This document shows positions 1 through 64,000 of a DNA stretch of 64,000 nt, in pieces (positions within the stretch are counted from its first letter, which is position 1; every line of letters starts with the position of its first letter). A program made the translations under genes and the position numbers. The stretch is from an uncultured Bacteroidia bacterium (GTDB lineage Bacteria > UBA4055): positions 613-64,612 of the forward strand of contig CAZYNH010000004.1 in the NCBI GenBank assembly GCA_964648295.1, in the 5' to 3' direction. Under the pieces are notes generated by a model. The model was not told the origin of the DNA. It did no database searches and saw nothing but the letters and a program-made list of their open reading frames with translations.

Positions 1-923
1 TACTGACATCTCCCTATTGCGACGATATTACAGGCTACGCAGGTCCTTTGAAAGCAGTGTTGATCTCCGGGACGGACGGAAAAATATTGGGTGTGAAGTT
101 ATTATCACACAGAGAAACTCCTTCCTGGATCAGCGGGTTAGAAAGAATAAAATTCTTTGATTCGTGGAACGGGAAGTCAGTTACAGAACTCGCCGATCAC
201 ACCGTAGACGCAGTCTCGGGAGCGACCTATACAAGCAGAGCTGTCGATAAAATTATCAGGAAGCGGGCAGAAATATTTACCGGGAGATCAGAATATGTTA
301 CTTCGGGCCGGAAAACGGAAATCTCTGTATTAAGATCGCCGATTGATGTGGTTCTATATGTTATTTTATCTATTTCCTTGTTAGGAATATTCATAAAAAA
401 AATAAACAAGTACAGGATATTAATACAATTATCGTCTGTTATATTTTTTGGTATCATTTCAGGAAGATTTGTTTCAATATACCTGCTCGAAAGTATTTCG
501 GTTAACGGGATAAAATTATTTACTTCGTGGACAACAATACTCCTGCTTGCTTTCTCGATCCTTATACCGTTTATCTTTAACAGGCATTACTACTGTTATT
601 ATATCTGTCCTTTCGGAGGCGCGCAGACAATTCTTGGAAAACTGCCTGTAAAAAAGATTGTTCCGGGTGCCGGAACTATAAGGTTCTTCAGATTGCTGAG
701 GTTGCTGGTGTTCGTTTCGCTCACGGTACTGATATTACTTAATGTTAAGATCAATCTGACTCTTGTTGAGCCGTTTACTGTTTTCATGTTCTTCTCGGCT
801 TCGGCAATAACAATAACAGGAAGTGCCGTAATATTTATAGCCTCTGTTTTTATTAAAAATCCCTGGTGTATTTACCTCTGCCCCACGGGACAGTTCTTTG
901 ATCTGCTTAAAGACGGTGTGTGA
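1..923 (+). CDS. FMN-binding domain / 4Fe-4S ferredoxin-type polytopic membrane protein (NosR/NirI/NapH-like), 5' partial
   Basis: Frame is open to the window edge. N-terminal FMN_bind-like motif (VDAVSGATYTSRAV), then hydrophobic helices and two Cys motifs (CPFGG, CIYLCPTGQ) typical of membrane-bound ferredoxin-type proteins. Confidence 0.55.
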   Translation, partial: LTSPYCDDITGYAGPLKAVLISGTDGKILGVKLLSHRETPSWISGLERIKFFDSWNGKSVTELADHTVDAVSGATYTSRAVDKIIRKRAEIFTGRSEYVTSGRKTEISVLRSPIDVVLYVILSISLLGIFIKKINKYRILIQLSSVIFFGIISGRFVSIYLLESISVNGIKLFTSWTTILLLAFSILIPFIFNRHYYCYYICPFGGAQTILGKLPVKKIVPGAGTIRFFRLLRLLVFVSLTVLILLNVKINLTLVEPFTVFMFFSASAITITGSAVIFIASVFIKNPWCIYLCPTGQFFDLLKDGV

Positions 924-1011
924 AAATGGATTATTTTTAACTTGATTATGGCTTGTTTTTTTAATATAGTTAAAGAAGCACAATATCGCGCCGATAACGG
1001 AGAATGGACAA

Positions 1012-2598
1012 TTGGTAAGTAAAAGTTCCATAAATGTATTGCTTGTTGAGGAGAACGAAGATCATGCAATTTTGATAAGCAACTCATTTTTCAAGTACGG
1101 AGAAAAATATAATTTAATATCAGCCGATTCATTAAAAAAAGCTTTCGAATATTTTGACGATAAAACAGACATAATCGTAACTAATCTTTATCTGCCCGAC
1201 GGCAGCGGTATTGAGTTTCTTAAGAACAAATCTATTTGTGATGATATTCCTGTTATCGTTCTCGAAAGCTATGTGGACCAGGAAACAGTCGTAAAACTGC
1301 TTAAATCGGGAATTTTTGATTATGTGGGTAAATCAGCAGACATATTTGATTCTCTTCCGGAAAAAATTGATAAATATATTCAGTTGAGGGATTTAAAAAG
1401 GGAAAGGAGAAGGATATCCGAGCAGCAGAACATGCTCAGTATAGCTATAAAACACTCGTCAGAGGTTATTCTTGTTACTGACGAAAAAGGTATTATCGAA
1501 TTTGTCAATCCGGCGTTTGAAAAAACCACAGGTTATTCAGCTGATGAAGTAGTTGGTAAATCTCCCTCAATACTCAAAAGCGGCCAGCACGATAAAAATT
1601 TTTATGATGGCCTGTGGAAAACAATAAAATCAGGAAAACCGTGGAAAGGTCATCTGATAAATAAAAGAAAAGACGGATCAATATTTGAAGAGGACGCTTC
1701 CATCTCCCCTGTTTTTGGTGAAAAAGGTGTAATTACTAATTACGTGGCTTTGAAAAGAGATATTTCCGAATTAATAAATATTGAGAATCAACTCAGGCAT
1801 GCGCAAAAAATGGAAGGCATAGGCACTCTTGCCGCAGGGATTGCGCATGAAATCAATACACCGCTGCAATATTTGAATGACAACACTCTATTTATCAAAG
1901 AATCCTTCAAGGCGATGTGCGAGGCAATATCGGAGATAAAGAAGATAGCTGCCGAAAAGGATGCCGATAATATGGGCAGTAAGCTAAACGATATTATCAG
2001 AAAAAATAAGCTGGAGTACCTTGTTGATGAAATTCCTAATGCTCTGGATGAAAATCTGAACGGGATCAAAATAGTTCGTAAAATTGTAACAGCGATGAAG
2101 AATTTCTCCCATCCCGGGTTGAAGACAATGCAGAAAGCTGATATTAACGAAGCGATCAAGTCCACAATAACTATTACAAAAAATGTATGGAAATATAACG
2201 CGGAAATAGTTACCGATCTTATGGATAAACTCCCCGAGGTGAGCTGTCACATTGGAGACATAAACCAGGTATTCTTGAACATGATAACAAATTCCTGTGA
2301 CGCGATAGCTGAAAAAAGTAAAGATGATAAGGGAACAATCCGAATTTCAACATCCTGCGACAACAGTTATGTTTATATTACTATTGAAGACAACGGAAAT
2401 GGAATTCCAAAAGATATCAAAGACAAAATATTCCAACCTTTTTTTACAACAAAACAAGTTGGAAAAGGGACGGGACAGGGCCTTGCTTTAAGTTATGACA
2501 TTATCGTGAATAAACATAACGGGGAGATCAAGGTTGAATCAGAGCCCGGAACAGGAACAAAGTTTACAATTAAATTACCTGTTGAACCTAATGAATAA
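1012..2598 (+). CDS. Hybrid sensor histidine kinase: atypical receiver - PAS - HisKA - HATPase_c
   Basis: Receiver-like N-terminus ([11 protein letters not shown] ... [13 protein letters not shown]), PAS ([21 protein letters not shown]), H-box ([12 protein letters not shown]), ATPase G-boxes ([20 protein letters not shown]). Start is a TTG in the track. Confidence 0.85.
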
Positions 2599-2618
2599 AT
2601 ATTAAAACGGAGATCAAT

Positions 2619-3821
2619 ATGAACAAAAATTTCAGAATTCTGTTTGTTGACGATGAGGCACCGGTTCTTAACGGTATCAGGCGGATATTTCAGGCAAGAA
2701 GAAGCAACTGGGAACTGGTTTTCGCATCAAGCGGGAAAGAAGCAATTCAGAAGGTTTCTGTAATAGATTTCGACCTGATCGTTACAGACGGAAAAATGCC
2801 CGGAATGAGCGGAAGCGAGATGCTTAGAGAAATGAAGGTCCAGGGACTGACAAAAGATATTCCCACAATAATGCTGACGGGTTATGTTGACGACGACATG
2901 AGAAAGGAAGCTCTTGAGTGCGGGATAATCGAATTTGTCAATAAACCCGTTATTCCCGACGAGTTCGTACTCAGAATTGAAAATGTGCTGAACTTCAAAA
3001 TGATGCATGACGAGCTCAAAACTTCGACTGAGCAACTCACCACCGTAAACAGCGAGTTAAACAGGCTCTACGAGATAATAAGTACTCAAAAGAAAGAACT
3101 TGAAGAGCTTAATGAAATGAAAAGTCAATTCATTGAAATCGCGATGAACGAATTCAGAAGCTCAACAAAAGAGATATCTGAATATACTTCAGGATTAAGA
3201 GGATTGATGAACCCTGAAACAGATAAAGAAAAAATTGTGATAACTGAACGAATTATTCAGAGTGTTTCCGAACTGTCCGGAGTATACAGGAAGATCGTTA
3301 ATATTTCAGATATTACAACCGGAACCTTAAAACTTAATTATTCCCGGTCAAATGTTCTTAAATTTTTCAATGAGCTCATTGAGAATTCATCCCATGTCGC
3401 AGAGAAAAAGAATATTAAATTGATTTCTGAGCATGACAATATCCTGCCTGTAGAAAACTATATGGATACGAACAAAATATGGATAGCTGTTTCAAAACTA
3501 CTTGAAAATGCCGTAAAATTCTCCGAAACTACGAATAAAGTAGATTTTGGAATGAAATATTCGGACAATATGCTTAAGTTCATAATAAAGGACTACGGTA
3601 TAGGGATGAATGATGATCAGATGAGGAATCTGTTCTCATTCAACAACAGTGATAATGAAAACAAACAGGGTGTCAGCCTGCCTCTTGTTAAAAAAATTAT
3701 TGACGCTCATAAAGGTAATATATGCGTTGAGAGTAAATTCGGCGGCGGAACAAAATTTACCGTCTCGATACCTGTACTGGAAACAATTCCCGGAGAACTT
3801 GATAATGGGTCCGAATCATAA
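2619..3821 (+). CDS. Receiver domain fused to a histidine-kinase-like module lacking the phospho-acceptor His (putative pseudo-kinase)
   Basis: Canonical REC (ILFVDDE, LIVTDGKMPGMSG, EFVNKP), coiled-coil linker, DHp-like segment with Asn at the His position (FIEIAMNEFRSS), HATPase N-box and G1 present (LLENAVKFS, IKDYGIGM). RBS GGAG before the ATG. Confidence 0.75.
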   Translation: MNKNFRILFVDDEAPVLNGIRRIFQARRSNWELVFASSGKEAIQKVSVIDFDLIVTDGKMPGMSGSEMLREMKVQGLTKDIPTIMLTGYVDDDMRKEALECGIIEFVNKPVIPDEFVLRIENVLNFKMMHDELKTSTEQLTTVNSELNRLYEIISTQKKELEELNEMKSQFIEIAMNEFRSSTKEISEYTSGLRGLMNPETDKEKIVITERIIQSVSELSGVYRKIVNISDITTGTLKLNYSRSNVLKFFNELIENSSHVAEKKNIKLISEHDNILPVENYMDTNKIWIAVSKLLENAVKFSETTNKVDFGMKYSDNMLKFIIKDYGIGMNDDQMRNLFSFNNSDNENKQGVSLPLVKKIIDAHKGNICVESKFGGGTKFTVSIPVLETIPGELDNGSES

Positions 3822-5601
3822 GCTCAATTCTTTCTTCAAGAACTACTTCGTTTATCTCTCGATCTTCACGATTGAGATAATCTGTGTCGTTGCCTATTTT
3901 ACTTATAAAAATATTAACTTGCTCGCCAATTCCGCGCTTGTTGAAAAATACGGCCTTTCTAAGCTTTATGCTGATGACATTGATCAATTTTTGGAGGCTT
4001 ACAAGGCTACCGTAAGTCAATATTATGTAATGGCGGGCATTGTAATAGCATCGGTTGCAGCTTTTGCCGTAATCATTCACTATCTGATGAAAAAAAGGAT
4101 GACCGATGTCGAAAAAATGAACGCTCTTGAAGATCTGACAAGGGATACTTCAAAGATACTCAAGAGCGAGATCAAATACCGTTCTCTTTTTGAGAACAAC
4201 GGTACCGCTATACTCGTAGTCGGTGACGACGAGAATATAAGCGACTGCAATGAGAAATTCAGCGAACTTATAGGTTATTCCAAAGAAGAGATGATCAGAA
4301 ATATGCATTGGAGTAAAATTGTCCATCATGAAGATATCGAAAGGGTCAAAGGTTACGACAAGCTGAGAAGAACGAATCCCGCCAAGGCTCCTGCCGAATA
4401 TATGATGAAACTGAGAAGGAAAGACGGAACATACAGGCAGGTGATAGTCAATGTCATTGTGCTTCAGGGTACAGAGCAGCTAGCTTCCGTAATAGATATA
4501 ACCGATATGATCGAAAAAGACAGAGCTTTAAGGGAAAATCAGGAACTCCTTAATCAGGCACAGGAGATAGCCTCCATGGGCAGCTGGACCTATTATCCCG
4601 AAAACGATGAGCTTAAAGTATCAAAAGAATTCCTGAAAATCCTGGGTATTGACAAGATCACAGAACCCTTAACTCTGACATATCTGAAAAACCGGTTTGG
4701 GTTTGATCAGTTTTATAATGAAGTGTCAGGATTGAATAACTCCGCAGCCGGCTTAGACAAAGAAATTACTTATCTGGATGAAAAATCGCCTCTGTCAGAC
4801 AAAACCAAATATTTTAAGCTCAAAGCCAGAGCAGGATCAACAGCCGAGAAAGAATTGAAAATTACGGGCATAATTTTGGACATTACAGACAGAAAAAAGA
4901 TCGAAAATGAGATAAATAGGGCAAACGAGGAAATGAAAAACCTTATTTATGTTACAACTCATGATCTGCAGATACCGCTTATCTCAATAGAGGGCTTCTC
5001 TAATCTTCTTTTAAGATCATGCCAGAATATTGAGATCACTCAGGAAGCAAAAGATTACCTTGAAAGAATAAAATCGAATGTTAAAACTATGAGTTCGATG
5101 TTTAAGAATTTCTTTGACATCTCAAAGATTACCGCGATAAAGAATCCTTTTGAATACATAAAAACTTCCGATCTTATTAACCAGGTGGCAAGTGAGATGC
5201 GGATACTGACAGACAAATACGGATCTTCAGTTAAAATTGACTGCGGCAATCTCTTACCCGATATATATGGGGACAGAGAAAATCTTAGGCTCGTTTTTTA
5301 CCATTTGGTTTCTAACGGCATTATTTACGGCGGCAAAACCGTGACTGCCGGTTATGAAAAAAGTAAAGGGTTCTTTATAAAAGACGACGGCACCGGAATA
5401 TGTACAGATGATCTGGAGAGAATTTTCCTGCCCGGAATAAAACTTGAAAAAGAAGAGAATTATGAGGGCTCCGGCATGGGCTTGACTATATGCAGAAAAG
5501 TTATTGAGCTGCACAACGGAAAAATATGGGCTGAATCTGATGGAAAAGGCAAAGGAACAACAATTTTCTTCACACTTAGTAATGAACTAATCAGGGATTA
5601 A
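3805..5601 (+). CDS. Membrane-anchored PAS sensor histidine kinase
   Basis: Start refined from track ORF 3649 to the ATG at 3805 (MGPNHK), 17 nt overlap with the upstream stop. N-terminal TM helices, two PAS-like regions, H-box (THDLQIPL), HATPase (IKDDGTGI, GSGMGLTICRKV). Confidence 0.8.
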   Translation: MGPNHKLNSFFKNYFVYLSIFTIEIICVVAYFTYKNINLLANSALVEKYGLSKLYADDIDQFLEAYKATVSQYYVMAGIVIASVAAFAVIIHYLMKKRMTDVEKMNALEDLTRDTSKILKSEIKYRSLFENNGTAILVVGDDENISDCNEKFSELIGYSKEEMIRNMHWSKIVHHEDIERVKGYDKLRRTNPAKAPAEYMMKLRRKDGTYRQVIVNVIVLQGTEQLASVIDITDMIEKDRALRENQELLNQAQEIASMGSWTYYPENDELKVSKEFLKILGIDKITEPLTLTYLKNRFGFDQFYNEVSGLNNSAAGLDKEITYLDEKSPLSDKTKYFKLKARAGSTAEKELKITGIILDITDRKKIENEINRANEEMKNLIYVTTHDLQIPLISIEGFSNLLLRSCQNIEITQEAKDYLERIKSNVKTMSSMFKNFFDISKITAIKNPFEYIKTSDLINQVASEMRILTDKYGSSVKIDCGNLLPDIYGDRENLRLVFYHLVSNGIIYGGKTVTAGYEKSKGFFIKDDGTGICTDDLERIFLPGIKLEKEENYEGSGMGLTICRKVIELHNGKIWAESDGKGKGTTIFFTLSNELIRD

Positions 5602-5607
5602 TGTAAA

Positions 5608-7476
5608 ATGGCCATGAATTTATTTAGAATAAAAGAATTCCCGTCTGAAAAATCTTATCAGGATGCGGAGCTTCACTTATCAAAACAGGGTAAAAACTTT
5701 GTATTCATATGTAAACTGGAAGGAAAATATTTTGCGCAGTCTGACGATAATATATACGGAGCTTTTGACTCGGTAGAAAATGTAACATTTAGAAAAGAAG
5801 GAAAAATATTCGCCTTCAAGTCTTCAACTTTTTCAAAAAAATTAGGGGTTATAAAAGACGAAAATCAGGACTCTTTATACATTAACAATAAAATATTGGG
5901 CCCGTTCACAAAAATAAGGGATTTCAAAATAAACGACAATCTAACATATTACATATGGTATGAAACCTTCGGGAATTCGTATGTTATTATCAACAATAAC
6001 AAATTGGGAAGCTTTAAAAGCGTATATCAGGTAACTATGGCTCAGGACGGAACATCGTATGCTTTGATATACAAAGACGGCGGAAAAAAATATTTGCGAA
6101 TTAATGATGAAATATTTGGAGGATACGAAGAAATATTCGACTTTGTCTGCGATTATGAAAAAGGTTTTACCGGTTTTGTTTTCAAAAATTTATCAGGCGA
6201 GTATTACGCAAGAATTAATAACACGGAGATAGGTCCGTTCGGGAGTTGTACGGGTCTCAATTATTTTGCGGACATAAATAAATATCAGATTGAATACAAA
6301 AAAGACGCCGCAAATTTCATACAGATCAACGAAAGTGTTTTCTCGGGATCGGATACATATCAGGTAGAATTGATAAACGAATCTCTGGCTGTAATTAAAT
6401 GCTTCAAAGACAAATTGAGTTCTTATAATATCGTTGCCTGGGAGATCGGTTCTTTTAACGATGTTATTGAGTATCGGATAAGTAATTCAGGAAAGAAATT
6501 CATCTTTGTGTATGTAAAATTCAACCAGTATTTTGTTGTAGCCGGTGATTACGAATATGGCCCGTACAAAAAAGTCTCAAACTTATCAATAAGCCCGAAC
6601 GGAGAGAATTATTCATTTATTTTTACAAATCAGCATTACAATTATTATGCCAATATAAACGGGAATACTTACGGACCTTACATCTTAATAAACGAGACAG
6701 CTGTATCTGATTCACCCTCCGCCTTCGGATTTATTTTCCAGAGAAACTCTAAGTATTTTGTTAACATTTCCGACACGATACACGGAATGTATGATTCTGC
6801 TTTAAATTTAAAACTGTCACCCGACGGTTCCCTTTATTCATACATGTTCACTAAAAAAATAAAAATAAATCAGCTTTATTCAAAGCTGCAAAGTTATTTG
6901 TCACTTAATGGTGAAGTATCTGAAAATGACATAGCTATAATAGATCTTCAGAGAAACTCAATGCAAATAGAAGCAATCGTATTTAAAAAGAACTCAAAAT
7001 GGTATATCAGCCTTAACGAGACTATGTTCGGCCCTTATGACCATATAGCTGACTGGAGATTTTTAACCGACGAAACGCTTTTTTCATTCAGGTTCAAAAA
7101 CCTGCAATCTGATTTCTACAATCTTCAAATAAACGGCAGAACATATTATTCCCGAAACAAAAATCTGCAGGTACATTCACCCGTATTCAGCCGGGACGGA
7201 ACAAAATTTGCCTTTATTCATTATTCCGACATCCATTATTACATACAAATATGCGATCAAACCTACGGCCCTTTTGATCATGCCGACCTGCCGACTTTCT
7301 CACCGGACAGTAAAATGGCAGTATTCAGGTACATTGAGTCAAAAAAGACATATTTAAACATAAACGGCATGAAGACCGGACCTTTCGGAGTGGCTGAATA
7401 CACATTCTCTGACGGAAAGCTTTATACATGTTATCTTCAGGACAAGACGATCATAATTGACGAGATCACATGGTAA
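5608..7476 (+). CDS. Hypothetical protein with about 13-14 degenerate tandem repeats of ~37 aa (possible beta-propeller-like fold)
   Basis: Repeat consensus roughly YY-x-IN-x3-YGPY/F ... SPDG-x-Y-F, PD40-like but no confident family match. No signal peptide or TM helix. Last gene of the plus-strand kinase operon. Confidence 0.5.
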   Translation: MAMNLFRIKEFPSEKSYQDAELHLSKQGKNFVFICKLEGKYFAQSDDNIYGAFDSVENVTFRKEGKIFAFKSSTFSKKLGVIKDENQDSLYINNKILGPFTKIRDFKINDNLTYYIWYETFGNSYVIINNNKLGSFKSVYQVTMAQDGTSYALIYKDGGKKYLRINDEIFGGYEEIFDFVCDYEKGFTGFVFKNLSGEYYARINNTEIGPFGSCTGLNYFADINKYQIEYKKDAANFIQINESVFSGSDTYQVELINESLAVIKCFKDKLSSYNIVAWEIGSFNDVIEYRISNSGKKFIFVYVKFNQYFVVAGDYEYGPYKKVSNLSISPNGENYSFIFTNQHYNYYANINGNTYGPYILINETAVSDSPSAFGFIFQRNSKYFVNISDTIHGMYDSALNLKLSPDGSLYSYMFTKKIKINQLYSKLQSYLSLNGEVSENDIAIIDLQRNSMQIEAIVFKKNSKWYISLNETMFGPYDHIADWRFLTDETLFSFRFKNLQSDFYNLQINGRTYYSRNKNLQVHSPVFSRDGTKFAFIHYSDIHYYIQICDQTYGPFDHADLPTFSPDSKMAVFRYIESKKTYLNINGMKTGPFGVAEYTFSDGKLYTCYLQDKTIIIDEITW

Positions 7477-9780
7477 TCAGTTTTTGAGTATTTCTTTTAC
7501 GTTTTCGACTAAAGACTGTCTTGAAAAAGGTTTCTGTAAATAGATCTTATTTTTATCCAGCAGACTGAAATCCATTATAGTGCTTTCTGTATAGCCGGAC
7601 ATATATATGACCTTTGCCTCAGGGTACTTTTCGAGCAGCTTCTCACCTATCTCATCACCATTCATATCCGGCATGATAACATCCGTTATCAACAGATCAA
7701 TTTTTTCGGTTTCGTAAAATTTCATAATATCTTCAAAAGATGAGGCGCAAAAAACATTAAATCCTTCCTGCTCAAGCATTTTAGCCACTACATCCCTTAT
7801 TTCTTTCTCATCATCGATCACTACGATTTTTTCACCGTGCGGCTCTACATTCTCATACTGTTTGATCTCTTTCTCTATATATTCTTCAGCATCTGCTGAC
7901 GGAAGGTATATTTTGAAACAAGTCCCTCTACCGGGTTCGCTGTAACAGGACACATATCCGTTGCTCTGTTTCACTATCCCGTAAACCGTTGAAAGACCCA
8001 GTCCTGTACCCTTTCCCAAGCCTTTTGTGGTAAAAAACGGCTCAAATATTTTGTCCACTGTTTCTTTTGTCATTCCTGTACCGGTGTCAGTTACGGCAAT
8101 CATCGCATAACTTCCGGGTTTAAGTTCAGAGTATTTTTTTATATAATTATCATCTATCTTTACATTCTTAGTCTCTATCGTTATCTTCCCGCCTTTGGGC
8201 ATGGCGTCCCTTGCGTTGATCACCAGATTCATTATCACCTGATCCATCTGTCCTTTATCAGCCTTCACCGGACTGATCCGCGGTTCAAGAACAGCTACCG
8301 TGTCAATTCTCTCTCCGACCAGTCTTTTTATCATTTTCTCAAGATCGTTGACTATTGTATTCAGATCTATTATCTGAGGTTTCAGAACCTGTTTCCGGCT
8401 GAATGCGAGAAGCTGACTTGTCAGTTCGGCTGCCCGCTGCCCGCTTTTTTTTATCTCGATGATATCTTCCGTAAGAGTGTCATCATTCTTCGATCTTGCA
8501 AGTATTAAATCGCAGTTGCAGAGAACCACCATAAGCAGATTGTTAAAATCGTGAGCTATTCCGCCGGCCAAAAGACCAATCGCTTCCATTTTCTGAGATT
8601 GCCTGAACTGTTCCTCAAGCTCTTTCTGTTCAGTGACATCATGTACTATTCCAAGCATTTTTGCGGTCTTTCCGTACCTGTTCTTCTCGAATTGTGCTTT
8701 TACATGAATTTTCCTTAAAGAACCGTCCTTTCTTTTAATCGAATGAATTTTTTCAAAAGGCTTACACTCGTTTATTGCCCTTGTAAATTCGGCGTTGATT
8801 TCATCTCTTTCATCTTCCGGAATGAAACTCATATACAACTTATAGTCCGGTTTTGTTGAAGATTGATCTAATCCAAAAATTCTGTATACTTCATCAGTCC
8901 AGGTAAAATCCATTGTTTTACTGTCAAAGATCCAACTGCCGACATGCACAATTTCCTGTGTTCTTCTAAGCAGAGCTTCATTAGATTTTAATTTATTTTC
9001 AGCTTTGATCTTCATTGTCATATCCAGCCCCACACAGAGTAATCCCGAAATGTCAAAATATTCGTTCTTAATCTGCGACACATGCCATTCGACAAATAGA
9101 CTTCCCCCCTCTTTCTTTGTTATTCTTGTTACACAACTCGAATCGATTTCAGTTGTTAGGCACTTGGTAAAAAAATCGGCGGCTGATTTTTGATAATTAA
9201 GGGACACATAATTTTTTATAAGACTTTTATTCCTTGCTTCTTCCACTCTGTAGCCGGTTATATCTCTGAAAAACTCATTTACATTCACAATGTTGAATTT
9301 CCCGTCGATCACCATTATAATAGCTTTTGCAGTGTTTATTATGTTATCTGACAGCTGTTTTTGTGAGATCAGATTGTCAAGCGCTTTTTTTCTTTCGATA
9401 GAATGCCTTATAGCTCTTATTAGTGCGTCTTTATCAAATTTCCCTTTAATAAGATAATCCTGAGCCCCAATACTAAGCACTTTCTTTATTATCCTTATAT
9501 CGTCACTTCCTGTTAAGGCAATGACCGGTAAAGTGGGATTCTCGTTAATTATCATCATGGGAGCTTCAGCTCCCACGCACCCGGGCAGCCCGAGATCGAC
9601 AAGGGCAATATCATAGCGCATGAACTCAAAATCTTCCAGAGCACTGTCAATATCTTTAAAATGACTTATCTCAGCGTCCGCGTAATCGAGCATTTCTTCT
9701 ATCAGTACCGCGTCTCCGTCATTGTCTTCGACAATAGCGATCTTAAGATTTTTATCCATTTTTACATCTCCGTTCATCAT
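7477..9780 (-). CDS. Hybrid sensor histidine kinase: REC - PAS x2 - HisKA - HATPase_c - REC
   Basis: N-terminal REC (KIAIVEDNDGD, ALVDLGLPG), PAS regions, H-box (IAHDFNNLL), HATPase (VTDTGTGM, GLGKGTGLGLS), C-terminal REC (KIVVIDDE, LLITDVIMPDMNG). True start may be the internal Met at about 9759. Confidence 0.85.
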   Translation of the reverse strand: MMNGDVKMDKNLKIAIVEDNDGDAVLIEEMLDYADAEISHFKDIDSALEDFEFMRYDIALVDLGLPGCVGAEAPMMIINENPTLPVIALTGSDDIRIIKKVLSIGAQDYLIKGKFDKDALIRAIRHSIERKKALDNLISQKQLSDNIINTAKAIIMVIDGKFNIVNVNEFFRDITGYRVEEARNKSLIKNYVSLNYQKSAADFFTKCLTTEIDSSCVTRITKKEGGSLFVEWHVSQIKNEYFDISGLLCVGLDMTMKIKAENKLKSNEALLRRTQEIVHVGSWIFDSKTMDFTWTDEVYRIFGLDQSSTKPDYKLYMSFIPEDERDEINAEFTRAINECKPFEKIHSIKRKDGSLRKIHVKAQFEKNRYGKTAKMLGIVHDVTEQKELEEQFRQSQKMEAIGLLAGGIAHDFNNLLMVVLCNCDLILARSKNDDTLTEDIIEIKKSGQRAAELTSQLLAFSRKQVLKPQIIDLNTIVNDLEKMIKRLVGERIDTVAVLEPRISPVKADKGQMDQVIMNLVINARDAMPKGGKITIETKNVKIDDNYIKKYSELKPGSYAMIAVTDTGTGMTKETVDKIFEPFFTTKGLGKGTGLGLSTVYGIVKQSNGYVSCYSEPGRGTCFKIYLPSADAEEYIEKEIKQYENVEPHGEKIVVIDDEKEIRDVVAKMLEQEGFNVFCASSFEDIMKFYETEKIDLLITDVIMPDMNGDEIGEKLLEKYPEAKVIYMSGYTESTIMDFSLLDKNKIYLQKPFSRQSLVENVKEILKN

Positions 9781-10189
9781 TTTTTTTCATAAATTCGTCG
9801 ATACTCTTAAAAACATCGAAAAAATCGCCGAGATCCATAGGTTTTGTAATATATTCGCTTGCCTTGTACCTGTAACAGCTGTTGATATCGCTCTCGCTGT
9901 TCGAAGTGGAAAAAACTATTACGGGTAATGATTCCGTCTTGGGTTCATTTTTTAGAATCTGAAGAATCTCAAGCCCGGTCATGCCAGGCAGGTTCAGATC
10001 CAGAAGTATCACATCCGGTCTCGGGTTCTTTTCCTCATACAGATATTCGAGAGCCTGATCGCCGTTGTATAGGTGGACAATACGGGATTCAGAACCGTTA
10101 TGAGCAAGAGCTTCCCGCGCCAGCACGGCATCACCCTCGTTATCCTCCACGAGCAGGATCAGATATTTTTTGGTTCTACACATTTTCAT
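9752..10189 (-). CDS. Single-domain response regulator (CheY/Rcp1-like receiver)
   Basis: LILLVEDNEGD, DVILLDLNLPGMTG, VIVFSTSN, YITKP. No output domain. Confidence 0.85.
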   Translation of the reverse strand: MKMCRTKKYLILLVEDNEGDAVLAREALAHNGSESRIVHLYNGDQALEYLYEEKNPRPDVILLDLNLPGMTGLEILQILKNEPKTESLPVIVFSTSNSESDINSCYRYKASEYITKPMDLGDFFDVFKSIDEFMKKNDERRCKNG

Positions 10190-11786
10190 CCCACCTATTG
10201 AGCGTAAAAATGAACCTTGTGCTTTTTCCTTTTTCGGACTCGGCCCGGATCATTCCGCCGTGCCTTTCAATTATCTTTTTTACGATCGCAAGGCCTATAC
10301 CCGTTCCCGGGTATTTGTCCTGCGAATGAAGCCTGTGAAATATTCGGAAAATATTTCCTGTATGTCTCAAGTCCATCCCGATTCCGTTATCTTCAACGGT
10401 TATTCTGACTTTTCCCTGAATTTCCGCCTCCTCAGCTTTTATATGAATTTCAGGAACTAATTCGGTCTTTCTAAATTTTATCGCATTTCCTAAAAGATTC
10501 TGAAACACGGAAATGATCTGCGATCTGTCACCGAGAACAACGGGAAGGCTGTCATAGCTGATCATCGCCCCGGTTTCGACAACAGACGATGATAGGTTTT
10601 TTAAAGCTTCCTTTACCGCTTCGTTCAGATCCACATTACCGAAAGGATCGCGCTGCGTGGTCACCCTCGAATAAGCCAGCAAACCCTGTATCTGGGCCTG
10701 CATTCTCTTGGCTCCGTCAACAGAATAGTTTATGTATGTTTTAGCCTCATCATTCAAAACAGATCCATATTTTTTAATAAGAAGGTCGCTGAATCCCGAC
10801 ACCATTCTCAAAGGCTCCTGAAGATCGTGCGAGACTGTATAGGCGAAGTCTTGAAGCTCCCTGTTGGAATTTTCGAGCTTTTTTTCGTACTCCTTAATTT
10901 CTGTTATATCTACAATCGCGCCTATCAGGCCCGTAATATTTTCCAGATGGTCAACAAGAGCGGCTTTGTGAAATACTACATTCCTGATTCCTCCGGACTT
11001 ATTAGCAAACTTCCACTCGTAGATCTGCGTTCCGCCTTTTTCAAAAAGTTCTTTGTCCATTTCATCGTATTTGAGAGCGATCTCTTCAGGGGCTATATCG
11101 TAAACGGTTTTTCCTATGATCTGATCTTCTTTCATTCCCAGCATTCTTGCGAATTCGCTGTTACAGCCCAGATACATTCCTTTTGAATCTTTATAGAATA
11201 TCGGAAGGGGTGCGTTGTTCAAAAGCGTTCTGAACAGCTCTCTGCTTTCCTCAAGCTTTATCCTGGCATCAACAAGTTCCGTTACATCTCTGAATACCCC
11301 GTAGCTGGAAACGAATTTACCGTCATCGTCGTAATTCGGACTTACTGTAACTTCAATAATTTTGGTATTTCCTTTGTTCGTTACTATCTTAAGTTCATAT
11401 TTTTCAGAAAAACCTTTTTTTCGATTTTCAGTACCTTTTTTGATCTTTTGCATTTCTTCCGAGTTGAGGAATTCGGATAAATTTTTCCCTATCAGATTTC
11501 TGCTTTCGCATTCGAATATGATCTCGGCCGCATTGTTCGCATATAAGAAAAATTCGTTCTCGTCTACAATGCCTATACCGTCTCCTACGGTTTCAACGAG
11601 CTTGTGATATTTTCTCTCTTTTTCGATCAGCTCTTTTTCTGCCGATATTCTTCTTTCAAGCTCCACCCTGTATGCCTTATTTTTCCTGATCAGATCCCTT
11701 CTGACGGACAGAAGCCAGATAAGAGACAGTACAAGTATAAGTGAAAGAAACATTTCTAAAAAAATGTGATCAGGGAAAATCGTCAT
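10176..11786 (-). CDS. Membrane-anchored PAS sensor histidine kinase
   Basis: N-terminal TM helix, two PAS regions, HisKA (YTVSHDLQEPLRMV), HATPase (VEDNGIGM, GTGIGLAIVKKI). 4-nt overlap with the upstream gene. Confidence 0.85.
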   Translation of the reverse strand: MTIFPDHIFLEMFLSLILVLSLIWLLSVRRDLIRKNKAYRVELERRISAEKELIEKERKYHKLVETVGDGIGIVDENEFFLYANNAAEIIFECESRNLIGKNLSEFLNSEEMQKIKKGTENRKKGFSEKYELKIVTNKGNTKIIEVTVSPNYDDDGKFVSSYGVFRDVTELVDARIKLEESRELFRTLLNNAPLPIFYKDSKGMYLGCNSEFARMLGMKEDQIIGKTVYDIAPEEIALKYDEMDKELFEKGGTQIYEWKFANKSGGIRNVVFHKAALVDHLENITGLIGAIVDITEIKEYEKKLENSNRELQDFAYTVSHDLQEPLRMVSGFSDLLIKKYGSVLNDEAKTYINYSVDGAKRMQAQIQGLLAYSRVTTQRDPFGNVDLNEAVKEALKNLSSSVVETGAMISYDSLPVVLGDRSQIISVFQNLLGNAIKFRKTELVPEIHIKAEEAEIQGKVRITVEDNGIGMDLRHTGNIFRIFHRLHSQDKYPGTGIGLAIVKKIIERHGGMIRAESEKGKSTRFIFTLNRWDENV

Positions 11787-13288
11787 ATATTTTTATCCTT
11801 CGCCGAATTTGGAATGCTGAATTTTAAAACAGCGCCTTTATTTTTGCCGTCCGATTCTGCCCATATCCTTCCGCCCTGTCTTTCGATTATTCTTTTACAA
11901 AGAGCGAGACCGATCCCGTCCCCGGGTTTATCAGCGGCTTCCGAGAGCCTTTTGAATATAACGAATACCTTTTCAATATCCTCCTCTTTGATCCCGATAC
12001 CGTTATCCTTTACATATATTATCACTTCATCACCCTGCGAATTTTTCAAGTCCGATCCTATCTCAATTAAACATTTTTCATCTTCTTTCCTGAATTTTAT
12101 CGCGTTCCCTATCAGGTTTTGAAAAACATGCGTGATCTGATCCGGTTCTACCATTACATCAGGAAGGTCTTTGTATCTGATCTCAGTCCCTGTTTCCTGA
12201 ATTGTCAAGTTGAGATTATAAACAGCATTCTTCAGAGGTATAGACAGATTGATCAGAGTCTTTTCTTTCTTTCTCGAACCGATCCTTGAGTATTCGAGAA
12301 GTCCTCTGACGAGATTCTGCATCCTTCTCGTGTTGGTTACAATATAATCAAGGTAACCCTTAGCTTCATCATTCAGCCTATGGGTATGTTTAAGTTCGAG
12401 AAGCTGCGAAAAACTCGATATGATCCTTAACGGTTCCTGAAGGTCATGCGATGCAATAAAAGCGAACTGCTCAAGCTCTTTGTTGGATGCCTCAAGTGCT
12501 TCCTTTTCCTTTATAAGTTCCTTCAGGAGCTGTTTTTTATCGGTTATGTCCTGCGACAGCTTTAAAAAATTCGTTATGTTTCCTTTATCGTCAAATATCG
12601 GTCCGACTGTTGCTCCTTCCCAGTAAAGTTCTCCGCTTTTCTTTCTGTTCCTGAACTCCCCTTTCCATATATTTCCGGATTTTATTACATCCCACAATTC
12701 TTTATACTCATTTTCGCTCATTTCTCCGGACTTCAGAATTTTGGGATTTTTGTAAATAACCTCTTTAAAAGTATAACCTGTAACCTGAGTAAAGCGCGGA
12801 TTCACATATTCGACATTTCCATTTGTATCGGTCATTAAGATAATGGACGGGCTCTGGTTGACCGCGGCAGTCAGTTTTAAAAGTTCCGAATGTTCTTTCG
12901 ACGCTTTTTTTCTATTCTCGTATTCTTTGATCTCTCTTTCTATCGTCGGCACAAGTTTCCTCAGCTTGTCTTTCATTATGAAATCATTTGCGTCGTTGCG
13001 CATGAGATCAACGGCTTTTTCTTCTCCTATAGTGCCTGAAACAAGTATAAAAGGTATCTCAGTATCTTTTTCCCGTAAAATCAAGAGAGCTTCCTCTCCG
13101 TTAATGTCGGGCAGATTAAAATCTGAAAGGACTATATCGGGTTGTTTTTCATTCAAAAATTTCCTGAATTCTTCTTTATTCTTACAAATAGAGATTTCTT
13201 TTTCAGTCTTGAGCTTTTTTAACTCATACAGCACAAGATCAAGGTCGCTCTCGTTGTCTTCAAGTATTAGTATGCGTATCTTATCCAT
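11783..13288 (-). CDS. Hybrid histidine kinase: REC - PAS - HisKA - HATPase_c
   Basis: REC (IRILILEDNESD, IVLSDFNLPDING), PAS (YVNPRFTQVTGYTFKEV), HisKA (IASHDLQEPLR), HATPase (VKDNGIGI, GDGIGLALCKRI). Confidence 0.85.
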   Translation of the reverse strand: MDKIRILILEDNESDLDLVLYELKKLKTEKEISICKNKEEFRKFLNEKQPDIVLSDFNLPDINGEEALLILREKDTEIPFILVSGTIGEEKAVDLMRNDANDFIMKDKLRKLVPTIEREIKEYENRKKASKEHSELLKLTAAVNQSPSIILMTDTNGNVEYVNPRFTQVTGYTFKEVIYKNPKILKSGEMSENEYKELWDVIKSGNIWKGEFRNRKKSGELYWEGATVGPIFDDKGNITNFLKLSQDITDKKQLLKELIKEKEALEASNKELEQFAFIASHDLQEPLRIISSFSQLLELKHTHRLNDEAKGYLDYIVTNTRRMQNLVRGLLEYSRIGSRKKEKTLINLSIPLKNAVYNLNLTIQETGTEIRYKDLPDVMVEPDQITHVFQNLIGNAIKFRKEDEKCLIEIGSDLKNSQGDEVIIYVKDNGIGIKEEDIEKVFVIFKRLSEAADKPGDGIGLALCKRIIERQGGRIWAESDGKNKGAVLKFSIPNSAKDKNI

Positions 13289-13296
13289 GAAATTCC

Positions 13297-13746
13297 TTAT
13301 TTCTGCACAGTTTTGTTCAGAACCATCCAGTAATAGCCGATTTCTTTTATCGAATTACTGAACTTGCTAAAATCAATAGGCTTGACAATGTAGCTGTTCA
13401 CTCCGAGTTCATAAGCACTAACGATATCTTTTTCCTCATTCGATGAAGTAAGCACGACCACAGGGATTTTTTTCGTCCGTTCATCTTTCCTGACGGCTCT
13501 TAAAACCTCTATCCCGTCAACTTTCGGCATTTTCAGATCAAGCAGGATGACTTTCGGCGGGCATTCGATATCCCTGCCTTCATATCTGCCTGTTCCAAAA
13601 ATGAACTCCAAAGCTTCCTCGCCGTCTTTTACCCTTAAAAGGTCATTGGCGAGTTTATGTTTCTTCAGCTCTCTTATAGCCAGTTCGGCCTCGTCATCAT
13701 TATCCTCGACCATCAGTACCATCACCTGCTTATACCCGTTCTTCAA
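13297..13746 (-). CDS. Single-domain response regulator (CheY/Rcp1-like receiver)
   Basis: VLMVEDNDDE, VILLDLKMPKVDG, VVVLTSSNEE, YIVKP. Confidence 0.85.
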   Translation of the reverse strand: MKNGYKQVMVLMVEDNDDEAELAIRELKKHKLANDLLRVKDGEEALEFIFGTGRYEGRDIECPPKVILLDLKMPKVDGIEVLRAVRKDERTKKIPVVVLTSSNEEKDIVSAYELGVNSYIVKPIDFSKFSNSIKEIGYYWMVLNKTVQK

Positions 13747-16733
13747 CTTTCACCTCCGTTTTTTTCCTCAAATGGAATTTTTATATAGAAAGTTGCCCCG
13801 TTACCGTTCTTACTTTCTGCGTCCAAGCTCCACCCGTGCTTTGCGGCCACTTTTGCCACTATTGACATTCCGACGCCCGTTCCGGGAAATTCCTCCGCGG
13901 TGTGGAGCCGTTGGAAAACTTCGAATATCTTGTGCTTATATTTCTCATCGAAACCGGCCCCGTTATCTTTTATCGATATAATATGAAATTTTCCGTCATT
14001 TTCATAATTAATTCTGATCCCGGCAACATCTTTTTTATTCGTAAATTTAACGGCATTTCCGATGATATTCTGGAACATCTGCATTACAAGCGTACGATCT
14101 GCCTGGATATCAGGGATTTTTTCATTAACCGAAAAATCGAATTTCCTGTCCTTTTCTCCGTCCGTTACCTCCTCAAATATCTTTTTAAGAAGACTGACCG
14201 TATTGATCTTCTGCGGTTTTATAGTGCTTCTCCCCACTCTCGAATACTCGAGCAGGTCGTCAATAAGCCTCTGCATTTTAGATGTATTATCCACTATCTT
14301 CTGCATATATCTCTTGCCCTCGTCGTCAAGGTCTTTGCAGTAATCATCTTTAAGAATATTAGCGAAACCGAGAATTGCCCGTAAAGGCGCTCTTAGGTCG
14401 TGAGATACAGAGTAGCTGAAGGCCTCAAGTTCTTTGTTCGCGGCGGTCAGCTTGGCATTGATTTTCTCAAGTTCGCTTCTCGCTTCATTAACATCTTCGA
14501 GTAGTATAACCAGAGATTCCTGAGCTGAAGTAAGTTCCCTGTTCTGCTTTTCGAGCCTTGCTGTCCTTTCCCTGACTTTTTCTTCCAGTTCGGCATTAAG
14601 CTTTTTTAATTCTTCCTGCGCATTTTTTCTCTCTTTAATTTCACTATTTACATCTTTAAGGATATTGAGCATTGCTGCTTTATTTTTTTCAAGTTCTTTA
14701 AGATAAGCATCAATCCTTAATTCATCTTTCTTCCTTTCTGAAATATCTGAAAAAATTGTGATAGTTCTTTCATCTCCGTTAGAGTCCAGATAAATATTTG
14801 ATGTGAGCATGAGCGGGATTTTACCTCCGCTTTTTCCTAATGCGTTTATTTCACCTCTAAAAGATCCTTTTTTACTTCTGATCTCGAGTGATTCAATGAA
14901 AGCAGGGTCTTTTATGTCAAACAGCTTGTCTCTTCCAAGTTCAGTAATCTCCTTCTCAGACCTTCCGAGAATCCTGCAGGCTTCAGGATTCGCACTCAGG
15001 ATCGTCCCGTCAGGCCTGGTCATAAATATACCTTCGCTTGCCGAATCGAACACCTGACGGTATTTTTCCTCGCTTTCCTTTAGAAGAATATTCTTCTGTT
15101 TGAGTTCTGTTTCGTTTAAGATCAACAGCTCTTCGGCTATTCTCCTTGTCTCGATCTCCTCTCTCAGTTCTTTTGTTTTCTTAGTGACCTGATCATTTAA
15201 TGACCTGTTCCAGAAAACGAAAATAGCAATAACAACAATTGCCGGTATCAAAAAGAAAAGTAAATACTTTATGATCTCCTTTAGGCTCAAAGGTTTTTCA
15301 GGTCCGTAGGTTCCGAACCATTTTATATGTATATTCCTTATTTCTCCGGATGTTTTAAGATTGTTGATGGCGTTGTTTATATTGCTTAAGAGCACACTAT
15401 TGCCCTTTTTCACGGCATAGCAGAATTCAGCGCTGTGTATATTTTCCCCGCCGTAAACAATACCGGGAAGTTCCTTTTTATTGATTACATACATAGCAGT
15501 TAGGTACGAAAGCAGGGCATACTCAGCATCACCGGATATAAGCATCATAAGAGCTTCTTCATGCGAACCGGCAATTTTCAGATTTTCACCTAACCCTGCA
15601 AGAACAGCCTTTTCGTGCATAATGTCGCTGTTTTCAACGGCGGTATATTTATCTTTCAGATCATTTATTGAACGGGGTATCGTCGTTCCTTTTTTAGCGA
15701 AGATCTTGTATGAAGAAACTGCGAAAGGAACGGAAAAATCCATGTATTCCGCTCTTATATCTGAGTATAAGATCCCATGTATCGCGTCATATTCACCCCG
15801 TCTGAAATTTTCCATCAGTCCTGACCACTTTTCGAGCCTGAGATCAAGAAGCAATCCAAGCTCTTTTGCCATAGCCCGCGATATATCAACATCAGGACCG
15901 GAGGCATTTCCTTTTTCATCAATAAAACTGTACGGATGGTAATTGGAGTCACCGGCAATGATTATCGTCTGTTTTCCGATCTCGAATGAAGGAGTGAACC
16001 ATTTTTCATGGAGTTTATCGTATGTGCCGTTTAAAATAACAATCGAAAGTCCTTCATTTATTTCTTCGAGAAGTCGTTTATCACCTTTTCTTACAGCAAA
16101 GCAGAATTTCTGTTGGAAGTCGTCTATACTTATATCTAGCGGTTCAATATTTTTGATGCCCAGATCATTTATCATACTCAAGCCCATTACTTTCTGGGTA
16201 ACGACTATATCGCATCCGCCTTCGGAAAGTAAACGGAAGGCATCTTCAAATTTTGAAACTGTGATAATACTGTCGGACAGCTTTACCCTTCGCGCAAACT
16301 CCTCGGCATTATCGCCTTTCATCACGGCGAGGACAGCTTTTTTTAAGCCATCTCTATTTTTGAACCCGGTCCCGTCACTCCTCGCAAAGACAGCTCCGTG
16401 ATAGATCATATAAGGAAATGTAAAATCGTAAAAAGGTTCTCTTTCCGGTGTTCTGCCGACGAGAGGGAGCACATCAAGTTTACCGTCAGCAAGCTCCTGT
16501 TTAATAATATTCCACTCGTCCACTTTAAAAGTAATTTCATGCTTCGCAGCTTCGCAGGTCGCCTTAAGCAGTTCAACAGAAAACCCGCCGGCCGTTCCGT
16601 CCGGATTTATTATACAAAAAGGCGGATAGTCATACTCGGAAGCTGATCTTAAAATCTCTGATCCCGCTTTCTGACCGAACAGTGCCGAGATCAGCACGAT
16701 TAGGTATAAAAAAGATCCGTATTTCCTGCGCAT
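13743..16733 (-). CDS. Sensor histidine kinase with two periplasmic solute-binding (SBP family 3-like) domains, TM helix, PAS, coiled coil, HisKA, HATPase_c
   Basis: Signal peptide; duplicated SBP_bac_3-like segments (EYDYPPFCIINPDGTAGGFSVEL and GDSNYHPYSFIDEKGNASGPDVDI); TM helix; PAS; HisKA (YSVSHDLRAPLR); HATPase (IKDNGAGF, GTGVGMSIVAKV). Confidence 0.85.
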   Translation of the reverse strand: MRRKYGSFLYLIVLISALFGQKAGSEILRSASEYDYPPFCIINPDGTAGGFSVELLKATCEAAKHEITFKVDEWNIIKQELADGKLDVLPLVGRTPEREPFYDFTFPYMIYHGAVFARSDGTGFKNRDGLKKAVLAVMKGDNAEEFARRVKLSDSIITVSKFEDAFRLLSEGGCDIVVTQKVMGLSMINDLGIKNIEPLDISIDDFQQKFCFAVRKGDKRLLEEINEGLSIVILNGTYDKLHEKWFTPSFEIGKQTIIIAGDSNYHPYSFIDEKGNASGPDVDISRAMAKELGLLLDLRLEKWSGLMENFRRGEYDAIHGILYSDIRAEYMDFSVPFAVSSYKIFAKKGTTIPRSINDLKDKYTAVENSDIMHEKAVLAGLGENLKIAGSHEEALMMLISGDAEYALLSYLTAMYVINKKELPGIVYGGENIHSAEFCYAVKKGNSVLLSNINNAINNLKTSGEIRNIHIKWFGTYGPEKPLSLKEIIKYLLFFLIPAIVVIAIFVFWNRSLNDQVTKKTKELREEIETRRIAEELLILNETELKQKNILLKESEEKYRQVFDSASEGIFMTRPDGTILSANPEACRILGRSEKEITELGRDKLFDIKDPAFIESLEIRSKKGSFRGEINALGKSGGKIPLMLTSNIYLDSNGDERTITIFSDISERKKDELRIDAYLKELEKNKAAMLNILKDVNSEIKERKNAQEELKKLNAELEEKVRERTARLEKQNRELTSAQESLVILLEDVNEARSELEKINAKLTAANKELEAFSYSVSHDLRAPLRAILGFANILKDDYCKDLDDEGKRYMQKIVDNTSKMQRLIDDLLEYSRVGRSTIKPQKINTVSLLKKIFEEVTDGEKDRKFDFSVNEKIPDIQADRTLVMQMFQNIIGNAVKFTNKKDVAGIRINYENDGKFHIISIKDNGAGFDEKYKHKIFEVFQRLHTAEEFPGTGVGMSIVAKVAAKHGWSLDAESKNGNGATFYIKIPFEEKNGGES

Positions 16734-16745
16734 CAGCGCACCTCT

Positions 16746-18284
16746 CTAATACTTAGGCTCTTTTCCCGCTTCTTTCAGAAGCTTATTTATCTCTTCCTTC
16801 AGTTCGGTCATTCTGATCTCCCTGTCAACCATAAGTTCGTTGAACTTTCTAAGCTCTTCTGCTTTGGCAATAAGATCATCATGTGCTATTTTTCTTTTGG
16901 ATATGTCTTCAAAAACAACGGCAAATTCATTTTCCCGTGTCCTGTACGCATAAACTTTGTACCATTTCTTGAGTACGGACGAATAATTCTCAAAAGTTTC
17001 GGGAATACCTGATCTTGTTATTTCGGCATACTTTTCTATCCAAAAATCCTCAACACCCGGCAAAATTTCTTTACAATTTCTGCCAACTACCTTTTCTCTT
17101 ACCAGTCCCGTCATTCTCTCAAAGCTCGGATTTATCTCAATGAACCTGTAGTCAACAGGATTACCGTTTTCATCGTAGATCATTTCATGGACTGCCATAG
17201 CAAGTTCCATTTCGTTTATCATAGCTCTGATCTTTTCATCACTTTCGGCTTTCAGCTTTAAATAGTCTGAAATGTCCTTTCCAATTCCTATGAGACACAC
17301 CTCTTCTTCCATATTTACGGTTTTTGCAGAAAATAATGCTTTGAATTCTTCATCGTTTCTTTTTAGTCTGACTTCCGCATTATTGATTTCGCCCTTTTCT
17401 TCCATTATATCTACGATATTTTCTCTTTGTCTGACATCCGCCCAGATATTTAACTCAGGTGTTTTCTTGCCGATAACGGTTTTATCAAAATTGAATAAAT
17501 CATAAAAACTACGATTGGCATTCAGTATCAGTCCGTCAGATAATCTCGTCAGAGTAACAGGATCAGGTATTGTGTTGAAAAGAAGCTCGAAGTGTTCCTT
17601 TGATATTCGCAATTCTTCGGATACTTTTTCATTTACAAGAACAATATAACCGAAAGTCCATATTATACTAACTACAAGACCTGATGAAAATGATAATAGA
17701 TTGACAGGATGAGAATCGAACATATCCTTCAGATCATAAAGATTGTTTACAACAGCGTATAGTCTAAGTACCAGTACTGCTGAATAAATGATAAAAGTAA
17801 ACGAAAGCAGTTTTTGAAGCTTCTTCCTTTTTCCTGAATTTTTATAAAGGCTCAACCCCACTAAAATTGAATATACGAGCAGATATAAATTGACAGTAAA
17901 AGATCTGATAGCAAGATCGTCTTTAAAAAAACTGAAAAATACGAGTACAAATAAATAGACCGCTGAAGTTATTATGATCGACCGGTAATTACGCGGTAAT
18001 CCGAGATATTTTAGAGTACCCAGATACAAGGATATGATCGCTGATAAAAGAAATGTGTTTTGAAAGACTACCACAAAGTTAAAAATGCTTTGAAAATCCC
18101 TGAAAAACATGACAGAGAATCCTAATGATTCGAAAATGCTCCACAGAAGCCAGTATTTAATGTCTTTATAATTTTTATTGTGTTTCAGCTGATGTGAAAA
18201 GACCACGATCTGAATTAACCGTGTAAGAACCATTATCATTATGATCGTCTTTATGTCCGGAACCATGATCGTTACCCCAAGCAT
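16746..18284 (-). CDS. Polytopic membrane PAS sensor protein with no output domain
   Basis: About six N-terminal TM helices, two PAS-like regions, then a C-terminal coiled-coil stub (LMVDREIRMTELKEEINKLLKEAGKEPKY). No HisKA or HATPase. Confidence 0.6.
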   Translation of the reverse strand: MLGVTIMVPDIKTIIMIMVLTRLIQIVVFSHQLKHNKNYKDIKYWLLWSIFESLGFSVMFFRDFQSIFNFVVVFQNTFLLSAIISLYLGTLKYLGLPRNYRSIIITSAVYLFVLVFFSFFKDDLAIRSFTVNLYLLVYSILVGLSLYKNSGKRKKLQKLLSFTFIIYSAVLVLRLYAVVNNLYDLKDMFDSHPVNLLSFSSGLVVSIIWTFGYIVLVNEKVSEELRISKEHFELLFNTIPDPVTLTRLSDGLILNANRSFYDLFNFDKTVIGKKTPELNIWADVRQRENIVDIMEEKGEINNAEVRLKRNDEEFKALFSAKTVNMEEEVCLIGIGKDISDYLKLKAESDEKIRAMINEMELAMAVHEMIYDENGNPVDYRFIEINPSFERMTGLVREKVVGRNCKEILPGVEDFWIEKYAEITRSGIPETFENYSSVLKKWYKVYAYRTRENEFAVVFEDISKRKIAHDDLIAKAEELRKFNELMVDREIRMTELKEEINKLLKEAGKEPKY

Positions 18285-18323
18285 TTGTTATATCTCGCTT
18301 AGCTTTATTTCCTGCATTAAGAA

Positions 18324-20195
18324 TCAAATATCATATTTTTCTTCCTTACCCAGTTCTTTTAAAAGTTCGTTCACTTCCTTTTTGAGTTCGATCATCTTCA
18401 ATTCTCTTCCGACCATAAGAGAATTCATTTCTGTGAGCTCATAGTTCTTTTTTCTCATTTCCTCTTTATAAGCTTTTTCTTCGGTAATGTCTCTTGCTGA
18501 AGATATTCCGCCAAGAATATTTCCTTTTTCATCTTTATTGACTTTACACCACCATGCCAGCAATCTGACTTTGCCGTCTTTTCTTCTCTGATAGCTTTCT
18601 ACATAGATAACATCCTCCTTACCCCTGAATAACGGCTCGACCATGTCATAAGTATTTTGCTCACCCTCAAAATAATAGGATGCTTCCTTTCCGATAACAT
18701 CGTCCCCGAAGAATTCGTATCCTGCTTTATTCGCCCATGTGTATAGCTTATTATTATCAACTTCCATTATAATTTCAGGTACAGTTTCAAGAACAGCGCT
18801 ATGTTTAAATGCTAAACTCATCAGACTTTCTTCCGCAGCTTTTTGCTCGGTAATATCTCTGAATACACAATATGTTTGTTTGAATCTGCCGCTGAAATCA
18901 TAAGCCACAACACCTTCAAATATGACATTTATATAGTCACCGGATTTTTTTTTAAGAGTGAAATGAATATCGTTAACAGTTCCTGAAACTTTAAATTGAG
19001 GAAAACGATTCCTGAAAGTTTCGATCATGTCTGGATGAAGCAGATCTCCGAACCATTTTCCGATAACATCCTCCCTGTTATATCCCAGTATAGAAAGCCA
19101 TTTCGGATTTACATCTATGATCAGACCGTTCTCATCAAGAGACTGATACGGAACGGGAGCATAGTCATACAGGGATTTGAACTTTTTTTCGCTTTCAATC
19201 AGTTCGTTCTCCATGATCTTAAATTTCGTTATTTCTGTTGTCATTCCGCAGACACCCGAAATGATACCGTTTTCTTCTGTTACAGGAAACTTTACTGATA
19301 GAAAATATTTTTTACCATCACCAGTTTCTAAGATTTCTTCAATTTCGACAGCTTTTCCCGATTTAAGTACATTCATATCATTATTATAAAATCTATCCGC
19401 ATTCTCTTTTGAAAAAACTTCATGATCTGTTTTTCCGATCACGTTCTCACGCCTCAGACCGGTGGCCTCTTCCCATCTGCCGTTGATTAAAAGGTATTTG
19501 CCATTCTTTTCCTTTACGAATACCAGTGCGCCGCTGTTCTCGATTAGTTCGGAAAGGAATCTTTCATTTTTCTTAATACGGTTTACATATCCTGCTTTTT
19601 CCAGGTTGTCTGAAATGATCTTGCCTATCAGGATAGTGGCTATCGGATAGATTGTTATTACCGGCAAAGCGAGATTCTCGATCGTTTTCCATACCGCATC
19701 TTTCGGTAAAGTGAACATCAGAAGAATCATTGCGGCGTGTACAATTATTCCCAATAGAAGGAGTATGGTAACGCTTAACTTGTGACCTTTACGGTAAATT
19801 CTGTAATGGAACAGCAGCCCTATGATCGCCGATGCTGATATGACAGAGACTCCCATTACTGCCCCGCCGCCTCCCATTTGAATGCGAAATAGAGCAGCCA
19901 TAACTGCGCTAATTAAGGCTGATACGGGTCCGAAGAACAGTGCACACAAGCTGATCACTACCGATCTGCCGTCAAAAATTATGCCGGGCGCGAAATTAAC
20001 CGGATAAAGCAGGCCTATTACGGCGACCGAACCGAAGAGCAGGCCGTGGAGTACCGATTTTTGAATATCGGAAATTTTCTCCCTCTGCCCGATAAATGCC
20101 GTGACTACGCTCAAAGCCACCAGCAGCGAAAGGTTATATGTAAGCTGCAGAAATATCATACCGGCACTTCCAAGAATACTAAAATTAATCCTCAC
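18324..20195 (-). CDS. Membrane sensor with 5TMR-LYT-like N-terminus and about three PAS domains, no output domain
   Basis: Five TM helices with a GxxFDGR-type motif (IIFDGRSVV) as I recall for LytS/YhcK-type receptors; PAS regions; C-terminal stub (LMVGRELKMIELKKEVNELLKELGKEEKY) homologous to the tail of the previous gene. Confidence 0.6.
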   Translation of the reverse strand: MRINFSILGSAGMIFLQLTYNLSLLVALSVVTAFIGQREKISDIQKSVLHGLLFGSVAVIGLLYPVNFAPGIIFDGRSVVISLCALFFGPVSALISAVMAALFRIQMGGGGAVMGVSVISASAIIGLLFHYRIYRKGHKLSVTILLLLGIIVHAAMILLMFTLPKDAVWKTIENLALPVITIYPIATILIGKIISDNLEKAGYVNRIKKNERFLSELIENSGALVFVKEKNGKYLLINGRWEEATGLRRENVIGKTDHEVFSKENADRFYNNDMNVLKSGKAVEIEEILETGDGKKYFLSVKFPVTEENGIISGVCGMTTEITKFKIMENELIESEKKFKSLYDYAPVPYQSLDENGLIIDVNPKWLSILGYNREDVIGKWFGDLLHPDMIETFRNRFPQFKVSGTVNDIHFTLKKKSGDYINVIFEGVVAYDFSGRFKQTYCVFRDITEQKAAEESLMSLAFKHSAVLETVPEIIMEVDNNKLYTWANKAGYEFFGDDVIGKEASYYFEGEQNTYDMVEPLFRGKEDVIYVESYQRRKDGKVRLLAWWCKVNKDEKGNILGGISSARDITEEKAYKEEMRKKNYELTEMNSLMVGRELKMIELKKEVNELLKELGKEEKYDI

Positions 20196-20199
20196 TTGA

Positions 20200-20643
20200 T
20201 TACGCTTCGCTTATCTCCGGATTCTCCTCGTTCAGAATACCCCAGAAGTATCCTATACTTTTGACAGCTTTAAAGTACTGATCGATATCTATAGGCTTGA
20301 CCACATAAGCTGACGCGCCGGCCTGATAAGATTCGATCACATCATGTTCGTAATTTGATGAACTGAACATTACGACCGGGATCTTTTTTAAAATTTCGTC
20401 CCTTTTGACTTCTTTTAAAAATTCGACGCCGTCCATTCTCGGCATCTTTTTGTCGAGTATTATGACAGCAGGATTTTCGGGCTGCCTGCCTTCGAACTTC
20501 CCCTTTCTTAAAAGGAAGTCGATCCCTTCAGCGCCGTCGCTGATTACAGCGATCATTCCTTTAAAACCCTCTCTCAAAGCCCTGACCGTAAGCTCCACAT
20601 CATTCTGATCATCTTCGATCAGCAGGATGAATTTTGAGTTCAT
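20200..20643 (-). CDS. Single-domain response regulator (CheY/Rcp1-like receiver)
   Basis: ILLIEDDQNDVE, VIILDKKMPRMDG, VVMFSSSNYE, YVVKP. Confidence 0.85.
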   Translation of the reverse strand: MNSKFILLIEDDQNDVELTVRALREGFKGMIAVISDGAEGIDFLLRKGKFEGRQPENPAVIILDKKMPRMDGVEFLKEVKRDEILKKIPVVMFSSSNYEHDVIESYQAGASAYVVKPIDIDQYFKAVKSIGYFWGILNEENPEISEA

Positions 20644-20644
20644 T

Positions 20645-23221
20645 TTATTTCCCTCCCCCGTTTTGTACCGGCAAAGTGAAGTAGAAAGACGCGCCCTTGC
20701 CCTCTCCGTCCGACTCAGCCCATGTTCTTCCGCCGTGCCTTGAAATTATTCTTCTTACATTCGCAAGTCCTATGCCTGTTCCCGGAAATTCTTTTTCGAG
20801 ATGCAGCCTCTGGAAAATCCCGAACAGTTTGTGCTTGAATTCAGGATTGAATCCGACCCCGTTGTCTGTTATGGAAAATATATATTCTCCGTTCTTCTCA
20901 TCGCAGCTGACGGATATCTCTGCCGGAGCTTTTCCTTTTGTATATTTGCAGGCATTATCTATCAGATTTTTCCATACGATCGTAATCAGGTTCCTGTCAG
21001 CATTTACTGCCGGCATATCGCCAGTGCGTATTTCAACATTACGGTTATCTTTACAGTCTTTATAAGAATCGAGCACTGATCTGAGCACTTCACCCATATT
21101 GAACTTAGATATAAATATCTCCTGCCTGCCCGTTCTTGAAAGCATCAGCAGGTCGTCTATCAGTCTTTCCATCCTGTGAGCGCTTGAAGTTATCCTTGAA
21201 AATGTTTCTTTCGACCTTTCGTTCAATACTTCCGGATTTTCTTTCAAAAAGAAGTCCGTGAACCCGATAATATGCCTTACTGGAGCTCTTAAATCATGTG
21301 AGATCGAATAACTGAAAGATTCAAGTTCTTTATTTGCATGCTCAAGCTGGGATGTTCTTTCCGCGACTTTTATTTCAAGTTCCGCATTGAATTCTCTCAG
21401 CTTTTCCTCAATTCTCTTTCTTTCAGTTATATCGTAGAAGACACCGTAAGTGCCTATAACATTCCCTTTTTCGTCCAGTTCGGGGCTCGCGGCGACCTGT
21501 ATAGTCTTTTTAGTGCCTTTCGCTGTTATTATATCGAGTTCATACCTTGTTGATTGACCTTTCTGCCTGTTTGATGTTTCAGCGAGTATTTTTTCTTTTG
21601 TCTCACCTGAAATAAAATCCAATAGCGACCTGTTTGTAAGACCGCCTCTTTCAACCTCGAATATCCTTTCAGCGCTTTCGTTAGTAAAAATAAAATTCTC
21701 GTTTTTATCTACTATCCCAATTCCGTCGTTAATATTATGAATAAGCCTGGAATACTTTTCTTCATTATCCTTCAGCTCCTTTTCGATCCTTTTACGTTCG
21801 GTAATATCCCTGAAAATGGACTGATAGCTTCCGTCTGTCATCATCTTGGTTTTCATTTCAATATTAACAATCGCATTGCCCGGCTTTAAAATGTCTCTTT
21901 CCGTAACTACCGTTCTGCCTTCATTCAACAGATCGAACCTCAGGGGATTTTTTTCAATGCTTTCTTTAGTGAAAGGTACCGCTGTTACATATTTGCCGAT
22001 CAGCTCTTCTTTTTTCATTCCTATCAGCGAGCATGCCATCTCATTGACTTCGGTTATATAGCCGTCGTGGGTACCGAGAAGTATCCCGTCAGCTCCGAAT
22101 TCGATCAGGTTCCTGAACCTTTCTTCCGATATTGCCAGCTCTTCTTTGTGCTTAAGCTCTTCAAGTGCTTCTTTAGCCTTCTCTTTCCGGTATTTGTAGT
22201 AAAGAATTACCGAACCCGTAAGGAAAAGAGCGGCAAGTAAAGAAAGCGCAAACTTTGCTCTTTTATGCTCCCCGGCAAGATGGTCTTCGTACAAAAATCC
22301 CTCTATTTCGAAATCCTGATCTATCATGCCCACTCTGATAAAAGTCTGGGCTATATGATCCCATCGCCCCCTGCTCATGTTGCCCAGATCTAACAGCTCA
22401 GGCATTATAAGTTTTTTCATCTGCCTGTACTCATACATCAGATGCTCATATTTCAGGCCCGGTTTATATTTCAATATTATTTTGATCGTCTCTTCAGGAT
22501 GATCCATTGCATAGCGCCACCCTTTGAGAGAAGCGTCACGAAAGGCTTTGACCTTTTCCGGATCTTTTTTTATCAACTTTTCGGATGTAAAGAGGCAGTC
22601 CCCGTAAAAATCTACGCCATAAGTAACGGGTCTGATGTAGCCGAATGTGTTTTCAGTCTGCCCGGGAAGGTATGTCATGTCGGTAATGTATCCTGTTGAG
22701 GCGTCAGCCTTACCTTCAAGAACATCCTGGTAATTTCCGTTGAACTCGATGATCTCTACTTTATCTATAAGCCCTTCGTTGAGAAGCATGGACCTGATTT
22801 CTACATTCTTTAAGCCCATCATTATTTTCTTTCCTGTAAGCTGAGAAAGATATTCGATGCCGCTTTCTTTGTTGACGATCAGTGCTACAGGAGAATGCTG
22901 GAAGACCGCAGCGAGCACTGTTACCGGAAGCCCTTTTGATCTGTCAACAAGGATCGAGGGCGTCTGAACACCGTAGGAAGCCCTGCCTGAAACCACTTCA
23001 TCCGCGACATCCGTGTAAGGCCCCCCCTCTATTATCTCAACATCAAAACCGGCCTTTTCATAAAACCCCAGCTCTTTAGCTGCGTAATAACCCGCAAACT
23101 GGTACTGATGATACCAGCGCAGCCGGAGTTTTATTTTATCTTTCTCATCCGTACCGGCATTCAAAGCTGACTGCATTAGAAAGATCAGCAAAAAGAAAAT
23201 AATTACATTTTTTTTCTTCAA
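20645..23221 (-). CDS. Sensor histidine kinase with periplasmic NMT1/SsuA-like binding domain, TM helix, PAS domains, HisKA, HATPase_c
   Basis: Signal peptide; periplasmic domain (LRLRWYHQYQFAGYYAAKELGFYEKAGFDVEI); TM helix; PAS; HisKA (YSISHDLRAPVRHI); HATPase (ITDNGVGF, GTGIGLANVRRI). Confidence 0.8.
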   Translation of the reverse strand: MKKKNVIIFFLLIFLMQSALNAGTDEKDKIKLRLRWYHQYQFAGYYAAKELGFYEKAGFDVEIIEGGPYTDVADEVVSGRASYGVQTPSILVDRSKGLPVTVLAAVFQHSPVALIVNKESGIEYLSQLTGKKIMMGLKNVEIRSMLLNEGLIDKVEIIEFNGNYQDVLEGKADASTGYITDMTYLPGQTENTFGYIRPVTYGVDFYGDCLFTSEKLIKKDPEKVKAFRDASLKGWRYAMDHPEETIKIILKYKPGLKYEHLMYEYRQMKKLIMPELLDLGNMSRGRWDHIAQTFIRVGMIDQDFEIEGFLYEDHLAGEHKRAKFALSLLAALFLTGSVILYYKYRKEKAKEALEELKHKEELAISEERFRNLIEFGADGILLGTHDGYITEVNEMACSLIGMKKEELIGKYVTAVPFTKESIEKNPLRFDLLNEGRTVVTERDILKPGNAIVNIEMKTKMMTDGSYQSIFRDITERKRIEKELKDNEEKYSRLIHNINDGIGIVDKNENFIFTNESAERIFEVERGGLTNRSLLDFISGETKEKILAETSNRQKGQSTRYELDIITAKGTKKTIQVAASPELDEKGNVIGTYGVFYDITERKRIEEKLREFNAELEIKVAERTSQLEHANKELESFSYSISHDLRAPVRHIIGFTDFFLKENPEVLNERSKETFSRITSSAHRMERLIDDLLMLSRTGRQEIFISKFNMGEVLRSVLDSYKDCKDNRNVEIRTGDMPAVNADRNLITIVWKNLIDNACKYTKGKAPAEISVSCDEKNGEYIFSITDNGVGFNPEFKHKLFGIFQRLHLEKEFPGTGIGLANVRRIISRHGGRTWAESDGEGKGASFYFTLPVQNGGGK

Positions 23222-23231
23222 CGATACTCCT

Positions 23232-25088
23232 TTAATTTTTCGGCAGACTGAAATAGAAGCACGCGCCTTTTCCCTCTCCTTCGGATTCGCCTCTTACACT
23301 TCCGCCGTGCCTCGACACTATTCTTTTAACAGTAGCAAGGCCTATCCCGGTTCCGGGAAAATCCTTCTCGGAATGCAGCCTCTGGAAAACCCCGAACAGC
23401 TTCTGAGAGAACTGCGGATCGAAACCCGCTCCGTTATCTTTAACGAAATACTCGTACCCGTTGCCAATATCGTTACAGCCTATGCTTATTATGGCATTTT
23501 TGTTCTGCGAAGTATATTTGAAAGCGTTCCCGATCAGATTTTCCCAAACAAGCCTGAACAGCGCGGGATCGCATTCTACAGGCGGAAGTGCTGATATTTT
23601 CCATTCTATTTTCCTGTGAGGCTCTGCAGAAGTGATCTCTCTGATGATAAACTCCGCTAACGGTTTCATATTCGTCCGCTTGGATGAAAGTTCCACCCTG
23701 CCTGTTCTGGAAAATTTTAACAGATCATCAATGAGCCTTTCCATTTTATCGGCTGAATATCGGATCTTTTCGATAGCCGATGCCTGTTCTGGAAGGATGC
23801 TTTTACCTAAAGACTTCGATAAAATGTCCGAAAATCCGGATATGTGCCTTACGGGCGCTCTCAGATCGTGCGAGACAGAGTAGCTGAAAGATTCGAGCTC
23901 TTTATTCAGATATTCCAGCTGGAGTGTTCTCTGGATCACTTTATCCTCGAGAGATTCGTTTATCCGTTTAATCTCTTTTTCGGCTTCCATCCGGAAGGTA
24001 ACATCCCTGACTATGGCCTGAAGATAAGTTTTGCCTTTCAGGACCACCCTGTTCAGAGAGACCTCCGCGTCAAAATCGGCGCCTGTCTTTTTCCTGTGCT
24101 TCCAGTAAAACCTTTGCGGCCTTCCTGCCAGAGCCTCGTTTATGTGCTCAAGTGCGGACATCACCGTGTTTCTTCCGTCAGGCTGGACATGCGGCGAAAA
24201 TTCCATCGGCTTGTGGTTGACCATCTCGTTCCTGTCCGCGCACTCGAACATTCTGACCGCCTGATCATTGCACTCGATAAATGTATCGCCGTCCATAAGG
24301 TAGATCGCGTCGTTCGATTCCTCAAAGAGCGTTCTGTATTTTTCCTCGTTCTCCTCAAGTTCCCGTTCTATCCTTTTTCTTTCGGTAATGTCGCGGTAAA
24401 TAGACTGATATGATCCGTCCTCCATCATTTTGGTCTTCATCTCGATGATTATCTCGGACCCGTCCCGCCTTCGTATGGCTCTTTCACTTATGACGGTCTT
24501 ACCTCCCTTTAAAAGATCGAACCTAAACGGCGATTTTTCGATGCTTTCTTTTGTGAAAGGCATTTTGCTTATGTGAAGGCTTAAGATCTCTCTTTTGCTC
24601 ATTCCGAAAAGTTCGCAGGCGGCCTGATTCGCCTCAGTTATGTAGCCTTCGTGAGAACCCAGCAGTATCCCGTCCGCGGCGAATTCAATTGTTCTTCTGA
24701 ATTTTTCCTCTGAGTCTTTCATACCCTTAAAATAAATGTCCTTTTCGGAAATATCCTCCGCCGTGACAATCATTCCGCAGTATTTCCCGTTATCCAGAAG
24801 AGGCGTCATCCAGCCTCTGTGAACGAATTCTTTTCCGGCGGAGTCTTTCAGCCTTACCTCGTACTCGCCCGGGAACAGGTTCCTCTTAACTTTTCCGTAA
24901 CACTCAAGAAATTCCTTATTGCCGGGTCTGTCCATGTCTTTGAATACTTCAAGACCTGTAAATCGCTCGGACGAAACTCCCGCTATGACTGCCATAGCCT
25001 TGTTTATATAAACCACTCTGTCATCAGGATCGGTCACCCATACACCTGACGGAAGTTCGTCGAGGGTCTTTTTCAGCAAGTCATTCAT
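23232..25088 (-). CDS. Cytoplasmic multi-PAS sensor histidine kinase
   Basis: No TM helix; about three PAS regions, the middle one close to a PAS of the preceding gene; HisKA (YSVSHDLRAPVRHI); HATPase (VKDNGAGF, GTGIGLATVKRI). Confidence 0.85.
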   Translation of the reverse strand: MNDLLKKTLDELPSGVWVTDPDDRVVYINKAMAVIAGVSSERFTGLEVFKDMDRPGNKEFLECYGKVKRNLFPGEYEVRLKDSAGKEFVHRGWMTPLLDNGKYCGMIVTAEDISEKDIYFKGMKDSEEKFRRTIEFAADGILLGSHEGYITEANQAACELFGMSKREILSLHISKMPFTKESIEKSPFRFDLLKGGKTVISERAIRRRDGSEIIIEMKTKMMEDGSYQSIYRDITERKRIERELEENEEKYRTLFEESNDAIYLMDGDTFIECNDQAVRMFECADRNEMVNHKPMEFSPHVQPDGRNTVMSALEHINEALAGRPQRFYWKHRKKTGADFDAEVSLNRVVLKGKTYLQAIVRDVTFRMEAEKEIKRINESLEDKVIQRTLQLEYLNKELESFSYSVSHDLRAPVRHISGFSDILSKSLGKSILPEQASAIEKIRYSADKMERLIDDLLKFSRTGRVELSSKRTNMKPLAEFIIREITSAEPHRKIEWKISALPPVECDPALFRLVWENLIGNAFKYTSQNKNAIISIGCNDIGNGYEYFVKDNGAGFDPQFSQKLFGVFQRLHSEKDFPGTGIGLATVKRIVSRHGGSVRGESEGEGKGACFYFSLPKN

Positions 25089-25092
25089 TTAA

Positions 25093-27495
25093 TTATTCTC
25101 CGGTTTTCGGCAGTGTGAAATAGAAGCAGGCTCCTTTCCCTTCGCCTTCAGACTCTCCTCTTACAGCTCCTCCGTGCCTTTCGACAATGCGCCTTACATT
25201 TGCCAGACCGATCCCGGTTCCCTCGTATTCTGATTTGCCGTGAAGCCTGTAGAACACTCCGAAAAGTTTATCTGAGTAATTCATATCGAACCCCGCGCCG
25301 TTGTCTCTGACAAAAAATTCAAAACAGTCCCCCTTATCTTTACATCCAATCATTATTTCCGGATTTGGAGTTTTTGAACTATATTTTAAAGCATTTTCTA
25401 TCAGGTTAAGCCAAACAGTCCTGATAAGGTTCTCGTCGCAAAAAACAACCGCAGGCAGATCATTATACTCGATCGAAGCTTTTGAGTATTTTTCTTCACA
25501 TAGAAGTTTTTCTTTTAAATCTTTCAGAATATCCTGAATATTCACAGCTTTCCTGTTAAGGTCAGCGCGACCTGTTTTTGAATACTCAAGCAGATCGTCT
25601 ATCAAAGCTCCCATATCAAGAGCGCTTGAAGAAATCTTATTCAGATATTCAAGAGCTTCTTTGCCGCAGTTTGAACATATCTGCTCCATTGAGCGGGCGA
25701 AGCCGTTTATGTGGCGAAGGGGCGCTCTTAAATCGTGCGATACGCTGTACGCGAACGACTCCAGTTCCCTGTTCGACAACTCAAGTTCTTTAGTGCGTTC
25801 GACAACCTTTCTAGAAAGCTTTTCGTTCAGGATTTTGATCTCCTCCTGAGCCGCTTTGATATCTGAAACATCATAGAACATCACTGCCATTCTGTTTTTT
25901 TCTATGCCGAAAGCGACGATGTTAAAGCAGCCTTTGATACCCTTATGGTCATAAGGAAAGCTGTCAGTAGTCCAGTTAACCCCTTCCGCAGCGACTTTTT
26001 TATACATCTCCGGGATATCGGTGACGGCAAGCATCGGGAACGCCTCTTCTATTGTTTTTCCCAAGAACCTGCCGTGATCGGTCCCGATTATTCTGTCGGC
26101 CGCAGGATTGTAACCGGAAAAGACAAGACTGCCGGCACTTGTAAGTTCGTAGACATAAATTCCAAACGGGGCTGATTCGACTATCTTTCTGAAAGAACTT
26201 TCGCTGGCTATTCTTTTTTCTTCAGCATTGTATTTCTCGGTAACATCGGAAAAGACCATGATCACCCCGTGAATGTTCCCGCTTTGGTCTCTGATCGGAG
26301 CGGCGGAATCCGCTATCTGGAATTCCCTGCCGTCTCTGGCGATTAAAACCGTGTGGTTCGCAAGCCCGACGGTTTTTCCTTTTGCGATCACCAGTTCTGC
26401 GGGATTTATTACCTCCTGTCTCGTATCGGCATTCACTATCCTGAAGATTTCACTGAGGGGTTTTCCCATAGCTTCTTCAAGCTTCCATCCGGTAAGTTCC
26501 AGTGATGTTTTGTTCATGTTGACGATATTGCCGGATATGTCGGTGCTGATCACTCCGTCGCCGATGGATTCGAGCGTGATCCTCAGGTTCTCTTCGCTTT
26601 TGATCAGCGAAAGGGTCTTTTTCTTTATCTCCCGTTTAAGTATCAGCATAAAAAACGCAAGCACAATTAACGCTGAGATGATTATTAGCATCAACGATCT
26701 TAGCCATACCGGAAAAATATTTTTCTGAAAGGAGCTTTTATTGAATAAAGCGTCAAGCGCGGAATAATAAACGGATTTTTTGTCGGATTTTAACTCCGAA
26801 AGCCTGCGGTCCAGTCTTTCGATTATTTTATCGGCGTCGGGATTATTTTTCCTAAGAGCGTATTGCATTCTGGCCGGCTGAAGGATAACAGGTGTAGATT
26901 CAATTGAATAATATTTTTCATTATCGCTGCCGAAATCCTTGTCAACGAGTCCGGCGTCGATTGAACCCAGCTCGAGGTAACTGAAAATGTCTTTATAACT
27001 TTCGAGTTCAGCTACGGTGGCGTTTATCTGGAAATCCCTGAGCAGCCTTTTCAGCCCGTCGGGACCTTCAAGATCAAAACTGTTCCTGAGCCCGCCTATC
27101 CTCATATTCTCAAGATCGAGAATGCTCTGAATTACGGCGTTTTTGTTCCTGTATAATTTCGTCCAGCTGAGATATACCGTTTCGTTATTGAATGAATACT
27201 TCTGTTTCCTCGCGGGAGTCACGCCTGTATCTGTCATTATGTCAATATCACCGTTCTCGAGCCTGCGCAAGCATTCATCCCATGTCCCGTAAACCCATTT
27301 AAGATCCCAGTTCTCCTTTTCCGCTATCGCGACGGTTATCTCATACCAGAAACCGGCGAGTTTCCCGTTCTCGTCCATATAAATCTTTGGCGGGTTGTCG
27401 TAAGCACCCGCGCGGATAGTCTCCGCAGATGATACTGACAATGAGAATATTAAGAACAAAAATAAGAAATCCCTGAGAACTTTAGCTTTCATCAT
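25093..27495 (-). CDS. Sensor histidine kinase with periplasmic solute-binding (SBP family 3-like) domain, TM helix, PAS, HisKA, HATPase_c
   Basis: Signal peptide; periplasmic domain (ETIRAGAYDNPPKIYMDENGKLAGFWYEI); TM helix; PAS; HisKA (YSVSHDLRAPLRHI); HATPase (VRDNGAGF, GTGIGLANVRRI). Confidence 0.85.
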   Translation of the reverse strand: MMKAKVLRDFLFLFLIFSLSVSSAETIRAGAYDNPPKIYMDENGKLAGFWYEITVAIAEKENWDLKWVYGTWDECLRRLENGDIDIMTDTGVTPARKQKYSFNNETVYLSWTKLYRNKNAVIQSILDLENMRIGGLRNSFDLEGPDGLKRLLRDFQINATVAELESYKDIFSYLELGSIDAGLVDKDFGSDNEKYYSIESTPVILQPARMQYALRKNNPDADKIIERLDRRLSELKSDKKSVYYSALDALFNKSSFQKNIFPVWLRSLMLIIISALIVLAFFMLILKREIKKKTLSLIKSEENLRITLESIGDGVISTDISGNIVNMNKTSLELTGWKLEEAMGKPLSEIFRIVNADTRQEVINPAELVIAKGKTVGLANHTVLIARDGREFQIADSAAPIRDQSGNIHGVIMVFSDVTEKYNAEEKRIASESSFRKIVESAPFGIYVYELTSAGSLVFSGYNPAADRIIGTDHGRFLGKTIEEAFPMLAVTDIPEMYKKVAAEGVNWTTDSFPYDHKGIKGCFNIVAFGIEKNRMAVMFYDVSDIKAAQEEIKILNEKLSRKVVERTKELELSNRELESFAYSVSHDLRAPLRHINGFARSMEQICSNCGKEALEYLNKISSSALDMGALIDDLLEYSKTGRADLNRKAVNIQDILKDLKEKLLCEEKYSKASIEYNDLPAVVFCDENLIRTVWLNLIENALKYSSKTPNPEIMIGCKDKGDCFEFFVRDNGAGFDMNYSDKLFGVFYRLHGKSEYEGTGIGLANVRRIVERHGGAVRGESEGEGKGACFYFTLPKTGE

Positions 27496-27632
27496 GCCTC
27501 CGGATTATGTATCATAATGACAATATAATCTTTGTTCTCTCAAATTCAAGCAAAATAATTATTGTTTTTTTATAATCGCATAAGTCATAATAATTGTATA
27601 TATTACAGATCAAAATAAATCGGAACAGGATA

Positions 27633-30600
27633 ATGAGCAGATCCCTTTCTATTTTCATACTCTTCACTTTAACCTTTCTATTCCCGTTCGGCAAAAATAA
27701 AGTTCAGTACCACGATTTTGACTGGAATTTCATAGAAACGGATCATTTCAGGATATATTTCTACCGGGGCGGCGAACACCTTGCGGAATTCACCGCCGAA
27801 GCCGCTGAAATGTCGCTTGAATTCTTAAGAAGGGATATGATGTTCGTTCCGAGGTCAAAAGTGCATGTGATCGTATATAACTCCCACAACCATTTTGAGG
27901 AAACGAATGTGATGGGCGGCATCCCGGAGGAATCGGTCGGCGGTTTCACGGAATTCTTCAAGAACAGGGTCGTGGTGCCGTATGAAGGCAACTGGGAAGG
28001 GTTCAGGCATGTGATACATCATGAACTCACGCACGCGATCATGAACCAGATGCTGTTCCAGGGCAATTACCAGTCCATCGTGGCCGGATTAAGCAAGATG
28101 AACATGCCGCTTTGGTTCATTGAAGGAATAGCCGAATACGAAAGCCGGGGAGGGTGGGACAGCGAATCCGACCAGACAGTAAGGGACGCGGTATATCACA
28201 ATTACATCGGCAATGTCTACTATCTCAACAATTACATGGCATACAAAGGCGGCCAGTCCCTTTTCAAATACATTGCTGACACTTACGGAAGCAAGAAGAT
28301 CGGAGAGGTACTAAGATCTATAAACATGATAAGGTCGGTCGAGGACGCGTTCTTAGACGCCATAGGCACGAATTTTACCGATCTCTCACAGAACTGGGAT
28401 AAATGGCTTAAAACGAAGTATTGGGACAGCCTGATAAAGACTGATGAGCCTAAAGCGGTCGCGACGATGCTTTCTGACCATGAGAAATACGGAAATTCGA
28501 TAAACAACTCCCCCGTCATCAGCCCTGACGGGAAAAAGATAGTTTTTTTGAGCAACAAATCAGATTATTTTGATATATATCTGATGCGTACTTTCGACGG
28601 AGAGATAATAAGGAAGATAGTTTCAGGCCAGTCGTCAGGGGATTTTGAGGAATTCCACTGGCTGAGACCCGGTTTCGCATGGTCGCCGGACAGCCGGTAC
28701 ATAGCGTTCTTCACCAAAAGTTCAGAGCAGGACGCTCTGTTCATTTATGAAGCCGAGACCGGTAAAAGGGTCAAAAGGTTAAAATTCGGTTTAGACGGCC
28801 TGTATTATCCCGAGTGGTCCCGCGACGGAAAGCACCTGTGTTTTACCGGAATAAAGGACGGTTTCTCCGATATCTATCTTTACACCTTAGACAGCGGCGA
28901 GCTCAAAAAACTGACCGACGACATTTATTCGGACAATGAGCCGAAATTCTCCCCTGACGGGAAAAAGATCGCTTTTTCTTCAGACAGAAAGAGAGATCTG
29001 ACCATTGATAAAAAGGAGCTCTCGAATATCCTTAACAGAAATCTGAATGTAAAAGACATTTTTATTCTCGATATTGAATCGGACACCATACATCCCGTCA
29101 CAGAGCCCGACGGGTTCAGAAAATTCTCTCCTTTCTGGATAGACGACAACAGGCTCGGATTTATATCTGACGGGTCAGGTATTTCGAATCTGTACTATAA
29201 GGATATCGAAGCGGATGAAACAACCGGGCTGACCAATTTTATGACAGGCTGCTCTCAGGCATCATATAACGACAATAAGATAGCTTTTACTGCGGTCTTC
29301 AAAGCCGGTTACGATATTTTCATGATCGAGGACGCCGAGAAACTGATAAAAGAAAAAAAAGAGCCCTTATATGTGAGATGGTATGAGGAAACGGACTTCT
29401 CAAAGAAGCCTGCCGAAAAAGATTCGACTTTTGACTACACAAAGACCGATCTGAGAAAATTCAGATTCTCAAAGAACATGCTCGGTAAAGTCTCTGAGGA
29501 AATACTCTCCGACGACCAGAGGTCGCGGCTGAGAACGCCTAAGCCATACGAGATTAAGTTCACGCCTGACATCATAACTGTCAACGCAGGATACGCGACC
29601 GGGTACGGGGTCGTGGGTTCCGCCTACCTTCAGTTCTCGGATTACCTTTCCGACCACAGCTTTATAATAATGACAGATTTAAATCAGGATCTCCTTAACT
29701 CAAATCTAGGATTTTATTATTATTACCTCAAAAAAAGGATAAATCTCGGAATGGGCCTCAGCCATGATGTTGTCTATTATTACATCTGGAACGAAGACGA
29801 CCTTACCGCGAACGACTGGTACAGGGACAGGCTTCTGGGATTTCATCTCATGGCTCAATATCCTTTCAGCAGGTATTCCAGGATAGACTCATATCTGAAT
29901 GTCAAAAGCGTGGTCAATGAGGTTTACAGCATCCCTGCAGAAGACTATATTCACGGAAGCACGAATACGATCTTCACATTCGGGGGCGGATATTCGTACG
30001 ACAATGTGATCTGGGGCTATTACGGGCCCGAGAACGGAACAAGGGTCAGGCTCGAAGCGCTTTACGGGTCGGAAACGGACGATATTTCCTTAAAAGATCC
30101 CTCGACAGCATATTTTTCGACTTTCGGGCTCGATTACAGAAAATACTTCAGGATAAAAGGCGATTATCAGCTGGCATTCAGGTTATCGGGCGCACTAAGC
30201 GAGGGAAGCACTCCCCAGAAATTCTATCTTGGAGGATTATCCAACTGGCTGAATTACAGATTTAATACCGATCACGATTTTGAGACTGTGATAGACAAAT
30301 ACTATTCTTCATACGAATATCCTCTGAGAGGGTTCAGGCTTCTGGAGAAATCCGGGAACAGATACGCTCTTTTTAACACCGAGTTCAGATATCCCTTTAT
30401 AAAGTATTTAGCACTCGGATTCCCTCTTCCGGTGGTATTGGGAAACATAAGCGGGGTTCTTTTTTCAGATGTCGGCAGCGCGTGGAACAATTCGGATTTC
30501 AGGGGAACGGTAAAATATGACGGCGAGAACCGGAGGCTGAACGACATTCTTTTCTCTTCAGGCATAGGTTCAAGGATGAATGTCGGGTATTTCATACTCC

Positions 30601-30683
30601 GTTATGATGTCTCATGGACATGGGATTTCGGATCGTCAAGCTCAAAACCTATGCACATATTCAGCCTGGGGGCAAATTACTAA
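27633..30683 (+). CDS. Putative outer-membrane protein: HExxH metallopeptidase-like domain, PD40 beta-propeller repeats, Omp85/surface-antigen-like beta-barrel
   Basis: Start refined to the ATG at 27633 (MSRSLSIFILF, signal peptide; AGGA RBS). HExxH (HELTHAIMNQ); PD40-type repeats (SPDGKKIVFLS, SPDSRYIAFF, SPDGKKIAFSS); C-terminal FYLGGxxxLRGF-like motif and aromatic-rich tail. Confidence 0.6.
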   Translation: MSRSLSIFILFTLTFLFPFGKNKVQYHDFDWNFIETDHFRIYFYRGGEHLAEFTAEAAEMSLEFLRRDMMFVPRSKVHVIVYNSHNHFEETNVMGGIPEESVGGFTEFFKNRVVVPYEGNWEGFRHVIHHELTHAIMNQMLFQGNYQSIVAGLSKMNMPLWFIEGIAEYESRGGWDSESDQTVRDAVYHNYIGNVYYLNNYMAYKGGQSLFKYIADTYGSKKIGEVLRSINMIRSVEDAFLDAIGTNFTDLSQNWDKWLKTKYWDSLIKTDEPKAVATMLSDHEKYGNSINNSPVISPDGKKIVFLSNKSDYFDIYLMRTFDGEIIRKIVSGQSSGDFEEFHWLRPGFAWSPDSRYIAFFTKSSEQDALFIYEAETGKRVKRLKFGLDGLYYPEWSRDGKHLCFTGIKDGFSDIYLYTLDSGELKKLTDDIYSDNEPKFSPDGKKIAFSSDRKRDLTIDKKELSNILNRNLNVKDIFILDIESDTIHPVTEPDGFRKFSPFWIDDNRLGFISDGSGISNLYYKDIEADETTGLTNFMTGCSQASYNDNKIAFTAVFKAGYDIFMIEDAEKLIKEKKEPLYVRWYEETDFSKKPAEKDSTFDYTKTDLRKFRFSKNMLGKVSEEILSDDQRSRLRTPKPYEIKFTPDIITVNAGYATGYGVVGSAYLQFSDYLSDHSFIIMTDLNQDLLNSNLGFYYYYLKKRINLGMGLSHDVVYYYIWNEDDLTANDWYRDRLLGFHLMAQYPFSRYSRIDSYLNVKSVVNEVYSIPAEDYIHGSTNTIFTFGGGYSYDNVIWGYYGPENGTRVRLEALYGSETDDISLKDPSTAYFSTFGLDYRKYFRIKGDYQLAFRLSGALSEGSTPQKFYLGGLSNWLNYRFNTDHDFETVIDKYYSSYEYPLRGFRLLEKSGNRYALFNTEFRYPFIKYLALGFPLPVVLGNISGVLFSDVGSAWNNSDFRGTVKYDGENRRLNDILFSSGIGSRMNVGYFILRYDVSWTWDFGSSSSKPMHIFSLGANY

Positions 30684-30703
30684 TTTAATTAACCGGAGAG
30701 ATC

Positions 30704-31360
30704 ATGATACATATAGCGCCATCCCTTCTATCCGCGGATTTTAGAACGCTGGGATCAGAACTTGAGAGCGTGAAGGAATCAGGAGCAGATTTTCTGCATC
30801 TGGACATAATGGACGGCCATTTCGTTCCGAACATTACTTTCGGCCCGTTTATTGTTGATTTCTGCAGAAAATCTACGGATCTTGTGCTTGATGTTCATCT
30901 GATGATAGAAAGACCGGAGAATTTCATTGCCTCTTTCGCCAAAGCGGGCGCCGATATTATCTCGATACATGTCGAGACATGCCCGCACCTGCACAGACAG
31001 CTTCAGCTGATAAGGTCGCTGGGAGTAAAGTCTGCGGTCGCTGTCAACCCGGCCACGGAAATTGATTTTCTCGATTATGTGATCGACGACCTCGACATGA
31101 TACTCTTCATGACCGTAAACCCGGGCTTTTCAGGCCAGAAATTCATTCCTTCGGTGCTTAACAAGATAGATTCTTTCAACGAAAGGTACAGAAAACACAT
31201 TAAAGAAGACTTCATTGTCCAGGTGGACGGCGGCGTAAATGATGAAACCTGCGCCCTTCTTACCAACAGAGGGGTCAACTGCCTTGTCTCGGGCAATTAT
31301 TTCTTTAAGCACCCGGACAGAAAAAAGGCGGTAAGCATACTCCGCAGCGAAAAAATTTAG
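30704..31360 (+). CDS. rpe: Ribulose-phosphate 3-epimerase
   Basis: Full-length match to the Rpe family (APSLLSADF, HLDIMDGHFVPN, DVHLMI, FMTVNPGFSGQKF, VDGGVN). Confidence 0.9.
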   Translation: MIHIAPSLLSADFRTLGSELESVKESGADFLHLDIMDGHFVPNITFGPFIVDFCRKSTDLVLDVHLMIERPENFIASFAKAGADIISIHVETCPHLHRQLQLIRSLGVKSAVAVNPATEIDFLDYVIDDLDMILFMTVNPGFSGQKFIPSVLNKIDSFNERYRKHIKEDFIVQVDGGVNDETCALLTNRGVNCLVSGNYFFKHPDRKKAVSILRSEKI

Positions 31361-31370
31361 ATTAAAATTT

Positions 31371-33893
31371 ATGACTGCATTATCAGACAGAATAGAAACG
31401 GAATTCCTGCCGTTCGTAAATAAGCCTTTGCGTTACTCGGGTTCTGAAAAGAACACAATTACGAAGACGCACGAAGGAAAGACCAGCATTGTCCTCATAT
31501 ACCCCGACAAATACGAGATAGGCATGTCCTACAAGGGATTCCACATCCTGTACCATGTTCTGAACAGTTTTGAGGATATTGTATGCGAAAGAGCCTTTAT
31601 CCCTGAAAAGGACGCCTGTGATCTTTTGAGAGAGAAGGGCATTCCTCTGTTCAGTCTGGAAACAAGGACGCCGCTTTCCGGCTTCGATTTCGTAGGCATA
31701 ACTCTCCCCTACGAACTGTGCTTTACCAACATACTTGAAATACTTTCACTTTCAGGAATTCCGCTTTACGCAATGGATAGGAAAGGGAAAAAACCTCTTG
31801 TTCTTGGAGGAGGGATCAACGCGATAAACCCGGAGCCCGTCGCGGACTTCTTCGACCTGTTCCTGATAGGTGACGGGGAGGAACGCCTGCCTGAACTGTT
31901 AAAGCTGTACGCAAAAGAAACGGCGGGAGCAAAGGACAGGACCGGTCTGCTCAAGGAACTTTCACAACTTGAAAGCATATATGTACCGTCGCTGAAGACG
32001 GAGAAAACAAAGGTTAAGAAAGCCGTGGCGATGCTCAAGGCGGAGAACTACACGGACAGCCCGGTAGTCCCTTTAATGGAGATCACCCAGGACAGGATCT
32101 CCGTTGAGGTCATGCGCGGCTGCGACCGCGGCTGCCGGTTCTGTCAGGCGGGCTACTATTACCGTCCTTTACGGGAGCGCCCGACCGCCGATATTGTCAG
32201 GCAGGCGTCCTCCATGATCGCCCGCTCGGGCTGGAAAGAGCTGACGCTCCTTTCCCTCTCGACCTCAGATTACACCAACATCGAACCTCTTCTTGAAACA
32301 CTTTATGAAAAATGTTCGATGAAGGGTGTAAAACTCTCGTTCCCGTCCATGCGCGCCGAATCCTTCACCGATGAAATAGCTTTCATCGCGTCGATAGGAA
32401 GAAAAAGTTCCTTCACATTCGCGCCCGAGGCCGGCTCGGAGAGGATGAGGATGATCATCAACAAGCCGATCGAACTGTCATCAATACTCGATGTGCTGGA
32501 AAAAGTGCTCAGGCTCGGCTGGAAAAGCATAAAGCTTTATTATATGATCGGCCTGCCCTTTGAGACGGACGAGGACATCATCGAGATGGCGGAAATGATC
32601 AACGAGATCGGCAGGTACAGCAGCTCCTACGGCAGGATCAAGATCAACGTGTCCATCTCCCCTTTCAACCCCAAGCCGCACACTCCTTTCCAGTGGGCCG
32701 AGCAGGCGCCTCTGAGCGTGTTCAGGAGCAGGATCGGCATACTTCTGTCAAGGGTGAGGACCGCAAATGTTCACATTACCTGGCGCGATCCCGAAGTGTC
32801 CATACTCGAGGCGATATTCTCAAGAGGCGACAGAAGACTCTCCAAAGCGGTTCACGAGGCTTACAAGCAGGGCGCGCTCTTCGACGCGTGGACGGAAAGC
32901 TTCGACTTCGGACTGTGGAAGAAGGTATTCAAAAAGACCGGCGTAGATCCCGACGACTACCTGTCCGAAAGAAAAGTGAACGAACCTCTTCCCTGGGACT
33001 TTATAGACATCGGCGTAAGCAGGGAATTCCTCGAATCGGAATGGGATAAGGCCCGCAGCGAAAGTCTCACGAAATACTGCCTTAAACAGTGCCAGAAATG
33101 CGGGATCGAAAAGGAATATAAATGCAGGGAGCTTCTCGCGGAAAAAGTGAAGGCTCCGGGAATAAAAGAGATCGTAAAGGAACATTCGGAAGTGCTGGGT
33201 CACAAGGCCGAACCCGTTCCCAGAGCTGACGTAAGATACAGAGTAAAGTTCAGAAGGCTGAGATCTTCAAGATTTCTGTCGCAGCGTAACCTGAGCGCGT
33301 ATATCGAAAGGGAGTTCTTCATTCACGACATACCGGTCGCATACACGAAAGGCTTCCATCCCATGCCCGTACTCAGTTTCTCGCACCCTCTCCCGTTCGG
33401 CTTCACCTCCGACTGCGAGTTCGCCGACATCGGCTTCAAGGACGATTACATCGGGGACATCGAATCCGACATGAGAAAGGTATTCTCGAACATCACCGAA
33501 TTCGTCGAGGTCAAAAAGCTCTCCGGCAAGTTCACTCCGCTGATGCATTTCATCGACTATACGGAATATTACATCATCATCCCCGACAACGCAGCCGAAT
33601 ACTTTACGGAATGTATCCTCAAATTCAGATCCAAGAAGAAGCTGATCATAACGAGGGAGAACAAAGGCAAGGTGAAAGAGATCGACATCGTGCCTTTCGT
33701 GCCCAAGCTGGAGTTCGACGGGGACAACGTCATCGCGGGAATAGGCTTCATAGACGGTGCGTCGGTCAAGATGAGCGAGATTTTCGAGCATGTATTTAAA
33801 ATATCCGAAGAGGATTATTACAGATATCCTATAAAAAAGATAAGAACGGGAAAGATGTCAGAGGCAGGACTGATCGACCCGTTCGGCAATTAA
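31371..33893 (+). CDS. B12-binding domain radical SAM protein fused to a C-terminal DUF2344-like domain (TIGR03960/TIGR03936-type)
   Basis: Radical SAM CxxxCxxC motif (CDRGCRFCQAGYY), B12-binding-like N-terminus, long conserved C-terminal extension. Locally higher GC than the kinase island. Confidence 0.75.
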   Translation: MTALSDRIETEFLPFVNKPLRYSGSEKNTITKTHEGKTSIVLIYPDKYEIGMSYKGFHILYHVLNSFEDIVCERAFIPEKDACDLLREKGIPLFSLETRTPLSGFDFVGITLPYELCFTNILEILSLSGIPLYAMDRKGKKPLVLGGGINAINPEPVADFFDLFLIGDGEERLPELLKLYAKETAGAKDRTGLLKELSQLESIYVPSLKTEKTKVKKAVAMLKAENYTDSPVVPLMEITQDRISVEVMRGCDRGCRFCQAGYYYRPLRERPTADIVRQASSMIARSGWKELTLLSLSTSDYTNIEPLLETLYEKCSMKGVKLSFPSMRAESFTDEIAFIASIGRKSSFTFAPEAGSERMRMIINKPIELSSILDVLEKVLRLGWKSIKLYYMIGLPFETDEDIIEMAEMINEIGRYSSSYGRIKINVSISPFNPKPHTPFQWAEQAPLSVFRSRIGILLSRVRTANVHITWRDPEVSILEAIFSRGDRRLSKAVHEAYKQGALFDAWTESFDFGLWKKVFKKTGVDPDDYLSERKVNEPLPWDFIDIGVSREFLESEWDKARSESLTKYCLKQCQKCGIEKEYKCRELLAEKVKAPGIKEIVKEHSEVLGHKAEPVPRADVRYRVKFRRLRSSRFLSQRNLSAYIEREFFIHDIPVAYTKGFHPMPVLSFSHPLPFGFTSDCEFADIGFKDDYIGDIESDMRKVFSNITEFVEVKKLSGKFTPLMHFIDYTEYYIIIPDNAAEYFTECILKFRSKKKLIITRENKGKVKEIDIVPFVPKLEFDGDNVIAGIGFIDGASVKMSEIFEHVFKISEEDYYRYPIKKIRTGKMSEAGLIDPFGN

Positions 33894-33905
33894 AAGGAGG
33901 GATTT

Positions 33906-35501
33906 ATGTTCAAGTGGCTGTTCAGGATCGTTCTGTTCGTAGTATTCGTGGTCGTGGTCGGTCTTTTCGCTTTAAAGATCTACCTGGAGAAATATTTCGA
34001 CAAGGACATTATCGTCAAAGCGGTGGAATCCGAGACCAATTCGAGGTTCGAGCTTTCGGACGTGAGTATCGGGATATTCTCTTTCACTCCGTCGCTGGAG
34101 ATCGACGGGATCAAGCTCGGAAAGAGGGATAAGTACGCGGACGAAAAAGTGCACATCGACGAAAGGCCGAAAATGGAAGGCGAGATCGTCTCCGTCGAGA
34201 AGATCGAGCTGAAAGCCAACCTGATCCCGCTCTTCGACAAGAGGTTCGAGCTGAACAAGTTCATCATCCAGAGGCCGGTCGCAAGACTTGTTCTCGGCGA
34301 AGAGGGACAGGACAACCTTTCTCCCCTGCTCGGTCAGCCTTCCGGAAAAGCTCAGGCGGCGGCTCCGGCTGAAACTGTAGAAGCGGAAAAAGAAGAGAAA
34401 GCAGTTGAGCAGGAAGAAATAAAACAGGCTGAACCGCAACAGGAATTTTCCGCGAAGGACGTCCCGATCGCCGCTACTATGAACCAGATCGGCGTGGAGA
34501 ACGGCGAGGTCGATATTTTCTTCAAGACAACGCAGCAGCGCTTCCTGATCTCGGACTTTTTCATGGTCATTGACAAGATCGACATAGACCCGAAGGACCT
34601 TGTCAATCACAATAAAGCTACCGTCACTTTCAACACGAACATGGCTATATACAACAAGGAAAAGTCCGAACAGGCGAAACTCGGAATCAAGTCGAACGCC
34701 GTTCTCAGACCGCTCGACCCCGAAACAGGCAAACCGAACCCCGAAGCCGTTTACGGCGTAACGCTTACGAAAGGTTCCTTCATTCAGGCGCTCGTGGCAC
34801 TTGAGAAAGCCAAATCTTCAATGGAAACGCTCGAGAAGGTCGGCATCAACCTGGACATCCTGAGCAAGAAAGCAGTACTCAGCAAGGACGCGGAAACCAG
34901 GATCAGCTACAAGGAAGGCAGAGTCGCGTTCGAGGAGGATCTCAAGGTCCTGACCGAGGATTATGATATCGTCATAAGGAAGGAAAGCTGGTTCAACGTA
35001 ATGAACAATCAGCACAATTTTAAAGGCGACGTCACGGTATCCAAAGCCGAATCCGACAAACTCCTCGCGCAGACCGACAAATTCATCGACGACAGCATGA
35101 AAGACGTCAAAATTAAAGGCGTCAAGATAGACAAGCAGGTGATCAAGGACGAACTCCTCTCCGGGCTCTTAAAAGACGGAAGAATATATATCGAGTTCAC
35201 ATCCAAGGGCGACATATCAGACCCCGACGTCAAAGTATCCTTCATGCCCGTCAGCCTCACCGACCTCATAAAGAAGAAAGCCGGCGCGCTCGTTGACCAG
35301 AAGATCGAGGAAGTAAAACAGAAGGTCAATGAAGAAGTCGATAAAGCCAAAGCCGAAGCTCAGGCCAAAATAGACGAAGAGAAAGCCAAAGCCGAAGCCA
35401 AAGCAGCGGAGGAAAAAGCGGCAGCCGAAGCCAAGGCTAAAAAAGAAGCCGAAAAAGCGGCAGCCGAAGCCAAGAAAAAGATCAAAATACCCGGATTCTA
35501 A
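33906..35501 (+). CDS. AsmA-family-like membrane-anchored protein with Lys/Ala/Glu-rich C-terminal tail
   Basis: N-terminal TM anchor (FRIVLFVVFVVVVGLFAL), AsmA-like N-terminal region, low-complexity tail (KAKAEAQAK...AEAKKK). RBS AGGAGG upstream. Confidence 0.5.
   Translation: MFKWLFRIVLFVVFVVVVGLFALKIYLEKYFDKDIIVKAVESETNSRFELSDVSIGIFSFTPSLEIDGIKLGKRDKYADEKVHIDERPKMEGEIVSVEKIELKANLIPLFDKRFELNKFIIQRPVARLVLGEEGQDNLSPLLGQPSGKAQAAAPAETVEAEKEEKAVEQEEIKQAEPQQEFSAKDVPIAATMNQIGVENGEVDIFFKTTQQRFLISDFFMVIDKIDIDPKDLVNHNKATVTFNTNMAIYNKEKSEQAKLGIKSNAVLRPLDPETGKPNPEAVYGVTLTKGSFIQALVALEKAKSSMETLEKVGINLDILSKKAVLSKDAETRISYKEGRVAFEEDLKVLTEDYDIVIRKESWFNVMNNQHNFKGDVTVSKAESDKLLAQTDKFIDDSMKDVKIKGVKIDKQVIKDELLSGLLKDGRIYIEFTSKGDISDPDVKVSFMPVSLTDLIKKKAGALVDQKIEEVKQKVNEEVDKAKAEAQAKIDEEKAKAEAKAAEEKAAAEAKAKKEAEKAAAEAKKKIKIPGF
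35330..35480 (+). repeat. Low-complexity GCC/AAA/GAA-rich coding repeat (K/A/E-rich tail of the AsmA-like gene)
   Basis: Repeated units such as aaagccgaagcc / gcagccgaagccaag visible in the sequence. Confidence 0.5.
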
Positions 35502-35510
35502 GGGAATAGA

Positions 35511-35541
35511 AAAGGGCTGACATAACGTCAGCCCTTTTTTT
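35511..35541. terminator. Bidirectional rho-independent terminator between convergent genes
   Basis: aaaGGGCTGACataaCGTCAGCCCttttttt: GC-rich hairpin followed by a T-run, with an A-rich stretch on the other side. Confidence 0.7.
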
Positions 35542-35597
35542 ATAACTATTTTCTTTATCGAACTATTCTGTGCTTCTGCAGCCTGTACAGCCGTTCA

Positions 35598-36491
35598 TTA
35601 AAGCCATTTGTATATTTCAGGATCCCATTTTAGCGTTAGATCGGAAGGATTAATTACAGGCACGATAAAATTCTTAATATCTGATATTATGGCAGAAAAA
35701 GATTCCGGTAATCCGTTCTGTCTGATCTTTTTTCTAAACGCTTTCCATTGTACTGTCTTAGATTCTGCAAAATCATTAGAAAAAGCTGTTATGTTTCGAT
35801 CTAGTATGACATTCCTATGATTAAAAGTCTTTTGTAATGATTCAGACAATATTCTCATTTCAAAAGTAAAATTATGCGAAAGCAGCCAGATATCATAAAA
35901 ATCTTTCATGCGGCTGTTCAAAATCCCGAGAGTCGTCATCGCTTCAAACTTCTCTGCTATAGCAGTTTCTTTAGAATAGCTTAAAATAACAGGATTAGGA
36001 AAATCAAGAATAACCGGGAATTCAATCTTCTGAGGCTCAGGAAAAGTCAGGTCGTTAAATCCGACATCAACCTGCATATAAATTCTTGCTGTATCAAGTT
36101 TTGCATAGAAGGTAACTCTCACACCGTGATATTCGGCATCATGTTTGATGAGGGCAGTGCTGATCGTTTCGGAAAAGAATTTTATTCCGTCATCTTCTAC
36201 CTTTGTATTTAAGATATTCCTGAATACTTCTCTGATATTTTCTTCTGAGTTTTCAAGTTTTCCCAAAAGATCAATATCCTTTGTCAGCCTGAGATTACTA
36301 TTTCTCCAAATTGTAAAAAGTAATGCTCCTTTAAGAATAAACCTGTCTGAATATTCCGATCTTGAAATTCTGTATAATAATCTTTCCATTGCGTAAAGGT
36401 TCAGGATTTCATCGAATTGTACTGTTTCCGTTTTAGACTTGTTTTTGAGTCTTTCTCTGACCGAAAATGCCATATTTTTAATTACTTTCAT
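35598..36491 (-). CDS. AbiEii/AbiGii-family nucleotidyltransferase toxin (type IV TA / abortive infection)
   Basis: N-terminal region typical of DUF1814/AbiEii (ERLLYRISRSEYSDRFILKGALLF, DIDLLG); about 297 aa; 4-nt overlap with the upstream AbiEi-like gene. Confidence 0.75.
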   Translation of the reverse strand: MKVIKNMAFSVRERLKNKSKTETVQFDEILNLYAMERLLYRISRSEYSDRFILKGALLFTIWRNSNLRLTKDIDLLGKLENSEENIREVFRNILNTKVEDDGIKFFSETISTALIKHDAEYHGVRVTFYAKLDTARIYMQVDVGFNDLTFPEPQKIEFPVILDFPNPVILSYSKETAIAEKFEAMTTLGILNSRMKDFYDIWLLSHNFTFEMRILSESLQKTFNHRNVILDRNITAFSNDFAESKTVQWKAFRKKIRQNGLPESFSAIISDIKNFIVPVINPSDLTLKWDPEIYKWL

Positions 36492-37093
36492 ACTACTGCC
36501 TCAAGATATGGCTGCATCACTTTAACAACACGGCTCATTTTTGCGTATTCATATATTTTATTTACATCCATTCTGCCTCGTTCACGGTAAAACTTCAGAG
36601 CTTCGATCGCTACATCAAGACCGATCTTATTTCTGAACCTGAAACAGTCCACAAGTGTTTTTTCCGGATCATAAACTTTTATTTTTACTCCGTCAATTGT
36701 ATGCTCTTCGATCCCGGCTGAATAAATATCCGGTTTCAGATAATGCACATCAAGACGAATTCCGTTTACTGTCGGAGGTCTGGATCTTTCGATTATGGCG
36801 ATACTTACAGATCTTTGTATCTGTGTTGTCATTCTATGAAAAACGAGTGCGGATATCAGAAAAATTACTGCTTTTGATGATTTTGAGCAAACAAGCTGAA
36901 TATCCGGATAAGAAAAGTTCTGAGCTGATGCGAGTCTGTAAACTCCTCTCGTAATTTTTTCGAAAATACCCTTCTTTACCATCGAAGAAAGGTGATAACG
37001 GCTTATACCAGACCTGACAGCTTCAGACATTCTCATCTGACCGCCATGTTCTCTGAATATTTCCAGCATTTTTTTAGTCATAACATTGAACAT
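36488..37093 (-). CDS. AbiEi-family antitoxin / transcriptional regulator
   Basis: N-terminal wHTH-like segment (EAVRSGISRYHLSSMVKKGIFEKITRGVYRL); size and position immediately upstream of the AbiEii-like gene. Confidence 0.7.
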   Translation of the reverse strand: MFNVMTKKMLEIFREHGGQMRMSEAVRSGISRYHLSSMVKKGIFEKITRGVYRLASAQNFSYPDIQLVCSKSSKAVIFLISALVFHRMTTQIQRSVSIAIIERSRPPTVNGIRLDVHYLKPDIYSAGIEEHTIDGVKIKVYDPEKTLVDCFRFRNKIGLDVAIEALKFYRERGRMDVNKIYEYAKMSRVVKVMQPYLEAVV

Positions 37094-37179
37094 AATGTTT
37101 GTAATTATACATAACTAACGACAATATGTATAATATTTTACTATAAGTCAAGCAATATTTATAATATTTTACGCTTGAA

Positions 37180-38112
37180 TTAAAATGAATCACTTTGCTT
37201 CCCCAATCTACTCAGCATTTCTACTGCTTGAATATCCATCCTTGAAAACCCGAACCACTTTTTGCCCAAATCTTTTAGTGAAGCTCCGAAATGATAGATA
37301 ATATTTTCATCAATTATTATAAATCTGTCGTGCGAATTACTGAACTCTACAATTTCCACAGGTTCATACTGCTCGTTGAACTTCTTAACATCAAGCTTGA
37401 GCTGATCAGATACCGACTTGGAATAGATCGAGGCCTTAACTCCCGTTATTCTCTTTGACAACATCGTTAAGACTGAATCATCAATATAGTTATCTATGAT
37501 CAGAATTGACTTCTCCGCGCTTTTGAAAATATCGGATACGAATTTATATGCATCATATACCTGGCCATCATAGAATACTCCACTCTTCTGCTTAACTTCT
37601 CCGCTTTCCATTAATGAAAACAGTTTATCGAACTTTTGATCATAATCAATCTGTTTAAGCTCTATTCTATCAAGTCTTTGAAATACCTGAGCATTAGTCT
37701 GAATAAATTTCCTCATTTCAATAAAAGCACTCATAATTCTCACACTGATCTCAATGGCTGTTTTACTATTAAGAACTGCCGATAGCATAGCAACACCCTG
37801 CTCTGTAAAAACATAAGGAAGATATTTTCTGTGCTGACCTCTTCCATCTGTTTTTATGGTGACAAATTGGCACCTTAAAGAAATATATTCAGTTTCATTT
37901 AATTGAAAACAAAACGAACTCGGAAATCGTTCTGAATTCCGTTTCATCACTCGATTAAGATATTTGGTCTCAACCCTGTACAACTCTGCCAAGTCTCTGT
38001 CCAGCATCACCTGGAATCCCCGGATCGAATATATCTTTTCTCTGATCTTGCTCTCGAACTTTTCCAATTCATACTCCGACATAACCGCCTCTCCAACATT
38101 ACTTTTACGCAA
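37180..38112 (-). CDS. ORF6N (KilA-N-like) domain-containing protein
   Basis: N-terminal ORF6N-like segment (IYSIRGFQVMLDRDLAELYRVETKYLNRVMKRNSERFP); C-terminal half unrecognised. Start probably the internal Met at MSEYEL. Confidence 0.6.
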   Translation of the reverse strand: MRKSNVGEAVMSEYELEKFESKIREKIYSIRGFQVMLDRDLAELYRVETKYLNRVMKRNSERFPSSFCFQLNETEYISLRCQFVTIKTDGRGQHRKYLPYVFTEQGVAMLSAVLNSKTAIEISVRIMSAFIEMRKFIQTNAQVFQRLDRIELKQIDYDQKFDKLFSLMESGEVKQKSGVFYDGQVYDAYKFVSDIFKSAEKSILIIDNYIDDSVLTMLSKRITGVKASIYSKSVSDQLKLDVKKFNEQYEPVEIVEFSNSHDRFIIIDENIIYHFGASLKDLGKKWFGFSRMDIQAVEMLSRLGKQSDSF

Positions 38113-38169
38113 TATACCACCGGAGGCGTGTCAAATCATGAACCTGCAAGAAATATTATGTAATTTCTT

Positions 38170-38745
38170 CTATTTCCCGTGGCCGGTAATATTGTTCTTG
38201 AATTTGATCAGGCGCTCATAAGCTCTCTGAAGGGTCCTGTCGGCCTCTTCTTTTATTACCTCAATGTCTTTTAGCCTGACCGAGCTGGTATTTTTGCATT
38301 TTTTGCATTCAAAGATCAGTTTTTCCCCTCTTTCGATCCTGTCTGCGTCCCAGAAGTCCTCTCCGCATATAGCGCAGCACGGCCCTTTTACGGCGGGAAA
38401 ATCCTTGTTCAGCGTCTTGTCGGTCATGTACGAATGATAGAAAGCTAAGGACCCGAGTTTCAGCCCAAGTTCATCTTCACCTTTCATTGCTTTCTTCGCT
38501 TTTTCACGGTTCAGGAGCATGCCTATGTATAAACCCGTGAAGATGAATACTACCACTCCCGGTACCACGAACAGCAGAAACGCCATAAAACGCATATTCG
38601 AGACTATCATATCCCTGTTGATTATTAAAGAGGCCAGGAACACTGCCATCACAAAGCTCAATACGGCTCCGCTGACGATAGGGTGTCTGACGAAATATTC
38701 GTTTATTTTCTCAAAAAATTCTTTTTTCTTAAACTGCCCTGTCAT
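38170..38745 (-). CDS. Hypothetical membrane protein with C-terminal zinc-ribbon-like Cys cluster
   Basis: Two or three TM helices followed by CCAICGEDFWD ... CKKCKN. Confidence 0.4.
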   Translation of the reverse strand: MTGQFKKKEFFEKINEYFVRHPIVSGAVLSFVMAVFLASLIINRDMIVSNMRFMAFLLFVVPGVVVFIFTGLYIGMLLNREKAKKAMKGEDELGLKLGSLAFYHSYMTDKTLNKDFPAVKGPCCAICGEDFWDADRIERGEKLIFECKKCKNTSSVRLKDIEVIKEEADRTLQRAYERLIKFKNNITGHGK

Positions 38746-38746
38746 T

Positions 38747-40069
38747 TTACACCTTTTTACTTTTTAGCACTTCTTCTACCGCGGAAAAAACATATTCCGG
38801 ACTGGAGTTATGCAGCAGCACGGTCATATCTGTTCCTGCATCTTCGCTTGTTCTAATAAAATATCCGATCTCTTTCTTTATATCCTCTTTATTCAGCCTG
38901 TTACGGGCATATAGCGTTGTATCCATCACAACCAGCGGTCTTTCCGTAATCTGATAAGGTCTTCTTTTATCAAAATCCCAAGGTCTGAATTCTCTTCCTG
39001 TTCCGCAGCGGAAACCGGCATGGGCTGAGTAACCCATAGTAAAGTCATGAGTTATTCCCGAATTTTCCAGAATCCCGTAAGAACTTCTAACATCGAACTG
39101 AAGAAAATGCGCCCTTCCCTTATTTACTGTAATGCAGTACTTCTTCTCCAGTTCCGACTTCTCGGCAATAATATTTTTTTCGTTCAGGAGAGAAAAATAA
39201 CCGTAGTGAAGCCCGATCTCAGCCCCTTTATTACAAAGTCCGGAGAATACCGCCTTATCCCTGTTTTGCCTGGTGAACCATCCGTCATTATACGGTCCTT
39301 CGGGTGATGTCAGTATAAAATAAACAGGCTTCGTTCCAAGCCGGCCGGCTGTCTCATTTATCCTGCCGAATCTGTCATAAGGGTCTTTTGCCCCCAGCAT
39401 CTTTGCTGTATACCTGAAAAGATCGGAAACAAAGAGAAAAGGGTCGAACCTTTTTATAATATGGCCGGCGAACATCTTGAGCGTTCTGCCCGGAAGGAAT
39501 TTTTCAAAAGAGTCGACATCGCAGGTTACGAATATTCCCGGTTTATGCTCAACAAAAGATATTGAAGGATCAAGTTTACGAATAAGTTTTTTTAAAAAGT
39601 TCGCATATTCGTCAACAACCGGACGCTTTATAAAGCCGTCTTTTACCGACAGGCACAGTTCCGATACAGTTCTGCCGTGATCGTCCTTTTCTTCTATCGC
39701 GGACTCCTCCCACCTGCTGAGCATGAAGAATACCGACGCGACTATATCGAACTCTATTCTGATCTCATTTTCATTTTCAAAAAAAGACCCGTCACCGAAG
39801 ATCAGCGGAAGATCATCACAATAGCTGCAGGTGAGGCGTTCCGTTCTCTGCGGGATCAGACTTCTGTCAATATATGTGTCCCAGCCCTCCGCTCTTCTGA
39901 AGAAAATATCGCTGAAAATGATCTTCTTGTTTCCGGGCAGGATGAACTCGTAGTCTTCCGATCCCCGCTCGATCACAAAGTCCGATCCTGTGAAAGCGGA
40001 AAGAGCTTTCAGAGCATATTGTTTCTCTTCGATATAGCTCCCGGGTATTCTGATCAGTATCTCTGCCAC
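38747..40069 (-). CDS. Hypothetical protein, possibly polysaccharide deacetylase (CE4)-like
   Basis: Track ORF runs to 40339 but would overlap the upstream permease gene by 270 nt; a GTG at 40067-40069 (VAEILIRIPG) overlapping that gene's stop is the more plausible start. Weak CE4-like features (GLHYGYFS, VVMDTTLY). Confidence 0.4.
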   Translation of the reverse strand: MAEILIRIPGSYIEEKQYALKALSAFTGSDFVIERGSEDYEFILPGNKKIIFSDIFFRRAEGWDTYIDRSLIPQRTERLTCSYCDDLPLIFGDGSFFENENEIRIEFDIVASVFFMLSRWEESAIEEKDDHGRTVSELCLSVKDGFIKRPVVDEYANFLKKLIRKLDPSISFVEHKPGIFVTCDVDSFEKFLPGRTLKMFAGHIIKRFDPFLFVSDLFRYTAKMLGAKDPYDRFGRINETAGRLGTKPVYFILTSPEGPYNDGWFTRQNRDKAVFSGLCNKGAEIGLHYGYFSLLNEKNIIAEKSELEKKYCITVNKGRAHFLQFDVRSSYGILENSGITHDFTMGYSAHAGFRCGTGREFRPWDFDKRRPYQITERPLVVMDTTLYARNRLNKEDIKKEIGYFIRTSEDAGTDMTVLLHNSSPEYVFSAVEEVLKSKKV

Positions 40070-41136
40070 TATTTGGCCCTCCTTATCAGATAAAGGCCTG
40101 TTAGGCCGAAAATAATGTTCGGAGCCCACGCCGAAACTGTTACGCCGAGCTGACCCACCGAGCCCCAGTTCTTGAACATGATTATAAGAAGATAATAAAT
40201 GAAAGCGATCCCGACAGAGATCCCGAAATTGACAGAAACGGCGCTTCTTGCTCTTCCCGTACCCAGAGGTATCGCGATAAGTATAAGAACCAGATTGATC
40301 ACGCTGTACGATATTTTTGAATATTTCTCTACCTCCCATTTGGTCATCTCAGCTCCGAGCTTCTTCTTTTTTTCTATATACTCGCTCAGTTCAAAAAAGC
40401 CCATCTCAATTGGTTTGAGCTCGGTCTGAGTAATGTCTTCAGGCTCAAAATCAAGAAAAATTGACATCCTCTCCAGCCTTTCGAAAGCGGTCGAGTCCTC
40501 AATAAAAGTGCGCCTTACAACATTCTTCAGTTCCCATTTGCCATCGGAATATGTCATTTCATCGGCGTCTAGCCTGAAATCTATCTTTCCGTCATGAATA
40601 GCCTGAATAGATATCCCTCCGGCGATGTTGCGGTTGCCGTCGAAGGTGCTTATATAAACGATGCTGTTGCCTTCCTGATATACGAACTCATTGTACTTTC
40701 TGTGAATTTTCGCCGATTTTGTAAGGTAATAATCCTTGGCCTCATAATGTTTCCTTGAAGCGTAAGGCACGACCGTTTCGGCAAAATAAAAATGTCCGGC
40801 CGAGATAAGTATTCCAAGAATAATGAACGGCAGGGATATCCTGAACAAACTGATTCCGGAAGAAAGCATCGCCACGATCTCGTTGTATTTTGTCAGACTG
40901 CCCAAAGTAATAAGCAGCGCCATGAAACTGACCAGCGGAAGTATCTGCGATATTATCTCAGGTATCTTGAGGGTATAGTATAAAAAATAACCCATTAACG
41001 GCATATTCGAATCGAGAAATCTGTTGAGATGATCGAAAAGATCGATGATGATGTAGACGATTATCATTGTTGCAAGAGATACGAAAAGCGTTATTATAAA
41101 TTTTTTTACGAGGTATGTATCGAGGATCTTTACCAT
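40069..41136 (-). CDS. LptF/LptG-family LPS export permease (second of pair)
   Basis: YjgP/YjgQ-family N-terminus (MVKILDTYLVKKFIITLFVSLATMIIVYIIIDLF), 6-TM layout with a periplasmic domain; start overlaps the stop of the upstream paralogue. Confidence 0.8.
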   Translation of the reverse strand: MVKILDTYLVKKFIITLFVSLATMIIVYIIIDLFDHLNRFLDSNMPLMGYFLYYTLKIPEIISQILPLVSFMALLITLGSLTKYNEIVAMLSSGISLFRISLPFIILGILISAGHFYFAETVVPYASRKHYEAKDYYLTKSAKIHRKYNEFVYQEGNSIVYISTFDGNRNIAGGISIQAIHDGKIDFRLDADEMTYSDGKWELKNVVRRTFIEDSTAFERLERMSIFLDFEPEDITQTELKPIEMGFFELSEYIEKKKKLGAEMTKWEVEKYSKISYSVINLVLILIAIPLGTGRARSAVSVNFGISVGIAFIYYLLIIMFKNWGSVGQLGVTVSAWAPNIIFGLTGLYLIRRAK

Positions 41137-42323
41137 TATTTTCCCGGCCTGAATTTGTGTAGTACATAGTAAATGGACGAAGTGACCCATGAGAAATTGA
41201 TCTTGAAACCTCTTGAAGCATATCTAATCATGATAAGACCGAGAATGCCTATTACGATATTCGCGTTCCACATCGCCATGGCGGGATCCAGTTTGCCTCT
41301 GTCCGCCAGGTCCTCGCCGGAGATCAGAAAGAACCAGTAAACCGTGAATACAAGTATGCTGAGCGTGGCGGAAGGGCCGAGCCCTCCCCGCCCGGACATG
41401 AGTCCAAGAGGCGCTCCGATAAGCACCATTATCAGGCAGGCTAAAGAAAGCGCGTATTTCTTATGATATTCAACCTCGACCTGCGCGATTAAAAGAGGAG
41501 ACGCTTTCCTTGCTTTTAGACGCTCTATCTTTGCGAGAAGGCTGTCCGCGCTTTTTTCCCTGTCCCCGTAATAATTTTTATCCTCGACCTCAAAATCTAT
41601 GCCTGACACTTCTTTTGTCAGCTCCATTTTTGAGAATTTCGACCTGAAATATCCGTCAGGTTTCTGCGGGTCAAGGTTGGCTATCTCGCCGTCCGACAGG
41701 ATTATCCTGTACCTTTTGACTGCCTGATCGTATATCATTTTACCTCTGTCGGCCGTGATCGTTCTTCTTTCCTTTCCCCTTTTAGTGCCTTCAAGTATTA
41801 CAACTTTATACAGCTCGTTCTTGTGGTGATCCACGGACTCAGCCTTGATCACATAGCCCGGAATATCCGTGATGAATACGCCCGGCTCGATCACCGCGAG
41901 AGGTTTCTTTTTTGTGATCGAGGACTTGATTATCTTGCTTTTATGATTCATTTCCGGAAGTATGTTATTATGAAAATATATCATCCCCCAGCTCAGCAGT
42001 ATCGAGGCGATCACGGCGGGCGCTATAGCCTGATAGACCGATATGCCGCTTGACTGCATAACCGACCACTCGTTATCCTGCGACAGCCTGCCGTAGGCCA
42101 TCAGTGAAGCGACAAGGACAGACATGGGAATGGCGAGCGCAAGTATCCAGCCGAGGCTGAGATAAAAGAACTCAATTATCACTATTATATCGAGCCCCTT
42201 ACCGACAAAAGTCGTCATCATTTTCATTACGATATTCAGAATGAAAAGCGAAAGGATCATTATAAGAGACATAAAGAAAGGAAAAACATGCCCGCGGAGT
42301 ATGTAAAGATAAAGTATTCTCAA
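41136..42323 (-). CDS. LptF/LptG-family LPS export permease (first of pair)
   Basis: YjgP/YjgQ-family N-terminus (MRILYLYILRGHVFPFFMSLIMILSLFILNIV), same architecture as the next gene. Confidence 0.8.
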   Translation of the reverse strand: MRILYLYILRGHVFPFFMSLIMILSLFILNIVMKMMTTFVGKGLDIIVIIEFFYLSLGWILALAIPMSVLVASLMAYGRLSQDNEWSVMQSSGISVYQAIAPAVIASILLSWGMIYFHNNILPEMNHKSKIIKSSITKKKPLAVIEPGVFITDIPGYVIKAESVDHHKNELYKVVILEGTKRGKERRTITADRGKMIYDQAVKRYRIILSDGEIANLDPQKPDGYFRSKFSKMELTKEVSGIDFEVEDKNYYGDREKSADSLLAKIERLKARKASPLLIAQVEVEYHKKYALSLACLIMVLIGAPLGLMSGRGGLGPSATLSILVFTVYWFFLISGEDLADRGKLDPAMAMWNANIVIGILGLIMIRYASRGFKINFSWVTSSIYYVLHKFRPGK

Positions 42324-45300
42324 TTTTTTATCGCCTCAAGCATCAGTTCGACAGCCTTTTTTATCTCAGGTTCGTCATCGTTTATTATCTGATTGAAGGT
42401 CGGTTCTACCAGAATATCCGGTTCTACTCCGTTACCCTCCATATTGGTTCCGTCTTTTCTGTACCATCCTACTCTCGGCAGCCTCATTGACGAACCGTCC
42501 ATCAGAGTATGGTGACTGGTGCCTATGACCCCGCCCGTGGTCGGCGAACCGATGATCTTTCCCAGTCCCATCTCCCTGTAAATCGCGGGGAATATCTCCG
42601 CGTCGGAAAAGGAGTGGGTATTTATAAGGACAACGGAAGGTTTATCCCATATATCGAAAGGCGTTTTAAGCTTTTCCGCCCTGTTCCATCTGTAGGCTGA
42701 ATACGCGTACTGCTTTTTGGTTAATATCTCTAGGAGCTCGTCATGTGTATATCCTCCGCCGTTGAACCTGACATCGATTATAAGCGCTTCTTTGCTGAAC
42801 GTCTCTGAAAACAGATCCTCTTTGAATTTCTGAAGAGGGCCTTCGGTCATTCCCTGAATATGTATGTAACCTATCCTTCCTCCGCTGAGTCTGTCAACCA
42901 TGTCGCGTCTTTCTTTTACCCATGTATTGTATTTCAACTGATAATCACTTTCGAGACCCTTTATGGTGATATTTGCAGTTTTACCGTCCTTTTTTGTAAT
43001 ATCAAGCCTTATTTTTTCACCTGTCTTGTTCACAAAAAGCGTAAAAATATCTGTTTTTGGCGTTATTTCGACCCCGTCGACAGCGGTAAGTATATCTCCC
43101 GCCTGAACATTGTGTACGGTCATAAGTACGGAACCTTCATATACTTTGCTTATCCTCAAGCCTTTTTCAAGTCTTTTTTTCAGATCGAACTCGGCTCCGA
43201 TGTAGGCGTATTTCATCACAGCAGGGCCGGGTTCCTGTACGGGATAATATCCCGTATGAGACGAATTCACATCCCCGATCATTTCATCAATGATAGAAGA
43301 GAAACTTTCACTGTCCATGTTTATGCTCAGATAAGCCGAAAAATCCTTCTTCTGCTTTTCCCAGTCCGTTCCGTGCATTGCAGGGTCATAGAACCATCTC
43401 TTAAAGACCGAATGGATCTCATCGAACACCTTCCAGAAAATCTCCTGCCTGTTGTATTCATATTTCGTGTTAAAAGCAGTATCTTTGGATTTCTTTGAAG
43501 CCATTTCGAAAGACTTGATCCTGCCGTCCTGAAGATAAAAAACAGTTGATGTGGAATCGCAGAAGGAAAATTTTCTGATTCCGTTGCCTTTGAATTCTGT
43601 TATAAGCTCGTCTTTTCCCGACTGATAATCGGTCTTCCACAGGCTTTTATTATTATCGGTCTCATTAATGTAAAAGATCTCACGGTCTTTGTTGAGCGCG
43701 ATAATATAATTATTTCCCTGTTTTTTGATTATTTCCTTTTCAAAACTGTTAAGGTTCTTTTTGAAAAAATCAGATTTGATCTCCTGATCCTTTTCCGATT
43801 TTTTCTTTTTATCCTTTTTATCAAAAATATCTTTCCACTTATCTTTCTCAAAATGGAATTCCGAAATGTTCTTCATGTCGCTTCTGTATATCACGCCGCC
43901 CTTATTGTAAAAAAAGAACTCCTCTTTCGGGTCGAGCATGAAATTGTTTGTCCAGTCAACACCGGAATAAATAAGCTCTCTGCTGTTCTTTTTTGAATCG
44001 TACATATAAAGGTCGGTTCTGAAAATGCCCGGCTCTAAAACCGTATAGAAAACGAATGAGCCGTCGGCGGATATGTCCGCATCTATAACATATTTGCCTT
44101 TCTCAATGTCTGTAAATTCATCCCCGGAATTATCTTTCAGGGCAAGTTTATTCCTTTCGTCCCCCACGGAATAAAAAACAAATATTCTTCCCTTTATATA
44201 CTTTATCATGTCGATTGCCTTTTCACGGCTCCAGGTAAGCATTTCCGGAGTTTTTGCCGACCGGATGTCAGTTTTATACAGTTTCGGTTCGCCGGAGACC
44301 AGCATGGAAAAATATACCGTCTCGTTATCTGACGCGATCACAAAATCAGTTATGCCGTTTGAATCCGTCGTTATTCTCCTGATCTCACCGCCCTCGTACG
44401 GTACCGCGAAAAGATCGAACTTGTATTTATAAAGGATCCAGTTCCCCAGCGGCGAAACGCAATACTTATCGGTGGAAGACGCGTTCGCTTCGCTCACGAC
44501 ATCGGGTCCGAATATGTCCTCTTTTATGTCAATTTCGATCTTTTCGGCTTTTTTCAAAGCCGGGTCGAGCGTCCAGAGCCCGTCAAAGTACTCATAGACC
44601 ATCCTGTCATTCTCGCGGGCTATGGATATATCTCTTGCCGACCACCAGTCGAAATCAGTGAGCTGCTCGACGCGCGGTTCCTGTTTGCCGATCTCTTCCT
44701 GCGGCAGTAAAAAGATCTGGAATCTTTCACCGTCAGATCCCGCAAAATATATTCCTTTTCCGGTCTTTGAGTACACCGGGTATCTCTCTGTATATTTGCC
44801 GTCGTAGATCCTGTAATACGAGTCTGTAGCAAAATCGAGAAGGTGCAGACTTCCGCTTCCGCTGCCCGTCATTTTTTCTCTGAATGGCTCTCCCCTGTGG
44901 CAGAAAACGAATTTGTCATCGTCTTTTGAAAGATCTCCGTAAATAAAACCTGCTGAGTTAAGATCGGTCAGGCCGCTGCCGTCAAGTTTAACTTTGTACA
45001 GTTTGTTGCCCACAAATCTTTCACCGGCTGAAAGCAGAAGTTCATCCGAGTCTTTAAACCAGCCTGTGAGTAAATAATTTCCGGATATGACCTTTTTCGC
45101 AATACCGCCTCCTGACGGCATATAATAGATCGTGCTGTATCCGTCTCTGTTCGAGTTAAAAGCGATCTTTTTCCCGTCCGGCGAATATGACGGGTTCGAA
45201 TCCTCTCCGAAAACCGAGGTGAGCCTTTTTGCCGTTCCCCCTTCAAAAGGTACTGCCCACAGATTTTTTTTGTATGAGAAACATACTGTATTCCCGTCCG

Positions 45301-45388
45301 GAGAGATAGCCGGGTCCTTCATAAAAAAAGGTTCGAACGCCCAGAGCTGTACAGATATTAAAAGTACCGAAAACGAAAACAATCTCAT
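42320..45388 (-). CDS. Tricorn-protease-like S41 family peptidase with PD40/TolB-like beta-propellers and PDZ domain
   Basis: Signal peptide; PD40 repeats (SPDGNTVCFSY, SPDGKKIAFNS); C-terminal S41 core (VLINTHSFSDAEIFPAIYREMGLGKIIGSPTTGG). Confidence 0.8.
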   Translation of the reverse strand: MRLFSFSVLLISVQLWAFEPFFMKDPAISPDGNTVCFSYKKNLWAVPFEGGTAKRLTSVFGEDSNPSYSPDGKKIAFNSNRDGYSTIYYMPSGGGIAKKVISGNYLLTGWFKDSDELLLSAGERFVGNKLYKVKLDGSGLTDLNSAGFIYGDLSKDDDKFVFCHRGEPFREKMTGSGSGSLHLLDFATDSYYRIYDGKYTERYPVYSKTGKGIYFAGSDGERFQIFLLPQEEIGKQEPRVEQLTDFDWWSARDISIARENDRMVYEYFDGLWTLDPALKKAEKIEIDIKEDIFGPDVVSEANASSTDKYCVSPLGNWILYKYKFDLFAVPYEGGEIRRITTDSNGITDFVIASDNETVYFSMLVSGEPKLYKTDIRSAKTPEMLTWSREKAIDMIKYIKGRIFVFYSVGDERNKLALKDNSGDEFTDIEKGKYVIDADISADGSFVFYTVLEPGIFRTDLYMYDSKKNSRELIYSGVDWTNNFMLDPKEEFFFYNKGGVIYRSDMKNISEFHFEKDKWKDIFDKKDKKKKSEKDQEIKSDFFKKNLNSFEKEIIKKQGNNYIIALNKDREIFYINETDNNKSLWKTDYQSGKDELITEFKGNGIRKFSFCDSTSTVFYLQDGRIKSFEMASKKSKDTAFNTKYEYNRQEIFWKVFDEIHSVFKRWFYDPAMHGTDWEKQKKDFSAYLSINMDSESFSSIIDEMIGDVNSSHTGYYPVQEPGPAVMKYAYIGAEFDLKKRLEKGLRISKVYEGSVLMTVHNVQAGDILTAVDGVEITPKTDIFTLFVNKTGEKIRLDITKKDGKTANITIKGLESDYQLKYNTWVKERRDMVDRLSGGRIGYIHIQGMTEGPLQKFKEDLFSETFSKEALIIDVRFNGGGYTHDELLEILTKKQYAYSAYRWNRAEKLKTPFDIWDKPSVVLINTHSFSDAEIFPAIYREMGLGKIIGSPTTGGVIGTSHHTLMDGSSMRLPRVGWYRKDGTNMEGNGVEPDILVEPTFNQIINDDEPEIKKAVELMLEAIKN

Positions 45389-45472
45389 AAGACACCGTCC
45401 TTTTTTATTAAAAGTCAGTAAAATATAATAAATAAGGCAGGAAAAAGAAAAGAAAAAGCTGTGTAAAACAAA

Positions 45473-45838
45473 TTATTTTATTGATCTGTGAACACGATAT
45501 CCGGGATTGTTATTTGTATCGCTGACAAATTTTCCGTACTCAACGCTGGTATTTAGCCACTCATTCATCTTTTCATCGCAGTTAAGCGCCTCCGAACCAA
45601 TTTTTATCCAGCAGTCGTAGGACCTGTTCTTAAAAATAAACTCTTCGACATGGTCGAGTTTTATCAGATCTTCTTTAGTTTTTGGATCTATCCTTGTTAT
45701 GAGTTCCGTATCGGTAACCGCGCATAAAAGATGTCCGTTCAACATGAAGCAGACACCGCCTTTTGCCTCCCTTATATCAGGATTAAGGTTCCTCAAAGCT
45801 CCATATGTCTTAATTGCCAGTTCCCTGTTGTAAGACAT
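45473..45838 (-). CDS. Hypothetical protein, possibly TfoX N-terminal-domain-like
   Basis: Weak resemblance only (AKGGVCFMLNGHLLCAVTDTELITRIDPKT). Confidence 0.3.
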   Translation of the reverse strand: MSYNRELAIKTYGALRNLNPDIREAKGGVCFMLNGHLLCAVTDTELITRIDPKTKEDLIKLDHVEEFIFKNRSYDCWIKIGSEALNCDEKMNEWLNTSVEYGKFVSDTNNNPGYRVHRSIK

Positions 45839-45930
45839 CTCTGTTACCCGTATTTTTTACATTTCGGTTCAAAAAAAGGGGGCGTTTCTTCAGCTAATAT
45901 AACAATTTTTTTTTATAAAAACAAATAAAA

Positions 45931-45960
45931 AAAACCCGGAATTTACCGGGTTTTTACAAT
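45931..45960. terminator. Rho-independent terminator (bidirectional hairpin) after the repeat-lipoprotein gene
   Basis: aaaAAACCCGGaatttaCCGGGTTTttt, flanked by A-run and T-run. Confidence 0.6.
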
Positions 45961-45973
45961 TACTCATATTATC

Positions 45974-46444
45974 TTATAAATTGAAGTTAATTATCGGCAA
46001 AAGGAAAAATATCGGACTGTTCTTATTGTAGTTGATAAGCCCGATCTGGAAATTCGCGCCGCCGCCCTGAACGATATTTACCAGACCGAGCTGCAGTCCC
46101 GTCAGGTTCTGGCCGGTGTGGTTGACAAGCCCCCACTGAAGTCCCTTCATATTAGCGGAAGTGGAAAATATCTCGGCGAGCTGGATCCCTGTAGTATTAC
46201 CCTTGTTGAAGTTGACCCAGTTCCATTGCAGACCTGCGAAATTCGAGTTTACCTGGCTTACGAATCCAAGATCAAGTCCTGTCACATTCGAGTTAGCGCT
46301 GTGAACCAGATTTATCTTGACACCTTTAATGCTTTCACCCTCGCCCGTGAGCTGAAGCGGATTCACGATACCTATCTGAAAAGGCTTTTCCGCGAAGAGC
46401 GACACGCTTAATGCAACCAGAAGTAGCGTAATCAGTTTTTTCAT
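45974..46444 (-). CDS. Secreted hypothetical protein with short tandem repeats
   Basis: Signal peptide (MKKLITLLLVALSVSLFA); about five repeats of ~20 aa with core TGLQ(L/W)G(L)VN. Confidence 0.4.
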   Translation of the reverse strand: MKKLITLLLVALSVSLFAEKPFQIGIVNPLQLTGEGESIKGVKINLVHSANSNVTGLDLGFVSQVNSNFAGLQWNWVNFNKGNTTGIQLAEIFSTSANMKGLQWGLVNHTGQNLTGLQLGLVNIVQGGGANFQIGLINYNKNSPIFFLLPIINFNL

Positions 46445-46460
46445 TTCACTGCCTCCTTAT

Positions 46461-47309
46461 CTAGAATTTGTACGCAAGTCCTATGCCGAGTACTTCCTTG
46501 AACTGCGATTTTGTGTCAACATTGTCGTCATGAGCCATTTCAAAGCTGAAGTTCGCTGAAAGATATTCATTGACCTTCATAGACAGCAGGTTTGTCCAAA
46601 TCAGATCGATATTCTGCGGTTTCAGATCCTTCTTTTCGTCTTTCTGATAGTTAGAGAACGCTTCGAATTTTGATTCCAGGCTTACATTCGTCCATATCTC
46701 CTGTTTGTATTTCAGCCTTGCGTACCCCCCGATATTTGTTTCCGTATCAACATCTTTGATAAATGTTGATTTCATGGTGAGAGGCGATATGAAAGCGGTG
46801 AATATCTCACCGGGCTTATAATCCATACCGAGAGCAAGAAGTACGGCACCCGGCGACATGAATTCCGAAATCGTATTTCCCGCTGCGTCTTCTGTAGGCG
46901 TCATCTGCGATTTAAAATTGAACAAACCTGCATAATACCAGTCCTGAAAAGCTTTTCTTCCGTATTTAGATGTCAGGTCGATCTTGTCTTCGGATTTTAC
47001 AGGATCGTCGCTTTCAATTTTTGTGAACCCGTAACCGAGATCAAGATTATTATCCCATATATTTACCCCGTCGGAAAAATTCATAAAAACGCTTACAAGC
47101 GCGTTCAGCGTCATGGTATTCGTTCCTCCGGACGCCCAGTTGGAAGAAAAAGCGGCCTGCGAGAAATTCACATTCACTACTCCGCCTTTTTTCCATCCTG
47201 TATGGTCTGAGGTCAGTTCTTTTTTAAGAGTTCCTTCCGCTTCAGTTGTCTGAGCGAAAACAGTGACCGTCAATGCCAGTGCTATTATCACAGAAATGAT
47301 TTTTTTCAT
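46461..47309 (-). CDS. Putative outer-membrane beta-barrel protein (DUF3078-like)
   Basis: Signal peptide, alternating aromatic/hydrophilic pattern, ends in aromatic residue (GLAYKF); family call from memory. Confidence 0.45.
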   Translation of the reverse strand: MKKIISVIIALALTVTVFAQTTEAEGTLKKELTSDHTGWKKGGVVNVNFSQAAFSSNWASGGTNTMTLNALVSVFMNFSDGVNIWDNNLDLGYGFTKIESDDPVKSEDKIDLTSKYGRKAFQDWYYAGLFNFKSQMTPTEDAAGNTISEFMSPGAVLLALGMDYKPGEIFTAFISPLTMKSTFIKDVDTETNIGGYARLKYKQEIWTNVSLESKFEAFSNYQKDEKKDLKPQNIDLIWTNLLSMKVNEYLSANFSFEMAHDDNVDTKSQFKEVLGIGLAYKF

Positions 47310-47320
47310 TTCGATCTCCT

Positions 47321-47767
47321 TTATTTGTTTTTTAAAATGTCTCTTATCTCGGTCAGCAGCGTTTCCTCTTTTGTCGGTGCGGGCGGAGCAGCGGGGGCGG
47401 GGGCTGCTTCCTCTTTCTTTTTAAGGCTGTTCATAATTTTCACCATCATGAAGATAGCGAAAGCCACGATCAGAAAATCGAATGTTACCTGAAGGAAATT
47501 TCCGTATTTGAGAGTTACAGCAGGCATGGCCGCGATAGCTTTTCCCGCTTCGTCAAATCCGGCCGGAACTGCTTCTTTTATCGTTACGGCAAGGTCTTTA
47601 AAATCGACACCGCCTACGAGAACACCGATCGGCGGCATGATCACATCGTTAACTACCGACGCCACTATTTTACCGAACGCTCCGCCGATTATGATACCGA
47701 CGGCCATGTCAACCACGTTTCCTTTCATCGCAAATTCTTTGAATTCTTTCATCATTCCCATTTTCAA
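47321..47767 (-). CDS. mscL: Large-conductance mechanosensitive channel
   Basis: [30 protein letters not shown] ... PPIG matches MscL closely; true start is probably the internal Met at about 47755. Confidence 0.9.
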
Positions 47768-47890
47768 ACCTCCATTTTTTTTAATATAATGTGTGCAAAT
47801 CTGAAATTTGCCTGATCGTTATTTGTGCGTACAATAGCAATATAAACAAAGAGACCTGCTTTTACAAGCAAAATAAATGTTTAAAATATA

Positions 47891-48985
47891 TTAGCCCGAG
47901 TGACTTTCGACTGCTTTATCAAATTCGCGCTCAAGCTCAGCGAACAGTTCTTTGACCGATATGATCTTATCGATCCTGAAGGCGTTTGCCCCGCAGAAAG
48001 CGAATCCGTGTTCAAGATGTCCCTGTTTTGCGTTGGCCAGAGCCTGACCTATGCAGTACTGGGCTTTGTCGGCGGCGCAGCTTTTTAAACACAGCCACGG
48101 GCATGTCACTTTTTTTGCGTGCCCTTCCTCGATCTCTTTTAAAAAACGGTTCTTTATTGCTCTTCCGGGAAGTCCGACCGGGCTCTGGATTATTACTATA
48201 TCGTCCTTTGTGCATTTGATGTATTCGTTCTTGAACTCGTCCGTCGCGTCGCATTCGTGAGTTGCTACGAACCTTGTTCCCATCTGAACGGCTTTAGCTC
48301 CAAGTTTCAGGATGTTGTAGATGTCCTCTCCGGTATAGATTCCGCCGCCTGCTATCAGAGGTATCTCCCTGCCGTACTTTTCCGCGAAAGGTTTTATCTC
48401 CGCAAGCACCTGAGGGACAAGATTCTCAAGCTTGAATTCTTCTTTGAAAAGATCCTCTCTTTTATAGCCGAGATGTCCGCCTGCCAGAGGACCTTCCACA
48501 ACAAAAGCGTCCGGGATCATGTTGAAATTCCTGTCCCATTTTCTCAAAATGATCTTCGCTGCAAGCCCGGATGAAACGATCGGTACGATCTTAACACCCG
48601 AACTGATGTACCTGTCCAAACCTATTTCGTGCGGAACATCAGTCGGAAGTCCGGCGCCCAGAAATAGTATGTCAATCTTTTCATCAACAGCCGTATTTAT
48701 GATCTCTTTATAGTCGGTCAGAGCCACCATCACGTTCAACCCTATAACACCTTTTGTAGCTGATCTCGCTTTTCTTATTTCATTTCGTAAAGCTCTCAGG
48801 TTCGCTTCCTGATAATCAGTCTTAAAATCGTCTTCCAGAAGCCCTGCGCCCACAGACGCGATAACACCTATTCCGCCCTCTTCAGCCACTGCCGCCGCAA
48901 GGCCGGAAAGCGAAACTCCGACTCCCATCCCGCCCTGAACTACAGGCTTTTCTATTTCCAAATCCCTAATACAAAACTGCTGCAC
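47891..48985 (-). CDS. NAD(P)H-dependent flavin oxidoreductase, nitronate monooxygenase / FabK-like family
   Basis: N-terminal motif (PVVQGGMGVGVS), TIM-barrel FMN-binding pattern (IPLIAGGGI); Cys-rich C-terminal extension. Confidence 0.7.
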   Translation of the reverse strand: MQQFCIRDLEIEKPVVQGGMGVGVSLSGLAAAVAEEGGIGVIASVGAGLLEDDFKTDYQEANLRALRNEIRKARSATKGVIGLNVMVALTDYKEIINTAVDEKIDILFLGAGLPTDVPHEIGLDRYISSGVKIVPIVSSGLAAKIILRKWDRNFNMIPDAFVVEGPLAGGHLGYKREDLFKEEFKLENLVPQVLAEIKPFAEKYGREIPLIAGGGIYTGEDIYNILKLGAKAVQMGTRFVATHECDATDEFKNEYIKCTKDDIVIIQSPVGLPGRAIKNRFLKEIEEGHAKKVTCPWLCLKSCAADKAQYCIGQALANAKQGHLEHGFAFCGANAFRIDKIISVKELFAELEREFDKAVESHSG

Positions 48986-49112
48986 AATATTCTCCTAAAT
49001 TGTTTCCTTATCGGGTCATCGAAATATTTACCCGTTTTCACAAATAAAAAGATCGGTGATCTCTTACTTTAAATCTAACGAATTTTACTTAAATACACAA
49101 TGTAATATCTCA

Positions 49113-52100
49113 TTATTTTGAAAGTGTCTTAATGAATTTTTCTGTAAATTCGAACCTGTTCTCCCCGTAAGGTATTTCTACGGTCACTTTTTCTCCACCG
49201 TTCTCAAGCTTTATATCATAATTCATTTCTGTTATTTCCCTCGTCAAGTTCTCCTGAACTTTGATCGCAGTTTCGGTGTTCTCGATCTCCTCGAGCTTTT
49301 CTATATCAAAAGTGAATTTAATATCTTCCTTGGTGCCCCTTTCAGCCAGAGCTATATTTTTAATAAAAATTCTGCCTGCTATTATCGAGAGGTACAGGTT
49401 ATTTAAGAGATTTACAACTTCCGGGGGCAGAACGCCGAACCTGTCCTTTATCTCCGCTCTTAATACTTCTATCTCATCCGTTTCGGTAAAGTTCATCATG
49501 CGGCGGTATATTTCGACCCTTTCGGAATCCTCCTCAATGTAATGCTCGGGCAGGAACATCTGCGATTTGAGGTTGACAGCGGCCTTGCTATATTTTGAAG
49601 GCACTTTAACATGCCTCAGAACTTCTTTAAATTCCTGCTCTTTGAGCTCGGCTACCGCTTCCTCAAGTATCTTTGAGTACATGTCGAATCCGACATTCTC
49701 GATAAAACCGCTCTGCTCGCTGCCCAGGAGGTTACCGGCACCTCTTATTTCCAGATCCTTCATGGCTATCTGGAAACCTGAACCCAGATCGGTGAATTCC
49801 GAGATAGTCTCGAGCCTTTTCTTCGCGGTCGGGGTCAGAGAATGCGGGTCGCCGGTAAGCAGGTACGCATACGCCTGCCTTGAAGACCTTCCTATCCTGC
49901 CCCTAAGCTGATAGAGCTGCGAAAGCCCGAAATTGTCGGCGTTGTTGACTATCATCGTATTGACATTCGGGATGTCCACCCCGTTCTCGATTATCGTTGT
50001 AGCGATGAGAACGGAATATTTTTTGTACATAAACTCGTGCATGACCTTTTCAAGCTCGGAAGGTTTCATCTGTCCGTGCGCGGCGACCATGCTGACCTTG
50101 GGAACGATCTTTTCAAGCATGGCCCGGACGGAATAGATCGTCTCGACCCTGTTGTGGATGAAGAACACCTGCCCTCCCCTGTCGATCTCCTTCATTATCG
50201 CTTCGTAGATCACATCGTTCCTGAACGGATGTATCTCGGTTTTAATGGGCAGCCTGTTGACGGGAGGGGTGTTTATCAGGCTCAGGTCGCGCACGCCAAT
50301 GAGCGACATGTGGAGCGTTCTCGGTATCGGCGTCGCTGTTAAGGTCATTACATCAACATTGATCCTCAATTCCTTGATCCGCTCCTTGTGAGTTACGCCG
50401 AACCGCTGCTCCTCATCGACGATCAGCAGGCCGAGGTCCTTGAATATCACATCCTTTGAAAGCAGGCGGTGCGTTCCGATCACAATATCGATCTTGCCTT
50501 CTTTGATGTCAACAAGGGTTTTGTTCTGATCTGAAGTGCTCTTGAACCTCGATAGATATTCTATGCGGACGGGATATTTTTCCAGCCTGCTTTTAAAGTT
50601 CTCGTAATGCTGATCGACTAAAATCGTGGTCGGCGCGAGGACGGCGACCTGTTTGCCGGACACCGCCGCCTTGAAGGCCGCGCGGATGGCGATCTCGGTC
50701 TTGCCGTATCCGACATCCCCGCAGATGAGGCGGTCCATGGGCATTGAGGCTTCCATATCTCGCTTAAAGTCTTCCGTGGATTTGAGCTGATCGGGCGTGT
50801 CCTCGTATTCAAAGGAAGCCTCAAGCTCCGTCTGCCACACCGTGTCAGCCGGATAGGCGAAGCCTTTGGCCGTCTTCCTCATCGCGTAGAGCTTAATAAG
50901 CTCGCGCGCGGCCGTCTTGACACTTTCCTTCGTCTTCTCGACCAGTTTTCTAAACTGCTGGCCGCCCAGCTTTGACAAAGCGGGATTCGCTCCGTCGCCG
51001 GCTTTATATTTTTGAATCAGATGAATATGATCGAGCTTTAGGAAAAGAATGTCACCGCCCTTATAAAGCAGCTTGACGACATCGCGGACCGATCCTGCGA
51101 CCGTGATCTTTTCAAGACAGAGGAACTGTCCGATACCGTGATCCTGATGGACCACATAATCGCCGTATTTTAGCCTCTGAAGATCTTTGAAGGGTATTAC
51201 TTTTTTAAATCGCCTAGTCAGTTTGGGTCTTCTCACTCGCCCGAATATCTGATGGTCGGTATATACAGATATTTGCGAGCCGGGCAGGAAAAAACCCTCG
51301 TGAAGCCCCCCGTCCGAGATCGTATATCTCTTGAGCTGAGGTATCTCTTCTGAAATTATATCCGAGAACCTTTCAGTCTGACCCGGATTGTCGCACAGGA
51401 TATATGAATGAACTTCGGCGTTGTCGTTATTTAAAAGCGTGTTCAGGAAAGGTTTGAAATCGTACCTGAAAGATATCTGTTCCCTAATGTTTATTTTTAT
51501 ATCTTTGGCGTCATCAGTGAACCCGTTAAAGTATCCCCTGCCTTTCATCAGCCTCTGCTCAACGAACTGAACAGGAAAATACTTCTTTTCAGGATGCGTC
51601 CCCTTTTCAGATATTCTTTCCCAGCCGGCGAGGATCTGGTCATTATAGTAAGCGTCCAGCTTCGTTTTAAGATCTTCGCATTCCTCTACGAAAAAAACCG
51701 TCGTTCCGCTGTCGGTTAAGTCTATAAGGTTAATTCCCTCACCTTCATCACTCTTCATGTCCGACAGGTATATTTCGGCGGATTTCACCGCTTCGATCTT
51801 CTTCTGGCTCGCCGGGTCGAAATACCTTAATGACTCTATCTCGTCGCCGAAGAACTCTATTCTGAGCGGGTATTCCGAAGCGTACGGATAGATGTCGATT
51901 ATGTTGCCTTTTCTGGCGAATTCGCCTATGTTCTCGACCGACGATACTTTTTCGAAACTTTTCTCAACGAACTGCCCTACGAGTTTTTCGGGCTTGACTG
52001 AACTTCCCGCCTTTACTTTGAGCTTTATGTCTTTGATGCCTTCTCTGTCCGGTATCTTCTCAAAAAGATTCCTGTATGTAGTCGAAATTATGCCGAATTT

Positions 52101-52445
52101 CCCGCTGAGCACTTTTTCCAGAGTGACGAGTCTTGAGCCTTTCCTTTCGTCGTCGATGTCGCCTGAACAGTATGGGTAATTCTCGCCGGGAAGAAGCAGG
52201 TCGCAGGCATCGTCCTTTCCCGCGATCAGGTTAATATCATCCCTGAATTTTTCCGCGTTCTCGACTGAATCCGCAAAAAATACGACCTTCATTTTGTTCT
52301 TTTCGTGCAGGTATGACAATAAAAATGCCCTGAATGAGTAAGTGATGCCTTTAGAGCGGACGATCTTCTGCCTGCCTATTATCTCTGCCGATCTTTCAAG
52401 GTCCGGTGACGCAAATATTGCTTTTTTTAATTTCTGAACTGACAT
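49113..52445 (-). CDS. mfd: Transcription-repair coupling factor
   Basis: 1110 aa; superfamily-2 helicase motifs ([19 protein letters not shown]), Mfd-like N- and C-terminal regions. Confidence 0.92.
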
Positions 52446-52462
52446 TTAAGACTTTGCGGCAT

Positions 52463-52792
52463 TTAGGATTTTTTAACTTTACCGCTGTCTTTGATAAAAT
52501 AAACTACGGCGTCAGAGATGAGAATATAAACAAGAAGGCTTAAAGCTGTGCGGGTCATGTATTTGACCAGAATTGCCCTGTTAATGAAGAACGAATCGAA
52601 GCATGCTACAACTATCATTACGAAAAAGAAGAAATATATTATGGCCCAGAAGATGTTGTTGAGCTTCATGTTTTTATATTTCAGCGATCCTTCTTCAAAA
52701 TCCTGTTCTTTCTTTAAAATGTCCGGCACGAAAAGGCCGAATGCGGCTATCATCAGCGTCCATGCGAGGAATTTGTTCTTAGTTTCTTTCAA
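52463..52792 (-). CDS. Small hypothetical membrane protein
   Basis: Three predicted TM helices; TTG start in the track; no recognisable family. Confidence 0.3.
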   Translation of the reverse strand: MKETKNKFLAWTLMIAAFGLFVPDILKKEQDFEEGSLKYKNMKLNNIFWAIIYFFFFVMIVVACFDSFFINRAILVKYMTRTALSLLVYILISDAVVYFIKDSGKVKKS

Positions 52793-52816
52793 TTTTTTAC
52801 GCTCCGTCAGTTGTGA

Positions 52817-52954
52817 TTATTTGATCTCCAGTTGATCAGGATCCTGCCTGCAATCCCAAATCGTATGGATTATTATTTCATCTGCGCTATGTTCATAAAA
52901 TATAATCAGGTTTTCCACGATCAGCCCCCTTACAGGATCCAAATCGGTTTTCAT
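52817..52954 (-). pseudogene. Truncated RelE/ParE-family toxin remnant (C-terminal half only)
   Basis: 45-codon ORF right after the antitoxin stop (MKTDLDPVRGLIVENLIIFYEHSADEIIIHTIWDCRQDPDQLEIK) resembling a RelE/StbE C-terminus; the N-terminal ~45 aa are absent. Coordinates +/-1. Confidence 0.3.
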
Positions 52955-52984
52955 ACAGCTTCGATCTGGCTTTATTGGACCAGA

Positions 52985-53221
52985 TTATCTTCCTTTGAGC
53001 CATCCGGCGACTTCCTTTTCAAATATCTTGTGCTCGGTAAATAACCCTTTTTCAATATCCTTCTTTGACTCTATGATCTCATTTCTCTGCTTTTTTGTCA
53101 ATGTCAAAACTTCAGAATCAGTCTTAGAATCCAGAATGGTTTTTATGGCTTTAAGAAAAGAAAGATCGTCAATCTCAGCTATTCTGTGTATCAATATTTT
53201 TTTTAATTCAAGAGTCGTCAT
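52985..53221 (-). CDS. Putative addiction-module antitoxin (TIGR02574-like)
   Basis: 78 aa (MTTLELKKILIHRIAEIDDLSFLKAIKTILDS...) matches the small helical antitoxin family that pairs with RelE/ParE toxins. Confidence 0.55.
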   Translation of the reverse strand: MTTLELKKILIHRIAEIDDLSFLKAIKTILDSKTDSEVLTLTKKQRNEIIESKKDIEKGLFTEHKIFEKEVAGWLKGR

Positions 53222-53302
53222 ACCTTAATTCTCCATCTTTCACTCTATATGTAAAGATACGCAATCGGCGCATGCATATCAATCCTTTTTTACAAATCTT
53301 TT

Positions 53303-53614
53303 TTATCTGGCGGTTTTTAGATCAATTACATTTGACGGGTTACTGCTTTTAAAATCTTCAACTTCTTTTCTTAAATCACTTGTTTCTATTGTAGACCAAC
53401 CATTCTTATATTTTGCTTCTTCTACATCATATACATATTGAATAGATAACGGATCGTTGTTAGTCCACATATTCGCTGTTGAATTAGCTGGACTTGAATC
53501 CATTTCAAAAGGAATCGGTGAAAGATAATCGTAATTTAATTGTTCATGATATGTACTAAGTTCATCAAGAGAATTAGTAATTCCACCCATAACCATGTGT
53601 GAAAACAAACGCTT
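53303..53614 (-). pseudogene. ORF fragment, probably the 3' part of a gene disrupted by the IS3 insertion
   Basis: Track ORF 53303..53722 begins inside the IS terminal repeat, so its N-terminus is IS-derived; the remainder has no recognisable family. Confidence 0.25.
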
Positions 53615-53649
53615 TGTGTCAACAAAGATGTCGCCTCTGTTAATTGATT

Positions 53650-54570
53650 TCACTGTTTGATCTCCGGATTCAAAACCACTTTTTCCGGCGCACCCCAGAT
53701 TTTCATATTTCTCTTTCCCCATCTTTCGGGATATAGTTTCTTGGCTTCATCCATAACGGCGTTACGCTTTGTAAAAATCATTTTTGCTTCACCGCTTCTC
53801 ATCTGTGCCGGAGTAACATAATCCACAGACGAATGAAGGTGATCATTGTTATACCAGTTTACGAAGTCAGCCATCCATTCTCTCGCATGATTTATGTCTT
53901 TGAAGCGTAGCGGATACTTCGGATCGTACTTTAAAGTTTTGAAGAACGATTCGATGTAGGGATTATCATTGCTGGTTCTCGGACGGCTGAACGACACATT
54001 GACTTTAAGCTCGCTTAAAAGAGCCATCAGGGTTACGCCTTTCATTATCGAACCGTTATCGGAATGTAGATAGCTGAACTTGATATTTCTTCCGCATAAA
54101 ATACTTTTGAAAAGCTCTTCGCTGTGCTCATCTTTTTCTTCTTCGTAAACTGCCCAGCCGACGATGCATTTATCGAAAATATCTATTATCATATAGGCAT
54201 AAAAGAAAAGGCCTTTTATAAGCGCGGGAAGCCATGTTACATCCCAGCACCATACCTGATCGGATCTTGTGGCTGTACGCTCGGGCGGTCTGGACTGCTT
54301 TCTACGCTTTGCAGGACGAACCAGACTGGCTGTTTTCAAGATTCTGTAAAATGTTCTGACCGAACCATAATATATAGTGTTGTCAAGAAGCATAGGCACA
54401 ACTTTATGCGGGCTGAGATCACGGTACTCAGGCTCGTTGCATACATTTATTATTTCCTGACGCTCATCCGGTTCAAGCTTTCTTATTACTTTTGTATGCG
54501 ATCCTTTTCTCCTGTCTATCAAGCCTATCTTTCTCCACCTTTGTAAGGTTCTTTTATCAATGCCTACCAC
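53650..54570 (-). CDS. IS3-family transposase OrfB (integrase/rve catalytic domain)
   Basis: DDE/rve motifs (WCWDVTW, YLHSDNGS, NDNPYIESFFKTLK). Confidence 0.9.
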   Translation of the reverse strand: MVGIDKRTLQRWRKIGLIDRRKGSHTKVIRKLEPDERQEIINVCNEPEYRDLSPHKVVPMLLDNTIYYGSVRTFYRILKTASLVRPAKRRKQSRPPERTATRSDQVWCWDVTWLPALIKGLFFYAYMIIDIFDKCIVGWAVYEEEKDEHSEELFKSILCGRNIKFSYLHSDNGSIMKGVTLMALLSELKVNVSFSRPRTSNDNPYIESFFKTLKYDPKYPLRFKDINHAREWMADFVNWYNNDHLHSSVDYVTPAQMRSGEAKMIFTKRNAVMDEAKKLYPERWGKRNMKIWGAPEKVVLNPEIKQ

Positions 54571-54653
54571 TTCACAAGCCTTGAATTGTCTGGCACCGTT
54601 TGCACGAGCTTCATCTATCAGGACGACTATCTCTGATTTTACTACCTCAGGGA

Positions 54654-55151
54654 TCAGTCGTCCCCGTCTTCCCCCAAAAGAGTCTCTAATTTTTTTTTTA
54701 GCACAAGCAAAGCTGCTGTTTCTGCGAGTGCTTTTTCTTTCCTTGCAAGTTCCTTCTCAAGCTCTTTATTCCGCTTCATAAGCTCGCGGAGTTTCTTATC
54801 TTTTTTGTCTTCCTTTTTCGTTACCATTTCTCTAAGCTCCTGATCCCATAATTTTAAATGTTCCGAGTGAAGTCCCCGTTCACGCAGAAATTCTCCCAGT
54901 TTCTCTTCAGGTAGCCTGGCTGATTCCATCAGAAGCTGGTATTTTTCCTTACTGCTCAGGTGACGAAGACTCTTGTTAACTTGTACAGTATCAAATATAC
55001 CATCTTTTTTCTGTTTTATCCAATTACGAATTGTCTGTTCGCTGAACCCAAACTGCCGACTTGTGCCTCTAATACTCTTGCTTTCAGGCGGTAACACTTT
55101 CTTTAAAACTCCGATCTTTATTGATCGTGAATACTCCATTTGTTCCTCCAA
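54654..55151 (-). CDS. IS3-family transposase OrfA (HTH + leucine zipper)
   Basis: HTH (GTSRQFGFSEQTIRNWIKQ), Lys/Glu-rich zipper, KKK encoded by an 11-nt A-run near the 3' end (candidate frameshift site). Confidence 0.85.
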   Translation of the reverse strand: MEEQMEYSRSIKIGVLKKVLPPESKSIRGTSRQFGFSEQTIRNWIKQKKDGIFDTVQVNKSLRHLSSKEKYQLLMESARLPEEKLGEFLRERGLHSEHLKLWDQELREMVTKKEDKKDKKLRELMKRNKELEKELARKEKALAETAALLVLKKKLETLLGEDGDD

Positions 55152-55408
55152 CTTGAGGCGACATCTTTATTGGCACATAGTGATTAGCAACACTGCTGCT
55201 CGTATTAAAACACGGGAAAAGCAGCATGAAAACAAAGAAAAATAGTAAAAACAGCCTTCTTTTTTGGCAATCGCTCAAAAATGGCAGTTTTCCGGCACTG
55301 TTCATGTCTAGAGACAAAAATTCTTTTAAAGCGGGATTTTCAGCTTTTGCTGAATATGGCGTGTTCATAAGTTCCTCCGGTGAGGGTTTGATAAGGTTTT
55401 GCTTGCTT

Positions 55409-55660
55409 CTATTCGTAAGCTTCTTTCCTGTGCTTGATCCTCAATACAAGTACTGTGCTATCAGAAGTTATTGAGTAAATTATTCTGTAATCGCCAACTC
55501 TGAACTTTCGGAGGCCGGCAAATTTTCCTTTCAGCTCAGGATACTGGTCCGGTTTTTCTGCAAGATCTTTTTCAATTTTATCGAATATCCGTTTGATCTG
55601 CTTTTTATCAATGCCTTTCAGATCCTGAGTAACAGAATTTTTGAAAGATATGTTATACAT
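55409..55660 (-). CDS. RelE/ParE-family type II toxin
   Basis: 83 aa ending ...FRVGDYRIIYSITSDSTVLVLRIKHRKEAYE; overlaps the upstream antitoxin gene by 8 nt. Confidence 0.75.
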   Translation of the reverse strand: MYNISFKNSVTQDLKGIDKKQIKRIFDKIEKDLAEKPDQYPELKGKFAGLRKFRVGDYRIIYSITSDSTVLVLRIKHRKEAYE

Positions 55661-55871
55661 TCAGTTTTTTCCTAAGATCAGTAATGGATATTTCTGTATC
55701 TGAAGTATCGCGCATCCTGTCGAGCGCTATCTGAAGATCAGCCTGCTCCTCAATATATGATTCTATAGCTTTTTTGATAAGGAAAGACCTAGATCTTTCT
55801 GTGATCTTTGCGATCTCGTCAAGCGAGGAGGCTAGTTTATCCGGCAGTCTTACAGTAACAGTGGTATTCAT
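55653..55871 (-). CDS. Ribbon-helix-helix (CopG/ParD-like) antitoxin
   Basis: 72 aa, N-terminal RHH signature (TVTVRLPDKLASSLDEIAKITERSRSFLIKKAIESYI). Confidence 0.7.
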   Translation of the reverse strand: MNTTVTVRLPDKLASSLDEIAKITERSRSFLIKKAIESYIEEQADLQIALDRMRDTSDTEISITDLRKKLNV

Positions 55872-55930
55872 AAAAACTCCTTTGTCATCATTTGTAATAC
55901 AATATAATCACTTTAATTACAAAAGTCAAA

Positions 55931-56419
55931 TTAATCTTTTTTTGCTTTGTTCTTTTTATCTCTCTCCCTCAGCTCGCGGAAAAAATTCTGCATGAGTTCC
56001 TGAATTTCATTGCGCATCAGGCCGCTTTCGACTGTCACGGTCTTGTTGATGTTTAGTTCTTTAAGGCCGTCGAATTTTGACGAAATAAAGCCCATTCTGG
56101 GGTCTTCAGCGCCAAAGACGATTCGACCTATTCTGGAAAGAGAGATCGCTCCGGTGCACATCATACAGGGTTCCACAGTGACATAGAGCGTGCAGTCGTT
56201 GAGTCGCCAGTTGTCTTTACTGTTCTCGGCTGAAGTAATGGCGATCATTTCGGCATGAGCTGTCGCGTCGCGTAAAAGTTCGGTCTGATTGTAGCCCTCA
56301 CCGATTATGATGCCGTCACGCACTATCACCGCTCCGACCGGCACTTCTCCCTCTTCGTAAGCCCTCATCGCGAGTAGGTATGCTTTTTTCATGAATTTTA
56401 TGTCATTTTCGTCGAACAA
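55931..56419 (-). CDS. tadA: tRNA-specific adenosine deaminase
   Basis: CDA zinc-binding motifs (HAEMIAI and PCMMC), about 160 aa, typical TadA N-terminus. Confidence 0.85.
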   Translation of the reverse strand: MFDENDIKFMKKAYLLAMRAYEEGEVPVGAVIVRDGIIIGEGYNQTELLRDATAHAEMIAITSAENSKDNWRLNDCTLYVTVEPCMMCTGAISLSRIGRIVFGAEDPRMGFISSKFDGLKELNINKTVTVESGLMRNEIQELMQNFFRELRERDKKNKAKKD

Positions 56420-56430
56420 TTTATTCTCCT

Positions 56431-58008
56431 TTAAAGCAGAGCTTTTTCCCAGAGCGTTTTAAGCGCATCCGGATTTCCCACGCTGAACAGGTTCAGATAT
56501 TCGGGATCATCGTACAGGTTCGATTTCTCTATATCCTCATATCTCCTGCCTTCGTAACGCTCAAGTCCTCTCAGAAGCTCGGTCTCCATCTTCTTTTCAA
56601 AGTGAATGTGAAAATAAAGCCCCATCGGCTGACTGTACTTAAGCCAGTTCGCCATAAAGTCCGCAAACCACCTTCTCAGTTCCACAATATATTCCTCTAT
56701 CAGTCTGCTGACAGTTACCGCCGGAGAATTTTTCCTTATCGCCAGATGGAGTTCGATCTTCTTTTTGAACAGAACAGTCTGATCCGCAAAAAGTTTTATG
56801 TCTTTTTCAAATTCTGTTTCGAATTTTACATCTTTTACAGATGCTTCTACTTGTAAAATTCTTGTTAACAATTCAGACAGCTGACCGTCATTCTGATCGG
56901 CAAAACTTTTGCCGGAAAAAGGGTTGTCATGAAACATAAGTTTGGTGATATATTCCGGTTTGTTTCTGACACATTCCGAGTTAAGATAATCACCGTAATG
57001 TACTTTATCTAAAAGTTTTATTATTTTATCTATTTCGTCTTTTGCATTATATTTTTCAACCATCTGACCATTAAAAACTTTAACTGCCATATTAAATAGA
57101 TTTTCTGTGAATGAAAATGGATGAACATGACCTGCATCTCCCCAGTCGGTTATCATGTAGCCGAAAGCATCAAGTTCGTCGGCTCTTTCCTTCATCAAAC
57201 GGAAATTTTTAAGAGCGTAATCATACCGCGGAAAGAAACTTTTCCATGTGTTCGTTCCCGGACAGACAAGTATTTTCGCGTCGATATTCTTGTAGCTTTC
57301 AGGCATGTCTTTAAAGTCGTAATTCCAGTAGCAGACCACAGTATCGGGACCCAGCTTCTTCATAACTTCTGGATTTTTATCTATCATATCGCCCCAGAGA
57401 ACGATCTTTCTGTCATGCCTTGCCGCTATCTCTTTCAGCTTCAGAATATGGTTAAGAAAAAGCTCATCCTTCGATATATGCTGAAGTAAATGCGCGCTTT
57501 TGCCCGTAGCCATGTCATAAACTTCGTCACCGCCGATGTGGATGTATTCAGAGTTGAACACCTGCGAAGCTCTCATATAAAGGTCGTCTATAAGCTCATA
57601 GGTCTGATCCGAAACAGAGACCGACCATTTTTTCTCCGATTCGGCAAGATTTTCATATTCCTTCCATTTAAGAATGTGGAACATGTGACCGAAAGACTGA
57701 ATAAGAGGAACCAGAGAGAGTTTCAAACCTTCCGCGTAATCAGAAAGCTCTTTAAACTCCATAATTTCGTACCCGTCAGATTCAAAGCCTATCATCTGAT
57801 GTTCAGGTATCTTAAAAGTGTGTTCGATATTGAAAAAGACGGTATTGTAGCCGTATCCCGCAATATTTTTCAGCATCAGTTTCAGCCTCTCAAGCTTCGG
57901 GACACGGAACCTCGAAATATCTATCATGCAGGCTTTCATTTTATATCCGGTCATCCTTCCTCCACAAAATACGGTTTTCAAATTTAACTGATAAAACTCT
58001 GTTTTCAA
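56431..58008 (-). CDS. Glycoside hydrolase family 20-like protein (putative beta-N-acetylhexosaminidase)
   Basis: HIGGDE catalytic motif (SEYIHIGGDEVYD); TIM-barrel-like N-terminal half; no signal peptide. True start may be an internal Met. Confidence 0.55.
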   Translation of the reverse strand: MKTEFYQLNLKTVFCGGRMTGYKMKACMIDISRFRVPKLERLKLMLKNIAGYGYNTVFFNIEHTFKIPEHQMIGFESDGYEIMEFKELSDYAEGLKLSLVPLIQSFGHMFHILKWKEYENLAESEKKWSVSVSDQTYELIDDLYMRASQVFNSEYIHIGGDEVYDMATGKSAHLLQHISKDELFLNHILKLKEIAARHDRKIVLWGDMIDKNPEVMKKLGPDTVVCYWNYDFKDMPESYKNIDAKILVCPGTNTWKSFFPRYDYALKNFRLMKERADELDAFGYMITDWGDAGHVHPFSFTENLFNMAVKVFNGQMVEKYNAKDEIDKIIKLLDKVHYGDYLNSECVRNKPEYITKLMFHDNPFSGKSFADQNDGQLSELLTRILQVEASVKDVKFETEFEKDIKLFADQTVLFKKKIELHLAIRKNSPAVTVSRLIEEYIVELRRWFADFMANWLKYSQPMGLYFHIHFEKKMETELLRGLERYEGRRYEDIEKSNLYDDPEYLNLFSVGNPDALKTLWEKALL

Positions 58009-58089
58009 AGTAAAATTTGATCATTTTTCATTTTGATTTAGGCAGTTCGGTTATTATATTTACTGTCCTAAAACAAACCGGAGAATAAA

Positions 58090-58986
58090 ATGGCGAACGC
58101 TCTGATCAGCTCAAATATAACTGACCTCAAACTGTTCAATAAAGGCAAGGTAAGGGAGATCTACGAATTTCAGTCAGACAAACTGCTGATAGTAACCTCC
58201 GACAGGATAAGCGCTTTCGATGTGATCATGGACCAGCCCGTCCCCGAAAAAGGCAAGATACTTTCCACAATCTCAAATTTCTGGTTCAAAAAATTCGAGA
58301 ATATTGTGAAAAATCACCTTATATCTACCGAGCCTGAAAAAGATTATCCCGAACTTACAAAATGGAAAGATCAGCTTGAAGGAAGATCGGTCGTCGTCAG
58401 CAAATGCAGGCCGCTGCCGATCGAGGCTATCGTGAGAGGTTATCTTGCGGGATCGGGGTTAAAAGAGTACAAAAAGTCAGGCACAGTCTGCGGAATTAAA
58501 CTCGAAGCCGGTCTCACGAATTCATCCAAGCTTGAAGAACCCATATTCACTCCGTCCACAAAGGCTGAAATAGGGGAACATGACGAGAACATCTCATTCG
58601 AGGGAATGAAAAAGCTGATCGACCCTGCTCTGGCTGAGAAAGTCAAGTCCGTAAGCCTTGAACTTTATAAGACCGGCAGAGATTACGCGGCAACGAGAGG
58701 CATAATAATCGCCGATACCAAGTTCGAATTCGGACTTCTTGATGACGAACTCGTTCTCATCGACGAAGTCCTCACGCCCGACTCATCGAGGTTCTGGCCG
58801 GCGGATCAGTACAAAGAAGGCGAAAATCAGAAAAGCTTTGACAAGCAATACCTGAGAGACTACCTTGAGACGCTTGTAGAAGGGGGCAAATGGGACAAAA
58901 ATCCGCCGCCGCCGGTACTCCCGGATGAAGTTCTGCTGACTACAGCCGAAAAATATAGAGAAGCGATGAAAAGGCTGGCGGAATAG
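58090..58986 (+). CDS. purC: Phosphoribosylaminoimidazole-succinocarboxamide synthase (SAICAR synthetase)
   Basis: Long-form PurC (LFNKGKVREIYEF, SDRISAFDV, IIADTKFEFG). Confidence 0.9.
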   Translation: MANALISSNITDLKLFNKGKVREIYEFQSDKLLIVTSDRISAFDVIMDQPVPEKGKILSTISNFWFKKFENIVKNHLISTEPEKDYPELTKWKDQLEGRSVVVSKCRPLPIEAIVRGYLAGSGLKEYKKSGTVCGIKLEAGLTNSSKLEEPIFTPSTKAEIGEHDENISFEGMKKLIDPALAEKVKSVSLELYKTGRDYAATRGIIIADTKFEFGLLDDELVLIDEVLTPDSSRFWPADQYKEGENQKSFDKQYLRDYLETLVEGGKWDKNPPPPVLPDEVLLTTAEKYREAMKRLAE

Positions 58987-59274
58987 ATGAAAACCGAATT
59001 AAAAGGAAAAAACGCGTTAATATCTGTCGGCGGCGACCTGAGAGGAGACAGCTCAAAAGAGTTCGTTGAGTCGCTGAGATCATTTATTGCTGAGGATATC
59101 CGCAGGTTCACAGTCGATTTTGCCGGAGTGTCTTTCGCGGACACTTATACTGTATCAAGCCTGATAATTCTGTGCAATAAGCCTGATATCGAATTCACAT
59201 TCAGGAACGTGGGAAAACCTCTTATGAATATATTCAGCATCGCTGAATTTGGGAAAAGGGTCCTCTTCGAATAA
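58987..59274 (+). CDS. STAS-domain protein (anti-sigma-factor-antagonist-like)
   Basis: 95 aa with STAS-like pattern (ISVGGDLRGDSSKEF ... FTVDFAGVSFADTYTVSSL); ATG immediately follows the purC stop. Confidence 0.45.
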   Translation: MKTELKGKNALISVGGDLRGDSSKEFVESLRSFIAEDIRRFTVDFAGVSFADTYTVSSLIILCNKPDIEFTFRNVGKPLMNIFSIAEFGKRVLFE

Positions 59275-59302
59275 AATCCGTTTTTTTGGTATAAATATTG
59301 TC

Positions 59303-59331
59303 TTGACAATGTATAAGTGCTAAAATAAATT
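59303..59331 (+). promoter_or_regulatory. Candidate sigma70-type promoter for the LKR/SDH operon
   Basis: TTGACA, 17-nt spacer, TAAATT, about 30 nt before the GAGGAG RBS and ATG. Consensus may not apply to this lineage. Confidence 0.35.
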
Positions 59332-59364
59332 CCAACGCTTAAAAAATTATTGAGAGGAGTCTCC

Positions 59365-60663
59365 ATGGCAAGCACAGTAGGAATAAGATACGAAGACAAA
59401 TATGAACTCGAGAGAAGAGTTCCGCTTGTACCTGAGGATATCAAAAAACTTACAGGTGAAGGACTTCGCATACAAGTTCAGTCGTCGGAGAAAAGGATAT
59501 TCGGAGACTCGGAGTACAGCCGGGCCGGGGCGGAGATAGTTCCAGATATGAAAAATGCTGATGTCATATTCGGCGTCAAAGAGGTAACGATCCCTTCTTT
59601 TGAACAAAATAAAACTTATGTCTTTTTCTCACATATAATCAAAGGCCAGTCATACAATATGCCGATGCTCAGATCAATGATCGAGAAAAAAGTGAACCTG
59701 ATCGATTACGAAAAAGTTACGGACGAAAAAGGAAGAAGACTTATATTCTTTGGTAACTACGCGGGTCTTGCCGGCATGATCGATACGATATGGGCTCTTG
59801 GCCTCAGGCTGAAATATATGGGCATTGACACACCGTTTATCAAGCTCAAGCAGGCAAGAATGTACAACTCGCTTGAAGAAGCTAAATCAGATCTCAGAGA
59901 TATTTCAGCGGAGATAGCGGAAAAAGGCCTTCCTGAAGAAATATGTCCGCTTACAGTCGGGTTTACCGGGTACGGGAATGTGTCGAAAGGTGCTCAGGAA
60001 ATATTCAACATCCTGCCTTTCAAGGAAATTTCACCCGCTGAACTTCCCGGTCTGAATAATTCAAAGACATCTAACAAAAAGCTTTATAAAACAGTGTTCA
60101 AAGAAGAGCATCTGGCCGAAAGAAAAGACGGATCCCAGTTCATTCTACAAGATTATTATGATCACCCTGAATTGTTCAGCGGCACTTTTGAGAAATACAT
60201 CCCGCATCTTTCAGTCATGATGAACTGCGTTTTCTGGACAGAAAAATATCCCAGGCTCGTGACAAAAAAATATTTAAAAGCTAATCACACCGGTTCGTCA
60301 AAGCTTCTCGCTATCGGGGATGTAACATGCGATGTACACGGATCTGTGGAATGCACTGAGCTGGGTACGCCTATTAACGACCCGATTTATGTCTACGATC
60401 CCGTAAAAGGAACACATAAAATGGGATACACAGGCGACGGACTTTTAATAATGAGCGTGGATATTCTTCCGAGCGAGCTGCCGAGAGAATCTTCGGAGTT
60501 CTTCAGCAGAGAACTTTATCCGTTCGTCAAATCTATTGCCTCTTGCGATTTTTCCGCCGGGTATGAAGACCTTTCTCTTCCCGTTGAGATAAAAAAAGCC
60601 CTGATCCTTCATAAAGGGGAATTTACGCCGGACTATAGATACATACAGAATTTTCTAAAATAA
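59365..60663 (+). CDS. Lysine-ketoglutarate reductase (LKR)-like protein, homologous to the N-terminal domain of eukaryotic bifunctional AASS
   Basis: Start refined to the ATG at 59365 after a GAGGAG RBS. Collinear conserved blocks versus the AASS LKR domain as recalled (IRYEDKYELERRVPLVPEDIK, FFSHIIKGQ, LIDYEKV, GTGNVSKGAQEIFN). Confidence 0.75.
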   Translation: MASTVGIRYEDKYELERRVPLVPEDIKKLTGEGLRIQVQSSEKRIFGDSEYSRAGAEIVPDMKNADVIFGVKEVTIPSFEQNKTYVFFSHIIKGQSYNMPMLRSMIEKKVNLIDYEKVTDEKGRRLIFFGNYAGLAGMIDTIWALGLRLKYMGIDTPFIKLKQARMYNSLEEAKSDLRDISAEIAEKGLPEEICPLTVGFTGYGNVSKGAQEIFNILPFKEISPAELPGLNNSKTSNKKLYKTVFKEEHLAERKDGSQFILQDYYDHPELFSGTFEKYIPHLSVMMNCVFWTEKYPRLVTKKYLKANHTGSSKLLAIGDVTCDVHGSVECTELGTPINDPIYVYDPVKGTHKMGYTGDGLLIMSVDILPSELPRESSEFFSRELYPFVKSIASCDFSAGYEDLSLPVEIKKALILHKGEFTPDYRYIQNFLK

Positions 60664-60669
60664 ACGGAG

Positions 60670-62013
60670 ATGAAAATGAAAAAAGTACTGATACTTGGCG
60701 CAGGAATGGTCGTAAAACCGATAGTCACATATCTTTTAGACCACAAATTCCAGGTAACCGTAGCTACAAGAACAAAATCCAAAGCAGATGAAATGATCGC
60801 AGGCCACAAGAACGGCAAGTCTGTTGCGTGGACTGTCGAAGATGAAAAAACGCTTGACAAGATGATCAAAGAACACGATCTGACAGTGAGCCTTCTGCCC
60901 TGGATGCACCACATAATGGTGGCAAAACACTGCATAAAGAACAAAAAGAACATGGTGACGACATCTTATGTCAAACCTGAGATGAAAGCTCTGGAAGCGG
61001 AAGCAAAAAAAGCGGGCATCATCATACTTAACGAACTTGGCCTTGATCCCGGAATAGATCACATGTCGGCCATGAGGATAATTGACCATATCCACAATAA
61101 AAAAGGCAAGGTCGTAGAATTCTATTCATTCTGCGGAGCGCTCGTTGCGCCGGAAGTGGAAAAGAACCCGTTCAACTACAAGTTCACATGGGCTCCCAAA
61201 GGCGTTGTAATGGCCGGAAATAATGACGGGAAATATCTCCGTCACGGTAAAGTCAAATACATTCCGACAGCCGACCTTTTCAAAAAACCTCTTAAAGTCG
61301 ATTTCCCCAAAGTCGGAAAACTCGAGGTTTATCCAAACAGAGATTCCTTGCCATACATTGAGCTTTACGGAATACCTGAAACAAAAACAATGTTCAGGGG
61401 GACTTTCAGATATCCTAAATGGTGTCAGGTACTTACCGCAATGAAAGAAATGAACCTGATTTCTTACGACAAGATCAATCTGAAAGATAAAAGCTACGCT
61501 GATTTCATGGCCGGCCAGATTGGTGAAAAAAGCTCCAAGGATATTAAATCCAAGGTGGCGAAATTCCTGAAAGTATCAGAAAGATCAAATCCTCTGAAAG
61601 CTCTTGAATGGCTTGGCCTTTTCTCGAACAAAAAAATCGGCCGTGTTGAAGATTCACCTTTCGAGATCGTATCGGATCTCATGCTTGAAAAAATGATGAT
61701 AGCTGATCACGAGAGGGATATGGTCGTCATGCAGCATACATTCGTTGCCGAATACAAAGGCGGAAAAAGAGAGGTCATTAAATCAAGAATGCTGGATTTC
61801 GGAACTCTTGAAACAGACACTTCCATAGCCAGGACCGTTGCTTTACCCGCGGCTGTCGGAGTCAAAATGATCCTTGACGGCGAGATAAAAGAAAAAGGTG
61901 TTCACATTCCGGTACTGCCCGGTATATACAACCCGATCTTAGACGCTTTGGAGCACATGAATATAAAAATGGTTGAGGAATACGGACTTCCGGAGTCGGA
62001 AACGATTAAATAA
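60670..62013 (+). CDS. Saccharopine dehydrogenase (SDH)-like protein, homologous to the C-terminal domain of AASS
   Basis: Rossmann N-terminus (KKVLILGAGMV) and conserved blocks (SLLPWMHH, MVTTSYV, LNELGLDPGIDHMSAM, FTWAPKGV, YPNRDSLPY). Confidence 0.8.
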   Translation: MKMKKVLILGAGMVVKPIVTYLLDHKFQVTVATRTKSKADEMIAGHKNGKSVAWTVEDEKTLDKMIKEHDLTVSLLPWMHHIMVAKHCIKNKKNMVTTSYVKPEMKALEAEAKKAGIIILNELGLDPGIDHMSAMRIIDHIHNKKGKVVEFYSFCGALVAPEVEKNPFNYKFTWAPKGVVMAGNNDGKYLRHGKVKYIPTADLFKKPLKVDFPKVGKLEVYPNRDSLPYIELYGIPETKTMFRGTFRYPKWCQVLTAMKEMNLISYDKINLKDKSYADFMAGQIGEKSSKDIKSKVAKFLKVSERSNPLKALEWLGLFSNKKIGRVEDSPFEIVSDLMLEKMMIADHERDMVVMQHTFVAEYKGGKREVIKSRMLDFGTLETDTSIARTVALPAAVGVKMILDGEIKEKGVHIPVLPGIYNPILDALEHMNIKMVEEYGLPESETIK

Positions 62014-62045
62014 GAGAAGGGGGCTGATGCCCCTTTTTTTTTATT
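62014..62045. terminator. Bidirectional rho-independent terminator between the SDH-like gene and a convergent kinase gene
   Basis: GAAGGGGGCtgatGCCCCttttttttt; the T-run overlaps the last codons of the minus-strand gene. Confidence 0.65.
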
Positions 62046-63339
62046 TTACAACGGGAAGGTATACAAAAAACTTTGTTCCGATGTTCAACTGAGTTTCAAA
62101 TGTTAAAGCTCCGCCGTGATTCTTAATTATCCCCCATGCTGACGGCAGGCCAAGACCGAAACCCTTTTTGTTCCTTTTCGTTGTAATAAAGGGCTCAAAT
62201 ATTTTTTTCCTGACGGATTCGTCAATTCCGGGGCCGTTGTCAATAATGATTATCCTGATATATTTCTCTTCTTTCAGGTGAAGATTCTCAAGAGAATCAC
62301 CCGGATAAAAAATGTCCGTTCTGATCTCGATCCTGCCTGACTCGCCTGCTGCCTGAACAGCATTGGTAAGTATATGCGTTAAAGCAAGCGAGATCTGCCC
62401 CCTGTCCCCTTTGACCGCGACCTTTTCTTTTAACTTCTTACGGGTAATATTTATGTTCTTATACGAGGCTGAGAAATTTTCCGTGAGTATACCGATTATT
62501 TCTTCGGGATCGAATTCAGTGACAACATATTTACCCATACCGGCAAGGCTGAGGAGGTTGGCCGAAAGTCTTGAAGCCTCTTTTATCTGCTCTTCGATCA
62601 TATTCAGTCTTTTCATGATCTCATTATTATTCTCGAATTTTAGTTTTAAAATTGACACGCTGCCCTGGATACCTGTGAGAAGATTGTTGAAATTATGCGA
62701 CACACCTGACGCAAGACTTCCAAGAGCAGACAGCCTTTCGGACTCTTTAACCATTTCGCTTAACTCTCTTTCAGTCTGTTCCGAAAGTTTAAAATCAGTA
62801 ATGTCATGAAATACCAGCTGATACCCGGATAATTCTTTTTTCTCATTATAATCTGCCTGTACATTTATTAAATAGTAGAACCTGATCTGCCCGACCATAA
62901 AAGAAAACTCAAAACTTCCTGACGGATCTGCTACGGAAAGCTCGTCTAATTTTGAATTTATCAAAACAGCCTCATCTTCTCCGAATATTGCTACAATATC
63001 TTTACCTATGACCCGTTTTTCAACTATTTTAAATCTTTGATAAAAAGCTTTGTTGAAGAAAATTATCTTTTTACTTCTGTCCAGTCTGCATACCATCGAT
63101 GAGAGATCCGCAACTATTGTCCTGAATAATGCGCTTACTTTTACAAGCTTTAGCTCCAGCTCTTTTCTTTTTCCGTTCTCGCTGATCAATTTTTCGAATT
63201 TTCTGACCTTAAAGACATGAAATATAATAATGAGTATGAGCGGTATCAGGGAGATATAAATGTTTTCGCAGTAGAATATAGTAATATAAAACAGGATCAG
63301 TATTATTATGAGAGAAAGATAATTCCGCAATTGGTCCAT
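62041..63339 (-). CDS. Membrane-anchored PAS sensor histidine kinase
   Basis: N-terminal TM helices, PAS-like region, HisKA (GVSHNFNNLLTGIQG), HATPase (IIDNGPGI, GFGLGLPSAWGI). Confidence 0.85.
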   Translation of the reverse strand: MDQLRNYLSLIIILILFYITIFYCENIYISLIPLILIIIFHVFKVRKFEKLISENGKRKELELKLVKVSALFRTIVADLSSMVCRLDRSKKIIFFNKAFYQRFKIVEKRVIGKDIVAIFGEDEAVLINSKLDELSVADPSGSFEFSFMVGQIRFYYLINVQADYNEKKELSGYQLVFHDITDFKLSEQTERELSEMVKESERLSALGSLASGVSHNFNNLLTGIQGSVSILKLKFENNNEIMKRLNMIEEQIKEASRLSANLLSLAGMGKYVVTEFDPEEIIGILTENFSASYKNINITRKKLKEKVAVKGDRGQISLALTHILTNAVQAAGESGRIEIRTDIFYPGDSLENLHLKEEKYIRIIIIDNGPGIDESVRKKIFEPFITTKRNKKGFGLGLPSAWGIIKNHGGALTFETQLNIGTKFFVYLPVVK

Positions 63340-63498
63340 CTGACTTTTCCTGTATGTTCGAATTTTCTCTTTTAAAAATGTAATAAGGGCGCACCCTGTT
63401 AATTAATATAACAACACGGCGGTCAAAATAAAAGAATAATTTTTGATTTTATGTTTTTTAACATTATATTGCATTCTTTATGTATAAATGAGTTGCAA

Positions 63499-64000
63499 GT
63501 GAAAAAGATACTCCCGATACTGTTTATAATAATCTCTCAGCTCTTAATCTGTTCAGAAAAGGCTGAAGGAAACGGAAGCGACTCAACTTATGTCGCTGAC
63601 AACAAATTCATAATTCTTCCTTTCGGATTTTACACAAGCGATACAAGCGTCGCTCTGGGACTGTTCTCACAGCTAAAATTAAAAGACAGCGATAATATCT
63701 TCGGCAATATTATATATACTTTCAAAAACCAGCTTATGATGTTCGCGGTCACCGATTATCATCAGGGCGATAAAATCATTTACAATAAACTCAAAGCCGA
63801 AAATTACTATTCCGAGTCTTACGGAACGGGCATCAGCTCAGGTACCCGGGACAAGTACGATTACAGATACACAATGATCGACATTCATACAGATTTCGGA
63901 CAGAATATCAGAAAGAACACCGGATTATTTGTATCCATAAACAATTTTTTTTACAGTCCCAAAGACGGAAAAGACAGCCTGGCAAACATTTACTCCACAG
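63499..64000 (+). CDS. Secreted hypothetical protein, 3' partial (GTG start; runs off the window)
   Basis: Frame open from the GTG at about 63499 to the window end; signal-peptide-like N-terminus (VKKILPILFIIISQLLICS); not in the ORF track because no stop is reached. Confidence 0.35.
   Translation, partial: MKKILPILFIIISQLLICSEKAEGNGSDSTYVADNKFIILPFGFYTSDTSVALGLFSQLKLKDSDNIFGNIIYTFKNQLMMFAVTDYHQGDKIIYNKLKAENYYSESYGTGISSGTRDKYDYRYTMIDIHTDFGQNIRKNTGLFVSINNFFYSPKDGKDSLANIYST

Follow-up and report, generated by a model that had tools for sequence, protein, structure and literature searches.

Two adjacent genes in the window (the whole 64-kb stretch of DNA that was analysed) raise the question of whether this bacterium encodes counterparts of both domains of the human enzyme AASS as separate proteins, and in which direction such a pair would interconvert lysine and saccharopine. 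The two neighbouring open reading frames described in the initial annotation were both found on the + strand, in the following arrangement:

59298..59336, + strand: candidate sigma-70-type promoter, with TTGACA at 59303-59308, a 17-nt spacer and TAAATT at 59326-59331
59352..59359, + strand: Shine-Dalgarno-like GAGAGGAG, read from the sequence, 5 nt 5' of the ORF A ATG
59365..60663, + strand: ORF A (432 aa), predicted monofunctional lysine-2-oxoglutarate reductase (LKR/LOR; saccharopine dehydrogenase, L-lysine-forming type), from Pfam, alignment and residues
60664..60669, + strand: intercistronic spacer ACGGAG, read from the sequence, containing the ribosome-binding GGAG for ORF B
60670..62013, + strand: ORF B, predicted saccharopine dehydrogenase / saccharopine reductase (L-glutamate-forming type; SDH), from Pfam, alignment and motif
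62012..62041, + strand: intrinsic terminator directly behind the stop codon of ORF B, with a T-run trailing a GC-rich hairpin (terminator scan: 13 pairs, then T8)

An alternative, longer start of ORF A (TTG at 59350) is unlikely, since the homologs in the two nearest genomes (L001 and L002) begin at the aligned ATG. For ORF B, which spans 447 aa from ATG 60670 and 445 aa (MKKVLILG...) from ATG 60676, the second start is the likelier one because MKKVLILG matches the two closest homologs and GGAG lies 6 nt upstream, a placement that would be consistent with coupled translation of a single operon. The reported gap of 6 nt after the ORF A TAA therefore holds for the longest form of ORF B and becomes 12 nt with the likelier start. 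The proposed promoter, TTGACA-17 nt-TAAATT (59303-59331), was the top of 12 consensus matches (10/12 positions); however, 6.7 +/- 2.8 matches were expected in shuffles, and as promoter evidence the consensus score alone is weak. What does speak for the proposal is that CTTGACA and GCTAAAATAAATT are invariant across the window and the two nearest genomes, with diverging intergenic sequence on their flanks, so that a conserved promoter-like block, a candidate for promoter function, precedes the gene pair. The terminator RNA had a predicted fold of -18.5 kcal/mol (z = -4.0 vs shuffles) and is probably shared with a convergent histidine-kinase gene. Neither Rfam elements nor tRNAs were found on scanning the window, and with the Rfam scan empty no lysine riboswitch is indicated upstream of the pair.

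ORF A matched AlaDh_PNT_N (PF05222, 1.7e-26) and AlaDh_PNT_C (PF01262, 8.2e-7), both above the gathering scores, and thus has the two-lobe AlaDh/PNT architecture of N- and C-terminal domains. As had been proposed, it was collinear with the LKR domain of human AASS: residues 5-429 aligned with human residues ~26-464 (E 1.9e-79, 36% identity; LOR structures 8e8u and 8dda). Human LOR requires a C-terminal segment for activity, and most of this segment was covered by ORF A, the alignment reaching human residue 464. The bit score was 271 with the human LKR domain, 84 with yeast Lys1 and ~30 or less with alanine dehydrogenase/transhydrogenase, and fused eukaryotic AASS proteins took places within the homolog ranking of ORF A. 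The nicotinamide motif Ala-Gly (A133-G134) aligned with human A154-G155, and K72, H90, R18 and R125 aligned with yeast Lys1 K77, H96, R18 and R131, the two arginines of which we take to be substrate-binding. The catalytic roles of Lys1 K77 and H96 were described by Kumar et al. 2012, as relayed in citing work. On these alignments ORF A is a predicted member of the LKR (AASS-LOR) family.

ORF B contained a Sacchrp_dh_NADP Rossmann domain (PF03435, 3.8e-25) and a Sacchrp_dh_C domain (PF16653, 2.1e-77). Residues 4-428 aligned over the full length with yeast Lys9 (2axq; E 1.8e-87, 37% identity), followed by the Magnaporthe grisea saccharopine reductase (1e5q; E 3e-86) and, in agreement with the collinearity suggested earlier, the SDH domain of human AASS (5l78; E 1.4e-78). 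Bit scores were 297 for Lys9, 293 for the M. grisea enzyme, 268 for human SDH, 58 for the archaeal PH1688 and 22 for carboxyspermidine dehydrogenase (8deb). One family split into three branches in a neighbour-joining tree: bacterial clade B, which contains ORF B, another bacterial SDH clade, A, and the eukaryotic sequences. The active-site residues of Lys9 are presumably Y99, D126 and C154; mapping them onto the 2axq chain gave an inconsistent numbering offset, and residue-level claims for ORF B are therefore limited to motif conservation. ORF B is accordingly classified, by sequence comparison, as a predicted member of the SDH (Lys9/AASS-SDH) family.

The comparison with AASS, Lys1/Lys9 and carboxy(nor)spermidine dehydrogenase that had been recommended at the outset thus gave far higher scores for the LKR and SDH families, with E-values well outside what chance would produce, and since bit scores favour these families, neither protein is placed with polyamine or alanine dehydrogenases. 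As a carboxy(nor)spermidine dehydrogenase, ORF B matched 8deb only over the N-terminal 130 residues, the Rossmann part (E 8e-4, 21.7 bits). Against alanine dehydrogenase, ORF A reached E 1e-6; the NCBIfam model TIGR00518 gave it 31 bits, with a cut-off of 391.85.

The cofactor signatures of the two proteins differed from those of the human domains. In ORF B, VATRT (residues 31-35, where Rossmann strand beta-2 ends) aligned with fungal VACRT, the human counterpart being VGSDM. Arg-Thr at this position marks the NADPH-dependent fungal enzymes and Asp the NAD+ animal domain, and ORF B is therefore likely to prefer NADP(H). Sharing of VA(C/T)RT does not imply common descent with the fungal enzymes, because fungal sequences and the bacterial SDH clade of ORF B branched apart in the neighbour-joining tree. 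The NADPH-binding S266-R267 of human LOR is replaced in ORF A by K246-E247, so that the animal Ser-Arg pair is missing; F-K-E was conserved in 81/81 bacterial sequences (ORF A and 80 homologs), vs L-S-R in the human enzyme. This absence bears on the distinction between EC 1.5.1.8 and EC 1.5.1.7 and leaves the family membership of ORF A unaffected. The cofactor of ORF A is ambiguous from sequence: K246 could hold a phosphate and E247 the ribose hydroxyls.

The initial annotation had called the pair eukaryote-type and the saccharopine pathway uncommon in bacteria, and neither description is borne out by the distribution of the homologs. At E<=1e-10 they numbered more than 7,500, for the most part ~435-aa proteins encoded in Bacteroidota metagenome-assembled genomes (MAGs), and the relatives of the pair were mainly from Bacteroidales MAGs; the ~435-aa monofunctional form is thus widespread in bacteria. 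Its association with an adjacent SDH gene is conserved as well, an SDH gene being present within the flank in 61 of 80 related loci and directly downstream in 45 of the 80, and the order PurC-STAS-LKR-SDH is common to the window and the two nearest genomes. The LKR partner in related loci was an NADP-type SDH (as here), an NAD-type paralog, or both in a row, and in many Bacteroidales one LKR gene is accompanied by a pair of divergent SDH paralogs whose cofactor signatures are opposite. NCBI names already exist for such proteins, and separate bacterial lkr and sdh genes have been published, as cited in later work (Serrano et al. 2012 in FEBS Lett; Neshich et al. 2013 in ISME J). Split LKR/SDH pairs in bacteria are hence already described and common, and the present pair adds another member. 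Literature on saccharopine in Bacteroidetes yielded only passing genome-annotation mentions (Prevotella intermedia, Porphyromonas gingivalis, Bizionia). No aldehyde dehydrogenase (PF00171) was present among the ORFs of at least 150 aa in the window, and none occurred among neighbouring genes encoding 440-560 aa, up to 8 kb from LKR, in the 80 related loci, which indicates that the classical third step of the pathway is unlinked to the pair. Homocitrate synthase, aminoadipate reductase and other alpha-aminoadipate-pathway genes were likewise absent from the window and the conserved neighbours. Several large peptidases are encoded in the window, an observation that fits amino-acid catabolism.

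By description, the pair resembles that of Ruegeria pomeroyi DSS-3 in consisting of monofunctional LKR and SDH proteins, encoded by neighbouring bacterial genes and homologous to the AASS domains; lkr and sdh of Ruegeria (Silicibacter) pomeroyi DSS-3 are reportedly arranged contiguously. The present genes differ in being separated by 6-12 nt without any intervening gene, in having no aminoadipate semialdehyde dehydrogenase nearby, and in belonging to a Delongbacteria-like lineage with mainly Bacteroidales MAG relatives. In R. pomeroyi, lysine is reported to be catabolised via saccharopine, and the function of the separate lkr (SPO3307) was verified experimentally. With the bifunctional LKR/SDH of humans and other animals (AASS; EC 1.5.1.8 and 1.5.1.9; 8e8u, 5l78) both halves share collinearity and conserved catalytic residues, and ORF A carries the insertions and the C-terminal segment that set human LOR apart from yeast Lys1. 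Unlike AASS, the locus encodes two polypeptides, with K246-E247 in place of S266-R267 and with Arg-Thr in ORF B in place of the Ser-Asp of the human NAD+ domain. Fungal Lys9 (EC 1.5.1.10; 2axq, 1e5q) and Lys1 (EC 1.5.1.7; 3ugk) are likewise separate polypeptides; ORF B finds its best structural matches among the former and carries their cofactor motif, and ORF A shares the catalytic residues of the latter. However, ORF A scores far higher with animal LKR (271 bits) than with Lys1 (84 bits), the genes of the fungal enzymes serve biosynthesis and are not linked, and the ORF B clade is distinct from the fungal one.

We consider it probable (roughly 0.75) that the locus is a two-gene operon encoding the saccharopine-shunt enzymes as separate polypeptides, with lysine breakdown as the physiological direction. 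The operon reading is grounded in the family assignments, the retained catalytic residues, the anatomy of the operon and the conserved gene adjacency; that the proteins are active, which cofactors they use, in which direction they work and what becomes of the semialdehyde are predictions from sequence. ORF A would condense the epsilon-amino group of L-lysine with 2-oxoglutarate and reduce the imine with NAD(P)H to saccharopine, K72 and H90 acting as the acid-base pair. ORF B would then re-oxidise saccharopine at the other C-N bond, probably with NADP+, giving L-glutamate and 2-aminoadipate 6-semialdehyde, the latter in equilibrium with delta-1-piperideine-6-carboxylate. The net effect would be a redox-neutral passage of the lysine epsilon-nitrogen onto 2-oxoglutarate, which in a peptide-degrading, Delongbacteria-like bacterium would serve lysine breakdown. 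The initial annotation had allowed for both catabolism and reverse synthesis, and we agree that either direction is conceivable: yeast Lys1 and Lys9 expressed in E. coli degrade lysine, demonstrating reversibility in vivo, and Arg-Thr in ORF B together with K246-E247 in ORF A would suit lysine formation no less well than breakdown.

It is possible, if unlikely, that LKR-SDH in this Delongbacteria/Bacteroidota clade, many members of which are probably anaerobes, is a free-standing, cofactor-tuned module rather than the entry to classical lysine oxidation, a reading compatible with the lack of a linked semialdehyde dehydrogenase in the 80 loci, the missing animal NADPH motif and the variable SDH partners. 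If so, the module might work in both directions or towards lysine, and might supply piperideine-6-carboxylate/pipecolate production or balance NADH vs NADPH. More doubtful still is that the same enzymes operate as in fungi, with ORF B converting aminoadipate semialdehyde, glutamate and NADPH to saccharopine and ORF A releasing lysine and 2-oxoglutarate with NAD+. The top structural matches of ORF B are indeed fungal biosynthetic enzymes with the same VA(C/T)RT motif, F-K-E takes the place, in ORF A and in each of its 80 bacterial homologs, of the L-S-R of the NADPH-dependent human enzyme, and the 80 loci show no linked gene for a later catabolic step; nevertheless, the window and the conserved neighbours lack alpha-aminoadipate-pathway genes, the bacterial SDH clade of ORF B stands apart from the fungal one, and bacteria normally synthesise lysine via diaminopimelate. 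An opine-type or polyamine-type reductive condensation of different substrates is highly improbable: other-substrate enzymes do occur within both superfamilies, no aminoadipate semialdehyde dehydrogenase is linked to the pair in the 80 loci and the two divergent SDH paralogs beside one LKR gene in many Bacteroidales leave room for diverged specificity, but the 8deb match is confined to the Rossmann part of ORF B (E 8e-4), ORF A scores 31 of the 392 bits that the alanine dehydrogenase model demands, its homologs include eukaryotic fused AASS proteins, and both proteins show 36-37% full-length identity to authentic LKR/SDH enzymes with catalytic residues retained.

Read as an operon for lysine breakdown through saccharopine, the locus provides an uncultivated lineage with a functional annotation, that of a lysine/saccharopine interconversion module. 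The findings touch no long-standing open question; they correct the idea of bacterial rarity, the split LKR-SDH pair being widespread in Bacteroidota metagenome-assembled genomes. For models of amino-acid turnover in anaerobic communities, what counts is the direction of the reactions, their cofactor use, the lack of a linked third enzyme and the occurrence of two SDH paralogs in Bacteroidales.

Features of the region under study (coordinates, strand, description):
59303–59331, +, candidate promoter, TTGACA-17 nt-TAAATT, the top consensus match of the region
59365–60663, +, ORF A, predicted lysine-2-oxoglutarate reductase (LKR/LOR), 432 aa
60670–62013, +, ORF B, predicted SDH or saccharopine reductase, 447 aa in its longest reading

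ORF A contains the N-terminal and C-terminal AlaDh_PNT domains and, in a search against solved structures, its residues 5–429 matched the lysine-2-oxoglutarate reductase domain of the bifunctional human enzyme AASS (E about 1e-79, 271 bits; 36% identity), with 84 bits for yeast Lys1 and about 30 bits or less for alanine dehydrogenases and transhydrogenases. K72 and H90 align with the acid-base pair of Lys1 (K77/H96), R18 and R125 with R18/R131 of the same enzyme, and A133-G134 with the nicotinamide-pocket Ala-Gly conserved from yeast to human; the alignment also runs into the C-terminal segment, which the human LOR structure paper describes as essential for activity. ORF B carries the domains Sacchrp_dh_NADP and Sacchrp_dh_C. 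Its residues 4–428 aligned with yeast Lys9 (E = 1.8e-87) and the SDH domain of human AASS (E = 1.4e-78), and residues 2–428 with the Magnaporthe saccharopine reductase (E = 3.1e-86); identity to both fungal enzymes was 37%, and the archaeal PH1688 protein scored 58 bits. The homology of both proteins to the AASS domains, proposed in the initial annotation, is thereby confirmed. Placement among alanine dehydrogenases or polyamine-biosynthesis enzymes, which it had named as the outcome that would speak against this assignment, was not found: the NCBIfam alanine dehydrogenase model, whose cut-off is 392 bits, gave ORF A only 31, and carboxyspermidine dehydrogenase matched ORF B with 22 bits only, in the Rossmann part alone.

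The ATG of ORF A lies 5 nt after GAGAGGAG, and a longer reading from a TTG at 59350 was set aside because the homologs in the two nearest genomes (loci L001 and L002) begin at the aligned ATG. For ORF B, two ATGs in the same frame, their first bases 6 nt apart, are available as starts (60670–60678). The 6-nt gap described initially is correct for the longest reading, in which ACGGAG separates the ORF A TAA from ORF B, but ATG 60676 is more likely the true start, since it is located 6 nt 3' of GGAG and yields MKKVLILG, the exact start of the L001 and L002 orthologs; the gap would then be 12 nt. With either gap the two genes are tightly coupled. Longest-ORF automated calls would give ORF B two extra residues. 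Promoter consensus matches are frequent in this region (12 observed vs 6.7 expected in a scan), but the candidate promoter, also suggested earlier, is credible because CTTGACA and GCTAAAATAAATT are invariant across the window, L001 and L002, while adjacent intergenic bases vary. Directly 3' of the ORF B stop, a GC-rich hairpin is followed by a T-run (-18.5 kcal/mol, z = -4.0). Together, the promoter block and this putative terminator delimit ORF A and ORF B as one compact transcription unit of two genes. The sequence upstream of the pair holds no Rfam element, riboswitches included, and neither tRNA genes nor Rfam families at gathering score were found across the whole 64 kb (1–64000).

Among 8,000 candidates scored in a word-indexed search for ORF A homologs, 7,515 reached E ≤ 1e-10, the best being proteins of ~435 aa from metagenome-assembled genomes (MAGs); several carry the NCBI name 'bifunctional lysine ketoglutarate reductase/saccharopine dehydrogenase family protein' and some the JGI name 'alpha-aminoadipic semialdehyde synthase'. 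When representatives at 50% identity were searched exhaustively, 670 clusters passed E ≤ 1e-30; the leading matches were 430–440 aa long, the sole source-named one being bacterial (Balneolaceae), followed by fused proteins of 900–1,100 aa whose source-named members were eukaryotic AASS (Andalucia, Pharyngomonas, Pigoraptor). In a one-genome-per-species collection, a relative is encoded on 429 stretches. The nearest relatives belong to 'bacterium UBP11_UBA4055' (78%) and a Candidatus Delongbacteria MAG (73%), then to Bacteroidales (52–59%). The clade of the pair is very common in Bacteroidota MAGs and the pair is neither rare nor eukaryote-specific, contrary to its initial description as eukaryote-type and uncommon in bacteria. 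Contigs labelled Thermoplasmata archaeon (L080) and Polyangia (L042) encode Bacteroidales-typical LKRs 52–58% identical to that of the window; their presence on archaeal- and myxobacterial-binned contigs could reflect binning error or horizontal transfer.

An SDH homolog was present inside the fetched flank in 61 of the 80 related loci compared, its start at most 200 nt downstream of LKR in 45 of the 80, and the gene order PurC-STAS-LKR-SDH is common to the window, L001 and L002. A 346-aa protein without Pfam match follows SDH in L001 (10102–11142), and an equal-length ORF does so in L002; the window has none. Recurrent neighbours in Bacteroidales are housekeeping genes (TerB-DnaJ protein, porin, pyruvate phosphate dikinase, PEP carboxykinase). 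Neighbours of 440–560 aa across the 80 loci included no aldehyde dehydrogenase, and neither did the window ORFs of at least 150 aa.

The window is plainly bacterial, with genes including LptF/LptG, Mfd, TadA, PurC and many histidine kinases. About a dozen consecutive PAS-domain histidine kinase or hybrid kinase genes, several with periplasmic solute-binding (SBP_bac_3, NMT1) or 5TMR-LYT sensor domains, form an unusually dense signalling cluster (1012–27495, both strands). An AbiEi antitoxin/AbiEii nucleotidyltransferase toxin pair adjoining an ORF6N-domain protein (35598–38112, -) lies in a low-GC stretch (0.36) right after a high-GC one (0.51, 32–34 kb); this could be a short islet with a mobile or defence role. 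An IS3-type insertion sequence (HTH_Tnp_1 ORF, then rve integrase-core ORF; 53650–55151, -) and an 83-aa ORF resembling, by eye, a RelE/ParE-type toxin (55409–55660, -) were also seen. ORFs 5608–7476 (+), 38170–38745 (-) and 45974–46444 (-) had no Pfam match, one encoding a 622-aa protein.

At the cofactor sites, the pair differs from the human enzyme. According to the human structure paper, S266-R267 bind the NADPH 2'-phosphate, whereas ORF A has K246-E247 at these positions, within an F-K-E conserved in 81/81 bacterial sequences examined. Where Rossmann strand beta-2 ends, ORF B has VATRT, near the VACRT of the NADPH-dependent fungal enzymes, whereas the human NAD+ domain reads VGSDM. In a neighbour-joining tree, eukaryotic enzymes, bacterial clade B (with the window) and bacterial clade A formed three deep branches of one family, so the Arg-Thr motif shared with fungi is no sign of specific fungal affinity. 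In a few clade B members, Asp, Glu or Asn replaces Arg. Many Bacteroidales loci encode a second, divergent SDH paralog, 37–41% identical to ORF B, with the human SDH domain as top structural match and Asp at the beta-2 cofactor site (NAD-type), while the other paralog has Arg-Thr (NADP-type, like ORF B). Both are downstream of one LKR gene in eight loci, the NAD-type paralog adjoining LKR. In L039 they are:
9430–10770, SDH paralog
10888–12261, SDH paralog
The others are L027, L043, L045, L048, L052, L063 and L068. Seven of the eight have LKR, then the NAD-type and then the NADP-type paralog, all inside roughly 1.8 kb, whereas the second SDH of L048 is 6.6 kb away.

The analysis establishes to which families the proteins belong, their catalytic residues, the structure of the operon and its conserved linkage. 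A saccharopine shunt of two separate polypeptides is the interpretation with most support, and for it we infer activity, cofactors, direction and downstream fate. ORF A would condense lysine and 2-oxoglutarate with NAD(P)H to saccharopine, and ORF B would convert saccharopine, probably with NADP+, to glutamate and 2-aminoadipate semialdehyde, in equilibrium with piperideine-6-carboxylate. The same enzymes might run in the lysine-forming direction. The cofactor pattern is no less compatible with that direction, and in living cells the reactions can go either way (yeast Lys1 and Lys9 together degrade lysine in E. coli); we nevertheless consider lysine formation unlikely. Lysine breakdown is favoured because the window encodes several large peptidases and because of the precedent of Ruegeria pomeroyi, the only bacterial system reported to have been tested, which degrades lysine via saccharopine and has a separate lkr gene.

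Serrano et al. (2012) reportedly described bacteria in which lkr and sdh are separate genes with homology to the two domains of AASS, and Neshich et al. (2013) are reported to have followed this up. The window pair, from a Delongbacteria-like lineage, adds a new and uncharacterised member, and the points of remaining interest are modest: direction and cofactors, a pathway with no linked third enzyme, and SDH paralogs with opposite cofactor signatures.
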